Of a stretch of DNA of 64,000 nt, positions 1 through 64,000 are shown piece after piece (the stretch's first letter is position 1; the number at the start of each line of letters is the position of its first letter). Source of the DNA: Obrimoposthia wandeli. Lineage: Eukaryota. The notes below the pieces were generated by a model. That model was not told where the DNA came from, made no database searches, and was given only the letters and a program-made list of their open reading frames with translations. Location of the stretch: NCBI GenBank assembly GCA_977020255.1, contig CDROCS010000506.1, forward strand, positions 2,356,001-2,420,000. The letters run 5' to 3'. The translations under genes were made by a program, and so were the position numbers.

Positions 1-60
1 AAATCAAGCTGCGTTACTCATTACTTATTGAGGTAATTATGACCTTAAATATTGCCCTAA

Positions 61-972
61 TCAGGCTCTTAATTTTTGTACGCCACTGACAACCAATAAC
101 ACAATAAAACCAGCCAACAATCCGACTAAGCCATCGATCACAATCGGTGCAACAGTGCTGACTACCACGTTATGTGCGAATGCTTCTGGTAACATCGCTA
201 GTAGCGAATGAACCACATCGTGAGAGCCCGGAATACTGTGCAACACGATACTGCCACCGACTAAGAACATCGCAACCGTACCTATGACAGCTAATGAACG
301 CATCAGTTTTGGTGCAAAAGTCAGTAAGCCATTACCTAAATAATGTTTCAGCGTTTTTACTCGGCTGTTATTCACGAGATATAAACCCACATCATCCATT
401 TTGACGATACCTGCAACCAAGCCATAAACACCCACTGTCATGAGCACCGCGATCAAACTGACTACGGTTAGCTGGGTAGCTAATGATTCAATTTGTACTG
501 TGCCTAAGGCGATCACGATAATTTCGGCGGATAAGATGAAATCGGTACGAATAGCGCCTTTGACTTTTTGATTCTCGAACTCTTCAACGGATAATCCAGC
601 TAAAGCATCATCGTCAGTATTATCTTCATGCTCGGGTGCTGACTTCGCATGATGCAGCTTCTCGGCACCTTCAAAGCATAAAAATAAGCCACCGATAAGT
701 AACAGAGGGGTAATTAACCAAGGGGCGATGGCGCTAATGAGGAGGGCTGCAGGTACTAAAATTGCTTTGTTCTTAAAAGAACCTTTGGCGACCTTCCAAA
801 CAACGGGGAGTTCGCGGTCTGCACTGACGCCTGAGACTTGTTGGGCATTGAGCGCCAGATCATCACCTAACACGCCTGCGGTTTTCTTTGCGGCGACTTT
901 TGTCATCAATGCGACATCATCTAATACAGATGCGATATCATCGAGTAGGGCGATTAAACTTAATCCTGCCAT
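61..972 (-). CDS. DUF808 family inner membrane protein (YedI-like)
   Basis: N-terminus MAGLSLIALLDDIASVLDDVALMTKVAAKKTAGVLGDDLALNAQQV and GAIRTDFILSAEII are typical of DUF808. Start set at ATG 972; the ORF track extends to 993. Confidence 0.85.
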   Translation of the reverse strand: MAGLSLIALLDDIASVLDDVALMTKVAAKKTAGVLGDDLALNAQQVSGVSADRELPVVWKVAKGSFKNKAILVPAALLISAIAPWLITPLLLIGGLFLCFEGAEKLHHAKSAPEHEDNTDDDALAGLSVEEFENQKVKGAIRTDFILSAEIIVIALGTVQIESLATQLTVVSLIAVLMTVGVYGLVAGIVKMDDVGLYLVNNSRVKTLKHYLGNGLLTFAPKLMRSLAVIGTVAMFLVGGSIVLHSIPGSHDVVHSLLAMLPEAFAHNVVVSTVAPIVIDGLVGLLAGFIVLLVVSGVQKLRA

Positions 973-1050
973 GGTTGCTCTCCTGTGAGCCAAGTTATGT
1001 TATACGTTTCTTTATAAAACAGTATAAACAAAAAGATCCAACCAGCATAA

Positions 1051-1078
1051 ATAAAAAAACCTGCTCGGGAGCAGGTTT
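1051..1078 (-). terminator. Intrinsic terminator of srmB
   Basis: Stem AAACCTGCTC/GAGCAGGTTT followed on the minus strand by a U-run, just past the srmB stop. Confidence 0.8.
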
Positions 1079-1084
1079 GTAGGA

Positions 1085-2467
1085 TTAATCTTCTTCGTGA
1101 CCATCGTCGATGATTTCAGCTCTTGGCTTTCTCTTCATCGGAGCGAAACCACTATCAACAGCACTTGCCATTGAATCGCGCATTGATTGTTTCTTCTCTT
1201 GTTTCGGCGCTGTGTTCTGTTTGTGCGTAGGTGCATTTTTATCACCTTTACGTGCCAGCTTCGTTGGTCGACCTTGATTGCTAGCCGGTAAGCGTTTCTT
1301 CGCTGGTTTTGGTTTTAGGCCTTTAAACTTAGCTTCAAAACCTTCTAGCATAGTGCAAGGCAGTTTTACTTTTAAGTAGCTTTCGATCTTACCAAATGAA
1401 GTCCAATCTTTCGGGCTTACTAATGAGATAGCGATACCTGTTGCGCCAGCACGACCAGTACGACCAGTACGGTGAATAAAGTCTTCTGGATTAATCGGTA
1501 AATCAAAGTTGATCACATGGCTTAATGTACGGATATCAAGACCACGCGCGGCAACGTCTGTTGCAACTAATACTTCAACACGACCACGACGGAAATCTTC
1601 TAAAGTACGTTTACGTTGATTTTGTAACATGTCACCGTGAATTGAAGTGGCATTGATATCGTTATCAACTAATAATTTTGCTAGACGTTCAGTATCTGAT
1701 TTTGTTGCTGTGAAGATCAACAGTTGGCGATATTCTTCAGTTTTAGCAATGTGGACTAATTGTTCTTCTTTATGCGTTAAATTGTCAGAGAAATGCAGAC
1801 GCTGTTCAATCTTTTCATGTTGATCGTTTGAACGGTTAATCTCAATACGTTCTGGTGCGCGTAATACTTGATTACAAATATTAGCTACATCAACGTGCTC
1901 AAGTGTTGCCGAGAACAACATTGTTTGACGTTTTACGTTCGGCGCGCTGTTTGAAATTGCAGATACGTCATCACGGAAACCCATGTCTAACATACGGTCA
2001 GCTTCATCTAACACTAAAAATTCTAAGTGCTCAAGTGAAATTGAGCGGCCGCGGATATGATCAAGCAGACGACCTGGTGTCGCAATTAATACTTCTGGGT
2101 TTTTACGTAGTAATTTTTCTTGGTGTTGAAACGACTCACGACCAATAATCAATTGAATTTGATAATCTAAGCTCATGCCCAAGTGTTTCATGTTTGCATG
2201 TACTTGGATCGCAAGTTCACGCGTTGGCGCTAAGATCACTGCACGTACTGCGCGATGTTCGAAACGACGTTGCTTCAACATACGTTGTAATATTGGCAGA
2301 CCGTAAGCAATGGTTTTACCACTACCCGTTTGCGATGTAGCCATGATGTCACAGCCACCTAAAATAAGTGGGATAGCTGCTTCCTGCACCTCTGTTGCTT
2401 GTTCAAATCCTAAATGTTTGATTGAACTGATTAAACGTGGGTCGATACCGAAATCTTGAAAGCGCAA
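1085..2467 (-). CDS. srmB: DEAD-box ATP-dependent RNA helicase, SrmB-like
   Basis: Q motif (TEVQ), TGSGKT, PTRELA, TPGR, DEAD, SAT, ARGLD and HRTGRTGRAG motifs, plus a basic C-terminal tail. The subfamily call comes from overall resemblance. Confidence 0.8.
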   Translation of the reverse strand: MRFQDFGIDPRLISSIKHLGFEQATEVQEAAIPLILGGCDIMATSQTGSGKTIAYGLPILQRMLKQRRFEHRAVRAVILAPTRELAIQVHANMKHLGMSLDYQIQLIIGRESFQHQEKLLRKNPEVLIATPGRLLDHIRGRSISLEHLEFLVLDEADRMLDMGFRDDVSAISNSAPNVKRQTMLFSATLEHVDVANICNQVLRAPERIEINRSNDQHEKIEQRLHFSDNLTHKEEQLVHIAKTEEYRQLLIFTATKSDTERLAKLLVDNDINATSIHGDMLQNQRKRTLEDFRRGRVEVLVATDVAARGLDIRTLSHVINFDLPINPEDFIHRTGRTGRAGATGIAISLVSPKDWTSFGKIESYLKVKLPCTMLEGFEAKFKGLKPKPAKKRLPASNQGRPTKLARKGDKNAPTHKQNTAPKQEKKQSMRDSMASAVDSGFAPMKRKPRAEIIDDGHEED

Positions 2468-2621
2468 AGAAGCTACCTCTTAAATATAATTAGAATAATT
2501 GCTAGAAAGCATTTATGGGGCAGGAACTATATAGGAGCATTGCTCAAATTCCAACCCTATTTTCTAGTCGATGCTTACTATTGTACAGCATAAACCGAGC
2601 AGGCTAGCAGAAATAAACCAT

Positions 2622-2644
2622 TATCCGCTTTGAAAAAGCGGATA
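2622..2644. other. Perfect 10-bp inverted repeat in the divergent srmB/kinase intergenic region
   Basis: TATCCGCTTT-gaa-AAAGCGGATA. Function (operator or hairpin) unknown. Confidence 0.5.
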
Positions 2645-2740
2645 TGAATTTTGTAATAGTCAAAAAACCACAGATATTCAAGCAATTTTGGCAATATTGG
2701 CTAAATTTATTACATAGCAAGTAATAAGGATATATGTGTC

Positions 2741-4375
2741 ATGCGTGCAGTTAAGATTGATTCAAGTAAGGTTGTATTACAACATTCTTTGTACAACAAC
2801 ATACGAACATTATTATTATTCATGTTGGTGATTGTTGTGACGGGGATGTTTGTCGCTGTGGAGATGACAAGCTTGCAAGCGAACCCAGAGCAAGTTACCG
2901 CGTTAACATCGCTAAAGTTCAATTTATTATGGGTAACTCTACCCCTATTATTCATGTGCTTGTTCATCTCGAAGCTAGTCTTGAATAGACTGGTAACAAA
3001 ACCATTAGCCACGTTGCAAGCTCGATATCAGCAAGCCATCGATGAAAAAGAAAGTCAGGCGATCTCTTTGTGCTCTCCTTATATAGAACTAGACGGACTA
3101 ATTAATTTAGTGAATAAAGAGCTGGAGCAGTCAGCGCCCTCGAAAATCAATACACTATTATCAGGGCAATCTAAGCAGCAATTTGTGGAAAGCTTAGCCA
3201 ATAATATTCGCACGCCAATGAATAGTATTTTAGGGACCGCGGAACTGTTATGTGAAATGCCACAAGATATGAAATCAGCTGAATATTTGAAACTGATGCA
3301 ACATTCTGCCACCCATATGCAAATGGTACTAAATGATGTTGTGGATTATTCTAAAATAGAGTCGGGTAGTTTAGAGTTAGCGGCTGTGCGGTTTGATTTA
3401 TTAGTGATACTTGATCAGGTTTATACTTCGCTACGCCCGTTAATGAATCATAATTTACGCGTGCGTTTTAGTTTGAACTACGATGAAGATTTACACCGCT
3501 TTTATATTGGTGACCCGATTCGTCTGCAACAAGTGTTAGTTAACTTGGTTGCCAATGCGTTGAAATTTACCGATAGAGGATTTGTAGAGCTCAAAGTCAT
3601 CTGCAGTCAGGTTGATGATAGCGATGAAAACGGTGAAATGGCTGATCTTGTTTTTACTGTCAGTGATTCGGGGGTCGGTATCCCCGCGAATAAGTTGGCG
3701 CACTTATTTGATAATAAACAACAGTCGTATAATAAGGCGAATGACTTACCGTGTGGTGGTCTAAGCTTAGCCATTTGCTCACGTTTAATTAATCTGATGC
3801 AAGGGCATCTACAGGTCGACAGTACGTTAGGGGAAGGGGCGCAGTTTAAAATAAATTTAAAGTTGCAGCGTGCTTATCAATTACGTACTCAGCATATTGT
3901 CGGCAGTAATGATCTCGCCGTGGATAAATTAGTGGGACTTAAGGTATTGCTGATTGAAGATGATAAAATAAATCAACTAGTCACTCAACAGGTGATGGCA
4001 CAGTTACAGATGGAGGTAATTACTGCGAATAACGGTTTAGCAGCGTTAGAGCAGATGAAAAAATATAACTTTGATGTTGTTTATACGCAGATACCAGGCG
4101 TAGATGGTATTGCAGCCACTAAAATACTGCGTTCTGGTTGTAGTGATAAAATTGGTTTTGGTCATAATCCCCCGCCCATTATTGCGTTAGTTGAGGATAG
4201 CTTAAAATTTGATTTACAGCGTTGTTTGCATGATCAGATGCAAGGTTGTATTAACAAACCTATATCCAGACAAAGCTTAATTGATGAGACTGTACGTGTA
4301 CTTGGTTTTGAATTACCTGACTCTGATGTGGTGTTGCCGTTCAATAAAAAAATAAAAGTCGGCTCAGAGGAATAG
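2741..4375 (+). CDS. Hybrid sensor histidine kinase/receiver-like protein with degenerate phosphorylation sites (pseudokinase)
   Basis: Two TM helices, a HisKA-like segment (NNIRTPMN), HATPase N-box (NLVANALKFT) and G1 (DSGVGI), and a C-terminal receiver fold (LLIEDD...NKP). The phospho-His and phospho-Asp are absent. Confidence 0.85.
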   Translation: MRAVKIDSSKVVLQHSLYNNIRTLLLFMLVIVVTGMFVAVEMTSLQANPEQVTALTSLKFNLLWVTLPLLFMCLFISKLVLNRLVTKPLATLQARYQQAIDEKESQAISLCSPYIELDGLINLVNKELEQSAPSKINTLLSGQSKQQFVESLANNIRTPMNSILGTAELLCEMPQDMKSAEYLKLMQHSATHMQMVLNDVVDYSKIESGSLELAAVRFDLLVILDQVYTSLRPLMNHNLRVRFSLNYDEDLHRFYIGDPIRLQQVLVNLVANALKFTDRGFVELKVICSQVDDSDENGEMADLVFTVSDSGVGIPANKLAHLFDNKQQSYNKANDLPCGGLSLAICSRLINLMQGHLQVDSTLGEGAQFKINLKLQRAYQLRTQHIVGSNDLAVDKLVGLKVLLIEDDKINQLVTQQVMAQLQMEVITANNGLAALEQMKKYNFDVVYTQIPGVDGIAATKILRSGCSDKIGFGHNPPPIIALVEDSLKFDLQRCLHDQMQGCINKPISRQSLIDETVRVLGFELPDSDVVLPFNKKIKVGSEE

Positions 4376-4426
4376 TGTTAATCGAGTATTTTCAGTGATG
4401 CAGACTCTATTTATGCCATGATAATG

Positions 4427-4573
4427 TTATGCCACTATCATGCTTTTTAGCGCAAGTTGGTCGGTAATATCAAGGTTCAGTTCATCACACGCTTCTTCAA
4501 ATGTTTTACCTAAATGGCAAATGTACATTTCAATCGCGATAAGATGATTCTGTAATGCTTGTTGCTGTTCCAT
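4427..4573 (-). CDS. Small hypothetical protein, 48 aa (not in the ORF track)
   Basis: Manual translation MEQQQALQNHLIAIEMYICHLGKTFEEACDELNLDITDQLALKSMIVA*. A GGAG Shine-Dalgarno lies upstream of the ATG. There is an alternative in-frame ATG at 4588. Confidence 0.6.
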   Translation of the reverse strand: MEQQQALQNHLIAIEMYICHLGKTFEEACDELNLDITDQLALKSMIVA

Positions 4574-4768
4574 GATGATAATCTCCATCTGTGTTTATTA
4601 ACCGTTTTATGAGTGAATAAACTAGTCCAATTCGCTAATTTCTGTCTACCATTTCGTTAATATTACAGGTTGTTATGTTTGTAATTGTTAACCTGCGCAC
4701 ATTTATAGCGTTTTAATACTTGTATATAAAGATGTAAATGACTCAGTATTGAGTATTTATTCAATGCG

Positions 4769-5428
4769 ATGGAAGAGTCAAAAATGGACGTTACAACGAC
4801 GCTAATAATAAGTACGCTGGTTATTTTGGTGTGTGCTTTACTGCATTTATATGGTGCCTATAAAGAACAAAAATGGTTATTCTATATATTCAAGCCTGTT
4901 ACTACGCTAGCAATTGCCGCGTTATGCTGGCAGCTATCCCCTGAACTAAATGATTATGTTTGGCTTATCTTACTGGGGCTATTGTTGTCGACCTTAGGTG
5001 ATATCTTCCTGATGCAGCCCAAAGATAGGTTTATTCCCGGATTATTAAGCTTCTTAGTCGCCCACGTTGCTTACATTGTTGCTTTCTCTATACAGCTGGA
5101 ACTGACTTATACTTGGGCATTGATTACTCCTTTACTTATTGTCGCCATATTGTATTTAACCATATTGTGGTCATCTCTCGCAGAAATGAAAGTGCCAGTC
5201 TTGGTGTACATGAGTATTATTGTGGTGATGGCCTGGATCAGTGGTGAACGTTACTTCAGTCTAAATAGTGCAGCTAGTCTGTATGCCTTTATTGGTGCTA
5301 TCGTATTTTTGTTTTCAGACGCGACATTGGCATTCGATAGATTTAAAAAACAGTTCCATAGTGCTTATGGCGTTATTATTGTAAGCTATTATCTTGCTCA
5401 GTATTTTATTGCGCTATCAGTTACATGA
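4769..5428 (+). CDS. YhhN family membrane hydrolase (lysoplasmalogenase-like)
   Basis: Multi-TM protein with YhhN motifs FKP, GDIFL, FLVAHVAY and FSDATLA. Alternative start at 4784. Confidence 0.85.
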   Translation: MEESKMDVTTTLIISTLVILVCALLHLYGAYKEQKWLFYIFKPVTTLAIAALCWQLSPELNDYVWLILLGLLLSTLGDIFLMQPKDRFIPGLLSFLVAHVAYIVAFSIQLELTYTWALITPLLIVAILYLTILWSSLAEMKVPVLVYMSIIVVMAWISGERYFSLNSAASLYAFIGAIVFLFSDATLAFDRFKKQFHSAYGVIIVSYYLAQYFIALSVT

Positions 5429-5530
5429 GCAGTCAGATGAGCTGTTGTATAAACCATTTATGATACGTTTATAAGTTGTTATATGAGGGTTCTGCAGGTG
5501 CAAACGTCGTTACAGTAAGGGAATTAATTC

Positions 5531-7456
5531 GTGACTAAAATAAATTTATCTGGACTGAGTATTTATCCATTAAAGTCTGCAAAAGCAATTAACTTAACCC
5601 AGTCACAGGTCAGTGAAATGGGTTTAGAGCATGATCGTCGCTTTATGATTAGTGACATGCAAGGCCAATTTATTACCGGTCGAACACAACCTAAAATATC
5701 GACCATCAAGATTGAAGTGACCTCTCAAGGTATCATGCTTTCTGCGCCGAAAATGCCGCCGATAGCCCTCACGTTTAAAGAACTTCAGCAAGATTATACC
5801 GATGTAACGGTTTGGGATTCATGTATTAAAGCTCAACGCTGTAGTGAGGAGATGAACCTGTGGTTAACTAAATTCCTAAGCGTGGAATGTCAGTTGCTTT
5901 ATTTCGGCGAAGAGTCGTCACGTAAAGTCGCAAATGTTGATAAACAAGTTGGCTTTGCAGATGGGTTTCCACTGTTATTAATTTCACAATCGTCACTTGA
6001 TGAATTGAATCGTAGTACCGCACGACCAATTGATATGCGCCAATTTAGAACTAACTTAGTCGTGACTGGTTGCGAGCCCTTTGCCGAGGATACTTGGAAA
6101 CGGATCAAAATAGGTGATGCCGAATTTGAATTAGTCAAAGCCTGTGAACGTTGTATCTTTACGACACTGCCCCCGGGTGAAATAAATTTTTCTAACGATA
6201 AAGAACCGCTAAAAACATTAAGTTTATTCCGTCAAGATAGCGAGGGACGGATTGATTTCGGCCAAAACTTAATTAGTCATAATGATGCCGTGATTAAACT
6301 TGGCGATAGCATTGAAGTGTTGGAATATCATGAGCCTAAGTTTTATGCTGATAATCGTCCTAAACAGCAACCGGTGATCTCAGCATCTAAGCCGATAATT
6401 AAGCCAATAGTGAAACATCCTGCCCAGCAGCAAGCGAAAACTTTATGGGGCAAAGGCGAAACAAGGCAGCTGTGTTGTGTCGCGGTTATTGATGAAACGC
6501 CAGATACTAAAACGTTTCGTTTTCGCGTTGAACCTGCTGCATTATTGAATTATAAACCCGGTCAGTTCATTACCCTTAATCTAAAAGTTGGCCAAGATCT
6601 GGTGATGCGTAACTATACCTTGTCATCTTCGCCAAGCCGTCCTGATTTGTTAGCTATTACTGTCAAGCGAGTAACAGAAGGCAAAGCATCAAATTGGTTG
6701 AATGATAATTTAACGGTTGGCGTTCGCTTAGGTGCGTCATCACCGCGTGGGCCTTTTCATGCCTTTACTGCGACAACGCAGAAATTATTATTACTGTCAG
6801 CGGGTAGTGGTATTACCCCTATGTTGTCGATGGCGCGTTATTATGCCGATACTGAATGTGATAAAGATATCGTATTCTTTTACAGTGCAAAAACGTCTGC
6901 TGATTTAATAGCGCTTGATGAATTACAGCTACTTACTCGTCAACATACCAATATGCGTTTGGTGCTTACCTTGACGGCTGAAACTAGCCAAAGTGATTGG
7001 ACTGGATTGAGAGGGCGTATTGATCAGCAAATGCTAGCCGATGTGGTACGTGATATTAGTGAGCGCTCTGTGTATGTTTGTGGCCCTGATGCGTTTATGA
7101 CTACGATGACGTCGGCGTTAACGGCTCTTGATGTATCTGCTGATCAGCAATTTACTGAAAGCTTTGGCGATCATAAGCATTCAGAAACGCCGGGTAAACC
7201 GGTGAATATCTTATTAGATAGCTGGGATACTAGTTTTGTGGGCGATAACAAAACCACTTTATTAGAACAAGCAGAAAAAAATGGCGTCAACATTCCTTAT
7301 AATTGCCGTGCGGGTTACTGTGGCGTTTGCCGTGTAACGCTAGAATCGGGTGAAGTGCGGGTCCTTGCCGATCATGCACTCACTGATGATGGTAAAAAGG
7401 CTAAAAAGATACTGGCGTGTAGTTGTATCCCACAAACGGATATCGTTATTAGTTAG
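5531..7456 (+). CDS. ycbX: YcbX-like MOSC molybdoprotein fused to FAD/NAD reductase and 2Fe-2S ferredoxin domains
   Basis: MOSC_N (IYPLKS, DRRF), MOSC (FADGFP, FRTN, CERC), ferredoxin-reductase motifs (RNYTLSS, GSGITP, VCGP) and a Fer2 motif (CRAGYCGVC...C). Confidence 0.85.
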   Translation: MTKINLSGLSIYPLKSAKAINLTQSQVSEMGLEHDRRFMISDMQGQFITGRTQPKISTIKIEVTSQGIMLSAPKMPPIALTFKELQQDYTDVTVWDSCIKAQRCSEEMNLWLTKFLSVECQLLYFGEESSRKVANVDKQVGFADGFPLLLISQSSLDELNRSTARPIDMRQFRTNLVVTGCEPFAEDTWKRIKIGDAEFELVKACERCIFTTLPPGEINFSNDKEPLKTLSLFRQDSEGRIDFGQNLISHNDAVIKLGDSIEVLEYHEPKFYADNRPKQQPVISASKPIIKPIVKHPAQQQAKTLWGKGETRQLCCVAVIDETPDTKTFRFRVEPAALLNYKPGQFITLNLKVGQDLVMRNYTLSSSPSRPDLLAITVKRVTEGKASNWLNDNLTVGVRLGASSPRGPFHAFTATTQKLLLLSAGSGITPMLSMARYYADTECDKDIVFFYSAKTSADLIALDELQLLTRQHTNMRLVLTLTAETSQSDWTGLRGRIDQQMLADVVRDISERSVYVCGPDAFMTTMTSALTALDVSADQQFTESFGDHKHSETPGKPVNILLDSWDTSFVGDNKTTLLEQAEKNGVNIPYNCRAGYCGVCRVTLESGEVRVLADHALTDDGKKAKKILACSCIPQTDIVIS

Positions 7457-7617
7457 GTCATAATGCTTATGTATTGGGGCTATGTCTTGAAACTATGGTT
7501 TTTAATATGAGTTTAAACATGATCTTAAATATTAGATGTTTAAATATAATGACTCGCAAATTGTAATTAAATAAGTAGTGCTTTAAAATTTACCTACTTA
7601 TGTATAGGAGTTAACAA

Positions 7618-8634
7618 ATGAAACGTACACTTGCCATTGAATTCGCCCGCGTCGTTGAAGCCGCTGCACTTGCTGGTTATAAATGGTTAGGCCGTGGTGA
7701 TAAGAATATTGCTGATGGTGCTGCTGTTGAAGCCATGAGAGTGATGCTAAATAAGATCGACATTGACGGTGAAATTGTTATTGGTGAAGGCGAAATTGAT
7801 GAAGCGCCTATGCTTTATATCGGTGAGAAAGTCGGCACGAAAATAGCTGGCGCTGATGCTGTTGATATTGCAGTCGATCCAATTGAAGGTACGCGCATGA
7901 CTGCGATGGGGCAATCGAATGCGGTTGCGGTACTTGCTGTCGGTGAGAAAGGCGCATTTCTAAAAGCGCCTGACATGTATATGGAAAAATTGGTCGTTGG
8001 CCCAGACGCTAAAAATGCTATCGACTTAAACTTATCACTTGAAGACAATGTTCGTAATGTCGCAAAAGCGTTAAATAAAGACATTAGTGAACTAACTGTT
8101 GTTACTTTAGCTAAGCCGCGCCATGACGATAAAATCAAAATATTACATGCGATGGGCGTACGTGTATTCGCATTACCTGATGGTGATGTTGCTGCGTCGA
8201 TTTTGTGTTGCATGCCAGAGAGTGAAGTTGACATGATGTATTGTGTTGGCGGAGCACCTGAAGGCGTTATATCTGCAGCGGCAATACGCGCGATGGACGG
8301 TAACATGCAAGCGCGATTATTAGCGCGCCATGACGTGAAAGGTGATACGCCTGAAAACCGCGCTGCTGGTGAGATTGAAATCGCACGATGTGAAGCACTT
8401 GGCTTAGTTGTGGGTGAAATTTTACCGTTAGATAGATTAGCTAAAAATGATAATGTAATTTTTGCTGCTACGGGTATTACCAAGGGTGACTTGGTTGAAG
8501 GTGTACAACGTAAAGGCAACCAAGTGACAACTGAAACTTTAGTTATCCGTGGTAAGTCTGGCACTATTCGTCGTATTCAGTCTACGCATATGCTTAATCG
8601 TTTCGACGCCGATTTACAAGGCATCATCAGTTAA
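7618..8634 (+). CDS. glpX: Class II fructose-1,6-bisphosphatase
   Basis: GRGDKNIADGAAV, IGEGEIDEAPMLYIGE, DPIEGT and APDMYM motifs. Confidence 0.97.
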   Translation: MKRTLAIEFARVVEAAALAGYKWLGRGDKNIADGAAVEAMRVMLNKIDIDGEIVIGEGEIDEAPMLYIGEKVGTKIAGADAVDIAVDPIEGTRMTAMGQSNAVAVLAVGEKGAFLKAPDMYMEKLVVGPDAKNAIDLNLSLEDNVRNVAKALNKDISELTVVTLAKPRHDDKIKILHAMGVRVFALPDGDVAASILCCMPESEVDMMYCVGGAPEGVISAAAIRAMDGNMQARLLARHDVKGDTPENRAAGEIEIARCEALGLVVGEILPLDRLAKNDNVIFAATGITKGDLVEGVQRKGNQVTTETLVIRGKSGTIRRIQSTHMLNRFDADLQGIIS

Positions 8635-8650
8635 GTTATTCGACATACAG

Positions 8651-8674
8651 TAGCTAAATAGCTAAATAGCTAAG
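8651..8674. repeat. 8-bp tandem repeat x3 (TAGCTAAA)
   Basis: tagctaaa tagctaaa tagctaag just downstream of the glpX stop. Confidence 0.8.
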
Positions 8675-8690
8675 TAAATTGAAGATAATA

Positions 8691-8732
8691 AAAAGCCGCG
8701 CTAATTCAAGTGATGAAATAACGCGGCTTTTT
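8691..8732. terminator. Bidirectional terminator between glpX and aroH
   Basis: AAAAGCCGCG...CGCGGCTTTT with A/T runs on both sides, between convergent genes. Confidence 0.8.
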
Positions 8733-8759
8733 GGTATTCAGTATTCAATAACGTTGTCG

Positions 8760-9821
8760 TTATTTTGTTATTTCGATACGGTCACTTGCTGCTTGAGCAA
8801 GGTCAGCCAATAGCTGCTCGGTATCTTGCCAATGGATACAAGCATCAGTAATACTCTTACCATAAACAAGAGGCTCACCAGCAACAACGGCTTGATTACC
8901 TTCTTCGATAAAGCTTTCAGCCATAATACCTGAAATTTGCATGCTACCAGTGCGCATTTGAGCCATTACATCGGCTGCCACACTTAACTGATTTGTATGT
9001 ACTTTCTGGCTGTTACCATGACTAAAGTCGATAATCATTGATGGTGTTAAACCTGCTTCTGCTAATGATTTAGCTGCCGCTTCTACATATGGTTGCTCGT
9101 AGTTAGGCGTTAAACCACCACGTAAAATAACATGGCCAAATGGATTACCATGAGTTTGGTATACCGTCATTAAGCCGTCTTTATCTGGCGAATAGAAGAT
9201 GTGCGATGCCTGTGCTGCACGTACTGCGTCTATCGCAATTTTAGTATTACCATTGGTACCATTTTTGAAACCAACAGGGCAAGATAGTGCTGACGCCATT
9301 TCACGGTGGATCTGACTTTCAGTTGTTCTTGCGCCAATTGCACCCCAACTGATTAGGTCGGCAATGTATTGACCATTAACCATGTCTAAGAATTCAGTAG
9401 CAATTGGTAAACCAATCTCGGTGATATCAACCAGTAATTTACGTGCTAAGCGTAAACCTTTATTTGCTTGATATTTACCATTCAAATCAGGATCGCTGAT
9501 TAAACCTTTCCAGCCCACAATAGTACGTGGTTTTTCAAAGTACACGCGCATTGCAATCACTAAGCTGTCTTTATACTGTTCTTGCAATGGTTTTAGACGA
9601 CGCGCGTAATCTAGCGCGGCGTTAGTATCATGAATTGAGCAAGGACCAATGATAACCAGCAGGCGTTTATCTTTACCTTCAATAATCGCTTCTATCTCTC
9701 GGCGTTTATTAACTAGTTGCTGTGCGGCGTTATCAGATAATGGAAACTCTTTAATCAGTTGACTCGGAGTGATCACCTGATCGATATAGGTAGTTCTAAG
9801 TTCGTCTGTTTTAATTGTCAT
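8760..9821 (-). CDS. aroH: DAHP synthase class I, AroH-like
   Basis: GPCSIHD, YFEKPRT, GWKG, GARTTESQIHREMAS and SITD motifs. N-terminal KTDELRT resembles the Trp-sensitive isoenzyme. Confidence 0.85.
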   Translation of the reverse strand: MTIKTDELRTTYIDQVITPSQLIKEFPLSDNAAQQLVNKRREIEAIIEGKDKRLLVIIGPCSIHDTNAALDYARRLKPLQEQYKDSLVIAMRVYFEKPRTIVGWKGLISDPDLNGKYQANKGLRLARKLLVDITEIGLPIATEFLDMVNGQYIADLISWGAIGARTTESQIHREMASALSCPVGFKNGTNGNTKIAIDAVRAAQASHIFYSPDKDGLMTVYQTHGNPFGHVILRGGLTPNYEQPYVEAAAKSLAEAGLTPSMIIDFSHGNSQKVHTNQLSVAADVMAQMRTGSMQISGIMAESFIEEGNQAVVAGEPLVYGKSITDACIHWQDTEQLLADLAQAASDRIEITK

Positions 9822-9887
9822 GATGTCTATTAGTCTAATTATGGGCTGTGATCAGCTTAACGTAATTTCATATTATTATAAAGATAA

Positions 9888-10346
9888 TCAGATGTCAGCT
9901 TGATTAGAATCATTAAAGCCTAATAGCAATAGGTTTTTTCCTTGCTGCTGATAGGCCAAAAAACGCTGCTGAATGTCGTTTGGTGCCACTTCTGTCGGAG
10001 CAAACCCATGCTGATGATAAAAATCGGCAAGATGGGGCAAAGCAAAGGTAAAGGTTTTATCGGTGATGAAGTGAGTACGCATATCGCGTAATAACCGATG
10101 ACCTAGCTGCTGACCACGATAATCAGGGGATACTAACATGCCAGTTAACAGCGTGAATTCTCCGATAGGACGTAAACGTGCGCAAGCGACAATAGTATTC
10201 TTATCTTTGCTATTGTTGTCTTTGCTATTGTTGTTTTTTAATACGGCTATATGCTCGGCTTTGTTGGGTCGAGAGTAGGGCAGATATTGCTTATAAAAAG
10301 GCTTAACTAACGGATTCTCTATTTTCTTTAACCACTGAAACTGCAT
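9888..10346 (-). CDS. GNAT family N-acetyltransferase
   Basis: Acetyl-CoA motif A (VSPDYRGQQLG) and FYHQHGF. ATG 10346 has an AAGGG RBS; the ORF track extends to 10376. Confidence 0.8.
   Translation of the reverse strand: MQFQWLKKIENPLVKPFYKQYLPYSRPNKAEHIAVLKNNNSKDNNSKDKNTIVACARLRPIGEFTLLTGMLVSPDYRGQQLGHRLLRDMRTHFITDKTFTFALPHLADFYHQHGFAPTEVAPNDIQQRFLAYQQQGKNLLLLGFNDSNQADI
10204..10233. repeat. In-frame 15-bp tandem duplication inside the GNAT gene
   Basis: tctttgctattgttg x2, encoding the repeated NNSKD. Confidence 0.85.
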
Positions 10347-10440
10347 CTCGTACCCTTTTATTATTCGGTTTTGCATACAGATACGGTATTATAACGGTAC
10401 TATCTGCATGGGATCATGCTTTACGAGTGCTAATTATTTC

Positions 10441-11472
10441 ATGCAAATACTAAAAAATCATAATTTAAAACCTTACACCAGTTTTGGTGTTGATGCTTAT
10501 GCAGCGCAATTTGTCACAGTGACGACTTTAACTGAGCTGCAATTAGCATTAGCCATTCCTGCGCCTCAGCGCTTAATTCTTGGTGGCGGCAGCAATCTAT
10601 TATTTTGTGATGACTTCACTGGACTTGTTATCCGCATTTGTTTAACGGGTATCACAGTGAATGACGCAAACGATGACGTGGTCAGTTTACATGTCGCTGC
10701 AGGTGAAAATTGGCATGAGTTTGTCCAATGGACCTTGGCGCAAGGTTATGCAGGTTTAGAAAATCTAGCCCTTATCCCTGGTGTTGTCGGTGCTGCACCG
10801 GTGCAAAATATTGGTGCCTATGGCGTTGAATTGAAGGATTTCTGCGATTATGTCGATGTACTTGATATTGAAAGCTTAACGGTACGACGTTATACACCTG
10901 CTGAATGTAAATTTGATTACCGTGATAGTATTTTCAAAGGTGAGCTTAAAGATAAAGCAGTGATCACCGCTGTGGGTATTAGATTGCCTAAGCCTTGGGT
11001 GGCTAAAATTAATTATGGTCCGCTGGCCAATTTAGGCGCGGATGCATCGGCATTAACAATCTTTAAGCAGGTCTGTTTGACTCGCCAACAAAAACTCCCC
11101 GATCCGAATAAGCTCGGTAATGCGGGTAGCTTCTTTAAAAACCCGATCATCAATAAAGCGCAATTCGATGTGATTTTCGAAAACAACCCAAGCATGCCGC
11201 ATTATCCTGCGGGTGATAAGATTAAATTGGCAGCTGGCTGGTTGATTGATCAATGCGATCTCAAAGGTTACCAGCAAGGTGGCGCGCAAGTGCATACCGA
11301 GCAGGCCTTGGTCATCGTCAATACTGGCACGGCGACAGCACATGATATCGTCATGCTTGCCCAACATATCCAAACGACAGTATCTGCTCGTTTTGCGGTT
11401 GAACTACAGCATGAAGTGCGTTTCATTGGACGTGATGGTGAAACTAATCTGGCGGAGGTGTGCAGTGGTTAA
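10441..11472 (+). CDS. murB: UDP-N-acetylmuramate dehydrogenase
   Basis: LGGGSNLL, GLENLALIPG, APVQNIGAYG, GNAGSFFKNP and ALV motifs. Start uncertain (ORF track 10408). Confidence 0.95.
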   Translation: MQILKNHNLKPYTSFGVDAYAAQFVTVTTLTELQLALAIPAPQRLILGGGSNLLFCDDFTGLVIRICLTGITVNDANDDVVSLHVAAGENWHEFVQWTLAQGYAGLENLALIPGVVGAAPVQNIGAYGVELKDFCDYVDVLDIESLTVRRYTPAECKFDYRDSIFKGELKDKAVITAVGIRLPKPWVAKINYGPLANLGADASALTIFKQVCLTRQQKLPDPNKLGNAGSFFKNPIINKAQFDVIFENNPSMPHYPAGDKIKLAAGWLIDQCDLKGYQQGGAQVHTEQALVIVNTGTATAHDIVMLAQHIQTTVSARFAVELQHEVRFIGRDGETNLAEVCSG

Positions 11473-11473
11473 T

Positions 11474-12433
11474 ATGACAGCGTCACGACAACAGTTAATT
11501 CGTTTACTTGCCGATGGTGAATTCCATTCTGGTGAAGCCTTGGGTGAAACCTTAGGTGTGAGTCGCATGGCAGTGAGTAAACAGGTTAAAGTACTAGAAA
11601 CAATCGGCTTAGATATATTCAAAATCACCGGTAAAGGTTATAAGCTCTCATCGCCTCTGCAGTTAATTGATGCGCAGTCGATTGCAGAGGGCAGTGGGGT
11701 AACTGTTGAGTGCCACCAAGTACTAGGTTCCACGAATCAACATTTATTAGATAAAGCTGCGTTATTGCATAAAGGTCATAGCTGTTTTGCGGAATATCAG
11801 ACTGCTGGGCGTGGTCGTCGTGGTAAAAAATGGGTATCACCTTATGGGTCACACCTTTACACCAGTACTTACTGGAGTCTTGACGCCGGCATTCAAGCTG
11901 CTTCAGGCTTAAGCTTGGTGATTGGTATTGCCGTTGAGCGTACGCTGACAGATTTAGGCATTGCCAATACCCAGTTGAAATGGCCGAATGATGTCTATGT
12001 TGACGGTAAAAAAATTGCTGGGGTATTAGTTGAGATTATCGCCACTGCGGGTGGGGAATGCCATCTCGTTATTGGTTTAGGCTTGAATGTTAATATGCCA
12101 TTACAAGCAGGTCTGGAAATAGACCAAGCTTGGACTGATATCAGTCAACAGCTGCAACAGCCACTCGACCGTAATGAACTTGCAGCTGGCTATTTATCAC
12201 ATCTCGTTAAGGTTCTAACTGATTTTGAGCAGTTTGGCTTTGCGCACTTTGTCGAAGAATGGAATCGTTGTGATGCATTTAAAGATTGTCCGGTGGTTTT
12301 AACCTTAGGTGATAAGCAAAAACATGGTATTGCCAAAGGCATTGATCATACTGGCGCCTTATTATTAGACATTGACGGTGTGATCAGTCCCTATGTCGGT
12401 GGTGAGGTATCTCTACGACGTACTGATATTTAA
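11474..12433 (+). CDS. birA: Bifunctional biotin ligase/repressor
   Basis: N-terminal wHTH (FHSGEALG), STN, GRGRRG and KWPND motifs. The ATG follows the murB stop directly; the ORF-track start at 11246 overlaps murB. Confidence 0.95.
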   Translation: MTASRQQLIRLLADGEFHSGEALGETLGVSRMAVSKQVKVLETIGLDIFKITGKGYKLSSPLQLIDAQSIAEGSGVTVECHQVLGSTNQHLLDKAALLHKGHSCFAEYQTAGRGRRGKKWVSPYGSHLYTSTYWSLDAGIQAASGLSLVIGIAVERTLTDLGIANTQLKWPNDVYVDGKKIAGVLVEIIATAGGECHLVIGLGLNVNMPLQAGLEIDQAWTDISQQLQQPLDRNELAAGYLSHLVKVLTDFEQFGFAHFVEEWNRCDAFKDCPVVLTLGDKQKHGIAKGIDHTGALLLDIDGVISPYVGGEVSLRRTDI

Positions 12434-12583
12434 TTGAAAATGGATGTCTAGCGAGGTTTTGACTCGAAGGTTACTCGAAGTGGCTAAATATTCACCAGTA
12501 GAATAAAAAAAAACTGGTTTTTATAGATTAAGGTTGCAAGAGGTAGGGGGTTACTCTAATATCCCTCCTCGTTAAGTGACGCC

Positions 12584-12632
<49 letters not shown>

Positions 12633-12659
12633 CCAGTTCGACTCCGGCAGTCGGCACCA
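12584..12659 (+). tRNA. thrU: tRNA-Thr(TGT)
   Basis: Full cloverleaf GCCGACT...AGTCGGC-ACCA, anticodon TGT. Confidence 0.97.
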
Positions 12660-12687
12660 TTTAACTCGTTACTGAAGTACAATATGT

Positions 12688-12772
12688 GGAGGGGTTCCCG
12701 AGTGGCCAAAGGGATCAGACTGTAAATCTGACGGCTCAGCCTTCGAAGGTTCGAATCCTTCTCCCTCCACCA
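12688..12772 (+). tRNA. tyrU: tRNA-Tyr(GTA)
   Basis: 85 nt with long variable arm, anticodon GTA, CCA end. Confidence 0.97.
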
Positions 12773-12791
12773 CTTTGTATTCAGGACGCAT

Positions 12792-12866
12792 GCGGGCGTC
12801 GTATAATGGCTATTACTCCAGCCTTCCAAGCTGATAATGCGGGTTCGATTCCCGCCGCCCGCTCCA
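12792..12866 (+). tRNA. glyT: tRNA-Gly(TCC)
   Basis: GCGGGCG...CGCCCGC-TCCA, anticodon TCC. Confidence 0.96.
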
Positions 12867-12871
12867 AATTC

Positions 12872-12888
12872 GCTGATATGGCTCAGTC

Positions 12889-12919
<31 letters not shown>

Positions 12920-12947
12920 CCCAGTTCGATTCTGGGTATCAGCACCA
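12872..12947 (+). tRNA. thrT: tRNA-Thr(GGT)
   Basis: GCTGATA...TATCAGC-ACCA, anticodon GGT. Confidence 0.97.
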
Positions 12948-13023
12948 TTTTTTAGGTCAATTATTTCTTCTTCTCTGTATTCTTCATACCAAATAACTAT
13001 ACCTTAAAAATAACCACGCTTTA

Positions 13024-13062
13024 AAACAATCAAAAATAATCTAAACAATCAAAAAATAATTT
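13024..13062. repeat. Imperfect 19/20-bp direct repeat in the AT-rich spacer after thrT
   Basis: aaacaatcaaaaataatct / aaacaatcaaaaaataattt. Confidence 0.7.
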
Positions 13063-13123
13063 AATTATAATCTTTTAAAGCTATTTGTAATTCAAATATT
13101 ATTCATAATTATTTACGAATAAC

Positions 13124-13151
13124 TTGCATGAAAAATGAAAGCCCCTATAAT
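13124..13151 (+). promoter_or_regulatory. Sigma70 promoter upstream of the tRNA remnant and secE-nusG
   Basis: TTGCAT-16 bp-TATAAT, an AT-rich UP region and a GC-containing discriminator. Confidence 0.75.
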
Positions 13152-13167
13152 TAGGTGCTCCGTTTGT

Positions 13168-13240
13168 AGGGGTAGTTCCAATTGGTAGAAAAGCGGTCTT
13201 CAAACTGATGTTTGTAAGTTCGATTATCTCCCTCCTACCA
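13168..13240 (+). pseudogene. Degenerate tRNA-Trp-like remnant (TCA at the anticodon position)
   Basis: AGGGG start, D-loop CCAATTGGTAGA, TTCGA T-loop and CCA end match tRNA-Trp, and the position before secE fits. The stems are broken and shortened. Confidence 0.75.
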
Positions 13241-13295
13241 CTGTCATCACCGTGTAACAGCGGATTTTTTTGTCTTTAAGGTACAGGTTAGTAGT

Positions 13296-13673
13296 ATGAC
13301 TTCAAATACTGAAAACCAAGGAAAAGCACTAGAAACTGTAAAATGGGTACTAGTTGCTATAATTCTAATTGGCACAGTTATTGGTAACAATATTTTTAGT
13401 GAAGAATCAGTGTTAATCCGCGCAGTTGCTGTAATCATTGCCGCTGTTATTGCTGGTGGCATTGCATTACAGACAAGTAAAGGGCGCAATGCGCTTGAAT
13501 TTGCATCTGAATCAAGAACAGAAGTACGTAAAGTAGTTTGGCCTACACGCCAAGAGGCAATCCAAACTACACTTATCGTATTAGTTGTTACCGCTATTAT
13601 GGCGTTAGTGCTATGGGGTCTAGATGGTATTCTAGTTCGTATAGTTGCATTTATCACAGATGTAAAGGTATAA
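13296..13673 (+). CDS. secE: Preprotein translocase subunit SecE
   Basis: Three-TM SecE with the EVRKVVWPT motif. Confidence 0.97.
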
Positions 13674-13677
13674 GTTC

Positions 13678-14220
13678 ATGTCTGAACAGAAAATGAGATG
13701 GTACGTAGTTCAAGCCTTTTCCGGTTTTGAAGGTCGTGTTCAAAAAACATTAACAGAACACATTAGAATTCACAACATGGAAGAATACTTCGGTGAAGTA
13801 CTTGTTCCAACGGAAGAAGTTGTTGAAATGCGTGCTGGTCAACGCCGCAAGAGTGAACGTAAGTTCTTCCCTGGCTACGTTTTAGTTCAAATGGTAATGA
13901 ACGATGAATCATGGCATTTGGTAAGTAGTTTACCACGTGTACTTGGTTTCATTGGCGGTACTAAAGAACGTCCAGCTCCGATTACTTCTAAAGAAGCTGA
14001 CCGTATTCTTAACCGTCTTCAAGATGCAATTGATAAGCCGCGTCCTAAGACGTTATTTGAAGTTGGTGAAGTGGTTCGTGTATCTGACGGCCCATTCGCA
14101 GATTTCAACGGTGTTGTTGAAGAAGTTGACTACGAAAAGAGTCGCTTAAAAGTTTCTGTATTGATCTTCGGTCGTTCTACTCCGGTAGAATTAGATTTCG
14201 GTCAAGTAGAAAAAGGCTAA
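13678..14220 (+). CDS. nusG: Transcription termination/antitermination factor NusG
   Basis: [17 protein letters not shown] and KOW domain ([16 protein letters not shown]). Confidence 0.98.
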
Positions 14221-14222
14221 TA

Positions 14223-14245
14223 CCATTAACCTGTTAGGTTAATGG
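14223..14245. terminator. Hairpin after nusG
   Basis: CCATTAACCT-gtt-AGGTTAATGG, a perfect 10-bp stem right after the stop codon. Confidence 0.55.
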
Positions 14246-14300
14246 TAAGGTCGAATACAATTATATTTACATTTTATTGAATGAATTTTCAACAAAATGC

Positions 14301-14346
14301 TTGGCAAGGGCAGCAATTATATCTATAATTCGCTGCCCTTGTTTTT
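14301..14346 (+). promoter_or_regulatory. rplK promoter overlapped by a terminator-like inverted repeat
   Basis: AAGGGCAGC...GCTGCCCTT followed by a T-run, enclosing TATAAT. The same layout occurs at the enterobacterial L11 promoter. Confidence 0.65.
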
Positions 14347-14405
14347 CGGGAAGCTAGTATCTATGTTGGATACAGCGTTCGCACCCATATTTAAGGTAAA
14401 TTAAA
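14347..14405 (+). promoter_or_regulatory. L1-binding leader of rplKA
   Basis: GGGAAGCT...hairpin...AGCGTT..ACCC resembles the L1 autoregulatory site. Confidence 0.5.
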
Positions 14406-14834
14406 ATGGCTAAAAAAGTTACTGCGTATATTAAGCTGCAAGTTTCAGCTGGTATGGCGAATCCTAGTCCACCAGTTGGTCCTGCACTAGGTCAACACGG
14501 TGTTAACATCATGGAATTCTGTAAAGCGTTTAACGCAAAAACAGATTCTGTTGAAAAGGGTTCTCCGACTCCTGTTGTTATCACAGTTTATTCTGATCGT
14601 TCATTTACGTTCGAAACAAAGACTTCTCCAGCATCTTTCTTACTTAAGAAAGCGGCAGGCATCAAGTCTGGTTCTGGTCGTCCTAACACTGATAAAGTGG
14701 GTACTGTTACTCGCGCTCAGCTGGAAGAGATCTCTAACACTAAACAACCAGACCTTACGGGCGCTGATCTAGAAGCAATGGTTCGCACTATTGCTGGTAC
14801 AGCTCGCTCGATGGGCTTGAACGTAGAAGGATAA
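14406..14834 (+). CDS. rplK: 50S ribosomal protein L11
   Basis: [23 protein letters not shown]. Confidence 0.99.
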
Positions 14835-14842
14835 TTCAGAAA

Positions 14843-15541
14843 ATGGCTAAACTTTCTAAACGTATGCGTACGATCCGCGAAAAAGTGGAATCTACAAAAG
14901 CTTACGAAATCAACGAAGCAGTTGAACTTCTTAAAGAATTAGCATCAGCTAAATTCAAAGAAAGCATCGATGTTTCTGTAAACCTAGGTATTGATTCACG
15001 TAAATCTGACCAAAACGTTCGTGGCGCTACTGTGCTACCACACGGTACTGGTCGTGAAGTACGTGTTGCAGTATTTACACAAGGTGCTAACGCTGAAGCT
15101 GCTAAAGCTGCTGGCGCTGACATCGTAGGTATGGACGATCTAGCTGCACAAGTTAAAGCCGGTGAGCTTAACTTTGATGTTGTTATCGCATCTCCAGACG
15201 CTATGCGTGTTGTTGGTCAACTAGGTCAAATCCTAGGTCCACGCGGTTTAATGCCAAACCCTAAAGTTGGTACTGTAACTCCTGACGTTGCGACTGCAGT
15301 TAAAAATGCTAAGTCTGGTCAAGTTCGTTACCGTAACGACAAAGCTGGCATCATCCACACTACTATCGGTAAAGTGGATTTTGAAGCTGTACAAATCAAG
15401 GAAAACCTTGAGTCTCTACTTAAAGCACTAAGCAAGTCAAAACCTGCTTCTGCTAAAGGCCAATTCATCAAGAAAATCAGTCTATCTACTACGATGGGTG
15501 CTGGTCTTTCTGTTGATGTTGCGTCACTAGAGACTAAATAA
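14843..15541 (+). CDS. rplA: 50S ribosomal protein L1
   Basis: [18 protein letters not shown] and [10 protein letters not shown]. Confidence 0.99.
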
Positions 15542-15570
15542 TTTACAGGGAACCTTTTATCTAGTATAAT
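15542..15570 (+). promoter_or_regulatory. rplJ (L10) promoter
   Basis: TTTACA-17 bp-TATAAT immediately after the rplA stop, with a GGGAAC/GTTCCC stem. Confidence 0.7.
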
Positions 15571-15682
15571 TTGTTCCCTAAAAATTAGTAAATACGTTAA
15601 GGCTAATTTATTAGCTTTAACGTATTTACAAAATGTGGGTTGAAGTAAGGATATTGAGCTTAATGCTTGATATGACTTACTT

Positions 15683-15825
15683 CCGTCCAAGACCGTAGGA
15701 GATATTCTTACATTGTAAGTAATATCTTAATATTGATCGGCTATTTTAATTAATACTTGAGCTTTCCTACGTAGATGGTGCAGGGCCCCTGAAGAATTTA
15801 TTTCTTCTGGAATCCGAGCCGTAAT
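15683..15825 (+). promoter_or_regulatory. L10 leader (ribosomal protein autoregulatory RNA)
   Basis: CCGTCCAAGACCGTAGG...CCTACGTAGATGGTG motif upstream of rplJ. Confidence 0.8.
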
Positions 15826-15911
15826 GGTTCGTTTAATATCTAAGTTTACTTGGTATTATTCGGAAATTTTTAATACCGATTTTTAATCGGTTTTATCCAG
15901 GAGTATAGACC

Positions 15912-16415
15912 ATGGCATTAGGTCTCGACGACAAAAAAGCAATTGTTGCTGAAGTCAACGAAGCTGCCAAGGCTGCGCTTTCTGCAGTAGTTGCTGATTC
16001 ACGTGGCGTTACTGTAGGTGCAATGACTGGTCTTCGCAAGCTAGCTCGTGAGAATAACGTATACATTCGTGTAGTACGTAATACTCTTATGAAGCGTGCT
16101 GTTGAAGGTACTGAATTTCAGTGCCTGAACGAAGTATTTACCGGTCCAACTCTGATCGCATTCTCTAATGAGCACCCAGGTGCTGCAGCTCGTCTATTAA
16201 AAGACTTCGCTGCACAAGAAGAATCTTTCACAGTTAAAGCGTTAGCATTTGAAGGCGAATTTATCGGTGCAGAAAACATTGATAAACTAGCAACATTACC
16301 AACATACGATGAAGCAATTGCTCAGCTAATGATGACTATGAAAGAAGCATCAGCTGGTAAACTTGTACGTACATTGGCTGCTTTACGCGATCAAAAAGAG
16401 CAAGAAGCTGCTTAA
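15912..16415 (+). CDS. rplJ: 50S ribosomal protein L10
   Basis: VVRNTL, GPT and LATLPT motifs; synteny. Confidence 0.98.
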
Positions 16416-16462
16416 TTTAGCTGCTTTGTCTAAAATAAATTTTACAATATTAGGAATGACAC

Positions 16463-16828
16463 ATGTCTATCACTAAAGACCAAATCATCGACGCAATTGC
16501 TGAACTTTCTGTAATGGAAGTTGTTGAATTAATCGAAGCAATGGAAGAAAAATTCGGCGTATCAGCTGCTGCTGCAGTTGTTGCTGGCGGCGCTACTGCT
16601 GCTGCTGAAGAAGAGCAAACAGAATTCGACGTAATTCTTACTTCTTTCGGCGAAAACAAAGTTAAAGCTATTAAAGCTGTTCGTGCTGCTACAGGTCTTG
16701 GCCTTAAAGAAGCAAAAGGCGTTGTTGAATCAGCTCCTGCACCGATCAAAGAAGGCGTTGACAAAGCTGAAGCAGAAGCACTTAAAGCTACTCTTGAAGA
16801 AGCTGGCTGTACTGTTGAGCTTAAATAA
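16463..16828 (+). CDS. rplL: 50S ribosomal protein L7/L12
   Basis: [10 protein letters not shown] and GLGLKEAK. Confidence 0.99.
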
Positions 16829-16862
16829 TCTATTCTTGAATAGATTATTGCCTTCATAAGGC

Positions 16863-16896
16863 ATTGGCTGGTGATTTTTTAATCGCCGGCCTTTTT
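16863..16896 (+). terminator. rplL-rpoB attenuator
   Basis: GGCTGGTGATT...AATCGCCGGCC followed by TTTTT. Confidence 0.8.
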
Positions 16897-17061
16897 GCGC
16901 TATAGGATGTTTGGATATTTCACATCATTTCAACCAAAATTCTGCGCACTGTTTAGCCCAATTCATTTGGTCGAGACAGTATAAAAAACATATAATGATG
17001 TTGTTAGAGCTGTCCTTTTTCAGGGCAGAGTGGGTCACTTATCAGCGAGCTGAGGAACCAA

Positions 17062-20000
17062 ATGGTTTACTCTAATACCGAAAAAAAACGTATCCGTAAA
17101 GACTTTGGTAAAAGTGCACCAGTTGTGGCTAAACCGCAAATGTTGGCTATCCAAACTAGCTCTTTTAAAAAGTTTTTAGAAATGGATCACACAGGTGAAT
17201 ACGGCCTGGAAGCAGCATTCCGTAGCGTATTCCCGATTAAAAGTTACTCTGGAACTTCAGAACTTCAATATGTATCGTACCGTTTAGGTGAACCTGTATT
17301 TGACGTTAAAGAATGTCAAATCCGTGGTGTTACTTACTCTGCACCGCTACGTGTTAAGTTACGCCTAGTATTATACGATCGTGATGCACCTGCAGGCACT
17401 ATCAAAGATATCAAAGAACAAGAAGTTTATATGGGCGAAATCCCATTGATGACTGATACTGGTACTTTCGTTATCAATGGTACTGAACGTGTAATCGTAT
17501 CTCAGTTACACCGTAGTCCTGGTGTATTCTTCGATCACGACAAAGGTAAAACTCATTCATCAGGTAAAGTATTATATAACGCACGCGTTATTCCTTACCG
17601 TGGTTCATGGTTAGACTTTGAATTCGATCCGAAAGATAGCTTATTCGTTCGTATTGACCGTCGTCGTAAATTACCATCATCAATTATTCTTCGTGCACTT
17701 GAGTTCACGACGGAAGAAATCTTAGCAATCTTCTTTGATACTACACGTTTCGAAGTTAAAGATGGCAAGTTAATGATGGAACTACTACCAGACCGTCTAC
17801 GTGGTGAAACAGCTGTATTTGACATTGTCGCTAATGGCGAAACATATGTTGAAAATGGTCGTCGTATTACTGCTCGTCATATCAAGAAATTTGAAAAAGA
17901 CGGCGTAAACGAAATCGAAGTACCACTAGAGTATATCGCTGGTAAAGTAGCTTCTAAAGATTACATCAACGAAGACACAGGCGAAGTGATTGTTGCAGCG
18001 AATGCTGAACTAACACTAGAATCTGTTGCTGAATTGTCTCAAGCTGGTATCAAGGTAATTGATGTTCTTTATACGAACGACCTTGATGTAGGTAGTTACA
18101 TGTCTGACACATTACGTGTTGACTCAACTACTAACAAACTTGAAGCGCTAGTTGAAATCTACCGTATGATGCGTCCTGGTGAACCACCAACGCGTGAAGC
18201 GGCAGAAGGTTTATTCAATAATCTATTCTTCGCAGAAGAACGTTATGACTTATCTACTGTAGGTCGTATGAAGTTCAACCGCCGTATTGGCCGTGAAGAA
18301 GATACTGGTTCAGGTATCCTGAACAAAGCAGATATTGTTGAAGTAATGAAAACTTTGATTAATATCCGTAACGGTAAAGGCGAGGTTGATGATATCGATC
18401 ACCTTGGTAACCGTCGTATTCGTTCAGTTGGCGAAATGGCAGAAAACCAATTCCGTGTTGGTTTAGTTCGTGTAGAACGTGCTGTTCGTGAACGTCTAAG
18501 TCTTGGTGATCTTGATGCAGTAATGCCACAAGATTTAATCAATGCTAAGCCGATTTCAGCTGCGATTAAAGAGTTCTTTGGTTCATCACAACTGTCTCAG
18601 TTTATGGATCAAAATAACCCGTTGTCAGAAGTTACGCACAAACGTCGTATTTCTGCATTAGGGCCTGGTGGTCTAACACGTGAACGTGCTGGTTTTGAAG
18701 TACGTGACGTACATCCAACTCACTACGGTCGTTTATGTCCGATTGAGACTCCAGAGGGACCAAACATTGGTCTAATTAACTCACTAGCTGTATTTGCCCG
18801 TACTAACGATTATGGTTTCTTAGAAACACCATTCCGTAAAGTAATCAACGGTCAAGTAACTAATGATGTTCAATACCTTTCTGCTATCGAAGAAGGTCTG
18901 TATGCAGTAGCACAGGCTAACGCGACTGTAGATACTAATGGTGTGTTACAAGATGAATTTATCCCATGTCGTCACAAAGGTGAAACTACCTTTATGTCTG
19001 CGGATAACATTCAGTATATGGACGTATCTCCACAGCAGATTATTTCTGTGGCAGCATCGCTAATTCCATTCCTTGAACACGATGATGCTAACCGTGCATT
19101 GATGGGTGCGAATATGCAACGTCAAGCAGTACCAACACTAAATGCTGATAAGCCATTAGTAGGTACTGGTATTGAACGTGCGGTAGCAATCGATTCAGGT
19201 GTAACAGTTGTTGCGCTACGTGGCGGTTCAATCGACTATGCTGATGCAAGTCGTATCATCGTTAAAGTTAACGAAGATGAACTAGTACCAGGTGAAGCGG
19301 GTATTGATATCTACACGCTAACTAAGTACACACGTTCGAATCAAAACACATGTATTAACCAACGCCCAACAGTATTAACTGGTGAAGCAGTGGTTAAAGG
19401 CGACGTGCTTGCTGATGGTCCTTCAACGGATCTTGGTGAATTAGCACTTGGTCAAAACATGCGTATTGCATTCATGCCTTGGAATGGTTACAACTTCGAG
19501 GATTCAATCCTTGTATCAGAACGAGTTGTAAAAGAAGATCGTCTAACGACTATCCACATTCAAGAATTGTCATCGATTGCGCGTGATACTAAACTTGGTA
19601 GTGAAGAGATTACAGCTGACATCCCTAACGTGGGTGAAAGTGCATTATCTAAACTAGATGAGTCTGGTATCGTTTACGTTGGTGCTGAAGTTAAGCCGGG
19701 TGATATCCTGGTAGGTAAAGTAACCCCTAAAGGTGAAACACAATTAACGCCTGAAGAAAAGCTTCTACGAGCTATCTTCGGTGAAAAAGCATCTGATGTA
19801 AAAGACAGTTCATTACGTGTACCTAACTCTGTTTACGGTACTGTAATTGACGTGCAAGTATTTACCCGTGATGGCGTAGATAAAGATAAACGTGCACAAG
19901 ACATCGAGCAGATGCAACTGCGTGAAGCGAAAAAAGACTTAACTGAAGAATTATCTATCTTCGAAGAAAGCTTATTCGGTCGCGTTAAATCTCTATTACT

Positions 20001-21099
20001 AGCTGCAGGCAAAACGGAAGAGCAACTTAATGCTGTTTCTCGCTCGCAATGGTTAGAGATTGTTCTTTCTGATGAAGAACAACAGATTCAATTAGAAGGC
20101 TTAGCTAAGCAACATGATGAGCTACGTGCTGATTTTGATTCTAAGTTTGATATCAAACGCCGTAAAATCACTCAAGGTGATGACCTAGCACCAGGTGTAC
20201 TTAAGATTGTTAAAGTATATCTAGCTGTTAAACGTCGTATCCAACCGGGTGATAAAATGGCCGGTCGTCATGGTAACAAAGGTGTGATCTCAACAATCGT
20301 TCCTATTGAAGACATGCCGCACGATAAGTTTGGTGAGCCAGTTGATATCGTACTGAACCCGCTGGGTGTACCATCGCGTATGAACATCGGTCAGGTACTT
20401 GAAGTTCACTTGGGCCTTGCTGCTCGTGGTATCGGTAGTAAAATCGATAACATGATTAAAGAGCAACAAGATCTTGCTAAGATCCGTGAGTTCATTCAAA
20501 AAGCTTACGACATCGGTGATACGCATCAGAAAGTTGATTTATCAACATACTCTGACGAGCAGGTTCGTGTTCTTGCGCACAACTTACGTAAAGGTCTGCC
20601 AATGGCAACTCCTGCGTTTGATGGTGCAGCAGAAGCTGAAATCAAAGAAATGCTTAGATTGGCTGATTTACCAGAATCGGGTCAATTAGAGTTATTCGAT
20701 GGTCGTACTGGTGATACATTCGAACGTCCTGTAACTGTTGGTTACATGTACATGCTGAAACTGAATCACTTGGTTGATGACAAGATGCATGCGCGTTCTA
20801 CCGGTTCTTACAGCCTTGTTACTCAGCAGCCGCTGGGTGGTAAAGCTCAGTTCGGTGGTCAGCGTTTCGGTGAGATGGAAGTATGGGCTCTGGAAGCATA
20901 CGGTGCAGCATATACTCTACAAGAGATGCTAACTGTTAAGTCTGATGACGTGAACGGTCGTACTAAGATGTATAAAAACATCGTAGACGGCGATCATCGT
21001 ATGGACCCAGGTATGCCTGAATCATTCAACGTATTGTTGAAAGAGATTCGCTCATTGGGTATCAACATCGAACTAGATGAAAACAAAAACAAGAAATAA
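17062..21099 (+). CDS. rpoB: RNA polymerase beta subunit
   Basis: 1345 aa with [21 protein letters not shown] and a wild-type-looking rifampicin region ([26 protein letters not shown]). Confidence 0.99.
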
Positions 21100-21196
21100 C
21101 TCTAATTTGAGTTAATTCTGATTTTTGATTAGCACTGCGCCTCGACTCACTCTGTGAGTTGAGGCTGCTTAGTTTTCACTCCCAGTGGAGAAAAAC

Positions 21197-22000
21197 GTGA
21201 AAGACTTATTAAAGTTTCTAAAACAGCAAGGTAAATCGGAAGAATTCGATGGTATCAAGATTGGTCTAGCTTCTCCGGAACAGATCCGTTCTTGGTCTTT
21301 TGGTGAAGTTAAAAAGCCAGAAACCATTAACTACCGTACCTTCAAACCAGAACGTGACGGTTTATTCTGTGCGCGTATTTTCGGCCCAGTAAAAGATTAC
21401 GAATGTCTTTGCGGAAAATATAAGCGTCTGAAGCACCGTGGTGTTATCTGTGAAAAATGTGGCGTAGAAGTAACGCAAACTAAAGTTCGTCGTGACCGTA
21501 TGGGCCACATCGAATTAGCGTCTCCTGTTGCACACATTTGGTTCTTGAAATCATTACCATCTCGCATCGGTCTATTATTAGACATGACGCTACGTGATAT
21601 CGAACGTATTCTTTACTTCGAATCATATGTTGTTATCGAACCTGGTATGACTTCGCTAGAGCGTGGCATGATGCTGACTGAAGAGCAGTATCTTGACAAC
21701 CTAGAAGAATGGGGTGATGAATTTGACGCGAAGATGGGTGCAGAAGCTGTACTTTCTTTGTTACAAGATCTTAACCTAAACCAAGACATCGAAGAAATGC
21801 GTGAAGAATTAGAGACTACAAACTCTGAAACTAAACGTAAGAAGATCACTAAACGTCTTAAATTAATGGAAGCATTCGCTATATCTGGTAACAAACCAGA
21901 GTGGATGATCATGAACGTTCTACCGGTATTACCGCCAGATCTTCGTCCATTAGTACCACTAGATGGTGGCCGTTTTGCGACTTCAGATCTAAATGACCTT

Positions 22001-22032
<32 letters not shown>

Positions 22033-25000
22033 AAAACGTCTATTAGACTTAGCTGCACCAGATATTATCGTACGTAACGAAAAACGTATGTTACAAGAAT
22101 CTGTTGATGCGCTATTAGATAATGGTCGTCGTGGTCGTGCGATTACTGGTTCTAACAAACGTCCTCTTAAATCTCTTGCTGATATGATCAAGGGTAAACA
22201 AGGTCGTTTCCGTCAGAATCTACTTGGTAAACGTGTGGATTACTCTGGTCGTTCTGTAATTACAGTTGGACCAACGTTACGCTTACACCAATGTGGTCTA
22301 CCTAAGAAAATGGCACTTGAGCTATTCAAGCCATTCATCTACGGTAAATTAGAATCACGTGGTTTTGCTACAACGATTAAAGCAGCTAAGAAAATGGTTG
22401 AACGTGAAGGCGCTGAAGTTTGGGATATCCTAGACGGCGTGATTCGTGAACATCCAGTAATGCTTAACCGTGCACCAACTCTGCATAGACTTGGTATTCA
22501 AGCATTCGAACCTGTTCTAATTGAAGGTAAAGCAATTCAGCTACACCCTCTAGTATGTTCTGCATACAACGCCGATTTCGATGGCGATCAGATGGCTGTA
22601 CACGTACCGTTAACAATTGAAGCTCAATTGGAAGCGCGTACACTGATGATGTCTACGAATAACATCCTTTCACCTGCAAATGGTGAACCGGTTATCGTAC
22701 CTTCTCAAGATGTTGTATTAGGTCTTTACTACATGACTCGTTCTGGCATTGCTGCCAAGGGTGAAGGCATGGTATTAGGCAGCCCTGAAGAAGCTGAAAA
22801 GCTATATCGCAGTGGCCATGCTGAACTACATGCACGTGTTAAAGTTCGTATTACAGAACATCTTAAAGATGAAGAAACTGGTGAAGTTACAGTTCGCACT
22901 GAACTGAAGAACACAACAGTAGGTCGTGCGATTCTTTATTTAGTAGCCCCTACAGGTCTGCCATATGAACTAATCGATCCGTCTAAAACTTTATCTGCTG
23001 AAGAAGAAGCTAAACTTGCAGAGAATCCAGCTAACTGGATCCTGAAAGTATCTAACGAAGCGTTAGGTAAAAAGCAAATTTCTAAGCTACTAAATGACTG
23101 TTACCGTCTATTAGGTCTGAAAGATACTGTTGTATTCGCCGATCAACTAATGTACACCGGTTTCCATTACGCTGCCCTTTCTGGTGCATCTGTTGGTATC
23201 GATGACATGGTTATTCCTGCAGCGAAGAAAACCTTAATCGCAGAAGCTGAAGTTGAAGTAACTCAAATCCAAGAGCAATTCCAATCTGGTCTTGTTACTG
23301 CGGGTGAGCGTTACAATAAAGTTATTGATATTTGGGCTCGTGCGAATGAGCTAATCTCAAAAGCGATGATGGATAACTTGTCTTCAGAAACTAAACTTAA
23401 CTCGTTAGGTGATTCTGAGACACAGAAATCATTCAACAGCATCTTTATGATGGCCGATTCTGGTGCACGTGGTAGTGCGGCACAGATTCGTCAGCTAGCT
23501 GGTATGCGTGGTCTGATGGCGAAACCAGATGGTTCGATCATTGAAACACCTATTACGGCTAACTTCCGTGAAGGTCTAAACGTACTTCAGTACTTCATCT
23601 CAACGCATGGTGCACGTAAAGGTCTAGCCGATACAGCACTTAAAACAGCAAACTCGGGTTACCTAACTCGTCGTCTTGTTGACGTTGCACAAGATCTTGT
23701 AATTAACGAGATTGATTGTGGTACTGAAAATGGTCTAATCATCACACCTCATATTGAAGGTGGCGATGTTGTTGAACCGTTACGTGATCGTGTTCTAGGT
23801 CGTGTTGTTGCTGAAGATGTACTAAACCCAGTAACGGGTGAAGTAATTCTTCCACGTAACACGCTACTAGACGAAAAACTTTGTGACTTCTTAGAAGAAC
23901 ACTCAGTGGATCAAATGAAAGTTCGCTCTGTAATTACTTGTGACAATGACTTCGGTGTTTGTGCAGCTTGTTATGGTCGTGATTTAGCACGTGGCGTTAT
24001 GGTTGGCCAAGGCGAGGCAGTTGGTGTTGTTGCAGCACAATCAATTGGTGAACCTGGTACACAGTTAACGATGCGTACATTCCACATTGGTGGTGCGGCA
24101 TCGAGAGCATCTGCAGAAAATAATATCCAAGTGAAAAACACGGGTACTATTAAGTTCCACAACGAGAAATTCGTTGAGAACGCAGACGGCAAACTGGTTA
24201 TTACTTCACGTTCATCAGAAATCACGATTATTGATGAAAACGGTCGTACTAAAGAAAGTCATAAACTGCCTTATGGTGCGATTGTTGAGTTCAAAGACAA
24301 CGCTGCTATTGAAGCTGGTAGCATCATCGCTAACTGGGACCCGCATACTCACCCAATCATCACTGAGGTGGCTGGACAAATTAAGTTTGTTGACTTAATT
24401 GAAGGTATTACGGTTACTAGACAAACTGATGATCTAACAGGTCTATCTAGCACAGTAATTCTTGATCCTGCTACACGTGTTGCAGCTGGTAAAGATATGC
24501 GTCCTATGGTTAAACTTGTAGATGCAGCTGGTAATGATTTATTCATTCCTGGTACAGAAGTTGTTGCACAATACTTCTTACCATCGAATGCAATCGTTAA
24601 CCTAGAAGATGGCGCATTAGTAACTGTTGGTGAAGCGTTAGCGCGTATTCCTCAAGAAAGCTCGAAAACACGTGATATTACGGGTGGTCTACCACGCGTA
24701 GCGGATCTGTTTGAAGCGCGTCAGCCAAAAGATGCTGCTATCTTAGCGGAAATCTCAGGTACTATTAGTTTCGGTAAAGAAACTAAAGGTAAACGTCGTC
24801 TAGTTATCACACCTACTGATGGTGCTGAAGCTTACGAAGAGATGATCCCTAAATGGCGTCACTTGAACGTGTTTGAAGGTGAGAAAGTTCTTAAAGGTGA
24901 AGTTATCGCCGATGGTCCTGAATCAGCACACGATATCTTACGTCTACGTGGTATTAGCCATGTTGCGAACTATATCGCAAACGAAGTTCAAGAAGTATAC

Positions 25001-25480
25001 CGTCTGCAAGGCGTTAAGATTAACGATAAACACATTGAAACTATCGTTCGTCAAATGCTACGTAAAGCTAACGTTGTATCTTCTGGTGACAGTCACTTCT
25101 TACAAGGTGAACAAGCTGAAGTTTCACGTCTGAAAATTGCTAACCGTCAGTTAATCGCTGAAGGCAAGCAACCAGCCGTGTTCCAGCATATCCTTATGGG
25201 TATTACTAAAGCTTCTCTTGCAACTGAGTCATTTATCTCAGCTGCATCTTTCCAAGAAACAACACGTGTTCTAACGGACGCTGCTGTACATGGTAAGATT
25301 GATGACCTTCGTGGTCTGAAAGAGAACGTTATTGTTGGTCGTCTGATCCCTGCAGGTACTGGTTTCTCTTACCACCAAGAACGCGCGAAAATGCGTGCTG
25401 GTAAGGTAAAAGAAGCTATGCCAGAGATCACTACTGATGAAGCTGAACAGAACCTAGCTAACCTATTAAATAACCTTTAA
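21197..25480 (+). CDS. rpoC: RNA polymerase beta' subunit
   Basis: NADFDGD catalytic motif and Zn-ribbon cysteines. GTG start at 21197 with a GGAG RBS. Confidence 0.99.
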
Positions 25481-25560
25481 TTGATTTGCTGAATGCAATT
25501 AAAGTTGTTGGCAAGTGATGACAGACCCACTGATTCACTTGCTGGCTATTATTAAATAGT

Positions 25561-25591
25561 GAAGGCACCCTTTATAGGGTGCCTTTTTTTT
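25561..25591 (+). terminator. Intrinsic terminator of the rpoBC operon
   Basis: AAGGCACCCT-tat-AGGGTGCCTT followed by a T-run. Confidence 0.92.
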
Positions 25592-25628
25592 GCTTGTTTT
25601 TTAACGCCATAGCAGTCTATACTCTTGC

Positions 25629-25717
25629 CTCTTGTCGGAGTGCTTTAGGGCTGAGACCATTTAAATATGGGATCCGTGGAACCTGATCAGGGTAATACCT
25701 GCGTAAGGAAACAAGAG
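25629..25717 (+). ncRNA. TPP riboswitch
   Basis: GGAGTGC...GCTGAGA...GATCC...ACCTGATCAGGGTAATACCTGCGTAAGGA with P1 CTCTTGT/ACAAGAG, upstream of thiC. Confidence 0.95.
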
Positions 25718-25784
25718 TGATTAATACAATAATGTGAGTGTAATACTAGGTTTGCCCGAGGGAATGTAAGGCGGCTTTGTATAA

Positions 25785-27923
<2,139 letters not shown>

Positions 27924-27930
27924 TAATTTA

Positions 27931-29445
27931 ATGACTCAAGCCATTATTTGGACTATCGCGAGCGTTACTGCTCGTGATAATGCGACGAATCAAGCCGATA
28001 TTAAAACGATTAATGCATTAGACGGGCGTGGTTATCATGTTTCTACAACATGCTTATCTGATGAAGAATTTTCTGCGGAGTTAGCCCTGCTGAATATAGC
28101 TGCGGTGTCATCAATTAGGCCATCTGCTATTAAAATTGGCGTACTAGATACGGCATCACATATTGATATTTTAGTCCGTTTTTTGCAAGATTATAAGCAG
28201 TGCTATCCAGCATTAAGCGTTATCTACGAGCCGTTAACCATCACGTTAACAGAGATGGTTAAGGCTAACAATAAATTAACTACGGCTATTCAAACAGGCT
28301 TATTACCACTCGTTGATGTATTGGTATTAACCCAAGATGAAGCGGGCGTTGATGCGGCAGATTTATTTAGTACGACTAAAAAGGCGATCAATTCACTGCT
28401 GAAGTCAGGTGTAAAAGGTGTTTGTGCGAAAGCTATCTATGTAAATACTATTTTTACAAACGATACAGTCGTTAACAATAACAAACACGATGCGCAGCAG
28501 TCAGTCATGTTAGATGTGTATATCGATGCTCAGCGTGAAATCTTATTATCGTCACCGGTCTCGAGACTTGATTTATTAAGCCGCGGTGAACATTGCGGTG
28601 TTTTTTCTGCAGCCTTAGCAACTGTCATTGGTCAAGATTATCCGGTTGATGATGCACTTGTGGTCGCCAGAGCATATTTAAATCAAGCCGCGGAGATTTG
28701 GCCAACGGACCGAGAATATTTTCCTCAAGTAGTGTTACCTAATACAGTATTAGGCGATCAGCTTGGCTTAGCACAACAAATGCAGTTAGCGTATGATTTT
28801 GCACCTTGCGATACTAATCGCCTTGGATTATATCCAGTCGTCGATACAGTTGCATGGCTAGAGAAGGTATTACAGCAGGGAGTTAAAACCCTGCAATTAC
28901 GTATCAAGGATAAGACACCTGCGGAAGTCGTTGAAGATGTGAAAGCCGCAGTGGCTTTAGGTCGTCAATATCAAGCCCGTCTATTCATCAATGATTATTG
29001 GCAATTAGCTATTGAACACGGTGCTTACGGTGTTCATCTTGGCCAAGAAGATATGTTGATTGCCGATTTCGTCGCAATCAAACAGGCTGGCTTAAAGCTA
29101 GGCCTCAGTACCCATGGTTATTATGAAATATTACGTGCCCATCAAATAAAACCCAGTTATATCGCCCTTGGTCATATCTACCCGACGGTAACCAAAGATA
29201 TGCCATCAAAACCACAGGGATTACAGCGTTTACAGCGTTATGCAGATCTGATGCAAGACTATCCGTTAGTCGCTATCGGTGGCATTAGCATCGCGCGTGC
29301 ACCACAAGTGGCGGCGACGGGTGTGGGTAGCGTTGCTGTAGTGACGGCAATTACCCGTGCTGCAGATTATAAGCAAGCAATCGCTGATTTATTAGTGATT
29401 GTGGAGTCGACACCTGTATCTACTTTAGTTTGTGAGCGTGATTAA
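27931..29445 (+). CDS. thiE: ThiD-like (degenerate) domain fused to thiamine-phosphate synthase ThiE
   Basis: C-terminal ThiE ([29 protein letters not shown]). The N-terminal ribokinase-fold relic has WTIAS..QAD and AIKIG. Confidence 0.88.
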
Positions 29446-29446
29446 A

Positions 29447-30217
29447 ATGACTGTATTAAGTGATCGGGAATACATGCGTTATAGCGCGCACTTACTGCTT
29501 GAAGATGTGGGTGAGAAAGGGCAATTAGCACTGCGTAGTGCCAAGGTTGTTATCGTTGGTGTTGGCGGTCTTGGCGCACCTGTTGCCCTATATTTAGCTG
29601 CTGCAGGTGTTGGTCACTTAGTTTTAGTCGACGACGATCATGTTGAGTTAACGAATCTACAACGACAAATTGTTTTTACTCAGCAGCAATTAAAGCAAAG
29701 TAAAGTGAGTGCGGCTAAGGCATCTTTAGCACAGCTTAATCCACATATTCATGTTAGCGCTATCCCAGCGAGGCTGACACTTGATAACGCTAATAATCAG
29801 ATGGCAGAGATGCTGGAAGATGTTGATTTAGTTATTGATTGTACTGACAACATGCCGACGAGACAGGTGATAAATAAAATCTGTGTGATGCAGAAATTGC
29901 CGTTAATTGTCGGAGCCGGAATTCGCATGGAAGGTCAGTTGATCTCGTTTAACGCACAAGATGCTGATTCTGCGTGTTACCACTGCTTGTATCCTTTTGA
30001 TGATACAGCGGAGATGAATAATTGTGCTACGTCTGGTGTGCTTGGGCCGCTTGTTGGCGTAATTGGATCATTACAGGCACTGGAAGCGATAAAGCATTTA
30101 ACTGGTATGCCTGTGTCTTCACTTAATCGTTTGATGCGTTTTGATGGTAAGACTCTGCAGTGGCAGCATTTGTTAGTTGCGAAAGATCCCGGCTGTGTAG
30201 TGTGTGCTATTAACTGA
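29447..30217 (+). CDS. thiF: ThiS adenylyltransferase
   Basis: GVGGLG, NLQRQ, DCTDN and CxxC motifs; operon context. Confidence 0.92.
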   Translation: MTVLSDREYMRYSAHLLLEDVGEKGQLALRSAKVVIVGVGGLGAPVALYLAAAGVGHLVLVDDDHVELTNLQRQIVFTQQQLKQSKVSAAKASLAQLNPHIHVSAIPARLTLDNANNQMAEMLEDVDLVIDCTDNMPTRQVINKICVMQKLPLIVGAGIRMEGQLISFNAQDADSACYHCLYPFDDTAEMNNCATSGVLGPLVGVIGSLQALEAIKHLTGMPVSSLNRLMRFDGKTLQWQHLLVAKDPGCVVCAIN

Positions 30218-30323
30218 ATATAGAAGAACATATAAAAAATAATCAGCTAATTAAGCTATTAATTTAGCTGTTAATTAAATTATCTCATGCCGGATATCAC
30301 GATGTGAGAAATAGGAATAGAAG

Positions 30324-30521
30324 ATGAAATTAACCATCAATGATGAAATTAAAACTGTGGAAGTGACGACTATTTCGTCTCTATTGACTGTTCTTGAGCA
30401 GCCAGAGAAAGGTATCGCAGTGGCGGTAAATCAAGCCATTATTACGCGTCAAAAGTGGGACGATTTTCAGTTGTCAGAAAATGATCAAGTTACTTTATTC
30501 CAAGCTATTGCAGGAGGCTAA
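30324..30521 (+). CDS. thiS: Sulfur carrier protein ThiS
   Basis: 65 aa, AVAVN, C-terminal GG. Confidence 0.95.
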   Translation: MKLTINDEIKTVEVTTISSLLTVLEQPEKGIAVAVNQAIITRQKWDDFQLSENDQVTLFQAIAGG

Positions 30522-31331
30522 ATGTCAGTATTACCTTTAAATTCAGTATTATCATTACCAAGCGATGAACTTGTCATTGCAGATAAAATATTTTCATCTC
30601 GCTTATTCACTGGTACGGGTAAATTTAGCGATCAAAAAATAATGGCTGAAGCCTTAATCGCATCACAATCTCAGCTAGTAACTATGGCATTAAAGCGTAT
30701 TGATTTAGCCAATCAAGACGATGATATTTTGAAGCCGCTTATCGCTGCGGGCATGAATCTATTACCTAATACATCGGGCGCACGTAATGCAAAAGAAGCG
30801 GTGTATGCAGCGCATTTAGCTCGTGAAGCATTGCAGACTAATTGGATTAAATTAGAAATACACCCTGATCCTAAATATTTACTGCCAGATCCGATTGAAA
30901 CCTTAATTGCGACAGAGCAACTAGCACGTGATGGATTCCATGTGTTGCCATATATTCATGCTGATCCAGTATTATGTAAACGTTTAGAAGAAGTGGGTAC
31001 TGCTGCAGTGATGCCATTAGGTGCCCCCATTGGTTCAAATAAAGGTATTCGCACTGCTGAATTTTTGGAAATTATTATTGAGCAATCTAGAGTGCCAGTT
31101 ATTGTCGATGCTGGTATCGGCGCGCCATCTCATGCTGCGTTAGCAATGGAAATGGGCGCAGATGCGGTATTGGTTAATACTGCGATTGCAGTGGCGAAAG
31201 ATCCGGTCGCGATGAGCCAAGCGTTTGCCTTAGCGGTACAAGCAGGCCGCCAAGCTTATTTAGCTGGCTTAGGGGCTCAGGCTAGAACGGCTGTTGCATC
31301 AAGTCCGTTGACTGCATTTTTAGATCTATAA
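30522..31331 (+). CDS. thiG: Thiazole synthase
   Basis: [30 protein letters not shown] and DAG motifs. Confidence 0.97.
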
Positions 31332-31354
31332 TCACGCCAATTTAAGGGTTAGAT

Positions 31355-32476
31355 ATGAGCTTTTATGAGCAATTACAGCAATTAGATTGGGATGATATCC
31401 GCTTATCTATTTATGCTAAAACAGCGGCTGATGTTGAACGTGCGTTAGCTAAATCGCGACTTGATTTAAATGATTTTCAAGCCTTGATTTCACCGGCGGC
31501 GGAACCATTTTTAGAGCAGATGGCGCAGCGTAGTGTCGAATTAACGCGCCAACGTTTTGGTAATACGGTTCAATTCTATGTACCGCTGTATCTCTCTAAT
31601 ATGTGCTCTAACATTTGCACTTATTGTGGTTTTTCGATGCATAACAAGATCCGTCGAACCACACTGGACATGAAACAGTTAAACAGTGAAGCGAAAGCGA
31701 TTAAGAAGATGGGGTTCGATCACTTGTTATTAGTGGCTGGTGAATCTGAGCGTAAGGTCGGAATGCCGTATTTTCGTCAGGTGTTTAATGAATTAAAATC
31801 ACAGTTCTCGCATCTATCGTTGGAAGTACAACCGTTAGAACAAGCTGACTATGAAGAATTAAAACAACTCGGTCTTGATTCGGTACTGGTCTATCAAGAA
31901 ACCTATAACCCCCGTACCTATGCAGAGCATCATATTAAGGGCAAGAAGTCTGATTTTAAATATCGGATAGATACACCCGATCGTTTAGGTAAAGCGGGTA
32001 TTCATAAAATGGGACTGGGTGCGTTAATTGGTTTGGATGAATGGCGCACTGATTGTTTTCATGTTGCCGCGCATTTAGATTACTTGCAGAAACGGTATTG
32101 GCAAACCAAGTATTCAATTTCTTTTCCACGTTTAAGACCGTGTGAAGGCGCATTTCAGCCTAAATCGATTATGAATGATCGCCAGCTAGTACAGCTTATT
32201 TGTGCCTATCGGTTATTTAATCCGGATGTTGAGTTATCTTTATCTACGCGAGAATCAGCACATTTTCGTGACAATGTTATTCCATTAGGTATCACCAGTA
32301 TTAGTGCTGGGTCGAAAACGCAACCGGGTGGTTATTCTGATGATACTGAAAAAGCGTTAGAACAGTTTGAAATTGATGATGACCGTTCACCTGCGGTAAT
32401 GGCTGATTTAGTTAAAACGATGGGATTAGAAGTTGTGTGGAAAGATTGGGACAGGGCGTTAACAATACCTAAATAA
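31355..32476 (+). CDS. thiH: 2-iminoacetate synthase (radical SAM)
   Basis: CxxxCxxC motif (CSNICTYC), YQETY and SFPRLRP. Confidence 0.96.
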   Translation: MSFYEQLQQLDWDDIRLSIYAKTAADVERALAKSRLDLNDFQALISPAAEPFLEQMAQRSVELTRQRFGNTVQFYVPLYLSNMCSNICTYCGFSMHNKIRRTTLDMKQLNSEAKAIKKMGFDHLLLVAGESERKVGMPYFRQVFNELKSQFSHLSLEVQPLEQADYEELKQLGLDSVLVYQETYNPRTYAEHHIKGKKSDFKYRIDTPDRLGKAGIHKMGLGALIGLDEWRTDCFHVAAHLDYLQKRYWQTKYSISFPRLRPCEGAFQPKSIMNDRQLVQLICAYRLFNPDVELSLSTRESAHFRDNVIPLGITSISAGSKTQPGGYSDDTEKALEQFEIDDDRSPAVMADLVKTMGLEVVWKDWDRALTIPK

Positions 32477-32528
32477 ATCTGACTAAAGCACCAGTACTAG
32501 GCAACAGTACTAGAGTAGCAATATAGGT

Positions 32529-32562
32529 TGTATTCATCGCTGCGGATAACGCGATGAATACA
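32529..32562. terminator. Hairpin between convergent thiH and the EamA gene
   Basis: TGTATTCATCGC...GCGATGAATACA, a 12-bp stem. Confidence 0.7.
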
Positions 32563-32586
32563 GCCTATTTTATTATAAAGTGATGC

Positions 32587-33507
32587 TTATTTTTCTACGT
32601 TTATCGCTGTTCTAGCGAAACGTTTAGTGATTAATTCAAGTGGTAATTTACACAGTAAAACACCAGCTGTTAACAAGACCATCATGATTAATGATTCGTG
32701 ACTAATCGTTCTGCCGTTAACCACACTGTCTAAGCCAAGTGCAATCACTGGGAATACCAAGAAACAGATAGATGCTTGGAACGGGCTTGCTACTTTATTT
32801 AATTGGAAGTAAGCCATGATGCCGCCAATACCAGCGATAGCACCAAGGTAAATAACCGATAACCAAGACGTTAATGTGAATGTCGCGAAGTCAGGCTGCT
32901 CTACAAATGCACCGATAACAAGTAACAGTACTGAAGCCACAAGACACGGAAGTGCGTTATACGTTAATACATGAATACCCTGACAACGTGTTTGCACACT
33001 GGTATAGATAGTTGCGTGCATGAATACCGCTAGTACCAATGCGCCAACACCGATAAGGCTGCCATTCGCGCTTACACCCATCTCATTACTGATAATTGTG
33101 ATTAAGCTAAATAGTGCAATAGCAAGACCTGCGATTTGGTGCACATGTACTTTTTGGCGATGTACTAATACTGCAAAGCCTAAAACGACAACCGGCATAG
33201 TGGCAAAAATAATAGACGCTAAACCTGAAGAAATATATTGTTCACCAAAAATCATGAGGGTAAAAGGCGCAGCAAAATAAAACACACTGATTAATGCAAA
33301 TTCAAGTTTCTTGCCTTTTGGGAACATCAGCGGGATTTTAAGCCAGCGCGCCGCTAAAATTAATAATGGTGCAGCCAGTGCAAAGCGTAAACCTGTTGCA
33401 GTGATCGGCGGAATAGAATGAACAGCAATTTCCATCGCCATCCAGGTTGTACCCCAGATCAAACATACAGAGGTAAATAATAATGTGGCGATGAGTTTTT
33501 TGTTCAT
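32587..33507 (-). CDS. DMT/EamA family transporter
   Basis: IWGTTW motif, two EamA repeats, about 10 TM helices. Confidence 0.88.
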   Translation of the reverse strand: MNKKLIATLLFTSVCLIWGTTWMAMEIAVHSIPPITATGLRFALAAPLLILAARWLKIPLMFPKGKKLEFALISVFYFAAPFTLMIFGEQYISSGLASIIFATMPVVVLGFAVLVHRQKVHVHQIAGLAIALFSLITIISNEMGVSANGSLIGVGALVLAVFMHATIYTSVQTRCQGIHVLTYNALPCLVASVLLLVIGAFVEQPDFATFTLTSWLSVIYLGAIAGIGGIMAYFQLNKVASPFQASICFLVFPVIALGLDSVVNGRTISHESLIMMVLLTAGVLLCKLPLELITKRFARTAINVEK

Positions 33508-33787
33508 AAGGCAATCTCTATATAAGTACTGGGATATTCAATACGATAATTCTATGCCTTTTGCTGGGGTATATGGTTTCCTATTTTTGCTTAAAAACCA
33601 CCTTATTAAACAATAAATACTCCTAATGTTAAAATTTGTGGAAATTTTTTGTTTAATACCTCTTTGTTTCTCTATTTTTGTTTTGTGATTTCTATTTTTG
33701 GGAAATAAAGTGTTCGTCGATGGGGTGATTGATTGTTGCTTTAAACATACCTGCATAATGGCGGGATTCAGCCCAATATGCTTTTTA

Positions 33788-33811
33788 AAATGGGTGGTTA
33801 GTCACCCATTT
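33788..33811. promoter_or_regulatory. Palindrome about 75-95 bp upstream of the sigma54 promoter (candidate DctD enhancer)
   Basis: AAATGGGTG-gttagt-CACCCATTT. Confidence 0.4.
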
Positions 33812-33882
33812 ATGCCGATTACCTTCATTTAATATTTCATTAAGCCTCTGTTATTAATGGTTTTTGTTTTGACTTTAAATTG

Positions 33883-33898
33883 TGGCGCAATGGTTGCT
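33883..33898 (+). promoter_or_regulatory. Sigma54 (-24/-12) promoter of dctPQM
   Basis: TGGCGC-AATGG-TTGCT with correct GG/GC spacing. A sigma54 activator (DctD) is encoded in the same locus. Confidence 0.8.
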
Positions 33899-33965
33899 AT
33901 ATGGTTATCACACTGTTAATTGAAATCATATCGATTAACAACGTTATAATTATATGGAGATTCTT

Positions 33966-34973
33966 ATGTTTAAATACGCGACGGCAATATCGATGGTACT
34001 GGCGAGCATGACTACGTTTAGTGCGCAAGCAGCTTCAGGTGCATGTGATCCGGGTGAGATCGTGATTAAATTTAGTCATGTGACCAATACCAGTAAACAC
34101 CCGAAAGGTATTGCGGCTTCATTACTGGAAGAACGAGTAAATAAAGAGATGAATGGTAAAGCTTGTATGCAAGTTTTCCCTAACTCAACGCTTTATGATG
34201 ATAATAAAGTGCTTGAAGCATTGCTTAATGGTGATGTGCACTTAGCCGCTCCTTCTTTATCTAAGTTTGAAAAAATTACCAAGAAATTCCGTATCTTTGA
34301 TCTGCCTTTCCTGTTTGATGATGTTGCTGCTGTGGATCGTTTTCAAAATTCAGAATCCGGTGAAAAATTGAAAAACTCAATGCGCCGCCGTGGTTTACAA
34401 GGTTTGGCATTTTGGCATAACGGTATGAAGCAAATGTCTGCTAATCGCCCGCTTATTTATCCTGAAGATGCCCAAGGTTTGAAATTCCGCGTACAAGCAT
34501 CTGACGTACTCGTTGCACAGTTTGAGCAACTCGGTGCCAATCCACAAAAAATGTCGTTTAAAGAAGTATACGGCGGCCTACAAACCAAGGTTATTGATGG
34601 CCAAGAAAATACTTGGTCGAATACTTACGGTAAAAAATTCTTCGAAGTACAAGACGGTGTCACCGAAACCAACCACGGTATTCTTGATTACCTCCTTGTT
34701 ACATCAAATCGCTGGTGGGCTAAATTACCGAATGATGTAAAAGTCCAACTACGTCAAATTATTGTTGAGGTTACAGCGACACGTAACGCTGAATCTTCAC
34801 GTATCAATAACGAAAACAAAGCTAATATTATCGCCGCTGGTGGCATCGTGCGTACGTTAACGCCTGAACAGCGCCAAGCTTGGGTGGATAAGCTACAGCC
34901 TGTTTGGTCTAAATTCGAAAAAGATATTGGTACTGACTTGATCCAGAAAGCATTAGCGTCGAATAAATCATAA
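33966..34973 (+). CDS. dctP: TRAP C4-dicarboxylate-binding periplasmic protein
   Basis: Signal peptide, KFSHV, FDLPFLF, GLKFRVQ and DGQENTWSN. ATG 33966 follows a GGAG RBS. Confidence 0.92.
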   Translation: MFKYATAISMVLASMTTFSAQAASGACDPGEIVIKFSHVTNTSKHPKGIAASLLEERVNKEMNGKACMQVFPNSTLYDDNKVLEALLNGDVHLAAPSLSKFEKITKKFRIFDLPFLFDDVAAVDRFQNSESGEKLKNSMRRRGLQGLAFWHNGMKQMSANRPLIYPEDAQGLKFRVQASDVLVAQFEQLGANPQKMSFKEVYGGLQTKVIDGQENTWSNTYGKKFFEVQDGVTETNHGILDYLLVTSNRWWAKLPNDVKVQLRQIIVEVTATRNAESSRINNENKANIIAAGGIVRTLTPEQRQAWVDKLQPVWSKFEKDIGTDLIQKALASNKS

Positions 34974-34979
34974 TACCAA

Positions 34980-35002
34980 GCGGCATAAGTTACTTATGCC
35001 GC
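34980..35002 (+). other. Intercistronic hairpin between dctP and dctQ
   Basis: GCGGCATAAG-tta-CTTATGCCGC. Such hairpins commonly favour binding-protein mRNA over permease mRNA (inference). Confidence 0.6.
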
Positions 35003-35027
35003 GTTAAGCGAATTGAAGGGAACCAAT

Positions 35028-35651
35028 ATGAATAATGGATTATGGGCACGCTTGGGGCGTATATCCGATAGTGTCGAAGAGCTAAATATAGCGGTGTCAT
35101 TAGGTGTGATGACCTTACTGACCTTTGCCAATGTAGTGTTTCGGTATTTGTTTAATGGCAATATTTTATGGGCGTTAGAACTAACCGTATTTTTATTTGC
35201 TTGGTTGGTATTGGTAGGAGCGTCGTACGGGGTAAAAAAACATTCACATATTGGTGTTGATATCTTAGTTAACATGGCCTCGGTTAAATTACGTAAGGTT
35301 TATGCTGTTATCGCCGTTAGTGCGTGTTTACTTTTTTCAGTCCTGTTGTTGATTGGATCGTGGAATTATTGGTATCCATTTATTACCGAACAGGCGTGGT
35401 ATGAAACCGATGATATTCCAATGCCAGAGTTTTTACAGTTCCTAGCTGATTGGCTTAATGAGGGGGAGCGTTATGAAAAACTACCGCGTTTTATACCTTA
35501 TTTTTCTTTACCGCTAGGTACGGCATTGCTGACATTTAGATTTGCGCAGCTGTTATGGCAAGTGCTCACTAACAAAATAGACCGTGTGATCGCAAGTCAC
35601 GAAGCTGAAGAAGCGTTGGCGGTATTGGATCAAAAAGATAACAAGGATTAA
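35028..35651 (+). CDS. dctQ: TRAP small permease
   Basis: VVFRY, WALEL and HIGVD motifs; four TM helices. Confidence 0.92.
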   Translation: MNNGLWARLGRISDSVEELNIAVSLGVMTLLTFANVVFRYLFNGNILWALELTVFLFAWLVLVGASYGVKKHSHIGVDILVNMASVKLRKVYAVIAVSACLLFSVLLLIGSWNYWYPFITEQAWYETDDIPMPEFLQFLADWLNEGERYEKLPRFIPYFSLPLGTALLTFRFAQLLWQVLTNKIDRVIASHEAEEALAVLDQKDNKD

Positions 35652-35654
35652 GTT

Positions 35655-37016
35655 ATGGTTTTAGGTATATTGTTATTGATGATCATCGGTTTCATGATGT
35701 TTGGCGTACCGATTGCAGTTGCATTGGGTCTATCAAGTATTCTGTTTTTATTGGTTAACTCGGATGCGAGTTTAGCCTCTGTGGCGCAAACATTATTTAA
35801 TGCCTTTGCTGGTCATTACACTTTATTGGCGATCCCATTTTTCATCTTGGCATCGACTTTTATGTCCACTGGTGGTGTTGCTCAACGTATCATTCGCTTT
35901 GCTATTGCTATCGTAGGTTGGTTCCCTGGCGGTTTAGCGATTGCTTCTGTGGTCGCATGTATGATGTTTGCTGCACTGTCTGGTTCATCACCTGCAACGG
36001 TTGTGGCTATTGGCAGCTTAGTTATCGCGGGTATGGTTAAGAATGGCTACAGTAAAGAATTCGCTGCAGGTGTTATTTGTAATGCCGGTACTTTAGGTAT
36101 TTTAATACCGCCTTCAATTGTGATGGTGGTCTATGCCGCTGCGACAGATGTATCGGTTGGACGTATGTTTTTGGCTGGTGTTGTACCAGGTACATTAGCC
36201 GGACTTATGCTTATTGTGGCAATTTTCATTACCGCGAAAGTGAAGAAACTGCCTGCACAACCGTTTGTGGGTTGGAGTGAAGTATTCCGTTCTGCCCGGG
36301 ATGCATCATGGGGACTAATGCTCATTGTCATTATCCTTGGTGGTATTTATGGCGGTATCTTTACACCGACAGAAGCGGCTGCCGTTGCTGCTGTGTACGC
36401 GTTTGTGATTGCTAACTTTGTGTATAAAGATATGGGCCCTTTTGCAGACAAGAAAAGTACTCAATCTGTCATCGTTAAATCATTTCATGTGTTATGTCAT
36501 CCGGACACCAAGAAAAGCTTATTTGACGCTGGTAAAATGACTATCATGTTGCTGTTCATTGTTGCCAACGCTTTAATTTTAAAGCATGTGTTAACTGAAG
36601 AGCGTATACCTCAGATGATCACTGAAGCCATGTTAAGCGCTGGTCTTGGACCTATCGCTTTCTTGATTGTGGTGAATGTATTACTATTGATTGGCGGCCA
36701 GTTTATGGAGCCATCAGGGTTGTTGATTATTGTCGCTCCGTTAGTATTTCCGATCGCGTTAGAGTTGGGTATTGATCCAATCCACCTTGGTATCATCATG
36801 GTGGTGAATATGGAGATTGGTATGATCACGCCACCGGTTGGCTTGAATCTGTTTGTTACTTCTGGCGTCGCACATATGTCGATGTTACAAGTGGTGAAAG
36901 CCGTGATGCCGTGGGTTGCCTTGATGTTGGTGTTCTTGATGATCGTGACGTATGTGCCTTGGGTATCAACCTGGTTACCAACCTTGATGATGGGACCTGA
37001 ATTAATCATTCGTTAG
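35655..37016 (+). CDS. dctM: TRAP large permease
   Basis: LLAIPFF, SGSSPAT, GTLGILIPPS and TPPVGLNLF motifs. Confidence 0.95.
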   Translation: MVLGILLLMIIGFMMFGVPIAVALGLSSILFLLVNSDASLASVAQTLFNAFAGHYTLLAIPFFILASTFMSTGGVAQRIIRFAIAIVGWFPGGLAIASVVACMMFAALSGSSPATVVAIGSLVIAGMVKNGYSKEFAAGVICNAGTLGILIPPSIVMVVYAAATDVSVGRMFLAGVVPGTLAGLMLIVAIFITAKVKKLPAQPFVGWSEVFRSARDASWGLMLIVIILGGIYGGIFTPTEAAAVAAVYAFVIANFVYKDMGPFADKKSTQSVIVKSFHVLCHPDTKKSLFDAGKMTIMLLFIVANALILKHVLTEERIPQMITEAMLSAGLGPIAFLIVVNVLLLIGGQFMEPSGLLIIVAPLVFPIALELGIDPIHLGIIMVVNMEIGMITPPVGLNLFVTSGVAHMSMLQVVKAVMPWVALMLVFLMIVTYVPWVSTWLPTLMMGPELIIR

Positions 37017-37057
37017 TGACTACATGCTAAAACAGAATCAAAAACGTAATGTAAAAT

Positions 37058-37088
37058 AAAAAATGGTCAGCATATGCTGACCATTTTT
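37058..37088. terminator. Bidirectional terminator between dctM and dctD
   Basis: AAAAAATGGTCAGC-atat-GCTGACCATTTTT. Confidence 0.85.
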
Positions 37089-37114
37089 AGTTGCTGAGTT
37101 TGTTGTAATAAACG

Positions 37115-38467
37115 TTATTTCAGCGGTTGTTCCTTATAGGCTTGTTTGTCTATTTGATGTTTTTGCATTTTGTCATACAAGGTTTTACGCGCTAGATTGA
37201 GCTGGTGCATGGTGTCTTTTATACTGCCATTGCAGCTTGTTAGCGCTTGCTCAATGAGGATTTTTTCGAACGCTTCAACTTGCTCTGATAAATTTTGCGT
37301 TAGGCTTGCTTGCGTCTCATTGGACGAGCTAAGGCCGGTCAGTTTCCCCAATAATATATAACGTTCAGCTGCATTTCGTAATTCACGCACATTACCTGGC
37401 CAGTCATGGGCAAGCAATGTCTGCACATCCTGAGGTGGTAAGGCTGGCACTGCTTTACAATATCGTGCGGCAGAGACTAATAAGAAATGGTGGAACAGAC
37501 TTTGAATATCATCGAAGCGTTGACGCAGAGGCGGTAAGTTGAGGGTGACGATATTGAGACGATAATAAAGATCTTGGCGAAATTTACCTTCGATAGCAGC
37601 TTGGGTTAAATCGACTTTGGTGGCGGCAATAATACGAATATCTAGGGGGATCTCTTTATTAGAACCGACGCGCTCGAGTGTTCTTTCTTGTAAAATTCGT
37701 AACAGTTTAATCTGTGCTTGCATGGGCATTGATTCGATTTCATCAAGAAATAAAGTACCACCTTGAGCGAATTCAAATTTACCGATACGTCGTTCTGATG
37801 CCCCTGAAAATGCGCCTTTCTCATGACCAAACAATTCACTTTCAATTAAGTTTTCAGGTACTGCTCCGCAATTGATTGCGACAAAATTATGTGTCCGACG
37901 GCTACTTTGTTCATGTAACGATCGCGCAACCAGTTCTTTACCTGTCCCTGTTTCACCGAACAATAAAATATCAGCAGGGGTATCGGCAATATGACTGATC
38001 ATCTCTCGTAATTCAATAATGGCTTTGGTCGTACCAATGATCCGTGGCCCGAGTGTTTCTTTGGCCTGTAGGGCTTTTTTTAAGGTTTTATTTTCTTCGG
38101 TTAACAAGCGTTTTTCGATAGCACGCTTGACTGATTCTGTTAGCCTGACGGAAGCAAATGGCTTTTCAATAAAATCATAAGCGCCATCGCGCATCGCTTG
38201 TACGGCGAGAGAAATATCACCATGACCAGTGATTAAAATAACGGGGAGGCTAGGGTCTTGTTGCATTAGCTTTAGCAGTAATTGATGGCCGCACAAACCT
38301 GGTAAGCGGATATCTGTGATCACCACTAGCGGCGTTTCGATAGCGAGCTGAGCCAATGCGGATTCCGCATCGGAAAAACACGTTACGCTAATCCCTGCCA
38401 GCTCTAAAGTTTGCTGATTAGCGAACCGTAAATCTTCTTCGTCATCAATAAAAAAAACCTGACTCAT
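37115..38467 (-). CDS. dctD: Sigma54-dependent response regulator, DctD-like
   Basis: Receiver domain (TDIRLPG), GETGTGKE, GAFSGA variant of GAFTGA, FLDE, WPGNVREL and a Fis-type HTH. Confidence 0.9.
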   Translation of the reverse strand: MSQVFFIDDEEDLRFANQQTLELAGISVTCFSDAESALAQLAIETPLVVITDIRLPGLCGHQLLLKLMQQDPSLPVILITGHGDISLAVQAMRDGAYDFIEKPFASVRLTESVKRAIEKRLLTEENKTLKKALQAKETLGPRIIGTTKAIIELREMISHIADTPADILLFGETGTGKELVARSLHEQSSRRTHNFVAINCGAVPENLIESELFGHEKGAFSGASERRIGKFEFAQGGTLFLDEIESMPMQAQIKLLRILQERTLERVGSNKEIPLDIRIIAATKVDLTQAAIEGKFRQDLYYRLNIVTLNLPPLRQRFDDIQSLFHHFLLVSAARYCKAVPALPPQDVQTLLAHDWPGNVRELRNAAERYILLGKLTGLSSSNETQASLTQNLSEQVEAFEKILIEQALTSCNGSIKDTMHQLNLARKTLYDKMQKHQIDKQAYKEQPLK

Positions 38468-38527
38468 TATTTATCCTATGATTTTATTATGCTCTCGTAT
38501 TACTGTAAGTATCGCTTCGTTATTATT

Positions 38528-40423
38528 TTAAACTAGCGGTATTATTTTCGCTGCGGGTATCTCTTTTGTCGAAGTCGCTGTAATCGTCGGTACTGGAATT
38601 GCCGTTGCAGACAGCGTTGTAGAAGGGGTTATCGTAGCTGAAATTGTCGCTATCGGTGCCATCGTCAACGGTAAACTAAGGCTGAACCTCGCGCCTGCGT
38701 TAGGTCTATTTTCTGCGGTAATATTACCCTGCATGTTGCGCATTATTTTGTGCGAAATAGATAAACCCAGCCCTAAACCTGTTTCTTTAGTGGTAAAAAA
38801 TGGGTCAAAAAGCTGAGACAAATTCTCTTTGCTGATCCCTGTGCCAGAGTCATCAACTTGAACAATTACCTGCTGTTGATCGCGACACAAAGACACATGA
38901 ATATGTTTGTCATTAGACTCTTCGACAGCTTGCATTGCATTGGATAGCAGGTTCACCAGTACTTGCTCTAATTGTACTTGGTCGACATTAACCAGAACTT
39001 CAATATTGGCATCATCAAGGGTGATCGCCACTTGATTACTTTTTAATTGCGGTCTGACTAACTCGATCGCCATATTAATTACATTGAGTAATGGCACCGG
39101 GTGTAATTCACCACTGGATTTACGGGCAAAAAACTTTAGCTGCGAGCTTATTTTTGCCATGCGTTCAGTTAAATGAATAATGCGTTGCAAGTTATCATCG
39201 GTAGATTGATATTGTTCACGTTGTAAGAATACCAAGGCGTTATCTGCATAACTGCGAATTGCTGCGAGTGGATTATTTAACTCATGACTAATACTGGCCG
39301 ATAGCTGACCTAATACCGCGAGTTTTGCGGTTTGAATTAATTCTTTTTGCGTGTCGCGTAGGGTTTGTTCCATTTTTTGGCGTTCAATTATTTCATTATT
39401 TAGATCAGCGGTGCGTCGCTTTACTTCTTGTTTCAGTTTGTATTTGGTTTTAATCCGCAGCAGCTCTTTGTCTTTGGCTCGTTGATGTTTATGCATCGAT
39501 AACTTTAAGCGTAAATTGAGTAACCAAAAAACCAGTGATAGTAATATCAGGCCAATGGCCATATCGATAAAAATAGTGGTTAGAGGAGTAAATACACGTA
39601 CTGTCCAGCCTGCAGTGGGCATAGCCTTACTTATCGATAAATAATTTGTAACGAATGGCTGAGAGGTTGTCAGCTGCAGTAATGTCGGGCTTTCTTGTAG
39701 TTGCCCTGAGAAATTGAGTGCCGCTATTGTTTTATTTCCATAGCGGCGACTTGCGGCTATTTGTTGCAACTTGTCTTTATTCAGAGGTGTTAAGCTGTGC
39801 AGTAACCACGACTCGGTGTTAGAGATGAAAATAACGTTATCATCATCGGTGACCATGAAGTGTGATTTTTTTCCGGTCCATTCTTTTTCGATTTTGGATA
39901 AATCCATTTTGACCACAACCACACCGATTATGTTGTCGGCGTGGATAACCGGTGAAGAAAAATAATAACCCCTTTGCCCAGATGTCGTACCTAAGGCAAA
40001 GTAACGCCCTTGCTGTCCTGTGACTGCCTGCTGAAAATAAGGGCGGAAAGCAAAGTTTTTACCGATGAAAGTTTGGTCTCCACGCCAGTTGTTGGCTGCA
40101 ATCGTGGTTCCGGTAATATCAAGCAGGTAAGTATCTGATGCACCAATGGTATTATTAACGTGTTTTAAATAACGGTTAGTTTTTTCTGTTAGCGGTGCGT
40201 TATCGATATCTTGTAAGCTGGCGACAACGAGTTTTTGATCAAAAAGTAATTTAGGTATCGCGTTAAAGCGTTGTAATTGACTTTGCAGGTGAGCGCTGAA
40301 AATATCCAATTGTTGATTACTTTGGCTGACTAATTTAGCGTAACCCGATCGCCAAATCCAGCTTGATAGAATAATCAAACTGATAAGATAAAAGCCAATT
40401 AGAAATTTTCGTGTTGTTAACAT
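38528..40423 (-). CDS. dctB: C4-dicarboxylate sensor histidine kinase, DctB-like
   Basis: TM-dCache-TM layout (FAFRPYF, GRYFALG), SHELNNP H-box and GLGLGL G-box; low-complexity C-terminal tail. Confidence 0.9.
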   Translation of the reverse strand: MLTTRKFLIGFYLISLIILSSWIWRSGYAKLVSQSNQQLDIFSAHLQSQLQRFNAIPKLLFDQKLVVASLQDIDNAPLTEKTNRYLKHVNNTIGASDTYLLDITGTTIAANNWRGDQTFIGKNFAFRPYFQQAVTGQQGRYFALGTTSGQRGYYFSSPVIHADNIIGVVVVKMDLSKIEKEWTGKKSHFMVTDDDNVIFISNTESWLLHSLTPLNKDKLQQIAASRRYGNKTIAALNFSGQLQESPTLLQLTTSQPFVTNYLSISKAMPTAGWTVRVFTPLTTIFIDMAIGLILLSLVFWLLNLRLKLSMHKHQRAKDKELLRIKTKYKLKQEVKRRTADLNNEIIERQKMEQTLRDTQKELIQTAKLAVLGQLSASISHELNNPLAAIRSYADNALVFLQREQYQSTDDNLQRIIHLTERMAKISSQLKFFARKSSGELHPVPLLNVINMAIELVRPQLKSNQVAITLDDANIEVLVNVDQVQLEQVLVNLLSNAMQAVEESNDKHIHVSLCRDQQQVIVQVDDSGTGISKENLSQLFDPFFTTKETGLGLGLSISHKIMRNMQGNITAENRPNAGARFSLSLPLTMAPIATISATITPSTTLSATAIPVPTITATSTKEIPAAKIIPLV

Positions 40424-40648
40424 TATTGTCACCTCTAGGCGTACAATAACGTAACATGGTTAATTTACAAATTAATGGCGTTGAGAGTGCGAAGTAGGCA
40501 CGGTTCATCGTGTTATTTTATTGCTTATTAAGCTATTTCCCAAGTACAGCGTTTGAGATTACAGAGGTTAAGAGTACTATGGTTGACAGTACGAACTTGA
40601 AATTAGAATGTTGATGATTGGATTTTTAAAGAAAGGATTTGCTTCATT

Positions 40649-41107
40649 ATGTTAGATTCGAAGGATAAATTGATTTTAGACTTGTTGCAACGTGATGCAT
40701 CGCTGTCAATTGCTGATCTTGCTGACAAAGTTAGCTTGACGGTATCACCTTGCTGGAAGCGATTAAAACGTTTAGAAGATAATGGTTATATTTTACGTCG
40801 TGTGGCGTTATTGAATGAACAAAAGCTCGGTCTCGCTTTGACGGCTTTTGTTAATATCAAAACCCAAAATCACAGTGATATCTGGTTTAAGAAGTTCGTT
40901 GTTAGCGTTAATGACTTTGCTGAAGTGATCGAGTTTTACCGTATGGCGGGTGAATACGATTACATGATGAAGGTATTAGTAAAGGACATGGCTGCGTTTG
41001 ATGTTTTTTATAAACGATTAGTGAATTGCGTCGATGGTTTAACCGATGTTACTTCTTCTTTTGCCATGGAAGGGTTAAAAAATACGACGCAATTACCAAT
41101 CACTTAA
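40649..41107 (+). CDS. decR: Lrp/AsnC family regulator, DecR (YbaO)-like
   Basis: [25 protein letters not shown] and DVTSSFAME match my recollection of E. coli DecR. Confidence 0.8.
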
Positions 41108-41145
41108 TACCTATCACTTAATTTATTTTTTAAATAAGTGTTTAA

Positions 41146-41190
41146 CATAGTTCTGAATCCATAGTTCTGAATTCATAGTTTGAATCATAA
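41146..41190. repeat. About 14-bp tandem repeat x3 overlapping the SCO stop
   Basis: catagttctgaatc catagttctgaatt catagtttgaat. A second duplication (atcacttaat) lies at 41099 and 41113. Confidence 0.8.
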
Positions 41191-41835
41191 CAGTAGCAGG
41201 TCTTCAGCTATTTTTTTAGCGCTGTGGGGCGGTGCAAATGCCGCCACATATTGGCCTTGTGGATTAACCAAGTACAGTCGTGACGAGTGATTGATAAGGT
41301 AACTTGTACGTTGGTCTTCTGGTATTGGCGCTGTGTAAGGTACAGAAACATATTTACCGTTATTGGCTAAAAATGTTTTTTGATAAATAACCCCAAAGCT
41401 AGCGACTAACTTATCTATCTCACTACTTGCGCCAGTCATACCGATAAAATCATCGTTATAAAAGTGCGTGTAAGTTGTCAGCATTTCATTGCTATCACGT
41501 TGTGGGTCAACAGAGATAAACACCACTTGTGGCATCTCTTTACCCGCATCAGCCATCATTCCCGCTACATTATTGAGATTGTATAGTTCTGTCGGGCAAA
41601 CATCTGGGCAGCTGGCATAACCAAAGAATACTAATGACCATTTATCTTTAAACAATGCATTGGTAAATTCTTGTTTATCACCGAGTGCAAACTCTGGCAG
41701 GGTGACCTGTTGCGGTTGCGCGTATGCGGTGGTAAATGTCGGTAAATTTGGCTGCTGCATCGTATTGGCCACTATAGCGCCTAGTGCACTAAGGCCGATA
41801 ATACCCGCGGCGATGATAGCCTTAGATTTTTTCAT
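41185..41835 (-). CDS. SCO1/SenC copper chaperone
   Basis: FFGYASCPDVCP (CxxxC), ISVDPQRD and a conserved His (INHSS). Confidence 0.92.
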   Translation of the reverse strand: MKKSKAIIAAGIIGLSALGAIVANTMQQPNLPTFTTAYAQPQQVTLPEFALGDKQEFTNALFKDKWSLVFFGYASCPDVCPTELYNLNNVAGMMADAGKEMPQVVFISVDPQRDSNEMLTTYTHFYNDDFIGMTGASSEIDKLVASFGVIYQKTFLANNGKYVSVPYTAPIPEDQRTSYLINHSSRLYLVNPQGQYVAAFAPPHSAKKIAEDLLLL

Positions 41836-41855
41836 TTTAAATCCCTTTATCGAAA

Positions 41856-42380
41856 CTAGTTATGTTTCATATCAGAATGGTCCATATTACCGTGGTCCAT
41901 GTTGCTATGATCCATCTTTCCATGATCCATTTTATTTTTATTGTTATCACGTTTCACAGGCATTTCAGCACTGACCTTTTCACCGTTCAATAGCGTAAAT
42001 GAAACATTAACAAGCTCGCCTGGTGCTGCAATCTTGTTTGGTTCTAATAGCATCACATGGTAACTGCCCGGTTTGAATTGAAAGATGGTATTGGCGGGGA
42101 TGGTGACTTGTTGCTGTTTTTGCATTGTCATCATGCCGTCTTTTTTAGCTGATAAATGCAGTTCACTACGACCAAAACCTTGCGCTTCAACATCAGTGAT
42201 AACAATAGGCTTATTGGTGTGATTCATCACGGTGAAGAACGCGGCTTGCACTTTTGCTGATGGTGGCGCTGCACGAACCCAAGAATCCATGATCATCAGA
42301 TTGGTTTTCTCTGCTGCAAATGTTGGTGCTGCAGATAAAATAGCGCTAGCGATAAGGGTCGTAATTATTGATTTTTGCAT
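41856..42380 (-). CDS. PCu(A)C copper chaperone with a His/Met-rich tail
   Basis: Signal peptide, WVRA, H-x10-M-x21-HxM motif (ELH...MTM...YHVML). Start at ATG 42380. Confidence 0.9.
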   Translation of the reverse strand: MQKSIITTLIASAILSAAPTFAAEKTNLMIMDSWVRAAPPSAKVQAAFFTVMNHTNKPIVITDVEAQGFGRSELHLSAKKDGMMTMQKQQQVTIPANTIFQFKPGSYHVMLLEPNKIAAPGELVNVSFTLLNGEKVSAEMPVKRDNNKNKMDHGKMDHSNMDHGNMDHSDMKHN

Positions 42381-42394
42381 TTGTTCATCCTGAA

Positions 42395-42850
42395 TTAATG
42401 AGTCGTCGTAGTAAATTGAAAAGGGACTAAATAAGGTTGACCGGCAACCGTAACTGTGAGGTCTGCTTGCCACAGCATTTCACCCAATATACAGATTGCG
42501 AGTGCCGTCTCGGCTTGATATATATTCTTATCGACAGCTTTAAGCACCGTAGGGAAACCGGGCATGTTCATGTTAACCCCATTAATCGTCACGCTGGCAT
42601 TATCAATTTTAGTGCCGTTTAAGTTAACGGATAATGGCGTCATCGGTTTGGCGTTAAATGGCGTGATCGAAAGGGTAATAGTTTGTTCTGGCGTAAGTTG
42701 CACTTTACATGCTTGTTCATTCACTCGGCAGTCTTGTTGCAGTGGTAATTGCACAGTATTGAGATCAAGCTGTGGCTGATAGAAAAAATTGAAATAACCG
42801 ACTGCGGCGGCAGAGATAATACTCACACCAACTGTTAACCATTTAGACAT
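42395..42850 (-). CDS. Hypothetical membrane-anchored protein with Cys and Met motifs
   Basis: N-terminal TM, CRVNEQAC, GVNMNM, AIC...W; first gene of the SCO/PCu(A)C cluster. Confidence 0.7.
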   Translation of the reverse strand: MSKWLTVGVSIISAAAVGYFNFFYQPQLDLNTVQLPLQQDCRVNEQACKVQLTPEQTITLSITPFNAKPMTPLSVNLNGTKIDNASVTINGVNMNMPGFPTVLKAVDKNIYQAETALAICILGEMLWQADLTVTVAGQPYLVPFQFTTTTH

Positions 42851-43063
42851 GGGTAAAGACTCTTATACTTGGCATTGGATCATGAAAAGAATATTCGTTC
42901 TATAATAAAACGATTAATAACATAATATTACTTTAATTTTAGCAGCAGATAAACGGGTAATGTAAGAAAACTATGGATAGCGCGTATTTCGTAGGGGGTT
43001 AGCTGTTGACGTAAAATAAGTTGATGCCGTTGATATCACATTGTCGGCATCAATCTACATAGG

Positions 43064-43600
43064 TTAATTCGAGTTGTTTTTGATTATTTTGTAGTGTGTC
43101 TGTACCAAGCCTGACGGGTAACATTGTGATGATAAGACAGTGACATCAAGGGCTGGTTGTGGTGCGTTAAATAAACGAATACCATTACCGAGTAGGATTG
43201 GAATGGTGGATATAATTAATTCATCGATAAGATCTAAGCGTAATAATGAGTCGGCTAAATTAGCGCCACCGAGTAACCAAATATTACCTTCGTTTGTGGC
43301 TTTTAATTGCTTGATCGTATTGGCTGGGTCGGTAATAAAAGTAACATTGTCATTGGGGATAATATCGGGTGAATGTGAGGCTACAAAGCATTGCTTATTG
43401 CCATAAGGCCAATCACCAAAGTCTTTAATGACGTTAAAGGAAGTATTACCCATCATCACGGCGCTGATACCTTCTAAGAACGCTTGATAACCGTAATCTT
43501 CACCTTTTACATCTACATGTGAGAGCCATGATATGTCATGGTCTGGCTTTGCTATATAACCGTCTAAACTTGTTGCTATATATAAAATAACGTTCGACAT
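43064..43600 (-). CDS. Dihydrofolate reductase-like / RibD C-terminal domain protein
   Basis: YIATSLDGYIA, WLLGGA, DELIISTIPILLGNGIRLF. Confidence 0.88.
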   Translation of the reverse strand: MSNVILYIATSLDGYIAKPDHDISWLSHVDVKGEDYGYQAFLEGISAVMMGNTSFNVIKDFGDWPYGNKQCFVASHSPDIIPNDNVTFITDPANTIKQLKATNEGNIWLLGGANLADSLLRLDLIDELIISTIPILLGNGIRLFNAPQPALDVTVLSSQCYPSGLVQTHYKIIKNNSN

Positions 43601-43626
43601 AATCATCGCTCCCAGTTGAATGCAAA

Positions 43627-44508
43627 TTAATTCATTAATGTATCTAGTGCTGTTTGAGAAGGGGCAAACCAGTATGATCCTGTTACCGCATCTGAATAAT
43701 CAATCAATCTATCAGTGACGCCGTCTGGAATTCCGTACATACGTTGTAACTGAGTGGTAAAGCGTAATTGATCACATGCGAATGCTAAAAAGTATAGTCC
43801 GTGTTCCGATGCGTTACCATATGGCGAGCTGCGACGGTAGATTTTCATACCCGAGACATCGGTGCGGCTGACGTGTGAATTTGCTGGCATAGCATCACCA
43901 GATAATTCGACATCATCTTCTTTCGTTCGGCCTACAACCGCTTCTTGTTCTGGTACTTGCATCGCATTGAAACTGCTTAGATCATGTACCCATTTTTGTG
44001 ATAATACAAAGCTACCACCCGCACCTGATTGTCCTTCTGGGATCAATGACGCTACTTGACGCGCGTCTTCTTTAGGATTACCTGTACCGTCGACAAAACC
44101 AATTAGATCACGATTTTTGTGGTATTGGAAACCAGAGATATCTAACTGGGTATCAGCAATTTTAGTCAGTGCTGATTGGATATGAAATGCTTGTTCCAAG
44201 GTATGGCTGGCATTATCACTGTGGATCCAAAACATGACATCGCCTTGGTTTGCGAGTGCTTTTTTACCGTGCGGGCTGGCGATTTCGGTAAAATCGTTAA
44301 ATAACGGCAATTCAAGATCCGGTAATAACGTATTTGTGGTACTACGGCCAAAGGCAATCACGATATTGATATCGTCAGTTTGCTTCGTTAATGCTGCTTG
44401 TAGTGCTTGCTGAATATTGGCTAAGTAAACATCGTCTTTAAATTTGTACTCTAAATGATGGCAGCTTTGGCTTTGTTCGTTAAAAATAGCAATTTGTGGT
44501 TGGAACAT
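43627..44508 (-). CDS. Dyp-type peroxidase
   Basis: GFVDGTGNP (GxxDG), proximal His (SHV), RRSSPYG. ATG 44508 has an AAGGAG RBS. Confidence 0.9.
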   Translation of the reverse strand: MFQPQIAIFNEQSQSCHHLEYKFKDDVYLANIQQALQAALTKQTDDINIVIAFGRSTTNTLLPDLELPLFNDFTEIASPHGKKALANQGDVMFWIHSDNASHTLEQAFHIQSALTKIADTQLDISGFQYHKNRDLIGFVDGTGNPKEDARQVASLIPEGQSGAGGSFVLSQKWVHDLSSFNAMQVPEQEAVVGRTKEDDVELSGDAMPANSHVSRTDVSGMKIYRRSSPYGNASEHGLYFLAFACDQLRFTTQLQRMYGIPDGVTDRLIDYSDAVTGSYWFAPSQTALDTLMN

Positions 44509-44568
44509 GCCAACTCCTTTCAATGCCGAACCAATCTAATCGTTTAGACTGGTCCGAAAATATATTAA

Positions 44569-46359
44569 TTAAATAGCGTGGGTAGCTTGAGATAGCCACT
44601 GTAAATCAGAACCGCTTAACAATGGTGATAATGCGTCACGTACTTGGGTGTGATAAGCATTGATCCAGTTTACTTCGTCTTGTGAGAGTAGTTGTTGATC
44701 TATCAAGTGCAAATCAAAAGGAACCAAGGTTAATGTTTCAAACTCATAAAATGTTTTACCATCATGGCCATTGTCTTTTTCGACAACATAAATCAAGTTC
44801 TCACAACGAATACCGTATTCATCTTGTTTGTAATAACCCGGTTCATTCGATACCACCATACCAGGTAGTAATGCGACACCATTTGAGTTTTTACCAATGC
44901 GATGTGGCCCTTCGTGAACGTTAAGGAAACAACCCACACCATGGCCAGTACCGTGGTCGTAGTCATAACCTTGCTGCCATAAGAATTGACGGGCTAATGA
45001 ATCCAGTTGACCACCGTTCGTGCCAGCTGGAAATTTCATGTTAGCCAGGGCTATATGACCTTTTAATACCAAGGTGAACATTTTTTTATGTTCTGCGCTC
45101 GGTGTGCCAATCGCTACAGTACGGGTAATATCCGTTGTACCATCAAGGTACTGCGCACCTGAATCAAACAGGTAAATACTGTCCATTGGCAGTTGTGCTG
45201 GTACGCCATTATTATGATTGTAATGACACATAGCCGCATTACCACCGGCTGCCGAAATAGTATCAAAACTTAATTCCACGAAATGCTCGTTCGATGCGCG
45301 GAAAGTGGTTAGTTTGTCAGAAAGGAAACCTTCGTCATGCAAATTACCCGCAGCGACTTCTTGTTGTAACCAGTTAAGGAATCGAACTTCTGAAGCGCCA
45401 TCGCGGATATGTGATGCACGCATACCTGACAATTCCACGGTATTTTTACAGGCTCTTGGTAACGCTACTGGATCATCGCCAGCAATTAAGGTTGCGCCTG
45501 CACGTTGTGCTGTTAACTGGCTGAAAGCATTTGATGCCTCTGGGTCGGCTAATACTGTTAACTGTTGTTCACCGAGTGCTTGGTAAGTTGCGGTAGCTTG
45601 TGCTTCTTCGATAATTTCAACACCAGCACCCACATGTTCATGGAATCCAGCTGGAATTTTTGCTGGGTTGGTAAAGAACGACATTGAACCATCTTTACGT
45701 AATATGGCACTACCAAGAATAACGCAGAAACAATGGATGTCTTTACCGCGGATATTCAACAACCAAGCAATCGAGTCTAATGCGCTAATCAGTACGGCGT
45801 CCGCACCTTGTTTCGCGATATCAGCACCGATTTGTTGACGTTTTTCTAGGCTTGATTGACCTGTGTATTTTTCATCAAGTAATAAACCGAGGTTTTCAGT
45901 CGGAGTGGGTCTATCTGCCCAACTTAAATCAACTGGATTTTGGTCAACAGCAACTAAGTTAATCTGCTTTGCAGCTAAGGTTTTTTCACTGGCATTGTGC
46001 CAATTTAAATTATGAACTTTAGCGTCATAGCCAACATTGGCATTTGCAGGTAACTGTTCACTTAACCAAGCGACATGCGGTACTTCATTTAAGTGATAAA
46101 ACTCAAAGCATTCACCGCTGACTTGTTGTTTTACTTGGATGGTATAGCGCCCATCAGTAAATATAGCCGCGCGATCTTTTAAAATGATCACTGTTCCTGC
46201 AGAACCGGTAAAGTTACTGCACCATAATAAACGTTCGTTATGTGCTGGTACATATTCGCCAAGGTACTCATCTGCACGGGGTATGATAAAGGCATCTAAG
46301 TTTGCGGCACTCATGTGTGCGCGTATTGCTGCTAATTTCTGTTCTATTGCTTGAGGCAT
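44569..46359 (-). CDS. Xaa-Pro aminopeptidase (M24B, long form)
   Basis: FTGSAG, TDGRY, DSGAQYLDGTTDITRT, HGTGHGVG, HEGP, NEPG and GIRCEN. Confidence 0.92.
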   Translation of the reverse strand: MPQAIEQKLAAIRAHMSAANLDAFIIPRADEYLGEYVPAHNERLLWCSNFTGSAGTVIILKDRAAIFTDGRYTIQVKQQVSGECFEFYHLNEVPHVAWLSEQLPANANVGYDAKVHNLNWHNASEKTLAAKQINLVAVDQNPVDLSWADRPTPTENLGLLLDEKYTGQSSLEKRQQIGADIAKQGADAVLISALDSIAWLLNIRGKDIHCFCVILGSAILRKDGSMSFFTNPAKIPAGFHEHVGAGVEIIEEAQATATYQALGEQQLTVLADPEASNAFSQLTAQRAGATLIAGDDPVALPRACKNTVELSGMRASHIRDGASEVRFLNWLQQEVAAGNLHDEGFLSDKLTTFRASNEHFVELSFDTISAAGGNAAMCHYNHNNGVPAQLPMDSIYLFDSGAQYLDGTTDITRTVAIGTPSAEHKKMFTLVLKGHIALANMKFPAGTNGGQLDSLARQFLWQQGYDYDHGTGHGVGCFLNVHEGPHRIGKNSNGVALLPGMVVSNEPGYYKQDEYGIRCENLIYVVEKDNGHDGKTFYEFETLTLVPFDLHLIDQQLLSQDEVNWINAYHTQVRDALSPLLSGSDLQWLSQATHAI

Positions 46360-46630
46360 CTTGCTGTCCGGTTTGTCATGTTACCTGACGCGATGTGCTG
46401 CGTTTTATAGGATCATGTTCTGGTTATAGAAAGAGAGAGTACTGAAACATTAACCTGTTAGGGTTTATATATGCAAGAGGAGGTAATGGGGATTGTGATA
46501 TTTTCAGTAATTATATAGTGATTAAGTCATTATTTACGGCTTTATTTATCTTTGCTGGTGGCTGATTTTAGTTTAGCTTGCTGATCAGCCACCCATTTCG
46601 AAAGTAAAGAGTAGAAGGTTAAGAGTGTTA

Positions 46631-47536
46631 TTATTTGGCTGTCGCGATACGACGCTTGTTACGCCAGTTGATTTGTTGGATCACAAGCCCGACGATAATC
46701 GTTACTAAACCGACAAAGGTGGAAGGATGGATCTCTTCACCGACAATCGCGCTGAGTAGGAACAATGAGATAAACGGCGAGATGAATATCAAATTACTGA
46801 CCTGTGCGGTATTCGTCGCTAACTTAATTGCCATTAACCATAATACAAATGAAATGCCCATCTCAAATAAACCGATATAAACCGCCCCTAAAACACCTTC
46901 TACAGAACTAAAATCAAAATCAGCCAACACCGCGGTTGCGACTAAGGTAAACGGTAAACTTAATAAAAATCCCAGTAATAAGCTAATAATCGGGTCATTG
47001 TTGTTCTTGGCATTGATGATCCAGTAACTGGCCCAAATAATGGTACTCAACAGTGCCAACATAACCCCAAGTGGGCTCTCAAAGTTAAGTCCGAGTAGAT
47101 CACCTTTAGTGGCAATGATTAGCGCTCCCGTATAGCTGAATAAAATAGCTATCCAGTCTTTTTTACGGATCTTGTGTCCTAAAAATGGCACGGATAATAG
47201 TGTTAAGGTGATCGCCCATGTGTAGTTTAATGCCTGTGCTTGTGAGGCCGGCAATAAGTCATAAGCTTTAAATAACACCAAGTAATACAGAAACGGATTA
47301 ATTACGCCTAGCGTTAAATAAAATAGCGGCTGTTTAACAAAGTATTGTTTAAGTAGGTGCATTTTTTTCTGTTGAAAGGCTATACCGGTAAGTAACACAA
47401 TACTGGTGAGTGAGGCAATCAATACCATTTGAATCGGTTCGAAATGACTAAGCGTAATTTTAAATGCAGAGGCCACGGTGGACCAGAGTAAGACGGTTAT
47501 CAAACCGAACAGCATGGCTTTCTTTTGATTTTTCAT
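46631..47536 (-). CDS. DMT/EamA family transporter
   Basis: LWSTVASAFK, AQALNYTW, about 10 TM helices. Confidence 0.88.
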   Translation of the reverse strand: MKNQKKAMLFGLITVLLWSTVASAFKITLSHFEPIQMVLIASLTSIVLLTGIAFQQKKMHLLKQYFVKQPLFYLTLGVINPFLYYLVLFKAYDLLPASQAQALNYTWAITLTLLSVPFLGHKIRKKDWIAILFSYTGALIIATKGDLLGLNFESPLGVMLALLSTIIWASYWIINAKNNNDPIISLLLGFLLSLPFTLVATAVLADFDFSSVEGVLGAVYIGLFEMGISFVLWLMAIKLATNTAQVSNLIFISPFISLFLLSAIVGEEIHPSTFVGLVTIIVGLVIQQINWRNKRRIATAK

Positions 47537-47712
47537 GGGTACCAATTTTGAGAGGGAGGTAAATGCGTGCTAGCAGTGTAATCGGCAAATTTATTCAGAT
47601 CTAGTGTTTCATGCGGGATAACTGATATTCAAATCATGAAGTAGTGGCTTAAAGTGATAACGTACGTTTAAGTCACTACTTGGTTTACTGTCATAATGTT
47701 AAAACACCGAGG

Positions 47713-49737
47713 TTAGAAAGCGTATTCCTCGGCAACTTCGGTTAATTTATCTGCCACGGTTAATAAGTTATGGGCTGATTGTGTTGCGCCTGTCGCCACG
47801 GAACGTGCAGAATCTGCACCGGCTGAAACATTACTGACATTACGTTCAATTTCTGCAGCCGCCAGGCTTTGCTCTTCAATCGCACTGGCAATCTGATCGT
47901 TAATGGCGACTATTTTATCGACGGATAAGGTGATGGCTTCAAATGTATTAGAGGCCTCTTTGGCTTGCATGACACCCATGTTGGCTTGTTCTCTGCCTAC
48001 TGCCATGACTTTAACCGATTCTTTTGCCCCTGATTGTACACGCTCAATCATCACTTGAATTTCATTAGTCGATTGTTGAGTGCGGCTAGCTAACGTTCTT
48101 ACTTCATCGGCGACAACGGCAAAACCACGGCCTTGCTCTCCGGCTCTGGCTGCTTCAATAGCGGCATTAAGCGCAAGTAAATTAGTTTGATCGGCAATAC
48201 TTCTGATCACTTCAACAACACCACCAATATCGGCGCAATGATTTTCTAATTTTTGAATCGTTTGGCTTGATGTTTCGACCTCTGATGCAATGGCATTAAT
48301 GGCGATAATAGTCTGATCAACCACTTGTTTACCCTCTAATACAGCTCGCTCTGCATCGTGGGTCGCACCTGTCGCATCATTGGCGTTAGCGGCCATATCT
48401 GTTGATGTTGCGGCCATGAGTTTAATCGCAGCTGCAATCTGGTGGGTTTCTGTTTGCTGTGCGGTGATGGTTGTTTCCGCTGAATTGGTCTTATCTTTAA
48501 TGTCTTGCACCGAGCTATGTACATCGACCGCACTGCTATTGAGTTGTTTGACCAAGGTACGCATGCCATCAATGGTGCTGTTAAAGTGCTGGGCAATAAT
48601 GGCTAATTCATCACTACTAATAATTTTTACGTTCTCGGACAAATCACCATTAGAGACATTTTGTGCAACGCGACTAATACTGCGGATGGTTTCTGTTAGC
48701 GAGATATAAATACTTAATAAGATCACCACACAAACTACGAATAAGATAATGAGAATGGTATAGAAAATATTGAGTTCGTTATTTTTTTCACTCAATCTAA
48801 CCGTTATTTCATTACCTAGAGTATTAAAGGCAACTTGATACAAAATGTCGATTTTCAGTTGTAACTCATCGCCCAAACGGTAAAGCGTATTTGGGTCAAT
48901 TTTGATCTCGGCGGATACGGTATTAATTAACTGACGGTCAAGTAAATCTTCGAGCGTCGCCATGGTTGTTTTGATCTGATTTAGTGGGGTAATTAAAATA
49001 TCATTATAACTTGGGTTGATGGCGACGAGTGCTTGCACATCATTATCCGTAGCTGAAAAAATAATGCTAAGTTGATCGATTCGGCGACTTAAATCATCAA
49101 AACTAGTGGCGGTAAAGGTGGCAAATGCAGCTGTTTCAGCGGCTTTGTCTGTCACTTGATAAGTAGAATCGAGTAATCTAGGCAGTTGGGTTTGCGTCAA
49201 ATTAATGAGGTAATAACTGCTCAGGTGCGAATCAAATAATAACTTACTTTCACTGTTGATCTCACGCGTACCAATACGCAAATTTTCTAACATTAAATCG
49301 ATAGCGTAAAAAATTTCTTCAGGTAATAAAAAATCACTGTCCGCTTTTAATTGTAGCCAATCGGCGGTTATTTTATCAAATGCAGATAGTTGTAGCCCTG
49401 TCGCAGCAGTGTAATTGCGGTAATACTGATTAAAGGTATTCTCTGCAAGTGATTGCGCTTGTTCTATCTTGTCATCTCCAGGCTCAAGTTCTGCGACTTC
49501 TAGACTTAATAAATGGCGATATTCAATTAGTTTATTAGCGACTTCAGGCAAGGCTTGTAATAATTGATAACCTTGTAGTTCAGATTCTGCGAAGGCGATA
49601 TCTTTTTGTGTTTGCGAGATAATTGTAAATGAAAAAAATACAATCGGTGTAGCCAGTAATAAGATCACTAAACCAAACTTTTTCTGAAATGATAACCGGC
49701 TAATCAAGTAGGTGATTGGCTGCAATAATGTGCCCAT
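47713..49737 (-). CDS. Methyl-accepting chemotaxis protein
   Basis: TM-periplasmic-TM-HAMP layout; signalling hairpin [31 protein letters not shown]. Confidence 0.95.
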
Positions 49738-49979
49738 AAAAATATCCTTATCAATATGGTGAGGTGCTGTAAGCCTGCGAAGTATGGTTGATTGGCTAAT
49801 GCCAAAGCATGGATAATATAGCTAGTTGTTGAATGAATGTTAAGCATTTTGTGTGCGGATTTAACAAGAGATAAGTCGTTTCGTGATCTATAGGGGCAGA
49901 TCGAGGGATATTGTTGAAATTTAAGGGGAGTAAATTGATGTGCACATCAATTATATGCACATCAGAATAGACGCTTAGT

Positions 49980-51331
49980 TTAGCGCATGGTAACAAACTC
50001 TTCCGAGCCTGTTGGATGGATAGCGACAACACTATCGAAATCAGCTTTTGTTGCGCCCATTTTCATCGCGACACCAAAACCTTGGATCATTTCGTCTACA
50101 GCAAAACCAATACCGTGTAGACCTACAACCGTTTCATTTTCACCAGCGCAAACTAGTTTCATTTTACAAGGTTGGCGGTTTGAAGTGATTGCAGTGTACA
50201 TAGCGGTAAAACCTGATTGGTATACTTTTACGTTTTCTTCACCATATTGTGCAATCGCTTCTGGTTCTGTTAAACCGATTGTACCAATTGGCGGGTGGCT
50301 AAACACAACTGTTGGGATTAGTGTGTAATCCATTTTCGCCGTTGTTTTACCGTTAAACAGACGTTCTGATAATTGACGACCCGCTTTAACTGCAACAGGT
50401 GTTAGTTCAACGCCGCCTTCCATGATGTCACCAACACAGTAGATACCATCAACATTGGTATTTTGGTATTCGTCGACTTTGATGTAACCACGATCATTGG
50501 TTTCAACGCCAGTCGCTGCAAGATTAATCTTGTCGGTAGAAGGGTGACGACCAATAGCCCAGATTAGCGTATCAACATTTTGTGATTCACCGTTCTCAAG
50601 GTGCAGCGTGATAGAGCCATCAGCTTCTTTTACTACTTCTTTTGGTACTGAGTTGGTGTGTAATGTAGGACCTTCGGTATTCATTACATCAACAAGCGTT
50701 TCAATGACCATAGGATCAAAGCTACGTAGTGGTGATTCTTTACGAACAAATGTGTTTCAGTGCCTAGACCGTGTAATACACCCGCTAATTCAACGGCAAT
50801 GTAACCGGCACCGATAACAGCAACGCGTTTTGGTTGTGTTGTTAATTCAAAGAAACCATTTGAATCAATACCGTGTTCAGCACCAGGTACATTCGGAATT
50901 GTTGGTGCGCCGCCAGTCGCGATTAGGATATGATCGGCCGTGTATGTTTCGCCGTTTACTTTGACTGTATTTTTGTCTTCAAAAGTCGCGAAACCTTTGA
51001 TCACAGTTACCTTGTTATTACCAAGTACATTGTCATAAGAAGTATGAATACGGCTAATATAGGCTTCACGTGCCGCGACTAGTTTACCCCAATCAAGGCC
51101 TTTATTTTCTACATCAAAGCCATAGTCTTTTGCATAAAGGTGCATTGCTTCTGCGATTTGAGCACCGTGCCACATTACTTTTTTCGGTACGCAACCAACA
51201 TTCACACAAGTACCACCTAGCGCATTCGCTTCGATGATGGCAACTTTTTTACCGTACATTGAGGCTCTGTTTGCAGATGCAATACCGCCGCTACCACCAC
51301 CAATGGCAATATAATCAAAATGCTGTGACAT
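49980..51331 (-). pseudogene. gor: Glutathione-disulfide reductase, frameshifted near 50750
   Basis: The N-half has GGGSGG and CVNVGC; the C-half has HPTGSEEFV. The halves are in different frames, and the expected [16 protein letters not shown] is split at about 50748-50751. Confidence 0.85.
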
Positions 51332-51526
51332 ATTCATAGTCCTTAATTGAGAAGATGAGCTTATTATATGACTAAGTTCATGCTGTTGTTTTGTAATAAA
51401 GCTAATTACACAGTTTAAACTGAATTGAGAGATATTATTAGTAGGTAAAGCCATTCACGGTCATTACTTTTACCTATCAATGCTAAATCTGATGCGCCCG
51501 ACACGTGTCGATATTTACTCGCTATA

Positions 51527-51553
51527 CTTGAAATTATCATTTTATAGCCGCAT
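51527..51553 (+). promoter_or_regulatory. Sigma32-like promoter of prlC
   Basis: CTTGAA-15 bp-CCGCAT; prlC/opdA is heat-shock regulated in enterobacteria. Confidence 0.6.
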
Positions 51554-51588
51554 TAACTAATTAATATCATTATAAATAGGATGACTCT

Positions 51589-53628
51589 ATGACTAACCCA
51601 CTTTTAACTATGACAGGCTTGCCCCCGTTCGCGAGTATTAAACCCGAGCATATCGTGCCAGCAGTAACACAAGCTATTGCTGACTGTGAAGCGGCTATTG
51701 TTAACGTATTAGCTAATGATGATGCCGTTACTTGGGCTAACTTGGTTGCGCCTTTAGAAGAAAGTGATGACAGGTTAGGTCGTGTTTGGTCGCCTATCGG
51801 TCACTTGAATGCGGTTGTGAGCAGTGATGACCTTCGAGAAGCACATGATGCTTGCTTACCATTATTGTCTGAATATTCAACTAAAGTTGGACAGAACCAA
51901 GGATTATTTTTAGCTTACCAACAATTACATGACAGCAGTGAATTTGCCACCTTATCGACCGCGCAACAAAAAGTTCTCACCAATGCACTGCGTGATTTTA
52001 GATTGTCCGGTATTGATTTAGTCAATGAAGATAAACAGCGTTATGGTGAAATATCGAAACGCATGTCAAAGCTGACATCAACATTTAGTAACAATGTTAT
52101 GGATGCAACGTTAGGTTGGCAGAAAGAGATCACCGACGAAGCATTACTTATTGGTTTGCCTGAGTCTGCCAAAGCGGCAGCCAAAGCAACAGCAGAAAGT
52201 AAATCATTAACAGGTTATCTGTTCACGTTAGATTTCCCAAGCTACTTGCCTGTGATGATGTACTCTGAAAATAGAGAATTACGTCGTGAAGTGTATGAAG
52301 CATTCTGTACCCGTGCGTCTGATGTAGGCCCGAATGCTGGAAAGTGGGATAACTCAGCGGTAATGGATGAGATTATCGCATTGCGTCATGAACTTGCTGA
52401 ATTACTTGGCTTTGCTAACTTTGCAGAAAAATCGTTAGCGACGAAAATGGCAGAGACGCCAGAGCAAGTGATTGAGTTCTTAACCGACCTTGCTGATAAA
52501 TCAGTGTCACAAGCAGATGTTGAACTGGCTGAAATCCAAGCATTCGCCAAAGATAACTTTATGGCGAAAGATCTAGAAGCATGGGATCTCACATTTTATG
52601 CGGAAAAACTGAAACAAGCCAAATACACAATCTCAGATGAAGAGTTACGCCCATATTTCCCTGAAGATCGTGTCGTTAAAGGCATGTTTGAAGTGGTTAA
52701 GCGTTTATTTGGCCTTAATATTATTGAAGAACTCGGTGCTGATTCTTGGCATAAAGACGTACGCTTTTTTGAGATCTTCGATGAAGCAGGCGAGTTACGT
52801 GGTAGTTTTTATCTAGACCTGTATGCGCGTGAACATAAACGTGGCGGTGCTTGGATGAATGATTGTCTAACACATCGTATTAAAGCGGATGGCGAACTGC
52901 AAAAGCCTGTTGCTTACTTAACGTGTAACTTTAATAAACCGATTGGCGATACGCCTGCGCTGTTTACCCATAATGAAGTGACGACATTATTCCATGAATT
53001 TGGTCATGGCTTACACCATATGTTAACGAAAGTTATCCCTGCTGCAGTATCTGGTATTAACGGCGTGCCTTGGGATGCAGTTGAGCTACCAAGTCAGTTT
53101 ATGGAAAACTGGTGTTGGCAAGAAGAGGCATTAGCCTTTATTTCTGGCCATTATGAAACAGATGAACCATTACCTCAAGCAATGCTAGAAAAACTACTTG
53201 CGGCTAAGAACTTTAATTCCGCGATGGGCATGCTACGACAAATTGAATTTAGTTTATTCGATTTCCGTATGCACATGGAATATAACCCTGCACAAGGTTC
53301 AAATATTCAATCAGTACTCAATTCGGTACGTGAGAAAGTGTCGGTATTACAGGCGCCAGCGTTTAATCGCTTCCAAAATGGCTTCTCACATATCTTTGCT
53401 GGTGGTTATGCGGCGGGTTATTATAGCTATAAATGGGCCGAAGTACTTTCAGCCGATGCATTTTCGCGTTTTGAAGAAGAGGGGATCTTTAATGCAGAAA
53501 CAGGTCGTGACTTTATGAGTTGTGTACTTGAACGCGGTGGCAGTGATACACCAATGTCATTATTTGTGAAGTTCCGCGGGCGCAAACCAAGTACATACGC
53601 ATTATTAAATCATTCAGGCATTAGCTAA
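51589..53628 (+). CDS. prlC: Oligopeptidase A (M3)
   Basis: HEFGH zincin motif, KRGGAWM, WDAVELPSQ and YYSYKWAEVL. Confidence 0.96.
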   Translation: MTNPLLTMTGLPPFASIKPEHIVPAVTQAIADCEAAIVNVLANDDAVTWANLVAPLEESDDRLGRVWSPIGHLNAVVSSDDLREAHDACLPLLSEYSTKVGQNQGLFLAYQQLHDSSEFATLSTAQQKVLTNALRDFRLSGIDLVNEDKQRYGEISKRMSKLTSTFSNNVMDATLGWQKEITDEALLIGLPESAKAAAKATAESKSLTGYLFTLDFPSYLPVMMYSENRELRREVYEAFCTRASDVGPNAGKWDNSAVMDEIIALRHELAELLGFANFAEKSLATKMAETPEQVIEFLTDLADKSVSQADVELAEIQAFAKDNFMAKDLEAWDLTFYAEKLKQAKYTISDEELRPYFPEDRVVKGMFEVVKRLFGLNIIEELGADSWHKDVRFFEIFDEAGELRGSFYLDLYAREHKRGGAWMNDCLTHRIKADGELQKPVAYLTCNFNKPIGDTPALFTHNEVTTLFHEFGHGLHHMLTKVIPAAVSGINGVPWDAVELPSQFMENWCWQEEALAFISGHYETDEPLPQAMLEKLLAAKNFNSAMGMLRQIEFSLFDFRMHMEYNPAQGSNIQSVLNSVREKVSVLQAPAFNRFQNGFSHIFAGGYAAGYYSYKWAEVLSADAFSRFEEEGIFNAETGRDFMSCVLERGGSDTPMSLFVKFRGRKPSTYALLNHSGIS

Positions 53629-53842
53629 CACAATCGATAACTTGCTAGAACTGATAGGTTGTAGCGGTTATCGTTCGGTTTTGATTTTAAAATAGTGGTA
53701 AATTGTGTATTATCTTGGCGTGATATTTACCACTGTATTTTTAGTGCTAAAGTATTACTATAGTTCTAAATGAGCTGTAGTAATAATTGAAAGGATATCA
53801 ATATTCTGTAGCTAAACTAATCGAATTCGTGGACAAGGATGT

Positions 53843-56827
53843 ATGGTTAATACTCTTACGCTTAGTGATATAAACATTGATACGACACAATTGTTGGACG
53901 CTCACTCTCTCGATCTGTTTTTAACTAATCTAGCCAGTTTGCTACGTATTGATACCATTTATGTTGCGACTGTTTGCCCTCAAACTTTTGACTTATCTAT
54001 TTTATCTTGCTTACAACAAGGTGTTTTTGACGCTGATGTTGTTATCGATTTTAAATCCATGCCTTGCTTTGCTGCTTATCATCACGGTTATGCGGAATAT
54101 GAACAAGATCTAGCCTCTCGATTTCCTCAACAAGCGCAATTACAAACATGGCAAGCTGAAGCTTATTTAGGTATTCGTCTCAATGATTCATGCGGAAAAC
54201 CAATTGGTATATTATCTGCATTTTTCCCTCGTAAACTGTCTCAACATAAACTTGAATTAAACTTAATTCGTTTGGTTGCAGGCTTTTTAGAAAAAGAGAT
54301 CCAGCCTAAACAAACGACTACCTTATCTGTTGCTACTATAACGCCGGATATACCTGCAGGGTTGAGTGCGTATACAATGTGGTTGGAAGATAATATAGCT
54401 AAAGGTCGACTAAGTAGTTGGAGCTATTTTTTAGATCAAGATAGATTAGAATGTTCAGACTCAGCGGCGAATATTATTGAAACCACGAACGTCAAAGAAA
54501 TTAATCAACTTGATGCCTTGTTAGCCCTCGTTGATAAAACCGATAAGCATAAGGTATTACGTGATTTTCAATCTGCAATTGTATCTAATTCCACAGCGTC
54601 GGTCCGTAGTGTCTTTAATATTACGACGTTAGAAGGTAATGAAAAACGAATTCAAAGTGATATTTATCCTATCGTTGATGAAACTGGTAAAGTATATCGT
54701 CTAGATTGCATCAGTAAGGATATGACAGCAGAAGAATTAACGAGAAAAAGAGCATCCGCACAAGAGCGTATTCTTGAAACTGTTTTAGCCACCACGCCTG
54801 TGGGGTTAGTTAAACTGAATGCTAATCGTGAAATTGAGTGGGTGAATAAACAGGCATGTAAAATGTTTGGTTATGAATTGGAAGATTTTCATCGCTTACG
54901 TGAACAGGGCAAATTAAATACTAGCAGCCTGAACTTATATTTCGATGACGATAAAGAGCTGTTTGAAGAATACTATCAAGACATATACGCCAACAAACGC
55001 AACAATTTTACGCTTAATGCACGTTACCGTCACCGTGATGGTAGCATCTTGTGGACTAAGTTAACGGTGACTGCGGTTAGAGATGGTATTAATAAAATTC
55101 AATATTTCATTAATACCATTCAAGATCTCACCGAAGAACAAGATAATAGACAGCGTCTGTCCATTATTGAAAGTATGTACAGACACAGTGCTGAGGGGAT
55201 CATGTTATGCGATGCCAATCAGAAGATTATCGATGTTAATCCAGCATTTGAAACTATCACAGGTTATAGCGCCGAAGATGCAATAGGGCGTACACATGAT
55301 TTATTACGCTCTGGTGTCCATGATGAACAATTCTATAAAGATATGTCCGAGGCATTGTTAAAAGATAATGAATGGAAAGGTATTATCTGGAGTCGTGATC
55401 GTGACGGCGATATATTTGCTCAGCAAGTCACGCTGTCGAGTATTAAAGAGCGCGGTAAACTTAAATATTTCTTTGCGGTCTTCAGTGATGTGACTGAAGA
55501 AAAGAAAACAGAACAACAAATTATCACTCAATCTAATTTTGATCGTTTAACGGGTTTACCTAATCGCCAATACTTTAGTGCTGAAGTGCGCCAAGTTATC
55601 GACAAGTCAGCGACGAATGGTCAGAAGTTTGCGATTCTCTACATTGATATTGATGATTTTAAATCGGTAAATAACTCCGAAGATTTTATGGCGGGAGATC
55701 GTCTTTTAATCGAAACGACGGAACGTTTAAAATACCGTAGTCGAGATAATGACTTTTTGGCTAGAATTGATGGTGATGAATTTGCATTTATCATTCCTGA
55801 AGTGGTCAATAAGCGGCAAGCAGAAGTATACGCAAAACAGTTACAAGGTGTGTTTGCACAAGCTTATAAATTGTCTAATCAACAGCGCTATGTCACAGCA
55901 TCAGTGGGTATTACCATGTATCCAGAAGATGGCGTATCAGTTGAAGCATTAATGCAAAGCGCAGAACAAGCTGTATTTGAAGCAAAGAGAAACGGGCGTA
56001 ATCAATGCGTTACGTTTACACAAGACTTAAGTGATGCAGCAATCCTTAAACATCAAACTGTTGTCGAATTAGCGGAAGCAATAAAACGCGGTAGCTTAGA
56101 TGTGTACTATCAACCTATTGTTGATAATATCACGGGTAAAGTGGACAAATTAGAAGCGCTAGTTCGTTGGCATCATCAGGAACGAGGTTTTATTTCACCT
56201 GCCGAATTTATCCCGCTAGCAGAAGAAGGTGGGCTGATTCAAGGCCTGGGTGAGTATGTATTAGATCAAGCATGCTGTGACCTGAAAATATTACATGAAG
56301 CTGGTTTCCCTTATATAGAAATGAGTATTAACCGTTCCAGCCTAGAGTTTAAGACTGTCGATATGCAAGCATCAGAATGGTTAAAAGTGATCGCTTCGCA
56401 TAATCTACCTTATGCATCGCTAACAATGGAGATAACGGAAAGTTTGTTGATGGATATGGATGGTCAGTACATGCAGCGTATTAATGCGTTAAAACAAGCA
56501 GGTGTTAAAATCGCTATCGATGATTTTGGAACCGGTTATTCGTCATTAAACTATTTACGTAGTTTGCCTGCCGATATCGTTAAAATTGATCGTAGTTTTA
56601 TTATTAACATTCCAGATAACCAACAAGATAACTTATTACTGGACGGTATTATTACGATCGTCCATAACTTGGGGATGAAAGTTGTCACCGAAGGTGTTGA
56701 AACGCAGGCTCAATTGAGCTATTTACAAGAGAAAAAGTGCGATTATACACAAGGTTTCTTATTATGCCGTCCTATACCACTGCATGCGCTATTAGAGTTT
56801 ATCACTCAAAATGAAAGCGTTTTTTAA
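53843..56827 (+). CDS. GAF/PAS-GGDEF-EAL c-di-GMP signalling protein (likely phosphodiesterase)
   Basis: Several PAS domains, a GGDEF variant DGDEF, and intact EAL, DDFGTGYSSL and EGVET. Confidence 0.88.
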   Translation: MVNTLTLSDINIDTTQLLDAHSLDLFLTNLASLLRIDTIYVATVCPQTFDLSILSCLQQGVFDADVVIDFKSMPCFAAYHHGYAEYEQDLASRFPQQAQLQTWQAEAYLGIRLNDSCGKPIGILSAFFPRKLSQHKLELNLIRLVAGFLEKEIQPKQTTTLSVATITPDIPAGLSAYTMWLEDNIAKGRLSSWSYFLDQDRLECSDSAANIIETTNVKEINQLDALLALVDKTDKHKVLRDFQSAIVSNSTASVRSVFNITTLEGNEKRIQSDIYPIVDETGKVYRLDCISKDMTAEELTRKRASAQERILETVLATTPVGLVKLNANREIEWVNKQACKMFGYELEDFHRLREQGKLNTSSLNLYFDDDKELFEEYYQDIYANKRNNFTLNARYRHRDGSILWTKLTVTAVRDGINKIQYFINTIQDLTEEQDNRQRLSIIESMYRHSAEGIMLCDANQKIIDVNPAFETITGYSAEDAIGRTHDLLRSGVHDEQFYKDMSEALLKDNEWKGIIWSRDRDGDIFAQQVTLSSIKERGKLKYFFAVFSDVTEEKKTEQQIITQSNFDRLTGLPNRQYFSAEVRQVIDKSATNGQKFAILYIDIDDFKSVNNSEDFMAGDRLLIETTERLKYRSRDNDFLARIDGDEFAFIIPEVVNKRQAEVYAKQLQGVFAQAYKLSNQQRYVTASVGITMYPEDGVSVEALMQSAEQAVFEAKRNGRNQCVTFTQDLSDAAILKHQTVVELAEAIKRGSLDVYYQPIVDNITGKVDKLEALVRWHHQERGFISPAEFIPLAEEGGLIQGLGEYVLDQACCDLKILHEAGFPYIEMSINRSSLEFKTVDMQASEWLKVIASHNLPYASLTMEITESLLMDMDGQYMQRINALKQAGVKIAIDDFGTGYSSLNYLRSLPADIVKIDRSFIINIPDNQQDNLLLDGIITIVHNLGMKVVTEGVETQAQLSYLQEKKCDYTQGFLLCRPIPLHALLEFITQNESVF

Positions 56828-56938
56828 ATAACATCGCTATCTTCATTTAATCATCAACTGAATTTAGGTGGTATTCGTATTTTTTGCTAATATAGGCATT
56901 CGAACGCGAATAATTAAACCTAACCTTATCAGGCCACC

Positions 56939-57703
56939 ATGAACAGCATACAAATAATCACAACAGATATACTATTTTCTGATCACATTGCAGCACTTGC
57001 TAAACAATGGGGATTCTCTCTTGAGCCTGTGGCTGATGCTCAATTTCAATTGCTATACTCTGATAAGGGACTTGAGCTATTTAAGCTTGATGAACCAAAA
57101 TTAGGTGCTGTATATGTTGATTTTGCGGGTGGTGCAGTCAATCATCGTCGTAAATTCGGGGGAGGTAAAGGACAAGCGATTGCTAAAGCTGTCGGTTTAA
57201 AATCAGGTGTGACACCGTCTGTATTGGATGGTACCGCCGGCTTAGGTCGTGATGCTTTTGTATTGGCATCTTTAGGTTGCAACGTCACCATGTTGGAACG
57301 CTCACCAATTGTAGCTGCGTTACTTGAAGATGGTCTGAAGCGCGCAGAACAAGATGAAGAGATTGGCAGTTGGATTGGTACACGATTAAAATTAGTATTT
57401 GCATCGAGCCTATCAGAGCTAGAAGTGTTAGGTATATCACCAGATGTGGTGTATCTCGACCCTATGTATCCACACAAGAAGAAATCGGCGCTCGTGAAGA
57501 AAGAAATGCGGGTATTCCAATCATTAGTTGGCGCAGATTTAGATGCCGATGGCTTGTTTGAACCGGCAATGCGTGTCGCGACTAAGCGTGTCGTCGTTAA
57601 ACGTCCTGATTATGCTGAATATATTGCTAATGCAGAACCGAGCATGGCCATTGAAACAAAGAAAAATCGTTTTGATGTTTATGTCAAACAGGCAATGAAG
57701 TAA
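56939..57703 (+). CDS. rsmJ: 16S rRNA m2G1516 methyltransferase
   Basis: [24 protein letters not shown] and RVVVKRP. Confidence 0.93.
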
Positions 57704-57846
57704 CTAATTCGGCCTGTAGGATAGTCATTAATATCGAGTAGATATTTTATTTTAATATAATATATGGAATGGGGCTCAAGGTTTTTGATGTTTAGCTGTG
57801 CTAACTTTGCGACCCAAATGGGCCTAACTATAGACGAGGGATAGTT

Positions 57847-58557
57847 GTGCTACTTGAATTAGATAATATTGAGAATGAATTGACGAGTTCATATGCGTTT
57901 ACAGACGAAGATCACCGACTTTTAAGATCTTATGATGGTGTTATCGAAGGTATTGCTACTTTATTCGGTAAGCAATGTGAAGTGATTTTACACTCATTAG
58001 AAAGTATAGACCGTTCCGTCATTAAGATTGAAAATGGTTTTAATACGGGTCGTGTTGAAGGATCACCAATTACCGATTTAGCACTTAAGATGCTGCAAGA
58101 TATATCGGCGCAAAATAAGCAATGTTCAAAAGCGTACTTTACGCAGACTAAAGATGGTCAAATGATGCGTTCGATGACGATCGCAATCAAAAACCGTTCA
58201 GAAAGAACAATTGGTTTAATTTGTATTAACATTAATATTGGTGCATCGTTTATTGATTTTGTACAGGAGCTTTTACCGACTCCCGAAGCAAGAGAAACTG
58301 AATTATCTTCTGAGAACTTTGCAACCACAGTTGAAGAGTTAGTAGACCGTTCTGTAGAAGAAACAATTACTGATATTAACAACCGTACTGATATTGCCAA
58401 TAATGCTAAAAATAAGCACATTGTTATATCATTACACCAACAAGGTATTTTTGATATTAAAGACGCGATCAATATGGTGGCTGATAAACTGAATATTTCA
58501 AAACATACTGTGTACTTATATATACGCCAAATTAAATCTGATGAAGCAGAGCTGTAA
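57847..58557 (+). CDS. YheO-like PAS/HTH transcriptional regulator
   Basis: CEVILHSL, GSPITDLAL, GLICININ, GIFDIKDA and SKHTVYLY. Confidence 0.88.
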   Translation: MLLELDNIENELTSSYAFTDEDHRLLRSYDGVIEGIATLFGKQCEVILHSLESIDRSVIKIENGFNTGRVEGSPITDLALKMLQDISAQNKQCSKAYFTQTKDGQMMRSMTIAIKNRSERTIGLICININIGASFIDFVQELLPTPEARETELSSENFATTVEELVDRSVEETITDINNRTDIANNAKNKHIVISLHQQGIFDIKDAINMVADKLNISKHTVYLYIRQIKSDEAEL

Positions 58558-58598
58558 TAAGCTGTTTGTATCAATAATATTAAAGCGCTAAGTATAAT

Positions 58599-58632
58599 AA
58601 GGTGATTATTGTATGAATAATCACCTTTCCTT
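58599..58632 (+). terminator. Hairpin downstream of the yheO-like gene
   Basis: AAGGTGATTATT...AATAATCACCTT followed by T/C residues. Confidence 0.65.
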
Positions 58633-58724
58633 CCAGTTCAATTTAGTTTTTCTACACTTAACGTGCTTTATCTGCATGGTTATCATACAGACTGGCTGCT
58701 TTGGATAAATGTGTAACATAAAAC

Positions 58725-58758
58725 TTGCCAAGTAAGTCAATATCTCTATAATGCGACC
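58725..58758 (+). promoter_or_regulatory. rrn P1 promoter
   Basis: TTGCCA-16 bp-TATAAT with a GCGACC discriminator. Confidence 0.85.
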
Positions 58759-58849
58759 TCACTGACACGGCAACAGCCGCTAAGTAAAGGTGTTTATCAG
58801 TATCGAAAGTTACTTTTTAAACCTCCTGAAATAAAGTGCAAATATGTGC

Positions 58850-58884
58850 TTGACTTCAAAATTGGTTTGCGTATAATACGCAGC
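58850..58884 (+). promoter_or_regulatory. rrn P2 promoter
   Basis: TTGACT-16 bp-TATAAT, about 125 bp downstream of P1. Confidence 0.85.
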
Positions 58885-58914
58885 CTGACTACGACGAAAG
58901 ACGTCAAGGTCAAC

Positions 58915-58925
58915 GCTCTTTAACA
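58915..58925 (+). promoter_or_regulatory. rrn leader boxA antiterminator
   Basis: GCTCTTTAACA. Confidence 0.85.
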
Positions 58926-59120
58926 ATTTATTCAAGCAATCTGTGTGAGCACTTGCAGAGATATAATGACCAAATATTATATCAATGCAATTGTGAACAT
59001 TAAATTAAATCGAAAGATTTGGTTTTATAAACAACAAGCTTCGGTTTGTTGTTGAAGTACAGAATTCATTGAGCCGACTTAATCTAATCTACTTGTAGAT
59101 TGGGTTAGTCAAAAAACTTT

Positions 59121-59408
59121 TAATTGAAGAGTTTGATCATGGCTCAGATTGAACGCTGGCGGTAGGCTTAACACATGCAAGTCGAGCGGAAACGAAGAAT
59201 AGCTTGCTATTCTGGCGTCGAGCGGCGGACGGGTGAGTAATGCTTGGGAATCTGCCTAGTCGAGGGGGACAACAGTTGGAAACGACTGCTAATACCGCAT
59301 ACGACCTACGGGTGAAAGGGGGCCTCTTCTTGAAAGCTCCCGCGACTAGATGAGCCCAAGTGGGATTAGCTTGTTGGTGAGGTAAGAGCTCACCAAGGCG
59401 ACGATCCC

Positions 59409-59491
<83 letters not shown>

Positions 59492-59619
59492 CACAATGGG
59501 CGAAAGCCTGATGCAGCCATACCGCGTGTATGAAGAAGGCCTTAGGGTTGTAAAGTACTTTCAGCGAGGAGGAAAGGTTAACGATTAATACTCGTTAGCT
59601 GTGACGTTACTCGCAGAAG

Positions 59620-59675
<56 letters not shown>

Positions 59676-59898
59676 ATCGGAATTACTGGGCGTAAAGCGC
59701 ATGCAGGCGGTTTGTTAAGCGAGATGTGAAAGCCCCGGGCTCAACCTGGGAACTGCATTTCGAACTGGCAAACTAGAGTTCTTGAGAGGGTGGTAGAATT
59801 TCAGGTGTAGCGGTGAAATGCGTAGAGATCTGAAGGAATACCAGTGGCGAAGGCGGCCACCTGGCAAGTAACTGACGCTCAGATGCGAAAGCGTGGGT

Positions 59899-59932
<34 letters not shown>

Positions 59933-60038
59933 CGTAAACGATGTCTACTCGGAGTTTGGTTCCTTGCGAACTGGGCTCTTAAGCTAACGCATTAAGTAGA
60001 CCGCCTGGGGAGTACGGCCGCAAGGTTAAAACTCAAAT

Positions 60039-60109
<71 letters not shown>

Positions 60110-60165
60110 CTCTTGACATCCACAGAATCTGGTAGAGATACCTCAGTGCCTTCGGGAACTGTGAG

Positions 60166-60197
<32 letters not shown>

Positions 60198-60203
60198 TGT
60201 GAA

Positions 60204-60239
<36 letters not shown>

Positions 60240-60279
60240 TCCTTATTTGCCAGCACGTAATGGTGGGAACTCTAAGGAG

Positions 60280-60332
<53 letters not shown>

Positions 60333-60490
60333 CTTACGAGTAGGGCTACACACGTGCTACAATGGCGCATACAAAGGGCTGCAAACCAGCGATGGTAAGC
60401 GAATCCCATAAAGTGCGTCGTAGTCCGGATTGGGGTCTGCAACTCGACCCCATGAAGTCGGAATCGCTAGTAATCGTGAATCAGAATGTC

Positions 60491-60544
<54 letters not shown>

Positions 60545-60665
60545 GGCTGCACCAGAAGTCATTAGCTTAACCTTCGGGAGGGCGATGACCACGGTGTGGT
60601 TCATGACTGGGGTGAAGTCGTAACAAGGTAGCCCTAGGGGAACCTGGGGCTGGATCACCTCCTTA
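59121..60665 (+). rRNA. rrs: 16S rRNA (Moritella-like)
   Basis: GAGTTTGATCATGGCTCAG, GTGCCAGCAGCCGCGGTAA and the anti-SD GATCACCTCCTTA. Ends approximate. Confidence 0.98.
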
Positions 60666-60798
60666 CGTAAAGTTGTTAATCTTTGTAAGTGCCCACACAA
60701 ATTGCTTGAATAGAAAATTAAAGACTCCCGTCTTACTAAATGTAAGACGCGAGAAAGCAAAATTAAGTATTCATACTTACTTTTGCTTTTTAGCAAAT

Positions 60799-60810
60799 TG
60801 CTCTTTAAAA
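60799..60810 (+). promoter_or_regulatory. Spacer boxA
   Basis: TGCTCTTTAAAA in the 16S-23S spacer. Confidence 0.8.
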
Positions 60811-60955
60811 ATTTGGAAAGCTGAATAAATAAAGAAGTTCTTAAAACACGTTATTACTTCGGTAATGACAATGAAGTGTTCTTGAGTATTCTTGAGGCGA
60901 AAAAAACTAGATAATACCTAGTTATTTCAATTGTACGGTCTACTTTAGATTGTAT

Positions 60956-62836
60956 GGTTAAGTGACTAAGCGTATACGGTGGATGCCTAGGCAGTCAGAG
61001 GCGATGAAGGACGTGTTAATCTGCGTTAAGCTGTGGGGAGTTGATAAAAAGCGTTAATCCACAGATTTCCGAATGGGGAAACCCACCTTACTAAGTAAGG
61101 TATCGTAACGTGAATACATAGCGTTACGAAGCGAACCGGGAGAACTGAAACATCTAAGTACCCCGAGGAAAAGAAATCAATAGAGATACCCTTAGTAGCG
61201 GCGAGCGAACGGGGTCTAGCCCTTAAGCAGTTTGGAAGTTAATGGAAGATTCTGGAAAGTTTCACGATACAGGGTGATAGTCCCGTACATGAAAACGACC
61301 TTACTGTGAAATCGAGTAGGACGGCACACGTGATATGCTGTTTGAATATGGGAGGACCATCTTCCAAGGCTAAATACTACTGACTGACCGATAGTGAACC
61401 AGTACCGTGAGGGAAAGGCGAAAAGAACCCCTGTGAGGGGAGTGAAATAGAACCTGAAACCGTATACGTACAAGCAGTGGGAGCCTACTTTGTTGGGTGA
61501 CTGCGTACCTTTTGTATAATGGGTCAACGACTTAATTTCAGTAGCAAGGTTAAGCGAATAGCGGAGCCGTAGGGAAACCGAGTGTTAACTGCGCGAATAG
61601 TTGCTGGGATTAGACCCGAAACCCGGTGATCTAGCCATGGGCAGGTTGAAGGTTGAGTAACATCAACTGGAGGAATAGAACCGACTAATGTTGAAAAATT
61701 AGCGGATGACTTGTGGCTGGGGGTGAAAGGCCAATCAAACCGGGAGATAGCTGGTTCTCCTCGAAAGCTATTTAGGTAGCGCCTCGCGTCTAACTATTGG
61801 GGGTAGAGCACTGTTAAGGCTAGGGGGTCATCCCGACTTACCAACCCTTTGCAAACTCCGAATACCAATAAGTTCAATCGCGGGAGACACACGGCGGGTG
61901 CTAACGTCCGTCGTGGAAAGGGAAACAACCCAGACCGTCAGCTAAGGTCCCAAAGTGTATGTTAAGTGGGAAACGATGTGGAAAGGCTCAGACAGCCAGG
62001 AAGTTGGCTTAGAAGCAGCCATCTTTTAAAGAAAGCGTAATAGCTCACTGGTCGAGTCGGTCTGCGCGGAAGATTTAACGGGGCTAAACATACCACCGAA
62101 GCTACGGATGCAAGACTTGTTCTTGCATGGTAGAGAGCGTTCTGTAAGCCGTTGAAGGTGAGTTGAGAAGCTTGCTGGAGGTATCAGAAGTGCGAATGTT
62201 GACATGAGTAACGATAATGGGGGTGAAAAACCTCCACGCCGAAAGACCAAGGGTTCCTGTCCAACGTTAATCGGGGCAGGGTGAGTCGACTCTAAGGCGA
62301 GGCCGAAAGGCGTAGTCGATGGGAAACTGGTTAATATTCCAGTACTCGCTTATATTGCGATGGGGTGACGGAGAAGGTTAGGCTAGCATGGCGATGGTTG
62401 TCCATGTTTAAGGTAGTAGGCAAGTGACTTAGGCAAATCCGGGTCGCTCTCTTTAATGAGAATGCTGAGAACTGATGACGAGTCTCTACGGAGATGAAGT
62501 AGTTGATACCCGGCTTCCAGGAAAAACCTCTAAGCTTCAGATATGAGAGAATCGTACCCCAAACCGACACAGGTGGTTAGGTAGAGAATACTAAGGCGCT
62601 TGAGAGAACTCGGGTGAAGGAACTAGGCAAAATGGTACCGTAACTTCGGGAGAAGGTACGCCAATGATGGTGAAGGACTTGCTCCGTAAGCTATTGTTGG
62701 TCGCAGAGAAATGGTGGCTGCAACTGTTTATTAAAAACACAGCACTGTGCAAAATCGAAAGATGACGTATACGGTGTGACGCCTGCCCGGTGCCGGAAGG
62801 TTAATTGATTGGGTTAGACTTAGGTCGAAGCTCATG

Positions 62837-62934
<98 letters not shown>

Positions 62935-63192
62935 GGCCACGCTGTCTCCACCCGAGACTCAGTGAAATTGAAATCGCTGTTAAGATGCAGTGTACCCGCG
63001 GCTAGACGGAAAGACCCCGTGAACCTTTACTATAGCTTGGCACTGAACATTGAACCTACATGTGTAGGATAGGTGGGAGACTGTGAAACATTGTCGCTAG
63101 ATGATGTGGAGTCTACCTTGAAATACCACCCTTGTACGTTTGATGTTCTAACGTAGGCCCCTTATCGGGGTTGCGGACAGTGTCTGGTGGGT

Positions 63193-63235
<43 letters not shown>

Positions 63236-63437
63236 ACGAAGGTTGGCTAAACATGGTTGGACATCATGTGGTTAGTGCAAAGGCATAAGCCAGGCTAACT
63301 GTGAGACCTACAAGTCGAGCAGATACGAAAGTAGGCCTTAGTGATCCGGTGGTAGAAAGTGGAATTGCCATCGCTCAACGGATAAAAGGTACCTTAGGGA
63401 TAACAGGCTGATCGCGCCCAAGAGTTCATATCGACGG

Positions 63438-63484
<47 letters not shown>

Positions 63485-63486
63485 TT

Positions 63487-63519
<33 letters not shown>

Positions 63520-63688
63520 TGGTACGCGAGCTGGGTTTAGAACGTCGTGAGACAGTTCGGTCCCTATCTGCCGTGGGCGTTTGAGAATTGAAAGGAGCTG
63601 CTCCTAGTACGAGAGGACCGGAGTGGACGAACCACTGGTGTTCGGGTTGTTATGCCAATAGCATTGCCCGGTAGCTAAGTTCGGAACT

Positions 63689-63719
<31 letters not shown>

Positions 63720-63856
63720 AGGCCTCGAGATGAGTTCTCACTGGAGCTTTAAGCTCCCTAAAGGGCCGTTGGAGACTACAACGTTGATAGGCAAGGTGTG
63801 TAAGTGCTGTGAGGCATTGAGCTAACTTGTACTAATTACCCGTGAGGCTTAACCAT
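60956..63856 (+). rRNA. rrl: 23S rRNA
   Basis: GGTTAAG 5' end, sarcin-ricin loop AGTACGAGAGGAC, and CTTAACC 3' end. It contains an atypical domain V patch. Confidence 0.97.
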
Positions 63857-63990
63857 ACAAATTAAAGTATGATTAATTGAATATCGACTTAAGAATTGAT
63901 TGAACGCTTTATGTTTTAAAGACTTCTTTATTTATAGCTTTTCAGATTAACAATAGGAACGAAAGTTTCTTATAGAAAGCAAACCAGATT

Positions 63991-64000
63991 TGCTTGGTGA
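63991..64000 (+). rRNA. rrf: Probable 5' start of 5S rRNA (truncated by the window edge)
   Basis: TGCTTGGTGA at the expected position after 23S; only 10 nt are visible. Confidence 0.4.

What the first reader, a model, noticed from the sequence alone, without database searches (positions are those of the whole stretch)
2741..4375. Hybrid histidine kinase with both phosphorylation sites lost and almost no sensor domain
Seen in sequence: the H-box reads SLANNIRTPMN where the family consensus is MSHEIRTPMN, so His is replaced by Asn (codon 3200-3202). The G2 box is CGGLSLAI instead of GTGLGLAI. The receiver reads FDVVYTQIPGVDG instead of FDLVLMDIQMPxMDG, so the phospho-Asp is gone, and the conserved Thr is replaced by Val (IALVE). 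The ORF is still intact at 544 aa, with the N-box, G1, receiver Lys and two TM helices around a loop of only about 20 aa. No cognate regulator or HPt gene is adjacent. Inference: coordinated loss of both sites in an intact gene suggests a retained non-catalytic role, for example heterodimerising with or scaffolding an active kinase. RetS/GacS and DivL are precedents for such modulators. This would be an uncharacterised signalling component.
Basis: partly seen in the sequence, partly recalled or inferred. Interest (0 to 1): 0.75.

Follow-up and report, generated by a model that had tools for sequence, protein, structure and literature searches.

The report
Conserved phospho-dead, sensor-less hybrid kinase
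Moritella bacteria keep, express and conserve a membrane "sensor kinase" that has lost its sensor domain and both phosphorylation sites, so it probably acts through protein contacts; related bacteria still carry the intact and half-decayed versions at the same chromosomal spot.

Summary
ORF 2741-4375 (+) encodes a 544-aa protein: two TM helices, a HAMP-like linker, HisKA, HATPase_c and a receiver. The H-box His is Asn (codon 3200-3202). The receiver lacks the phospho-Asp because two residues are deleted, not substituted.

This is not recent decay. About 40 Moritella orthologues (61-94% identity, 536-551 aa, all intact) share the receiver deletion. All but two small groups lack the His.

dN/dS is 0.10-0.19 overall: 0.02-0.06 in DHp, 0.04-0.15 in CA and 0.05-0.30 in the receiver. 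DHp and CA are as constrained as in an intact orthologue pair. Metatranscriptome contigs cover the gene as a separate unit.

Relatives carry, at the same syntenic position, an 850-aa dCache hybrid kinase with His and Asp intact. Another relative has an intermediate with Asn but the Asp kept. So the losses were stepwise, and the dCache sensor went by an in-frame deletion.

No regulator or HPt gene is nearby. I read it as a conserved pseudo-histidine kinase with a pseudo-receiver that acts through protein contacts. Partner and mechanism are untested. It is a new variant of a known kind, of moderate interest. Public records annotate it as an ordinary hybrid kinase.

The parts
2741..4375 (+). Complete CDS of the 544-aa pseudo-hybrid histidine kinase
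   Evidence: ORF list. Pfam HisKA, HATPase_c and Response_reg. About 40 intact orthologues. An RNA-library contig spans 2729-4589.
2804..2869 (+). TM helix 1 (aa about 22-43)
   Evidence: Hydropathy scan. AF2 helix 17-44. Residues 1-42 align to residues 1-42 of the dCache orthologue P0041, with score 66 against a shuffle mean of 30, sd 5.
2870..2917 (+). Periplasmic loop of about 16 aa, the scar of the lost dCache domain
   Evidence: In P0041, about 330 aa (residues 43-375) lie between the segments that flank this loop.
2918..2983 (+). TM helix 2 (aa about 60-81)
   Evidence: Hydropathy scan. Residues 58-145 align to P0041 residues 376-463.
2984..3169 (+). HAMP-like helix-loop-helix linker (aa 82-143); the fastest-evolving and mosaic part
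   Evidence: AF2 helices to residue 101 and from residue 118. No Pfam HAMP hit. Mean column conservation 0.69. dN 0.44-0.59 against relatives whose other domains differ by 0.03-0.20.
3170..3367 (+). DHp (HisKA) domain; Asn154 replaces the phospho-His (codon 3200-3202); Thr158 of the phosphatase motif is kept
   Evidence: Pfam residues 144-209. Alignments to GacS and ShkA. This is the most constrained part: dN/dS 0.02-0.06 and conservation 0.91.
3368..3880 (+). CA (HATPase_c) domain: N-box and G1 intact, F-box, ATP lid and G2 degenerate
   Evidence: Pfam residues 257-376. Motif table. dN/dS 0.04-0.15. AF2 pLDDT is 80-90 except in the lid, residues 326-339.
3941..4267 (+). Pseudo-receiver: a 2-residue deletion removes the phospho-Asp (junction nt 4087/4088); Thr is Val484 (4190-4192); Ala is Glu485; Lys506 is kept (4256-4258)
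   Evidence: Pfam residues 402-515. Alignments. dN/dS 0.05-0.30, against 0.08 in the intact orthologue pair.
4268..4372 (+). Receiver helix alpha5 plus the C-terminal tail, with a motif specific to this orthologous group (IDETVRVLG ... VVLP.NK)
   Evidence: Conserved in intact, intermediate and dead forms. Absent from the next-nearest hybrid kinases. Conservation 0.87.
4427..4573 (-). Convergent 48-aa ORF of unknown function that always accompanies this gene (possible partner, not shown)
   Evidence: Present in every syntenic locus. dN/dS 0-0.07. Found only in Moritella and relatives. No family hit.

Best explanation
The gene encodes a conserved, transcribed pseudo-histidine kinase fused to a pseudo-receiver. 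It descends from a dCache-sensing hybrid kinase of a phosphorelay that needs a separate HPt protein.

The lineage lost its parts in steps:
- First the phospho-His (His to Asn), together with changes at the receiver Thr and the residue after it.
- Then the receiver Asp, by a 2-residue deletion.
- In Moritella, also the whole periplasmic dCache domain, by an in-frame deletion.

The protein can therefore neither autophosphorylate on the canonical His nor carry a phosphoryl group on its receiver.

What selection still preserves is the following:
- the DHp helical hairpin, as tightly as in the intact kinase;
- the CA domain, with its nucleotide-pocket residues;
- the receiver fold;
- a group-specific C-terminal tail.

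My inference is that it works as a membrane-anchored modulator. It would bind a partner of a phosphorelay (another hybrid kinase's DHp or receiver, or an HPt protein) through the DHp/CA core and the receiver tail. This is the way RetS acts on GacS or DivL acts on CckA/DivK.

Shown: the anatomy, the conservation, the purifying selection, the synteny, the order of losses and the presence in RNA libraries.

Inferred: loss of kinase activity, the protein-contact mode of action and the identity of the partner.
For: - The domains and motifs are as described.
- All 39 full-length orthologues are intact, and none has a frameshift.
- NG86 dN/dS is 0.10-0.19 for the whole gene: DHp 0.02-0.06, CA 0.04-0.15, REC 0.05-0.30.
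- The intact orthologue pair P0042/P0121 gives DHp 0.036, CA 0.097 and REC 0.080. So only the receiver is relaxed.
- All forms occupy the same syntenic slot between the DEAD-box helicase and the 48-aa ORF, YhhN and MOSC genes.
- The tree order is P0042 (intact), then P0041 (Asn, Asp kept), then the dead forms.
- The nesting of the His-bearing subclade is supported by an AU test (delta lnL 81).
- The N- and C-flanks of the dCache domain align to the short form.
- The AF2 model has well-folded CA and REC domains. Its closest structures are ShkA, GacS and RetS.
- Metatranscriptome contigs break exactly at the intergenic regions. One contig covers 2729-4589 at 99.3% identity.
- The C-terminal motif is specific to the group and survives every loss.
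- Pseudo-kinases and pseudo-receivers that act through contacts are documented (PMC12632262, PMC12963549).
Against: - No partner was identified, and no interaction was tested.
- No close active paralogue was found that would make heterodimerisation likely.
- Contigs from RNA libraries cannot give the strand, and they cannot exclude DNA carry-over (tool caveat).
- The CA domain keeps the N-box Asn and the G1 Asp under selection. One subclade has His again. So some enzymatic use of ATP is not excluded.
- The intermediate forms (P0041, P0042) are single metagenomic contigs of unknown organisms.
- dN/dS comes from pairwise counting, not from a codon model on a tree.
Confidence: 0.6

Rival explanations
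1. It is a dedicated, His-independent phosphatase. The DHp domain, helped by nucleotide bound to CA, removes phosphoryl groups from the receiver of another hybrid kinase or of a response regulator. This would be like one of the RetS activities on GacS. It is still an enzyme, not a mere binder.
For: - The Thr at H+4 of the HisKA phosphatase motif is kept in every orthologue.
- The acidic residue at H+1 is kept in most orthologues (N-D-I-R-T).
- The N-box and G1 nucleotide-pocket residues are invariant.
- The DHp is the most constrained domain.
- PMC12632262 states that the conserved His is not essential for HisKA phosphatase activity.
Against: - The window's own protein and its three closest relatives have Asn at H+1 (N-N-I-R-T).
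[quoted passage not shown] It argues from domain frequencies against phosphatase activity as a general role of pseudo-kinases.
- The ATP lid and G2 box are degenerate.
- No substrate is known.
Confidence: 0.2
2. It has a structural or scaffolding role outside two-component signalling. The kinase-like fold would be reused to organise another membrane process, as the hybrid pseudokinase PsmA does with DivIVA in Streptomyces. The conserved 48-aa neighbour might be involved.
For: - PsmA is a precedent for a hybrid pseudo-kinase whose function does not need phosphorelay.
- No two-component gene is nearby.
- The lineage-restricted 48-aa ORF is always adjacent and strongly constrained.
- The group-specific C-terminal tail looks like a docking motif.
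Against: - The DHp and CA domains remain as constrained as in the intact signalling kinase. In PsmA, by contrast, the ATP-binding motifs are not conserved.
- The tail and the 48-aa ORF already exist beside the intact kinase. So they are not innovations tied to the loss of chemistry.
Confidence: 0.1
3. It is still a phosphotransfer protein that uses non-canonical residues, or it is phosphorylated in trans. Candidates are His193 in DHp helix 2 and another acidic residue of the receiver.
For: - His193 is conserved in most Moritella orthologues.
- CA keeps the N-box and G1.
- A subclade carries His at the canonical site again. This hints that CA may still be competent.
Against: - His193 is not conserved in P0040 or P0041.
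- The receiver's acidic pocket and Thr vary among orthologues (ED, EE, EA, EN, EG; V, A, I, T), as expected if phospho-chemistry is no longer selected.
- The ATP lid has lost its Arg and two of the three G2 glycines.
Confidence: 0.05
4. It is a slowly decaying relic with no function, not yet disrupted.
For: - It is the fastest-evolving protein of its neighbourhood: 64-93% identity where neighbours keep 80-99%.
- Receiver constraint is relaxed 2-3.5 fold relative to the intact form.
Against: - About 40 orthologues spanning saturated synonymous divergence are all full length with no stop or frameshift.
- dN/dS is 0.10-0.19 overall and 0.02-0.06 in DHp. This is similar to the neighbouring YhhN gene (0.09-0.18).
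- It is covered by metatranscriptome contigs.
Confidence: 0.05

Closest known systems
RetS of Pseudomonas aeruginosa (anti-kinase of GacS; PDB 6DK7/6DK8, 7N0E)
   Same: A membrane hybrid-type kinase whose biological action does not depend on its own phosphorelay and is exerted on another kinase through the DHp. RetS is among the best sequence and fold matches (E 7.6e-25; ranks 3-14).
   Different: From my own knowledge, RetS keeps its His, has a large periplasmic sensor with 7 TM helices and has two receivers. Here the His, the Asp and the sensor are all gone, there is a single receiver, and no GacS-like partner has been identified.
DivL of Caulobacter (pseudo-histidine kinase; PDB 4Q20)
   Same: An HK fold without the phospho-His, reused to sense or bind a partner (PMC4211667, PMC5361649). 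It matches by sequence (E 7.6e-14) and by fold.
   Different: From my own knowledge, DivL has Tyr at the His position, has PAS domains and has no receiver. Here the residue is Asn, there are no PAS domains, and there is a C-terminal pseudo-receiver.
PsmA of Streptomyces venezuelae (hybrid histidine pseudokinase, PMC12963549)
   Same: A hybrid kinase-like protein conserved across a genus and lacking the H-box His. Its function is independent of phosphorelay.
   Different: PsmA keeps the receiver Asp (which is not required), lacks the phosphatase motif and the ATP-binding residues, is cytoplasmic and polar, and binds DivIVA. Here the Asp is physically deleted, the Thr of the phosphatase motif and the N/G1 boxes are kept, and the protein is membrane-anchored.
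Pseudo-receiver domains inside hybrid kinases (ShkA, CikA; review PMC12632262)
   Same: A PF00072 fold without the phospho-Asp, attached to a HisKA/HATPase core. ShkA is the top fold match.
   Different: ShkA and CikA are active kinases whose pseudo-receiver regulates autophosphorylation. Here the kinase core itself lacks the His.
Its own intact positional orthologue: the 850-aa dCache-HisKA-HATPase_c-REC hybrid kinase (P0042/P0121)
   Same: It has the same chromosomal slot, 43-46% identity, the same C-terminal tail motif and the same 48-52-aa convergent neighbour.
   Different: It has the dCache sensor, the His (SHEIK), a G2 of GTGLSL with the lid Arg, and the receiver DD/D/T/K set.

Membership tests
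Functional HisKA-type hybrid histidine kinase | [quoted passage not shown] | tested here: not met
   Asn154 aligns with the His of GacS, ShkA and the cytokinin-receptor kinase, and with the His of 15 canonical relatives.
Functional HisKA-type hybrid histidine kinase | Complete ATP-binding boxes (N, G1, F, G2) in the CA domain | tested here: inconclusive
   The N-box Asn and Lys and the G1 DxGxG are intact. The second Phe of the F-box and the lid Arg are lost. G2 is C-G-G-L-S-L. Nucleotide binding cannot be decided from sequence.
Functional HisKA-type hybrid histidine kinase | Phospho-accepting Asp at the end of receiver strand beta3 | tested here: not met
   A 2-residue gap removes it in the window protein and in all short orthologues.
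Pseudo-histidine kinase (sense of Collins and Childers, as cited in PMC12632262) | HK fold recognisable, but one or more core functions (here the His phosphorylation site) missing | tested here: met
   HisKA 51.6 bits and HATPase_c 74.7 bits with Asn at the His position. The fold matches ShkA, GacS and RetS.
Pseudo-histidine kinase (sense of Collins and Childers, as cited in PMC12632262) | Retained under selection rather than being a pseudogene | tested here: met
   dN/dS is 0.10-0.19 overall and 0.02-0.06 in DHp. About 40 orthologues are intact.
Pseudo-histidine kinase (sense of Collins and Childers, as cited in PMC12632262) | No autophosphorylation in vitro | not testable with these tools
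   Needs a labelled-ATP assay.
Pseudo-receiver / aspartate-less receiver (PMC12632262) | Scores as PF00072 but lacks residues needed for phosphotransfer | tested here: met
   Response_reg scores 51.8 bits. The Asp is deleted, Thr is Val, and the second acidic-pocket residue varies among orthologues.
RetS-type anti-kinase | Direct DHp-DHp binding to a partner kinase that blocks its signalling | not testable with these tools
   No complex prediction or genome-wide partner list was available. No close active paralogue was seen.
RetS-type anti-kinase | Large periplasmic sensor with 7 TM helices and two tandem receivers (own knowledge of RetS) | tested here: not met
   Two TM helices, a 16-aa loop and one receiver.
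TorS (TMAO reductase sensor kinase) | Reaches the NCBIfam equivalog cut-off and carries a C-terminal HPt domain | tested here: not met
   TorS is the best NCBIfam hit, at 264 bits against a cut-off of 676.5. The match covers only model positions 444-820 of 967, and there is no HPt domain. BarA and LuxQ score similarly for the intact orthologue.
Intramembrane-sensing histidine kinase (BceS/LiaS type) | Two TM helices with a very short extracytoplasmic loop | tested here: met
   The loop is about 16 aa.
Intramembrane-sensing histidine kinase (BceS/LiaS type) | Genetic linkage to the transporter or accessory membrane protein that does the sensing, and an adjacent cognate regulator | tested here: not met
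   The neighbours are a DEAD-box helicase, a 48-aa soluble-looking ORF, YhhN, MOSC/FNR and glpX. The short loop arose by deletion of a dCache domain.

The most novel reading that the evidence does not exclude
The protein is a constitutive, signal-blind brake or adaptor on a LuxU-type or Syp/BinK-type biofilm phosphorelay of Moritella. It would bind the relay's HPt protein or a dCache hybrid kinase through its DHp and its conserved C-terminal tail, perhaps together with the lineage-specific 48-aa neighbour. In addition, the locus would give a natural, still-living series of orthologues: intact, then His-less, then Asp-less, then sensor-less, then His regained. That series would show step by step how a sensor kinase becomes a pseudo-kinase.
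Probability: 0.2. Interest if true: 0.65.

Novelty: new variant of a known kind. Interest (0 to 1): 0.45.

Why it matters
Pseudo-histidine kinases and pseudo-receivers are recognised classes. About 0.9% of HisKA domains lack the His and about 2% of receivers lack the Asp (PMC12632262). Few have been studied, and how they are switched on or off is an open question.

This case combines both defects with loss of the sensor in one polypeptide that is conserved across a genus. The intact and intermediate orthologues sit at the same chromosomal position in related bacteria. That gives matched natural controls for asking which surfaces stay under selection once the chemistry is gone. Here these are the DHp, the CA pocket and a C-terminal tail.

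It also matters for annotation. Every public record seen calls this protein a hybrid sensor histidine kinase/response regulator, an ATP-binding protein or a response regulator. That would mislead any reconstruction of Moritella signalling, including that of the fish pathogen M. viscosa.

Tried and rejected
- **Recent decay or assembly error:** rejected, because the features are shared by about 40 orthologues and by an RNA-library contig.
- **TorS relative controlling the torECA operon about 5.5 kb upstream:** rejected as membership. The score is far below the cut-off, there is no HPt domain, three or four unrelated genes lie between, and BarA and LuxQ score equally well.
- **Identity with the Moritella "BinK orthologue" of PMC5019070:** rejected. 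That accession (WP_026006314.1) differs from the M. dasanensis copy of this gene (WP_017222489.1). Whether BinK is a partner was not testable.
- **Perfect 10-bp inverted repeat at 2622-2644 in the divergent promoter region as a conserved operator:** it was not found in any of the 16 fetched loci.
- **Pfam HAMP:** no hit even at E of 1. The linker is called HAMP-like only from the model and from one source's name.
- **Family assignment for the 48-aa ORF:** nothing in Pfam or NCBIfam.
- **First neighbour dN/dS script:** it timed out and was rerun successfully.
- **Partner search by similarity:** no Moritella paralogue appeared among the best 120 hits.
- **Not done:** the large representative search and a second structure job were not run, because the claim does not rest on absence of relatives.
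Full report
**1. What is in the sequence**

The ORF at 2741-4375 on the + strand is intact and encodes 544 aa. Pfam finds three domains:
- HisKA, residues 144-209;
- HATPase_c, residues 257-376;
- Response_reg, residues 402-515.

The best NCBIfam models are TorS, LuxQ, ArcB and BarA. All are far below their cut-offs and match only the transmitter-receiver core.

The H-box was aligned to solved kinases (GacS 7Z8N, ShkA 6QRJ, a cytokinin-receptor kinase 7P8E). It has Asn154 (AAT, nt 3200-3202) where they have His.

The catalytic domain shows a mixed picture:
- The N-box and G1 box are canonical.
- The second Phe of the F-box and the Arg of the ATP lid are missing.
- G2 reads C-G-G-L-S-L.

In the receiver, strand beta3 is two residues shorter than in every canonical relative. 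The missing pair is the phospho-Asp and the residue after it, with the junction at nt 4087/4088. The conserved Thr is Val484. The usually small residue after it is Glu485. The conserved Lys506 is kept.

Hydropathy and the AlphaFold model give two membrane helices (about 22-43 and 60-81) around a loop of about 16 aa. A helix-loop-helix linker follows that looks like a HAMP domain, but Pfam does not score it.

**2. It is not an accident of this genome**

A word-indexed search found about 40 clusters of 536-551 aa at 61-94% identity. Nearly all that carry a name are Moritella: M. dasanensis, M. viscosa, M. yayanosii, PE36, JT01, F3 and others.

What the orthologues share:
- All share the 2-residue receiver deletion.
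- All have Asn at the His position, except one subclade with His (P0035-38) and one sequence with Thr (P0040).
- The receiver's second acidic-pocket residue (D, E, A, N or G) and the Thr position (V, A, I or T) drift among orthologues. This is what one expects once phospho-chemistry is no longer selected.

Column conservation across 39 full-length orthologues:

| Region | Conservation |
|---|---|
| DHp | 0.91 |
| Receiver helix alpha5 plus C-terminal tail | 0.87 |
| CA | 0.86 |
| Rest of the receiver | 0.78 |
| HAMP-like linker | 0.69 |
| Periplasmic loop | 0.68 |

**3. Selection**

I computed Nei-Gojobori dN/dS on codon alignments of ten orthologue DNAs.

| Region | dN/dS |
|---|---|
| Whole gene | 0.10-0.19 |
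| DHp | 0.02-0.06 |
| CA | 0.04-0.15 |
| Receiver | 0.05-0.30 |

These figures include closely related pairs with unsaturated dS: window against L012 (dS 0.20, ratio 0.15) and L003 against L004 (dS 0.17, ratio 0.13).

Neighbouring genes in the same pairs range from 0.02 (glpX, aroG, DEAD-box helicase) to 0.09-0.18 (YhhN).

The intact orthologue pair P0042/P0121, at comparable divergence, gives DHp 0.036, CA 0.097 and receiver 0.080. So DHp and CA are as constrained in the phospho-dead proteins as in the intact kinase. The receiver is relaxed about 2-3.5 fold but is far from neutral.

It does not occur.

**4. Expression**

In four metatranscriptomic runs of one marine study, contigs lie on the gene at 99% identity or better. 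In run X1, one 1,862-nt contig covers 2729-4589. Separate contigs cover the helicase gene (up to 2549) and the YhhN gene (from 4720). The breaks fall in the intergenic regions, and a second run has a fragment end at 4589.

This pattern fits transcripts better than contaminating DNA. However, contigs give no strand, and the tool warns that presence in an RNA library does not prove transcription. No difference from the window is reported at the Asn codon or at the receiver junction.

**5. Where it came from**

Every member of the group lies in the same chromosomal slot. The gene order is: torECA, yaeQ, (DUF808), DEAD-box helicase (minus strand), this gene, a convergent 48-52-aa ORF, YhhN, MOSC/ferredoxin reductase, glpX, a DAHP synthase gene (absent from L016), an acetyltransferase gene, murB, birA.

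In more distant relatives, the same slot holds longer proteins with a periplasmic dCache domain:
- **P0042 and P0121 (850 aa).** They have His (SHEIK), G2 GTGLSL with the lid Arg, and a fully canonical receiver.
- **P0041 (849 aa).** It has Asn at the His position, Met for the receiver Thr and Glu after it, but it still has the phospho-Asp.
- **P0043-45 (about 750-775 aa).** They keep a weak dCache domain and have lost both sites.

A maximum-likelihood tree of the transmitter-receiver core, rooted on ten canonical hybrid kinases, places P0042 first. P0041 comes next, then the P0043-45 group and the short Moritella clade as sisters (SH-aLRT 94-100).

The fewest changes therefore are:
- one His loss before the Asp loss and before the dCache loss;
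- one return to His (AAT to CAT) in P0035-38.

Forcing all His-less sequences into one clade costs 81 log-likelihood units (AU p about 5e-49). The caveat is that this group was defined after the tree had been seen.

Residues 1-42 of the window protein align to residues 1-42 of P0041, with score 66 against a shuffle mean of 30 (sd 5). Residues 58-145 align to P0041 376-463. So about 330 aa of periplasmic domain were removed in frame.

The losses were thus sequential, not coordinated. These inferences rest on a few metagenomic contigs of unidentified organisms.

**6. Structure**

AlphaFold2 with a 60-sequence alignment gives a mean pLDDT of 69.6. The CA and receiver cores are at 80-90. The ATP lid (326-339), the interdomain linkers and the last 20 residues are of low confidence.

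Foldseek's best matches are full-length ShkA, GacS and many RetS chains, and then HK853, DivL and others. The fold is that of an ordinary hybrid kinase.

**7. How it most likely works**

Shown: the protein cannot use the canonical His or Asp. It has no extracytoplasmic sensor. It is conserved and probably transcribed. Selection is focused on the DHp hairpin, the CA domain and a C-terminal element.

That C-terminal element is helix alpha5 with the motif IDETVRVLG and a tail VVLP.NK. It is found in intact, intermediate and dead forms but not in the next-nearest hybrid kinases.

Inferred: the ancestral kinase lacked an HPt domain, so it must have signalled through a separate HPt protein. The descendant probably still docks onto part of that relay and modulates it without carrying phosphate. 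The docking target could be a kinase DHp, a receiver or the HPt protein. RetS does this to GacS, and DivL does this in the CckA pathway. I put this at about 0.6.

Alternatives, in order of my estimate:
- **His-independent phosphatase (0.2).** The Thr of the HisKA phosphatase motif is invariant, and the nucleotide pocket is kept. PMC12632262 notes that the His is not essential for that reaction. The same review doubts it as a general role, and this strain has Asn at H+1.
- **A role outside two-component signalling, as for PsmA (0.1).**
- **Non-canonical phosphorylation (0.05).**
- **Neutral decay (0.05).**

**8. Context and leads**

No response regulator or HPt gene lies within about 10 kb.

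Earlier notes of this scan, which I did not check, report two things elsewhere in this genome. One is a LuxU-type HPt protein next to a syp-like biofilm switch. The other is a Pel operon about 9 kb before the window.

The BinK paper lists Moritella orthologues of the dCache hybrid kinase BinK (PMC5019070). The accession differs from this gene's. So Moritella has at least one active kinase with the ancestral architecture that could be a partner. This is only a lead.

**9. Comparison with what is known**

Pseudo-histidine kinases and pseudo-receivers are established classes. In the sample analysed in PMC12632262, 0.9% of HisKA domains lack the His and 2.0% of receivers lack the Asp.

The closest described cases differ as follows:
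- RetS keeps its His and has a large sensor.
- DivL has Tyr at the His position and no receiver.
- PsmA lacks the His but keeps the Asp, and its ATP motifs have decayed.
- ShkA and CikA are active kinases with a regulatory pseudo-receiver.

I found no description of this Moritella protein. Public records name it a hybrid sensor histidine kinase/response regulator.

It fails the membership tests for a functional hybrid kinase and for TorS. It meets those for a pseudo-kinase and a pseudo-receiver.

**10. Verdict**

It is a new variant of a known kind. The interest is moderate. The main value is the natural series of orthologues at one locus and the clear map of which parts remain under selection.

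Noticed in passing
window 4427-4573 (-); the ORF extends to 4588 if an upstream ATG is used: A 48-aa ORF runs convergent to the pseudo-kinase gene and starts its reverse frame 52 nt after that gene's stop. It is present next to every orthologue, including the intact dCache forms. It is found only in Moritella and relatives (13 clusters) and has no family hit. Its dN/dS is 0-0.07. It may be a small partner protein.
   Followed up: partly
window 2741-3169 (aa 1-143): The N-terminal TM and HAMP-like part is mosaic. Against L013, dN is 0.35-0.50 here but 0.03-0.09 in DHp, CA and REC. Against the otherwise distant L008, the TM region differs by only 0.11. This suggests intragenic recombination or two old allele types of the membrane module.
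   Followed up: partly
L008 8001-9638 (P0035-38): One subclade nested among Asn-bearing orthologues has His (CAT) back at the phospho-site, while still lacking the receiver Asp and the sensor. This is an apparent single-base reversion. It may be a natural test of whether the CA domain is still competent.
   Followed up: partly
window 1-12000 against L012, L013, L001, L015: Synonymous divergence differs several-fold between adjacent genes in the same strain pair. For window against L013, the helicase has dS 0.18 and glpX 1.09. For window against L015, the neighbours have 0.3-0.7 and the kinase 2.2. So this chromosomal region is a recombination mosaic among Moritella lineages.
   Followed up: no
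upstream of the window start; L012 607-4540, L016 1860-5800: A torE-torC-torA (TMAO reductase) operon and an msrPQ-like pair lie 5-8 kb upstream in all syntenic loci. No torS, torT or torR is nearby. The kinase's best NCBIfam hit is TorS, but far below the cut-off.
   Followed up: partly
window 2622-2644: A perfect 10-bp inverted repeat (a terminator-like hairpin on both strands) lies in the divergent region between the helicase and kinase genes. It was not found in any of the 16 fetched loci.
   Followed up: yes
window 2480: The metatranscriptome contigs of two runs carry a 14-nt insertion after position 2480, just upstream of the helicase start codon, relative to the window. This looks like a strain difference in the intergenic region.
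   Followed up: no

What the first reader, a model, noticed from the sequence alone, without database searches (positions are those of the whole stretch)
63293..63470. Foreign-looking patch of about 180 nt across the peptidyl-transferase region of the 23S rRNA
Seen in sequence, compared with E. coli/Vibrio 23S from memory: flanks are gammaproteobacterial, but this stretch has GGTAGAAAGTGGAATTGCC (gamma GGTTCTG.ATGGAAGGGCC), GTACCTTAGGG (gamma GTACTCCGGGG), GATCGCGCCC...GGCGCGGTT (gamma GATACCGCCC...GGCGGTGTT) and GCTCGTCGC (gamma GCTCATCAC). Helices wholly inside the patch are compensated (CGCGCC 63413-18 with GGCGCG 63436-41; TGGTAG with TTGCCA), so this is a real rRNA sequence rather than noise. 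Helices with one strand outside are not. The helix-74 5' strand CCCCG (63015-19) faces TTAGGG (63394-99), giving a C-A mismatch next to the A2451 equivalent (63403). Two helix-90 A-U pairs become G-U, and a G-G clash appears near 63294. Inference: a segment from a distant phylum (the GAAAGTGGAAT signature reminds me of PVC-group 23S) was either recombined into this operon or stitched in by the assembler from contaminant reads. If real, it is an inter-phylum mosaic of the ribosome's catalytic centre, which could affect sensitivity to PTC antibiotics.
Basis: partly seen in the sequence, partly recalled or inferred. Interest (0 to 1): 0.8.

Follow-up and report, generated by a model that had tools for sequence, protein, structure and literature searches.

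The report
Foreign patch in 23S: assembly chimera
About 200 bases in the catalytic region of this marine bacterium's 23S rRNA gene are letter-for-letter those of an unrelated Rubritalea (Verrucomicrobiota), but the sample's own sequencing data and related bacteria carry the normal sequence there, so the patch is most likely an assembly error, not a hybrid ribosome.

Summary
Window 63274-63481 (208 nt; at least 63294-63468) of the 23S gene (60956-63856, +) is 100% identical to the 23S of a Rubritalea sp. MAG (PVC group). The flanks are gammaproteobacterial: about 98.3% identical to Moritella-like metagenome contigs and only 70-73% to Rubritalea. All 35 diagnostic sites inside the patch side with Rubritalea.

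It is probably not biology. In Logan contigs of the two runs from the sample that best holds this window, the contig crossing the left part of the patch has the normal gamma letters and carries 98% of the summed depth there. It has the same depth class as contigs that match the rest of this 23S exactly. Patch-type letters appear only on a 28x contig whose left flank is not Moritella. At 63354-63359 no contig carries them. Two independent samples and all three metagenome contigs with the same left flank are also canonical.

Eight base pairs cross the patch border and differ between the two parents. In the mosaic, four are mismatches and four are G-U; none is compensated.

Verdict: in-silico chimera from a mixed animal-plus-bacteria sample, about 0.85. 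A real single-operon gene conversion is not excluded, about 0.08. The scan noted this same stretch once before (s1-198737). It also noted similar unchecked patches in other rRNA copies of this assembly.

The parts
60956..63856 (+). 23S rRNA gene that carries the patch. It belongs to an rrn operon whose 16S lies at 59121-60665.
   Evidence: cmscan RF02541, 2768 bits, full length
63274..63481 (+). Maximal foreign tract: 208 nt, 100% identical to Rubritalea sp. MAG 23S. E. coli numbering about 2322-2529. It covers H86, H87, H88, H89, the 3' strand of H74, the central-loop nucleotides of the peptidyl-transferase centre, the 5' strand of H90 and the start of H91.
   Evidence: helix positions from the cmscan structure line
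63294..63468 (+). Minimal foreign tract: from the first to the last position that differs from canonical Moritella-like 23S (about 25 differences).
   Evidence: alignment with L005-L007; other letters in the runs
63274..63293 (+). Left junction zone: 20 nt identical in canonical Moritella-like 23S and in Rubritalea. The switch lies somewhere within it.
63469..63481 (+). Right junction zone: 13 nt identical in both parents.
63016..63027 (+). Native 5' strand of helix 74, facing the foreign 3' strand 63386-63398. It gives C.A (63018/63396), A.C (63022/63393) and two G-U pairs.
63236..63247 (+). Native 5' strands of the helices closed by 63335-36 and 63289-94. They give A.C (63236/63336) and G.G (63242/63294).
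63519..63534 (+). Native 3' strand of helix 90, facing the foreign 5' strand 63459-63469. Two pairs (63465/63523, 63468/63520) are reduced to G-U.

Best explanation
The patch is an in-silico chimera. The genome was assembled from a mixed sample: an animal host plus an abundant Moritella-like gammaproteobacterium plus minor bacteria. During contig building or consensus, the sequence between two universally conserved anchors of 23S domain V was taken from reads of a co-occurring Rubritalea-like verrucomicrobium. The anchors are 63274-63293 and 63469-63481. The bacterium's own reads should have been used.

Shown here:
- The patch is identical to Rubritalea 23S.
- The sample's dominant 23S is canonical across the left half of the patch.
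- Relatives are canonical.
- The border-crossing pairs are broken.

Inferred:
- No real DNA molecule carries the junctions.
- The step of the pipeline that made the chimera is unknown. A consensus built anchor to anchor would fit the size (see full report), but the assembler is unknown to me.
For: 1. Donor identity. 208 of 208 nt match the Rubritalea MAG, against 70-73% identity in the flanks. The 77-mer is found in no other species representative.

2. The sample's own data (runs X1 and X9; X1 is the best holder of the unique flank).
- A contig of depth 1746 spans 63185-63392. It carries the canonical letters at the 14 patch positions listed between 63294 and 63359.
- Its loose end continues TCCGGGG, which is canonical.
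- Contigs that match the rest of this 23S with 0 differences have depths of 1009-1403, the same depth class.
- Window-type letters have depth 28.3 of 1774.7 (1.6%). They sit on a contig with 18 other letters in 161 aligned bases, including 63258 left of the patch (at most 8 of the 18 could lie inside the patch), so a non-Moritella left flank.
- At 63354-63359, no contig of X1 or X9 carries the window's letters.

3. Independent Moritella-holding samples X2 (food) and X8 (ice) are canonical. The three metagenome contigs with the same left flank are also canonical. L006 and L007 are 98.3% identical to the window left of the patch and 87.5-88% inside it.

4. No sign of selection. All 8 border-crossing pairs at which the parents differ are Watson-Crick in both parents. 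In the mosaic, 4 are mismatches and 4 are G-U. Over the same model span, the covariance-model score is 562.8 bits, against 598.5 for the canonical relative.

5. Context (unchecked notes). The same assembly holds animal sequences. It also has other rRNA copies flagged with Fusobacteriaceae-like, Bacillota-like and other patches of about 200-700 nt.
Against: - The read evidence is Logan contigs, not raw reads. Contigs drop rare variants. A patch in one of roughly ten rrn copies could have been removed from them. Absence of the junction is therefore not proof.
- The contig appears to run through the whole rrn operon into further sequence, which suggests a long-read assembly. In such assemblies a 200-nt foreign insert is harder to explain.
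- In X1 the foreign-type sequence is about 60 times rarer than the native one. A simple majority consensus should not have chosen it.
- The exact donor species was not detected among the best holders of the Rubritalea MAG's own DNA. The MAG comes from another host and study.
- The 28x contig stops matching the window at 63353, so it may not be the exact donor.
Confidence: 0.85

Rival explanations
1. Real, very recent gene conversion. One rrn operon of this strain took up about 175-208 nt of Rubritalea-like 23S DNA by homologous recombination anchored in the short identical tracts. The other operons remain canonical.
For: - The junctions lie in tracts of identity of 20 and 13 nt, as recombination also requires.
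- Helices inside the patch are intact, and the universally conserved PTC nucleotides are unchanged. The rRNA might therefore still fold.
- Logan contigs cannot exclude a variant present in 1 of N copies (by the tool's own caveat).
- Mosaic 16S genes within genera have been reported (PMC5688380, abstract only).
Against: - No contig in either run of the sample joins the Moritella flank to patch letters.
- Patch-type depth is 1.6% of the total, below what one operon in about ten would give, and it is linked to a foreign flank.
- Four mismatches and four weakened pairs, with no compensation.
- Not seen in any related population.
- A 13-nt anchor is short for RecA-type recombination (general knowledge).
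- Several other rRNA copies of the same assembly are flagged with patches from other phyla. A common technical cause explains that far better than repeated inter-phylum transfers.
Confidence: 0.08
2. The chimeric molecule was made in the library (template switching during amplification between Moritella and Rubritalea-like rRNA fragments) and was then taken into the consensus.
For: It has the same signature as above: switches inside conserved tracts in a mixed sample.
Against: Such molecules are rare and should lose against native depth of about 1700x. A double switch within 208 nt is needed. No junction-bearing contig is seen.
Confidence: 0.04
3. The patch is the native sequence of this lineage: a trait of the strain or genus in all operons.
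For: None beyond the assembly itself.
Against: The dominant contigs of the sample itself are canonical, and so are X2, X8, L005, L006 and L007.
Confidence: 0.01

Closest known systems
Chimeric rRNA sequences produced by assembling mixed or metagenomic data (discussed for SSU rRNA in the phyloFlash paper, PMC7593591)
   Same: A segment of another organism's rRNA is joined at conserved tracts. The sample is mixed. There are no compensating changes.
   Different: Here it is an internal 208-nt island inside an otherwise correct, full-length 23S on a long contig. It is not an end-to-end join of two partial genes. The assembler step responsible is not identified.
Natural mosaic rRNA genes from horizontal transfer or gene conversion (for example 16S in Enterobacter, PMC5688380, abstract only)
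   Same: A patchwork gene with a foreign tract bounded by identical sequence.
   Different: The cited example concerns transfer within a single genus (Enterobacter). Here the donor is in another phylum and the tract is 100% identical to the donor. It breaks four pairs, and the sample's contigs do not support it.
Intragenomic 23S heterogeneity (Pei et al. 2009, PMC2672173: mean 0.40%, maximum 4.04% among 184 species)
   Same: If real, the copy would differ from its sister copies by about 0.9% overall, which is inside the reported range.
   Different: The roughly 25 differences are all packed into 175 nt of the most conserved domain. They reproduce another phylum's sequence exactly.

Membership tests
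In-silico assembly chimera | The segment is identical or near-identical to another organism's homologous sequence, while the flanks belong to the host organism. | tested here: met
   208/208 nt identical to Rubritalea against 70-73% in the flanks. Flanks are 98.3% identical to Moritella-like contigs.
In-silico assembly chimera | The breakpoints fall in tracts identical in both parents. | tested here: met
   20-nt and 13-nt shared tracts at 63274-63293 and 63469-63481
In-silico assembly chimera | The sample's reads support the parental (canonical) sequence and not the junctions. | tested here: inconclusive
   The canonical contig holds 98.4% of depth in X1 and all of it in X9. No junction-bearing contig is seen. 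These are contigs that drop rare variants, not raw reads.
In-silico assembly chimera | The donor organism is present in the same sample. | tested here: inconclusive
   X1 holds a 28x non-Moritella 23S contig with patch-type letters at 63294-63336. The runs of this sample are not among the listed holders of the Rubritalea MAG's own DNA.
Natural rRNA mosaic by recombination | The junctions are present in real DNA molecules at about single-copy depth. | tested here: inconclusive
   Not seen in the Logan contigs of X1 and X9. Raw spanning reads were not available.
Natural rRNA mosaic by recombination | The mosaic is shared by related strains or populations. | tested here: not met
   X2, X8, L005, L006 and L007 are all canonical.
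Natural rRNA mosaic by recombination | The secondary structure is kept, so the rRNA is functional. | tested here: not met
   4 mismatches and 4 G-U among the 8 border-crossing covarying pairs. The score is 36 bits below the canonical relative.

The most novel reading that the evidence does not exclude
One rrn operon of a psychrophilic marine gammaproteobacterium really carries a freshly acquired 175-208-nt tract of verrucomicrobial 23S across the peptidyl-transferase centre. It would be an inter-phylum mosaic of the ribosome's catalytic core, caught before any compensatory change.
Probability: 0.08. Interest if true: 0.8.

Novelty: not a real feature. Interest (0 to 1): 0.12.

Why it matters
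As an artefact it matters for data hygiene. This 23S copy would mislead chimera-sensitive uses such as LSU phylogeny, probe or primer design, and inference of rRNA-based drug resistance. Other rRNA copies of this assembly are also flagged, though those notes are unchecked.

It also gives a recognisable signature for finding such errors elsewhere:
- an island of about 200 nt
- 100% identity to another phylum
- bounded by short universal tracts
- every border-crossing covarying pair broken or weakened

If the patch were real, it would be a rare natural test of how modular the catalytic core of the ribosome is.

Tried and rejected
- Genus or strain trait: rejected.
- Other foreign islands in the operon: none found against Rubritalea. 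The next-longest exact matches are 67 and 42 nt, which are ordinary conserved tracts.
- A cluster of 25 differences from L006/L007 at 62400-62499 is native. A 1009x contig of X1 matches the window there with 0 differences.
- Same-sample origin of the Rubritalea MAG: not supported. The MAG's best holders are another organism and study.
- Identifying the organism by exact protein look-ups failed. Four proteins of the window are not in the collections.
- Effect on antibiotic-binding nucleotides: none changed.
- Covariance-model score: the mosaic scores below the canonical relative, but not below Rubritalea's own segment (562.8 against 598.5 and 562.6). The score alone does not separate the hypotheses.
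- Assembly quality: seven flanking genes tested with family models (murB, birA, thiC, thiE, glpX, aroH, prlC) are full length. Only gor is split. There is no sign of a generally error-rich assembly.

Full report
**What is there**

The window ends in an rrn operon: 16S at 59121-60665 and 23S at 60956-63856, both on the + strand. I aligned the 3' part of the 23S with two references: an E. coli 23S (L001) and the 23S of a Rubritalea sp. MAG.

The MAG was found because a 77-nt piece of the patch occurs exactly there, in all three of its rrn copies. It occurs in no other of the 185,579 species-representative genomes. Rubritalea belongs to the Verrucomicrobiota, PVC group.

The alignment shows a sharp island:
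- Positions 63274-63481 (208 nt) are 100% identical to Rubritalea.
- The next-longest exact match between the whole window and that operon is 67 nt.
- All 35 sites inside the island at which E. coli and Rubritalea differ side with Rubritalea. Outside it, 23 of 231 do.
- Identity to Rubritalea is 70.6% to the left of the island and 73.4% to the right.

Only the extent needs adjusting: minimal 63294-63468, maximal 63274-63481.

**What the native sequence should be**

I scanned the metagenome collection with the 49-nt left flank, which is Moritella-type. This returned three contigs, L005-L007.
- L006 and L007 are 98.3% identical to the window across 23S left of the patch, but only 87.5-88% identical inside it.
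- All three carry the ordinary gammaproteobacterial letters at every diagnostic position.
- The patch is therefore not a lineage trait.

Using these relatives, the switch points lie within two tracts shared by both parents. The left one is 20 nt (63274-63293) and the right one is 13 nt (63469-63481).

**What the sample's own data say**

The unique flank 54000-59000 is best held by run X1. Run X9 is from the same sample, and its organism label is coded. I laid the Logan contigs of X1, X9 and two independent samples (X2 food, X8 ice) on 61500-64000.

- Along most of the 23S, X1 contigs of depth 1009-1403 match the window with 0 differences. These are the bacterium's own rRNA.
- Across 63185-63392, the contig of the same depth class (1746) carries canonical gamma letters at the 14 patch positions listed between 63294 and 63359. 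Its loose end continues with the canonical TCCGGGG.
- Contigs aligned from 63397 onward are preceded by the canonical GTACTCCG.
- Window-type letters account for 28.3 of 1774.7 depth units (1.6%).
- Those letters lie on a 533-nt contig with 18 other letters in its 161 aligned bases, including 63258 left of the patch. At most 8 of the 18 could lie inside the patch. That is a foreign 23S, not a Moritella flank.
- At 63354-63359, no contig of X1 or X9 carries the window's letters.
- X2 and X8 are canonical as well.

There is one caveat. These are contigs, which drop rare variants. A patch in one of roughly ten operons is therefore not strictly excluded.

**Structure**

I used the Rfam LSU consensus structure and a three-way comparison.

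- Helices lying wholly inside the patch (H86, H87, H88, H89) are perfectly paired, as expected for a genuine rRNA segment.
- Eight pairs cross the patch border and differ between the two parents. All eight are Watson-Crick in both parents.

| Pair (window positions) | In the mosaic |
|---|---|
| 63018 / 63396 | C.A mismatch |
| 63022 / 63393 | A.C mismatch |
| 63236 / 63336 | A.C mismatch |
| 63242 / 63294 | G.G mismatch |
| 63019 / 63395 | G-U |
| 63021 / 63394 | G-U |
| 63465 / 63523 | G-U |
| 63468 / 63520 | G-U |

- Over the same model span, the mosaic scores 562.8 bits. The canonical relative L007 scores 598.5 and Rubritalea scores 562.6.
- Nothing suggests that selection has acted on the junctions.
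- The nucleotides that contact PTC antibiotics are unchanged. These are E. coli 2447-2453 and 2499-2506, with E. coli number = window minus 60952. The suggested change in drug sensitivity has no direct basis.

**Context**

Earlier notes of this scan are unchecked AI notes. They describe the same "genome" as holding 18S/28S fragments, retroelements and Moritella operons. That makes it an animal assembly with bacterial contigs.

They also list other rRNA copies with foreign patches:
- a Fusobacteriaceae-like core of about 710 nt in one 16S copy
- a patch of about 207 nt in another 16S copy
- Bacillota-type patches in the PTC region of another 23S copy

If these hold, a shared technical cause is far more economical than repeated inter-phylum transfers into one genome.

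**Mechanism**

The sequence between two universal anchors was most likely filled from the wrong organism's reads. I cannot name the step, because the assembler is unknown to me.

One untested lead comes from the metaMDBG paper (PMC11392814). That assembler uses 13-nt minimizers at density 0.005, about 200 nt apart. It takes base sequence for each minimizer interval from a read that holds the same minimizers. Three things fit this: an island of about 200 nt, a 13-nt right anchor, and the sizes of the other flagged patches.

Two points argue against it. Its polishing step should normally restore the majority sequence. I also have no evidence that this assembler was used.

A real gene conversion would leave the same junction signature, so the junctions themselves do not discriminate between the hypotheses.

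**Comparison with what is known**

- Chimeric rRNA from the assembly of mixed data is a recognised problem (PMC7593591).
- Natural mosaic rRNA genes are reported within the genus Enterobacter (PMC5688380, abstract only).
- Intragenomic 23S divergence reaches at most 4.04% among 184 species (PMC2672173).
- Neither of those two papers' abstracts describes a patch between phyla, exactly identical to the donor and structurally uncompensated, in the PTC region. I read only the abstracts and did not search the literature for such a case.

**Verdict**

- Observation: confirmed.
- Interpretation: the foreign origin is right.
- Most likely cause: an assembly chimera, confidence 0.85.
- Real single-operon mosaic: about 0.08.
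- Interest is low unless raw spanning reads prove the junctions.

Noticed in passing
window 49980-51454 (-): The glutathione-disulfide reductase gene (gor) is split into two overlapping ORFs. The N-terminal part is 50684-51454 (profile positions 1-202 of 450). The C-terminal part is 49980-50711 (positions 209-450). The reading frame shifts by one base around 50,730-50,745. This is either a pseudogene or a residual indel error of the assembly.
   Followed up: partly
other pieces of the same assembly (notes s1-224232, s1-204663, s1-208608): First-stage notes list further foreign-looking patches in other 16S and 23S copies: Fusobacteriaceae-like at about 710 nt, about 207 nt, and Bacillota-type at about 250 nt. 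They should be tested together with this one, since a common technical origin is likely.
   Followed up: no
window 62400-62499: There is a cluster of 25 differences from the Moritella-like metagenome contigs L006 and L007 in a variable 23S region. Unlike the patch, the window's letters here are backed by a full-depth (1009x) contig of the sample with 0 differences, so this is native strain variation.
   Followed up: yes
Read laying record 7 of run X1, aligned to window 63193-63353: A 533-nt, 28x contig carries patch-type letters at 63294-63336 but has a non-Moritella left flank. It stops matching the window at 63353. It may come from a second verrucomicrobium-like organism, or it may itself be a k-mer-graph chimera. 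I could not tell which.
   Followed up: partly
window 16836-16892 (+) and 25626-25727 (+): There is a P26 sRNA-family match just upstream of the 1345-aa and 1431-aa ORFs at 17062-25480 (rpoB- and rpoC-sized, not tested). There is also a TPP riboswitch upstream of thiC (25857-27923). Both are ordinary for gammaproteobacteria.
   Followed up: no
L002-L004 (OZ253479.1): The Rubritalea sp. MAG, a 2.10-Mb chromosome, has at least three rrn operons that are identical in 16S and 23S scores and carry tRNA genes in the spacer. Its best-holding runs come from a different host organism and study than the window's sample.
   Followed up: partly
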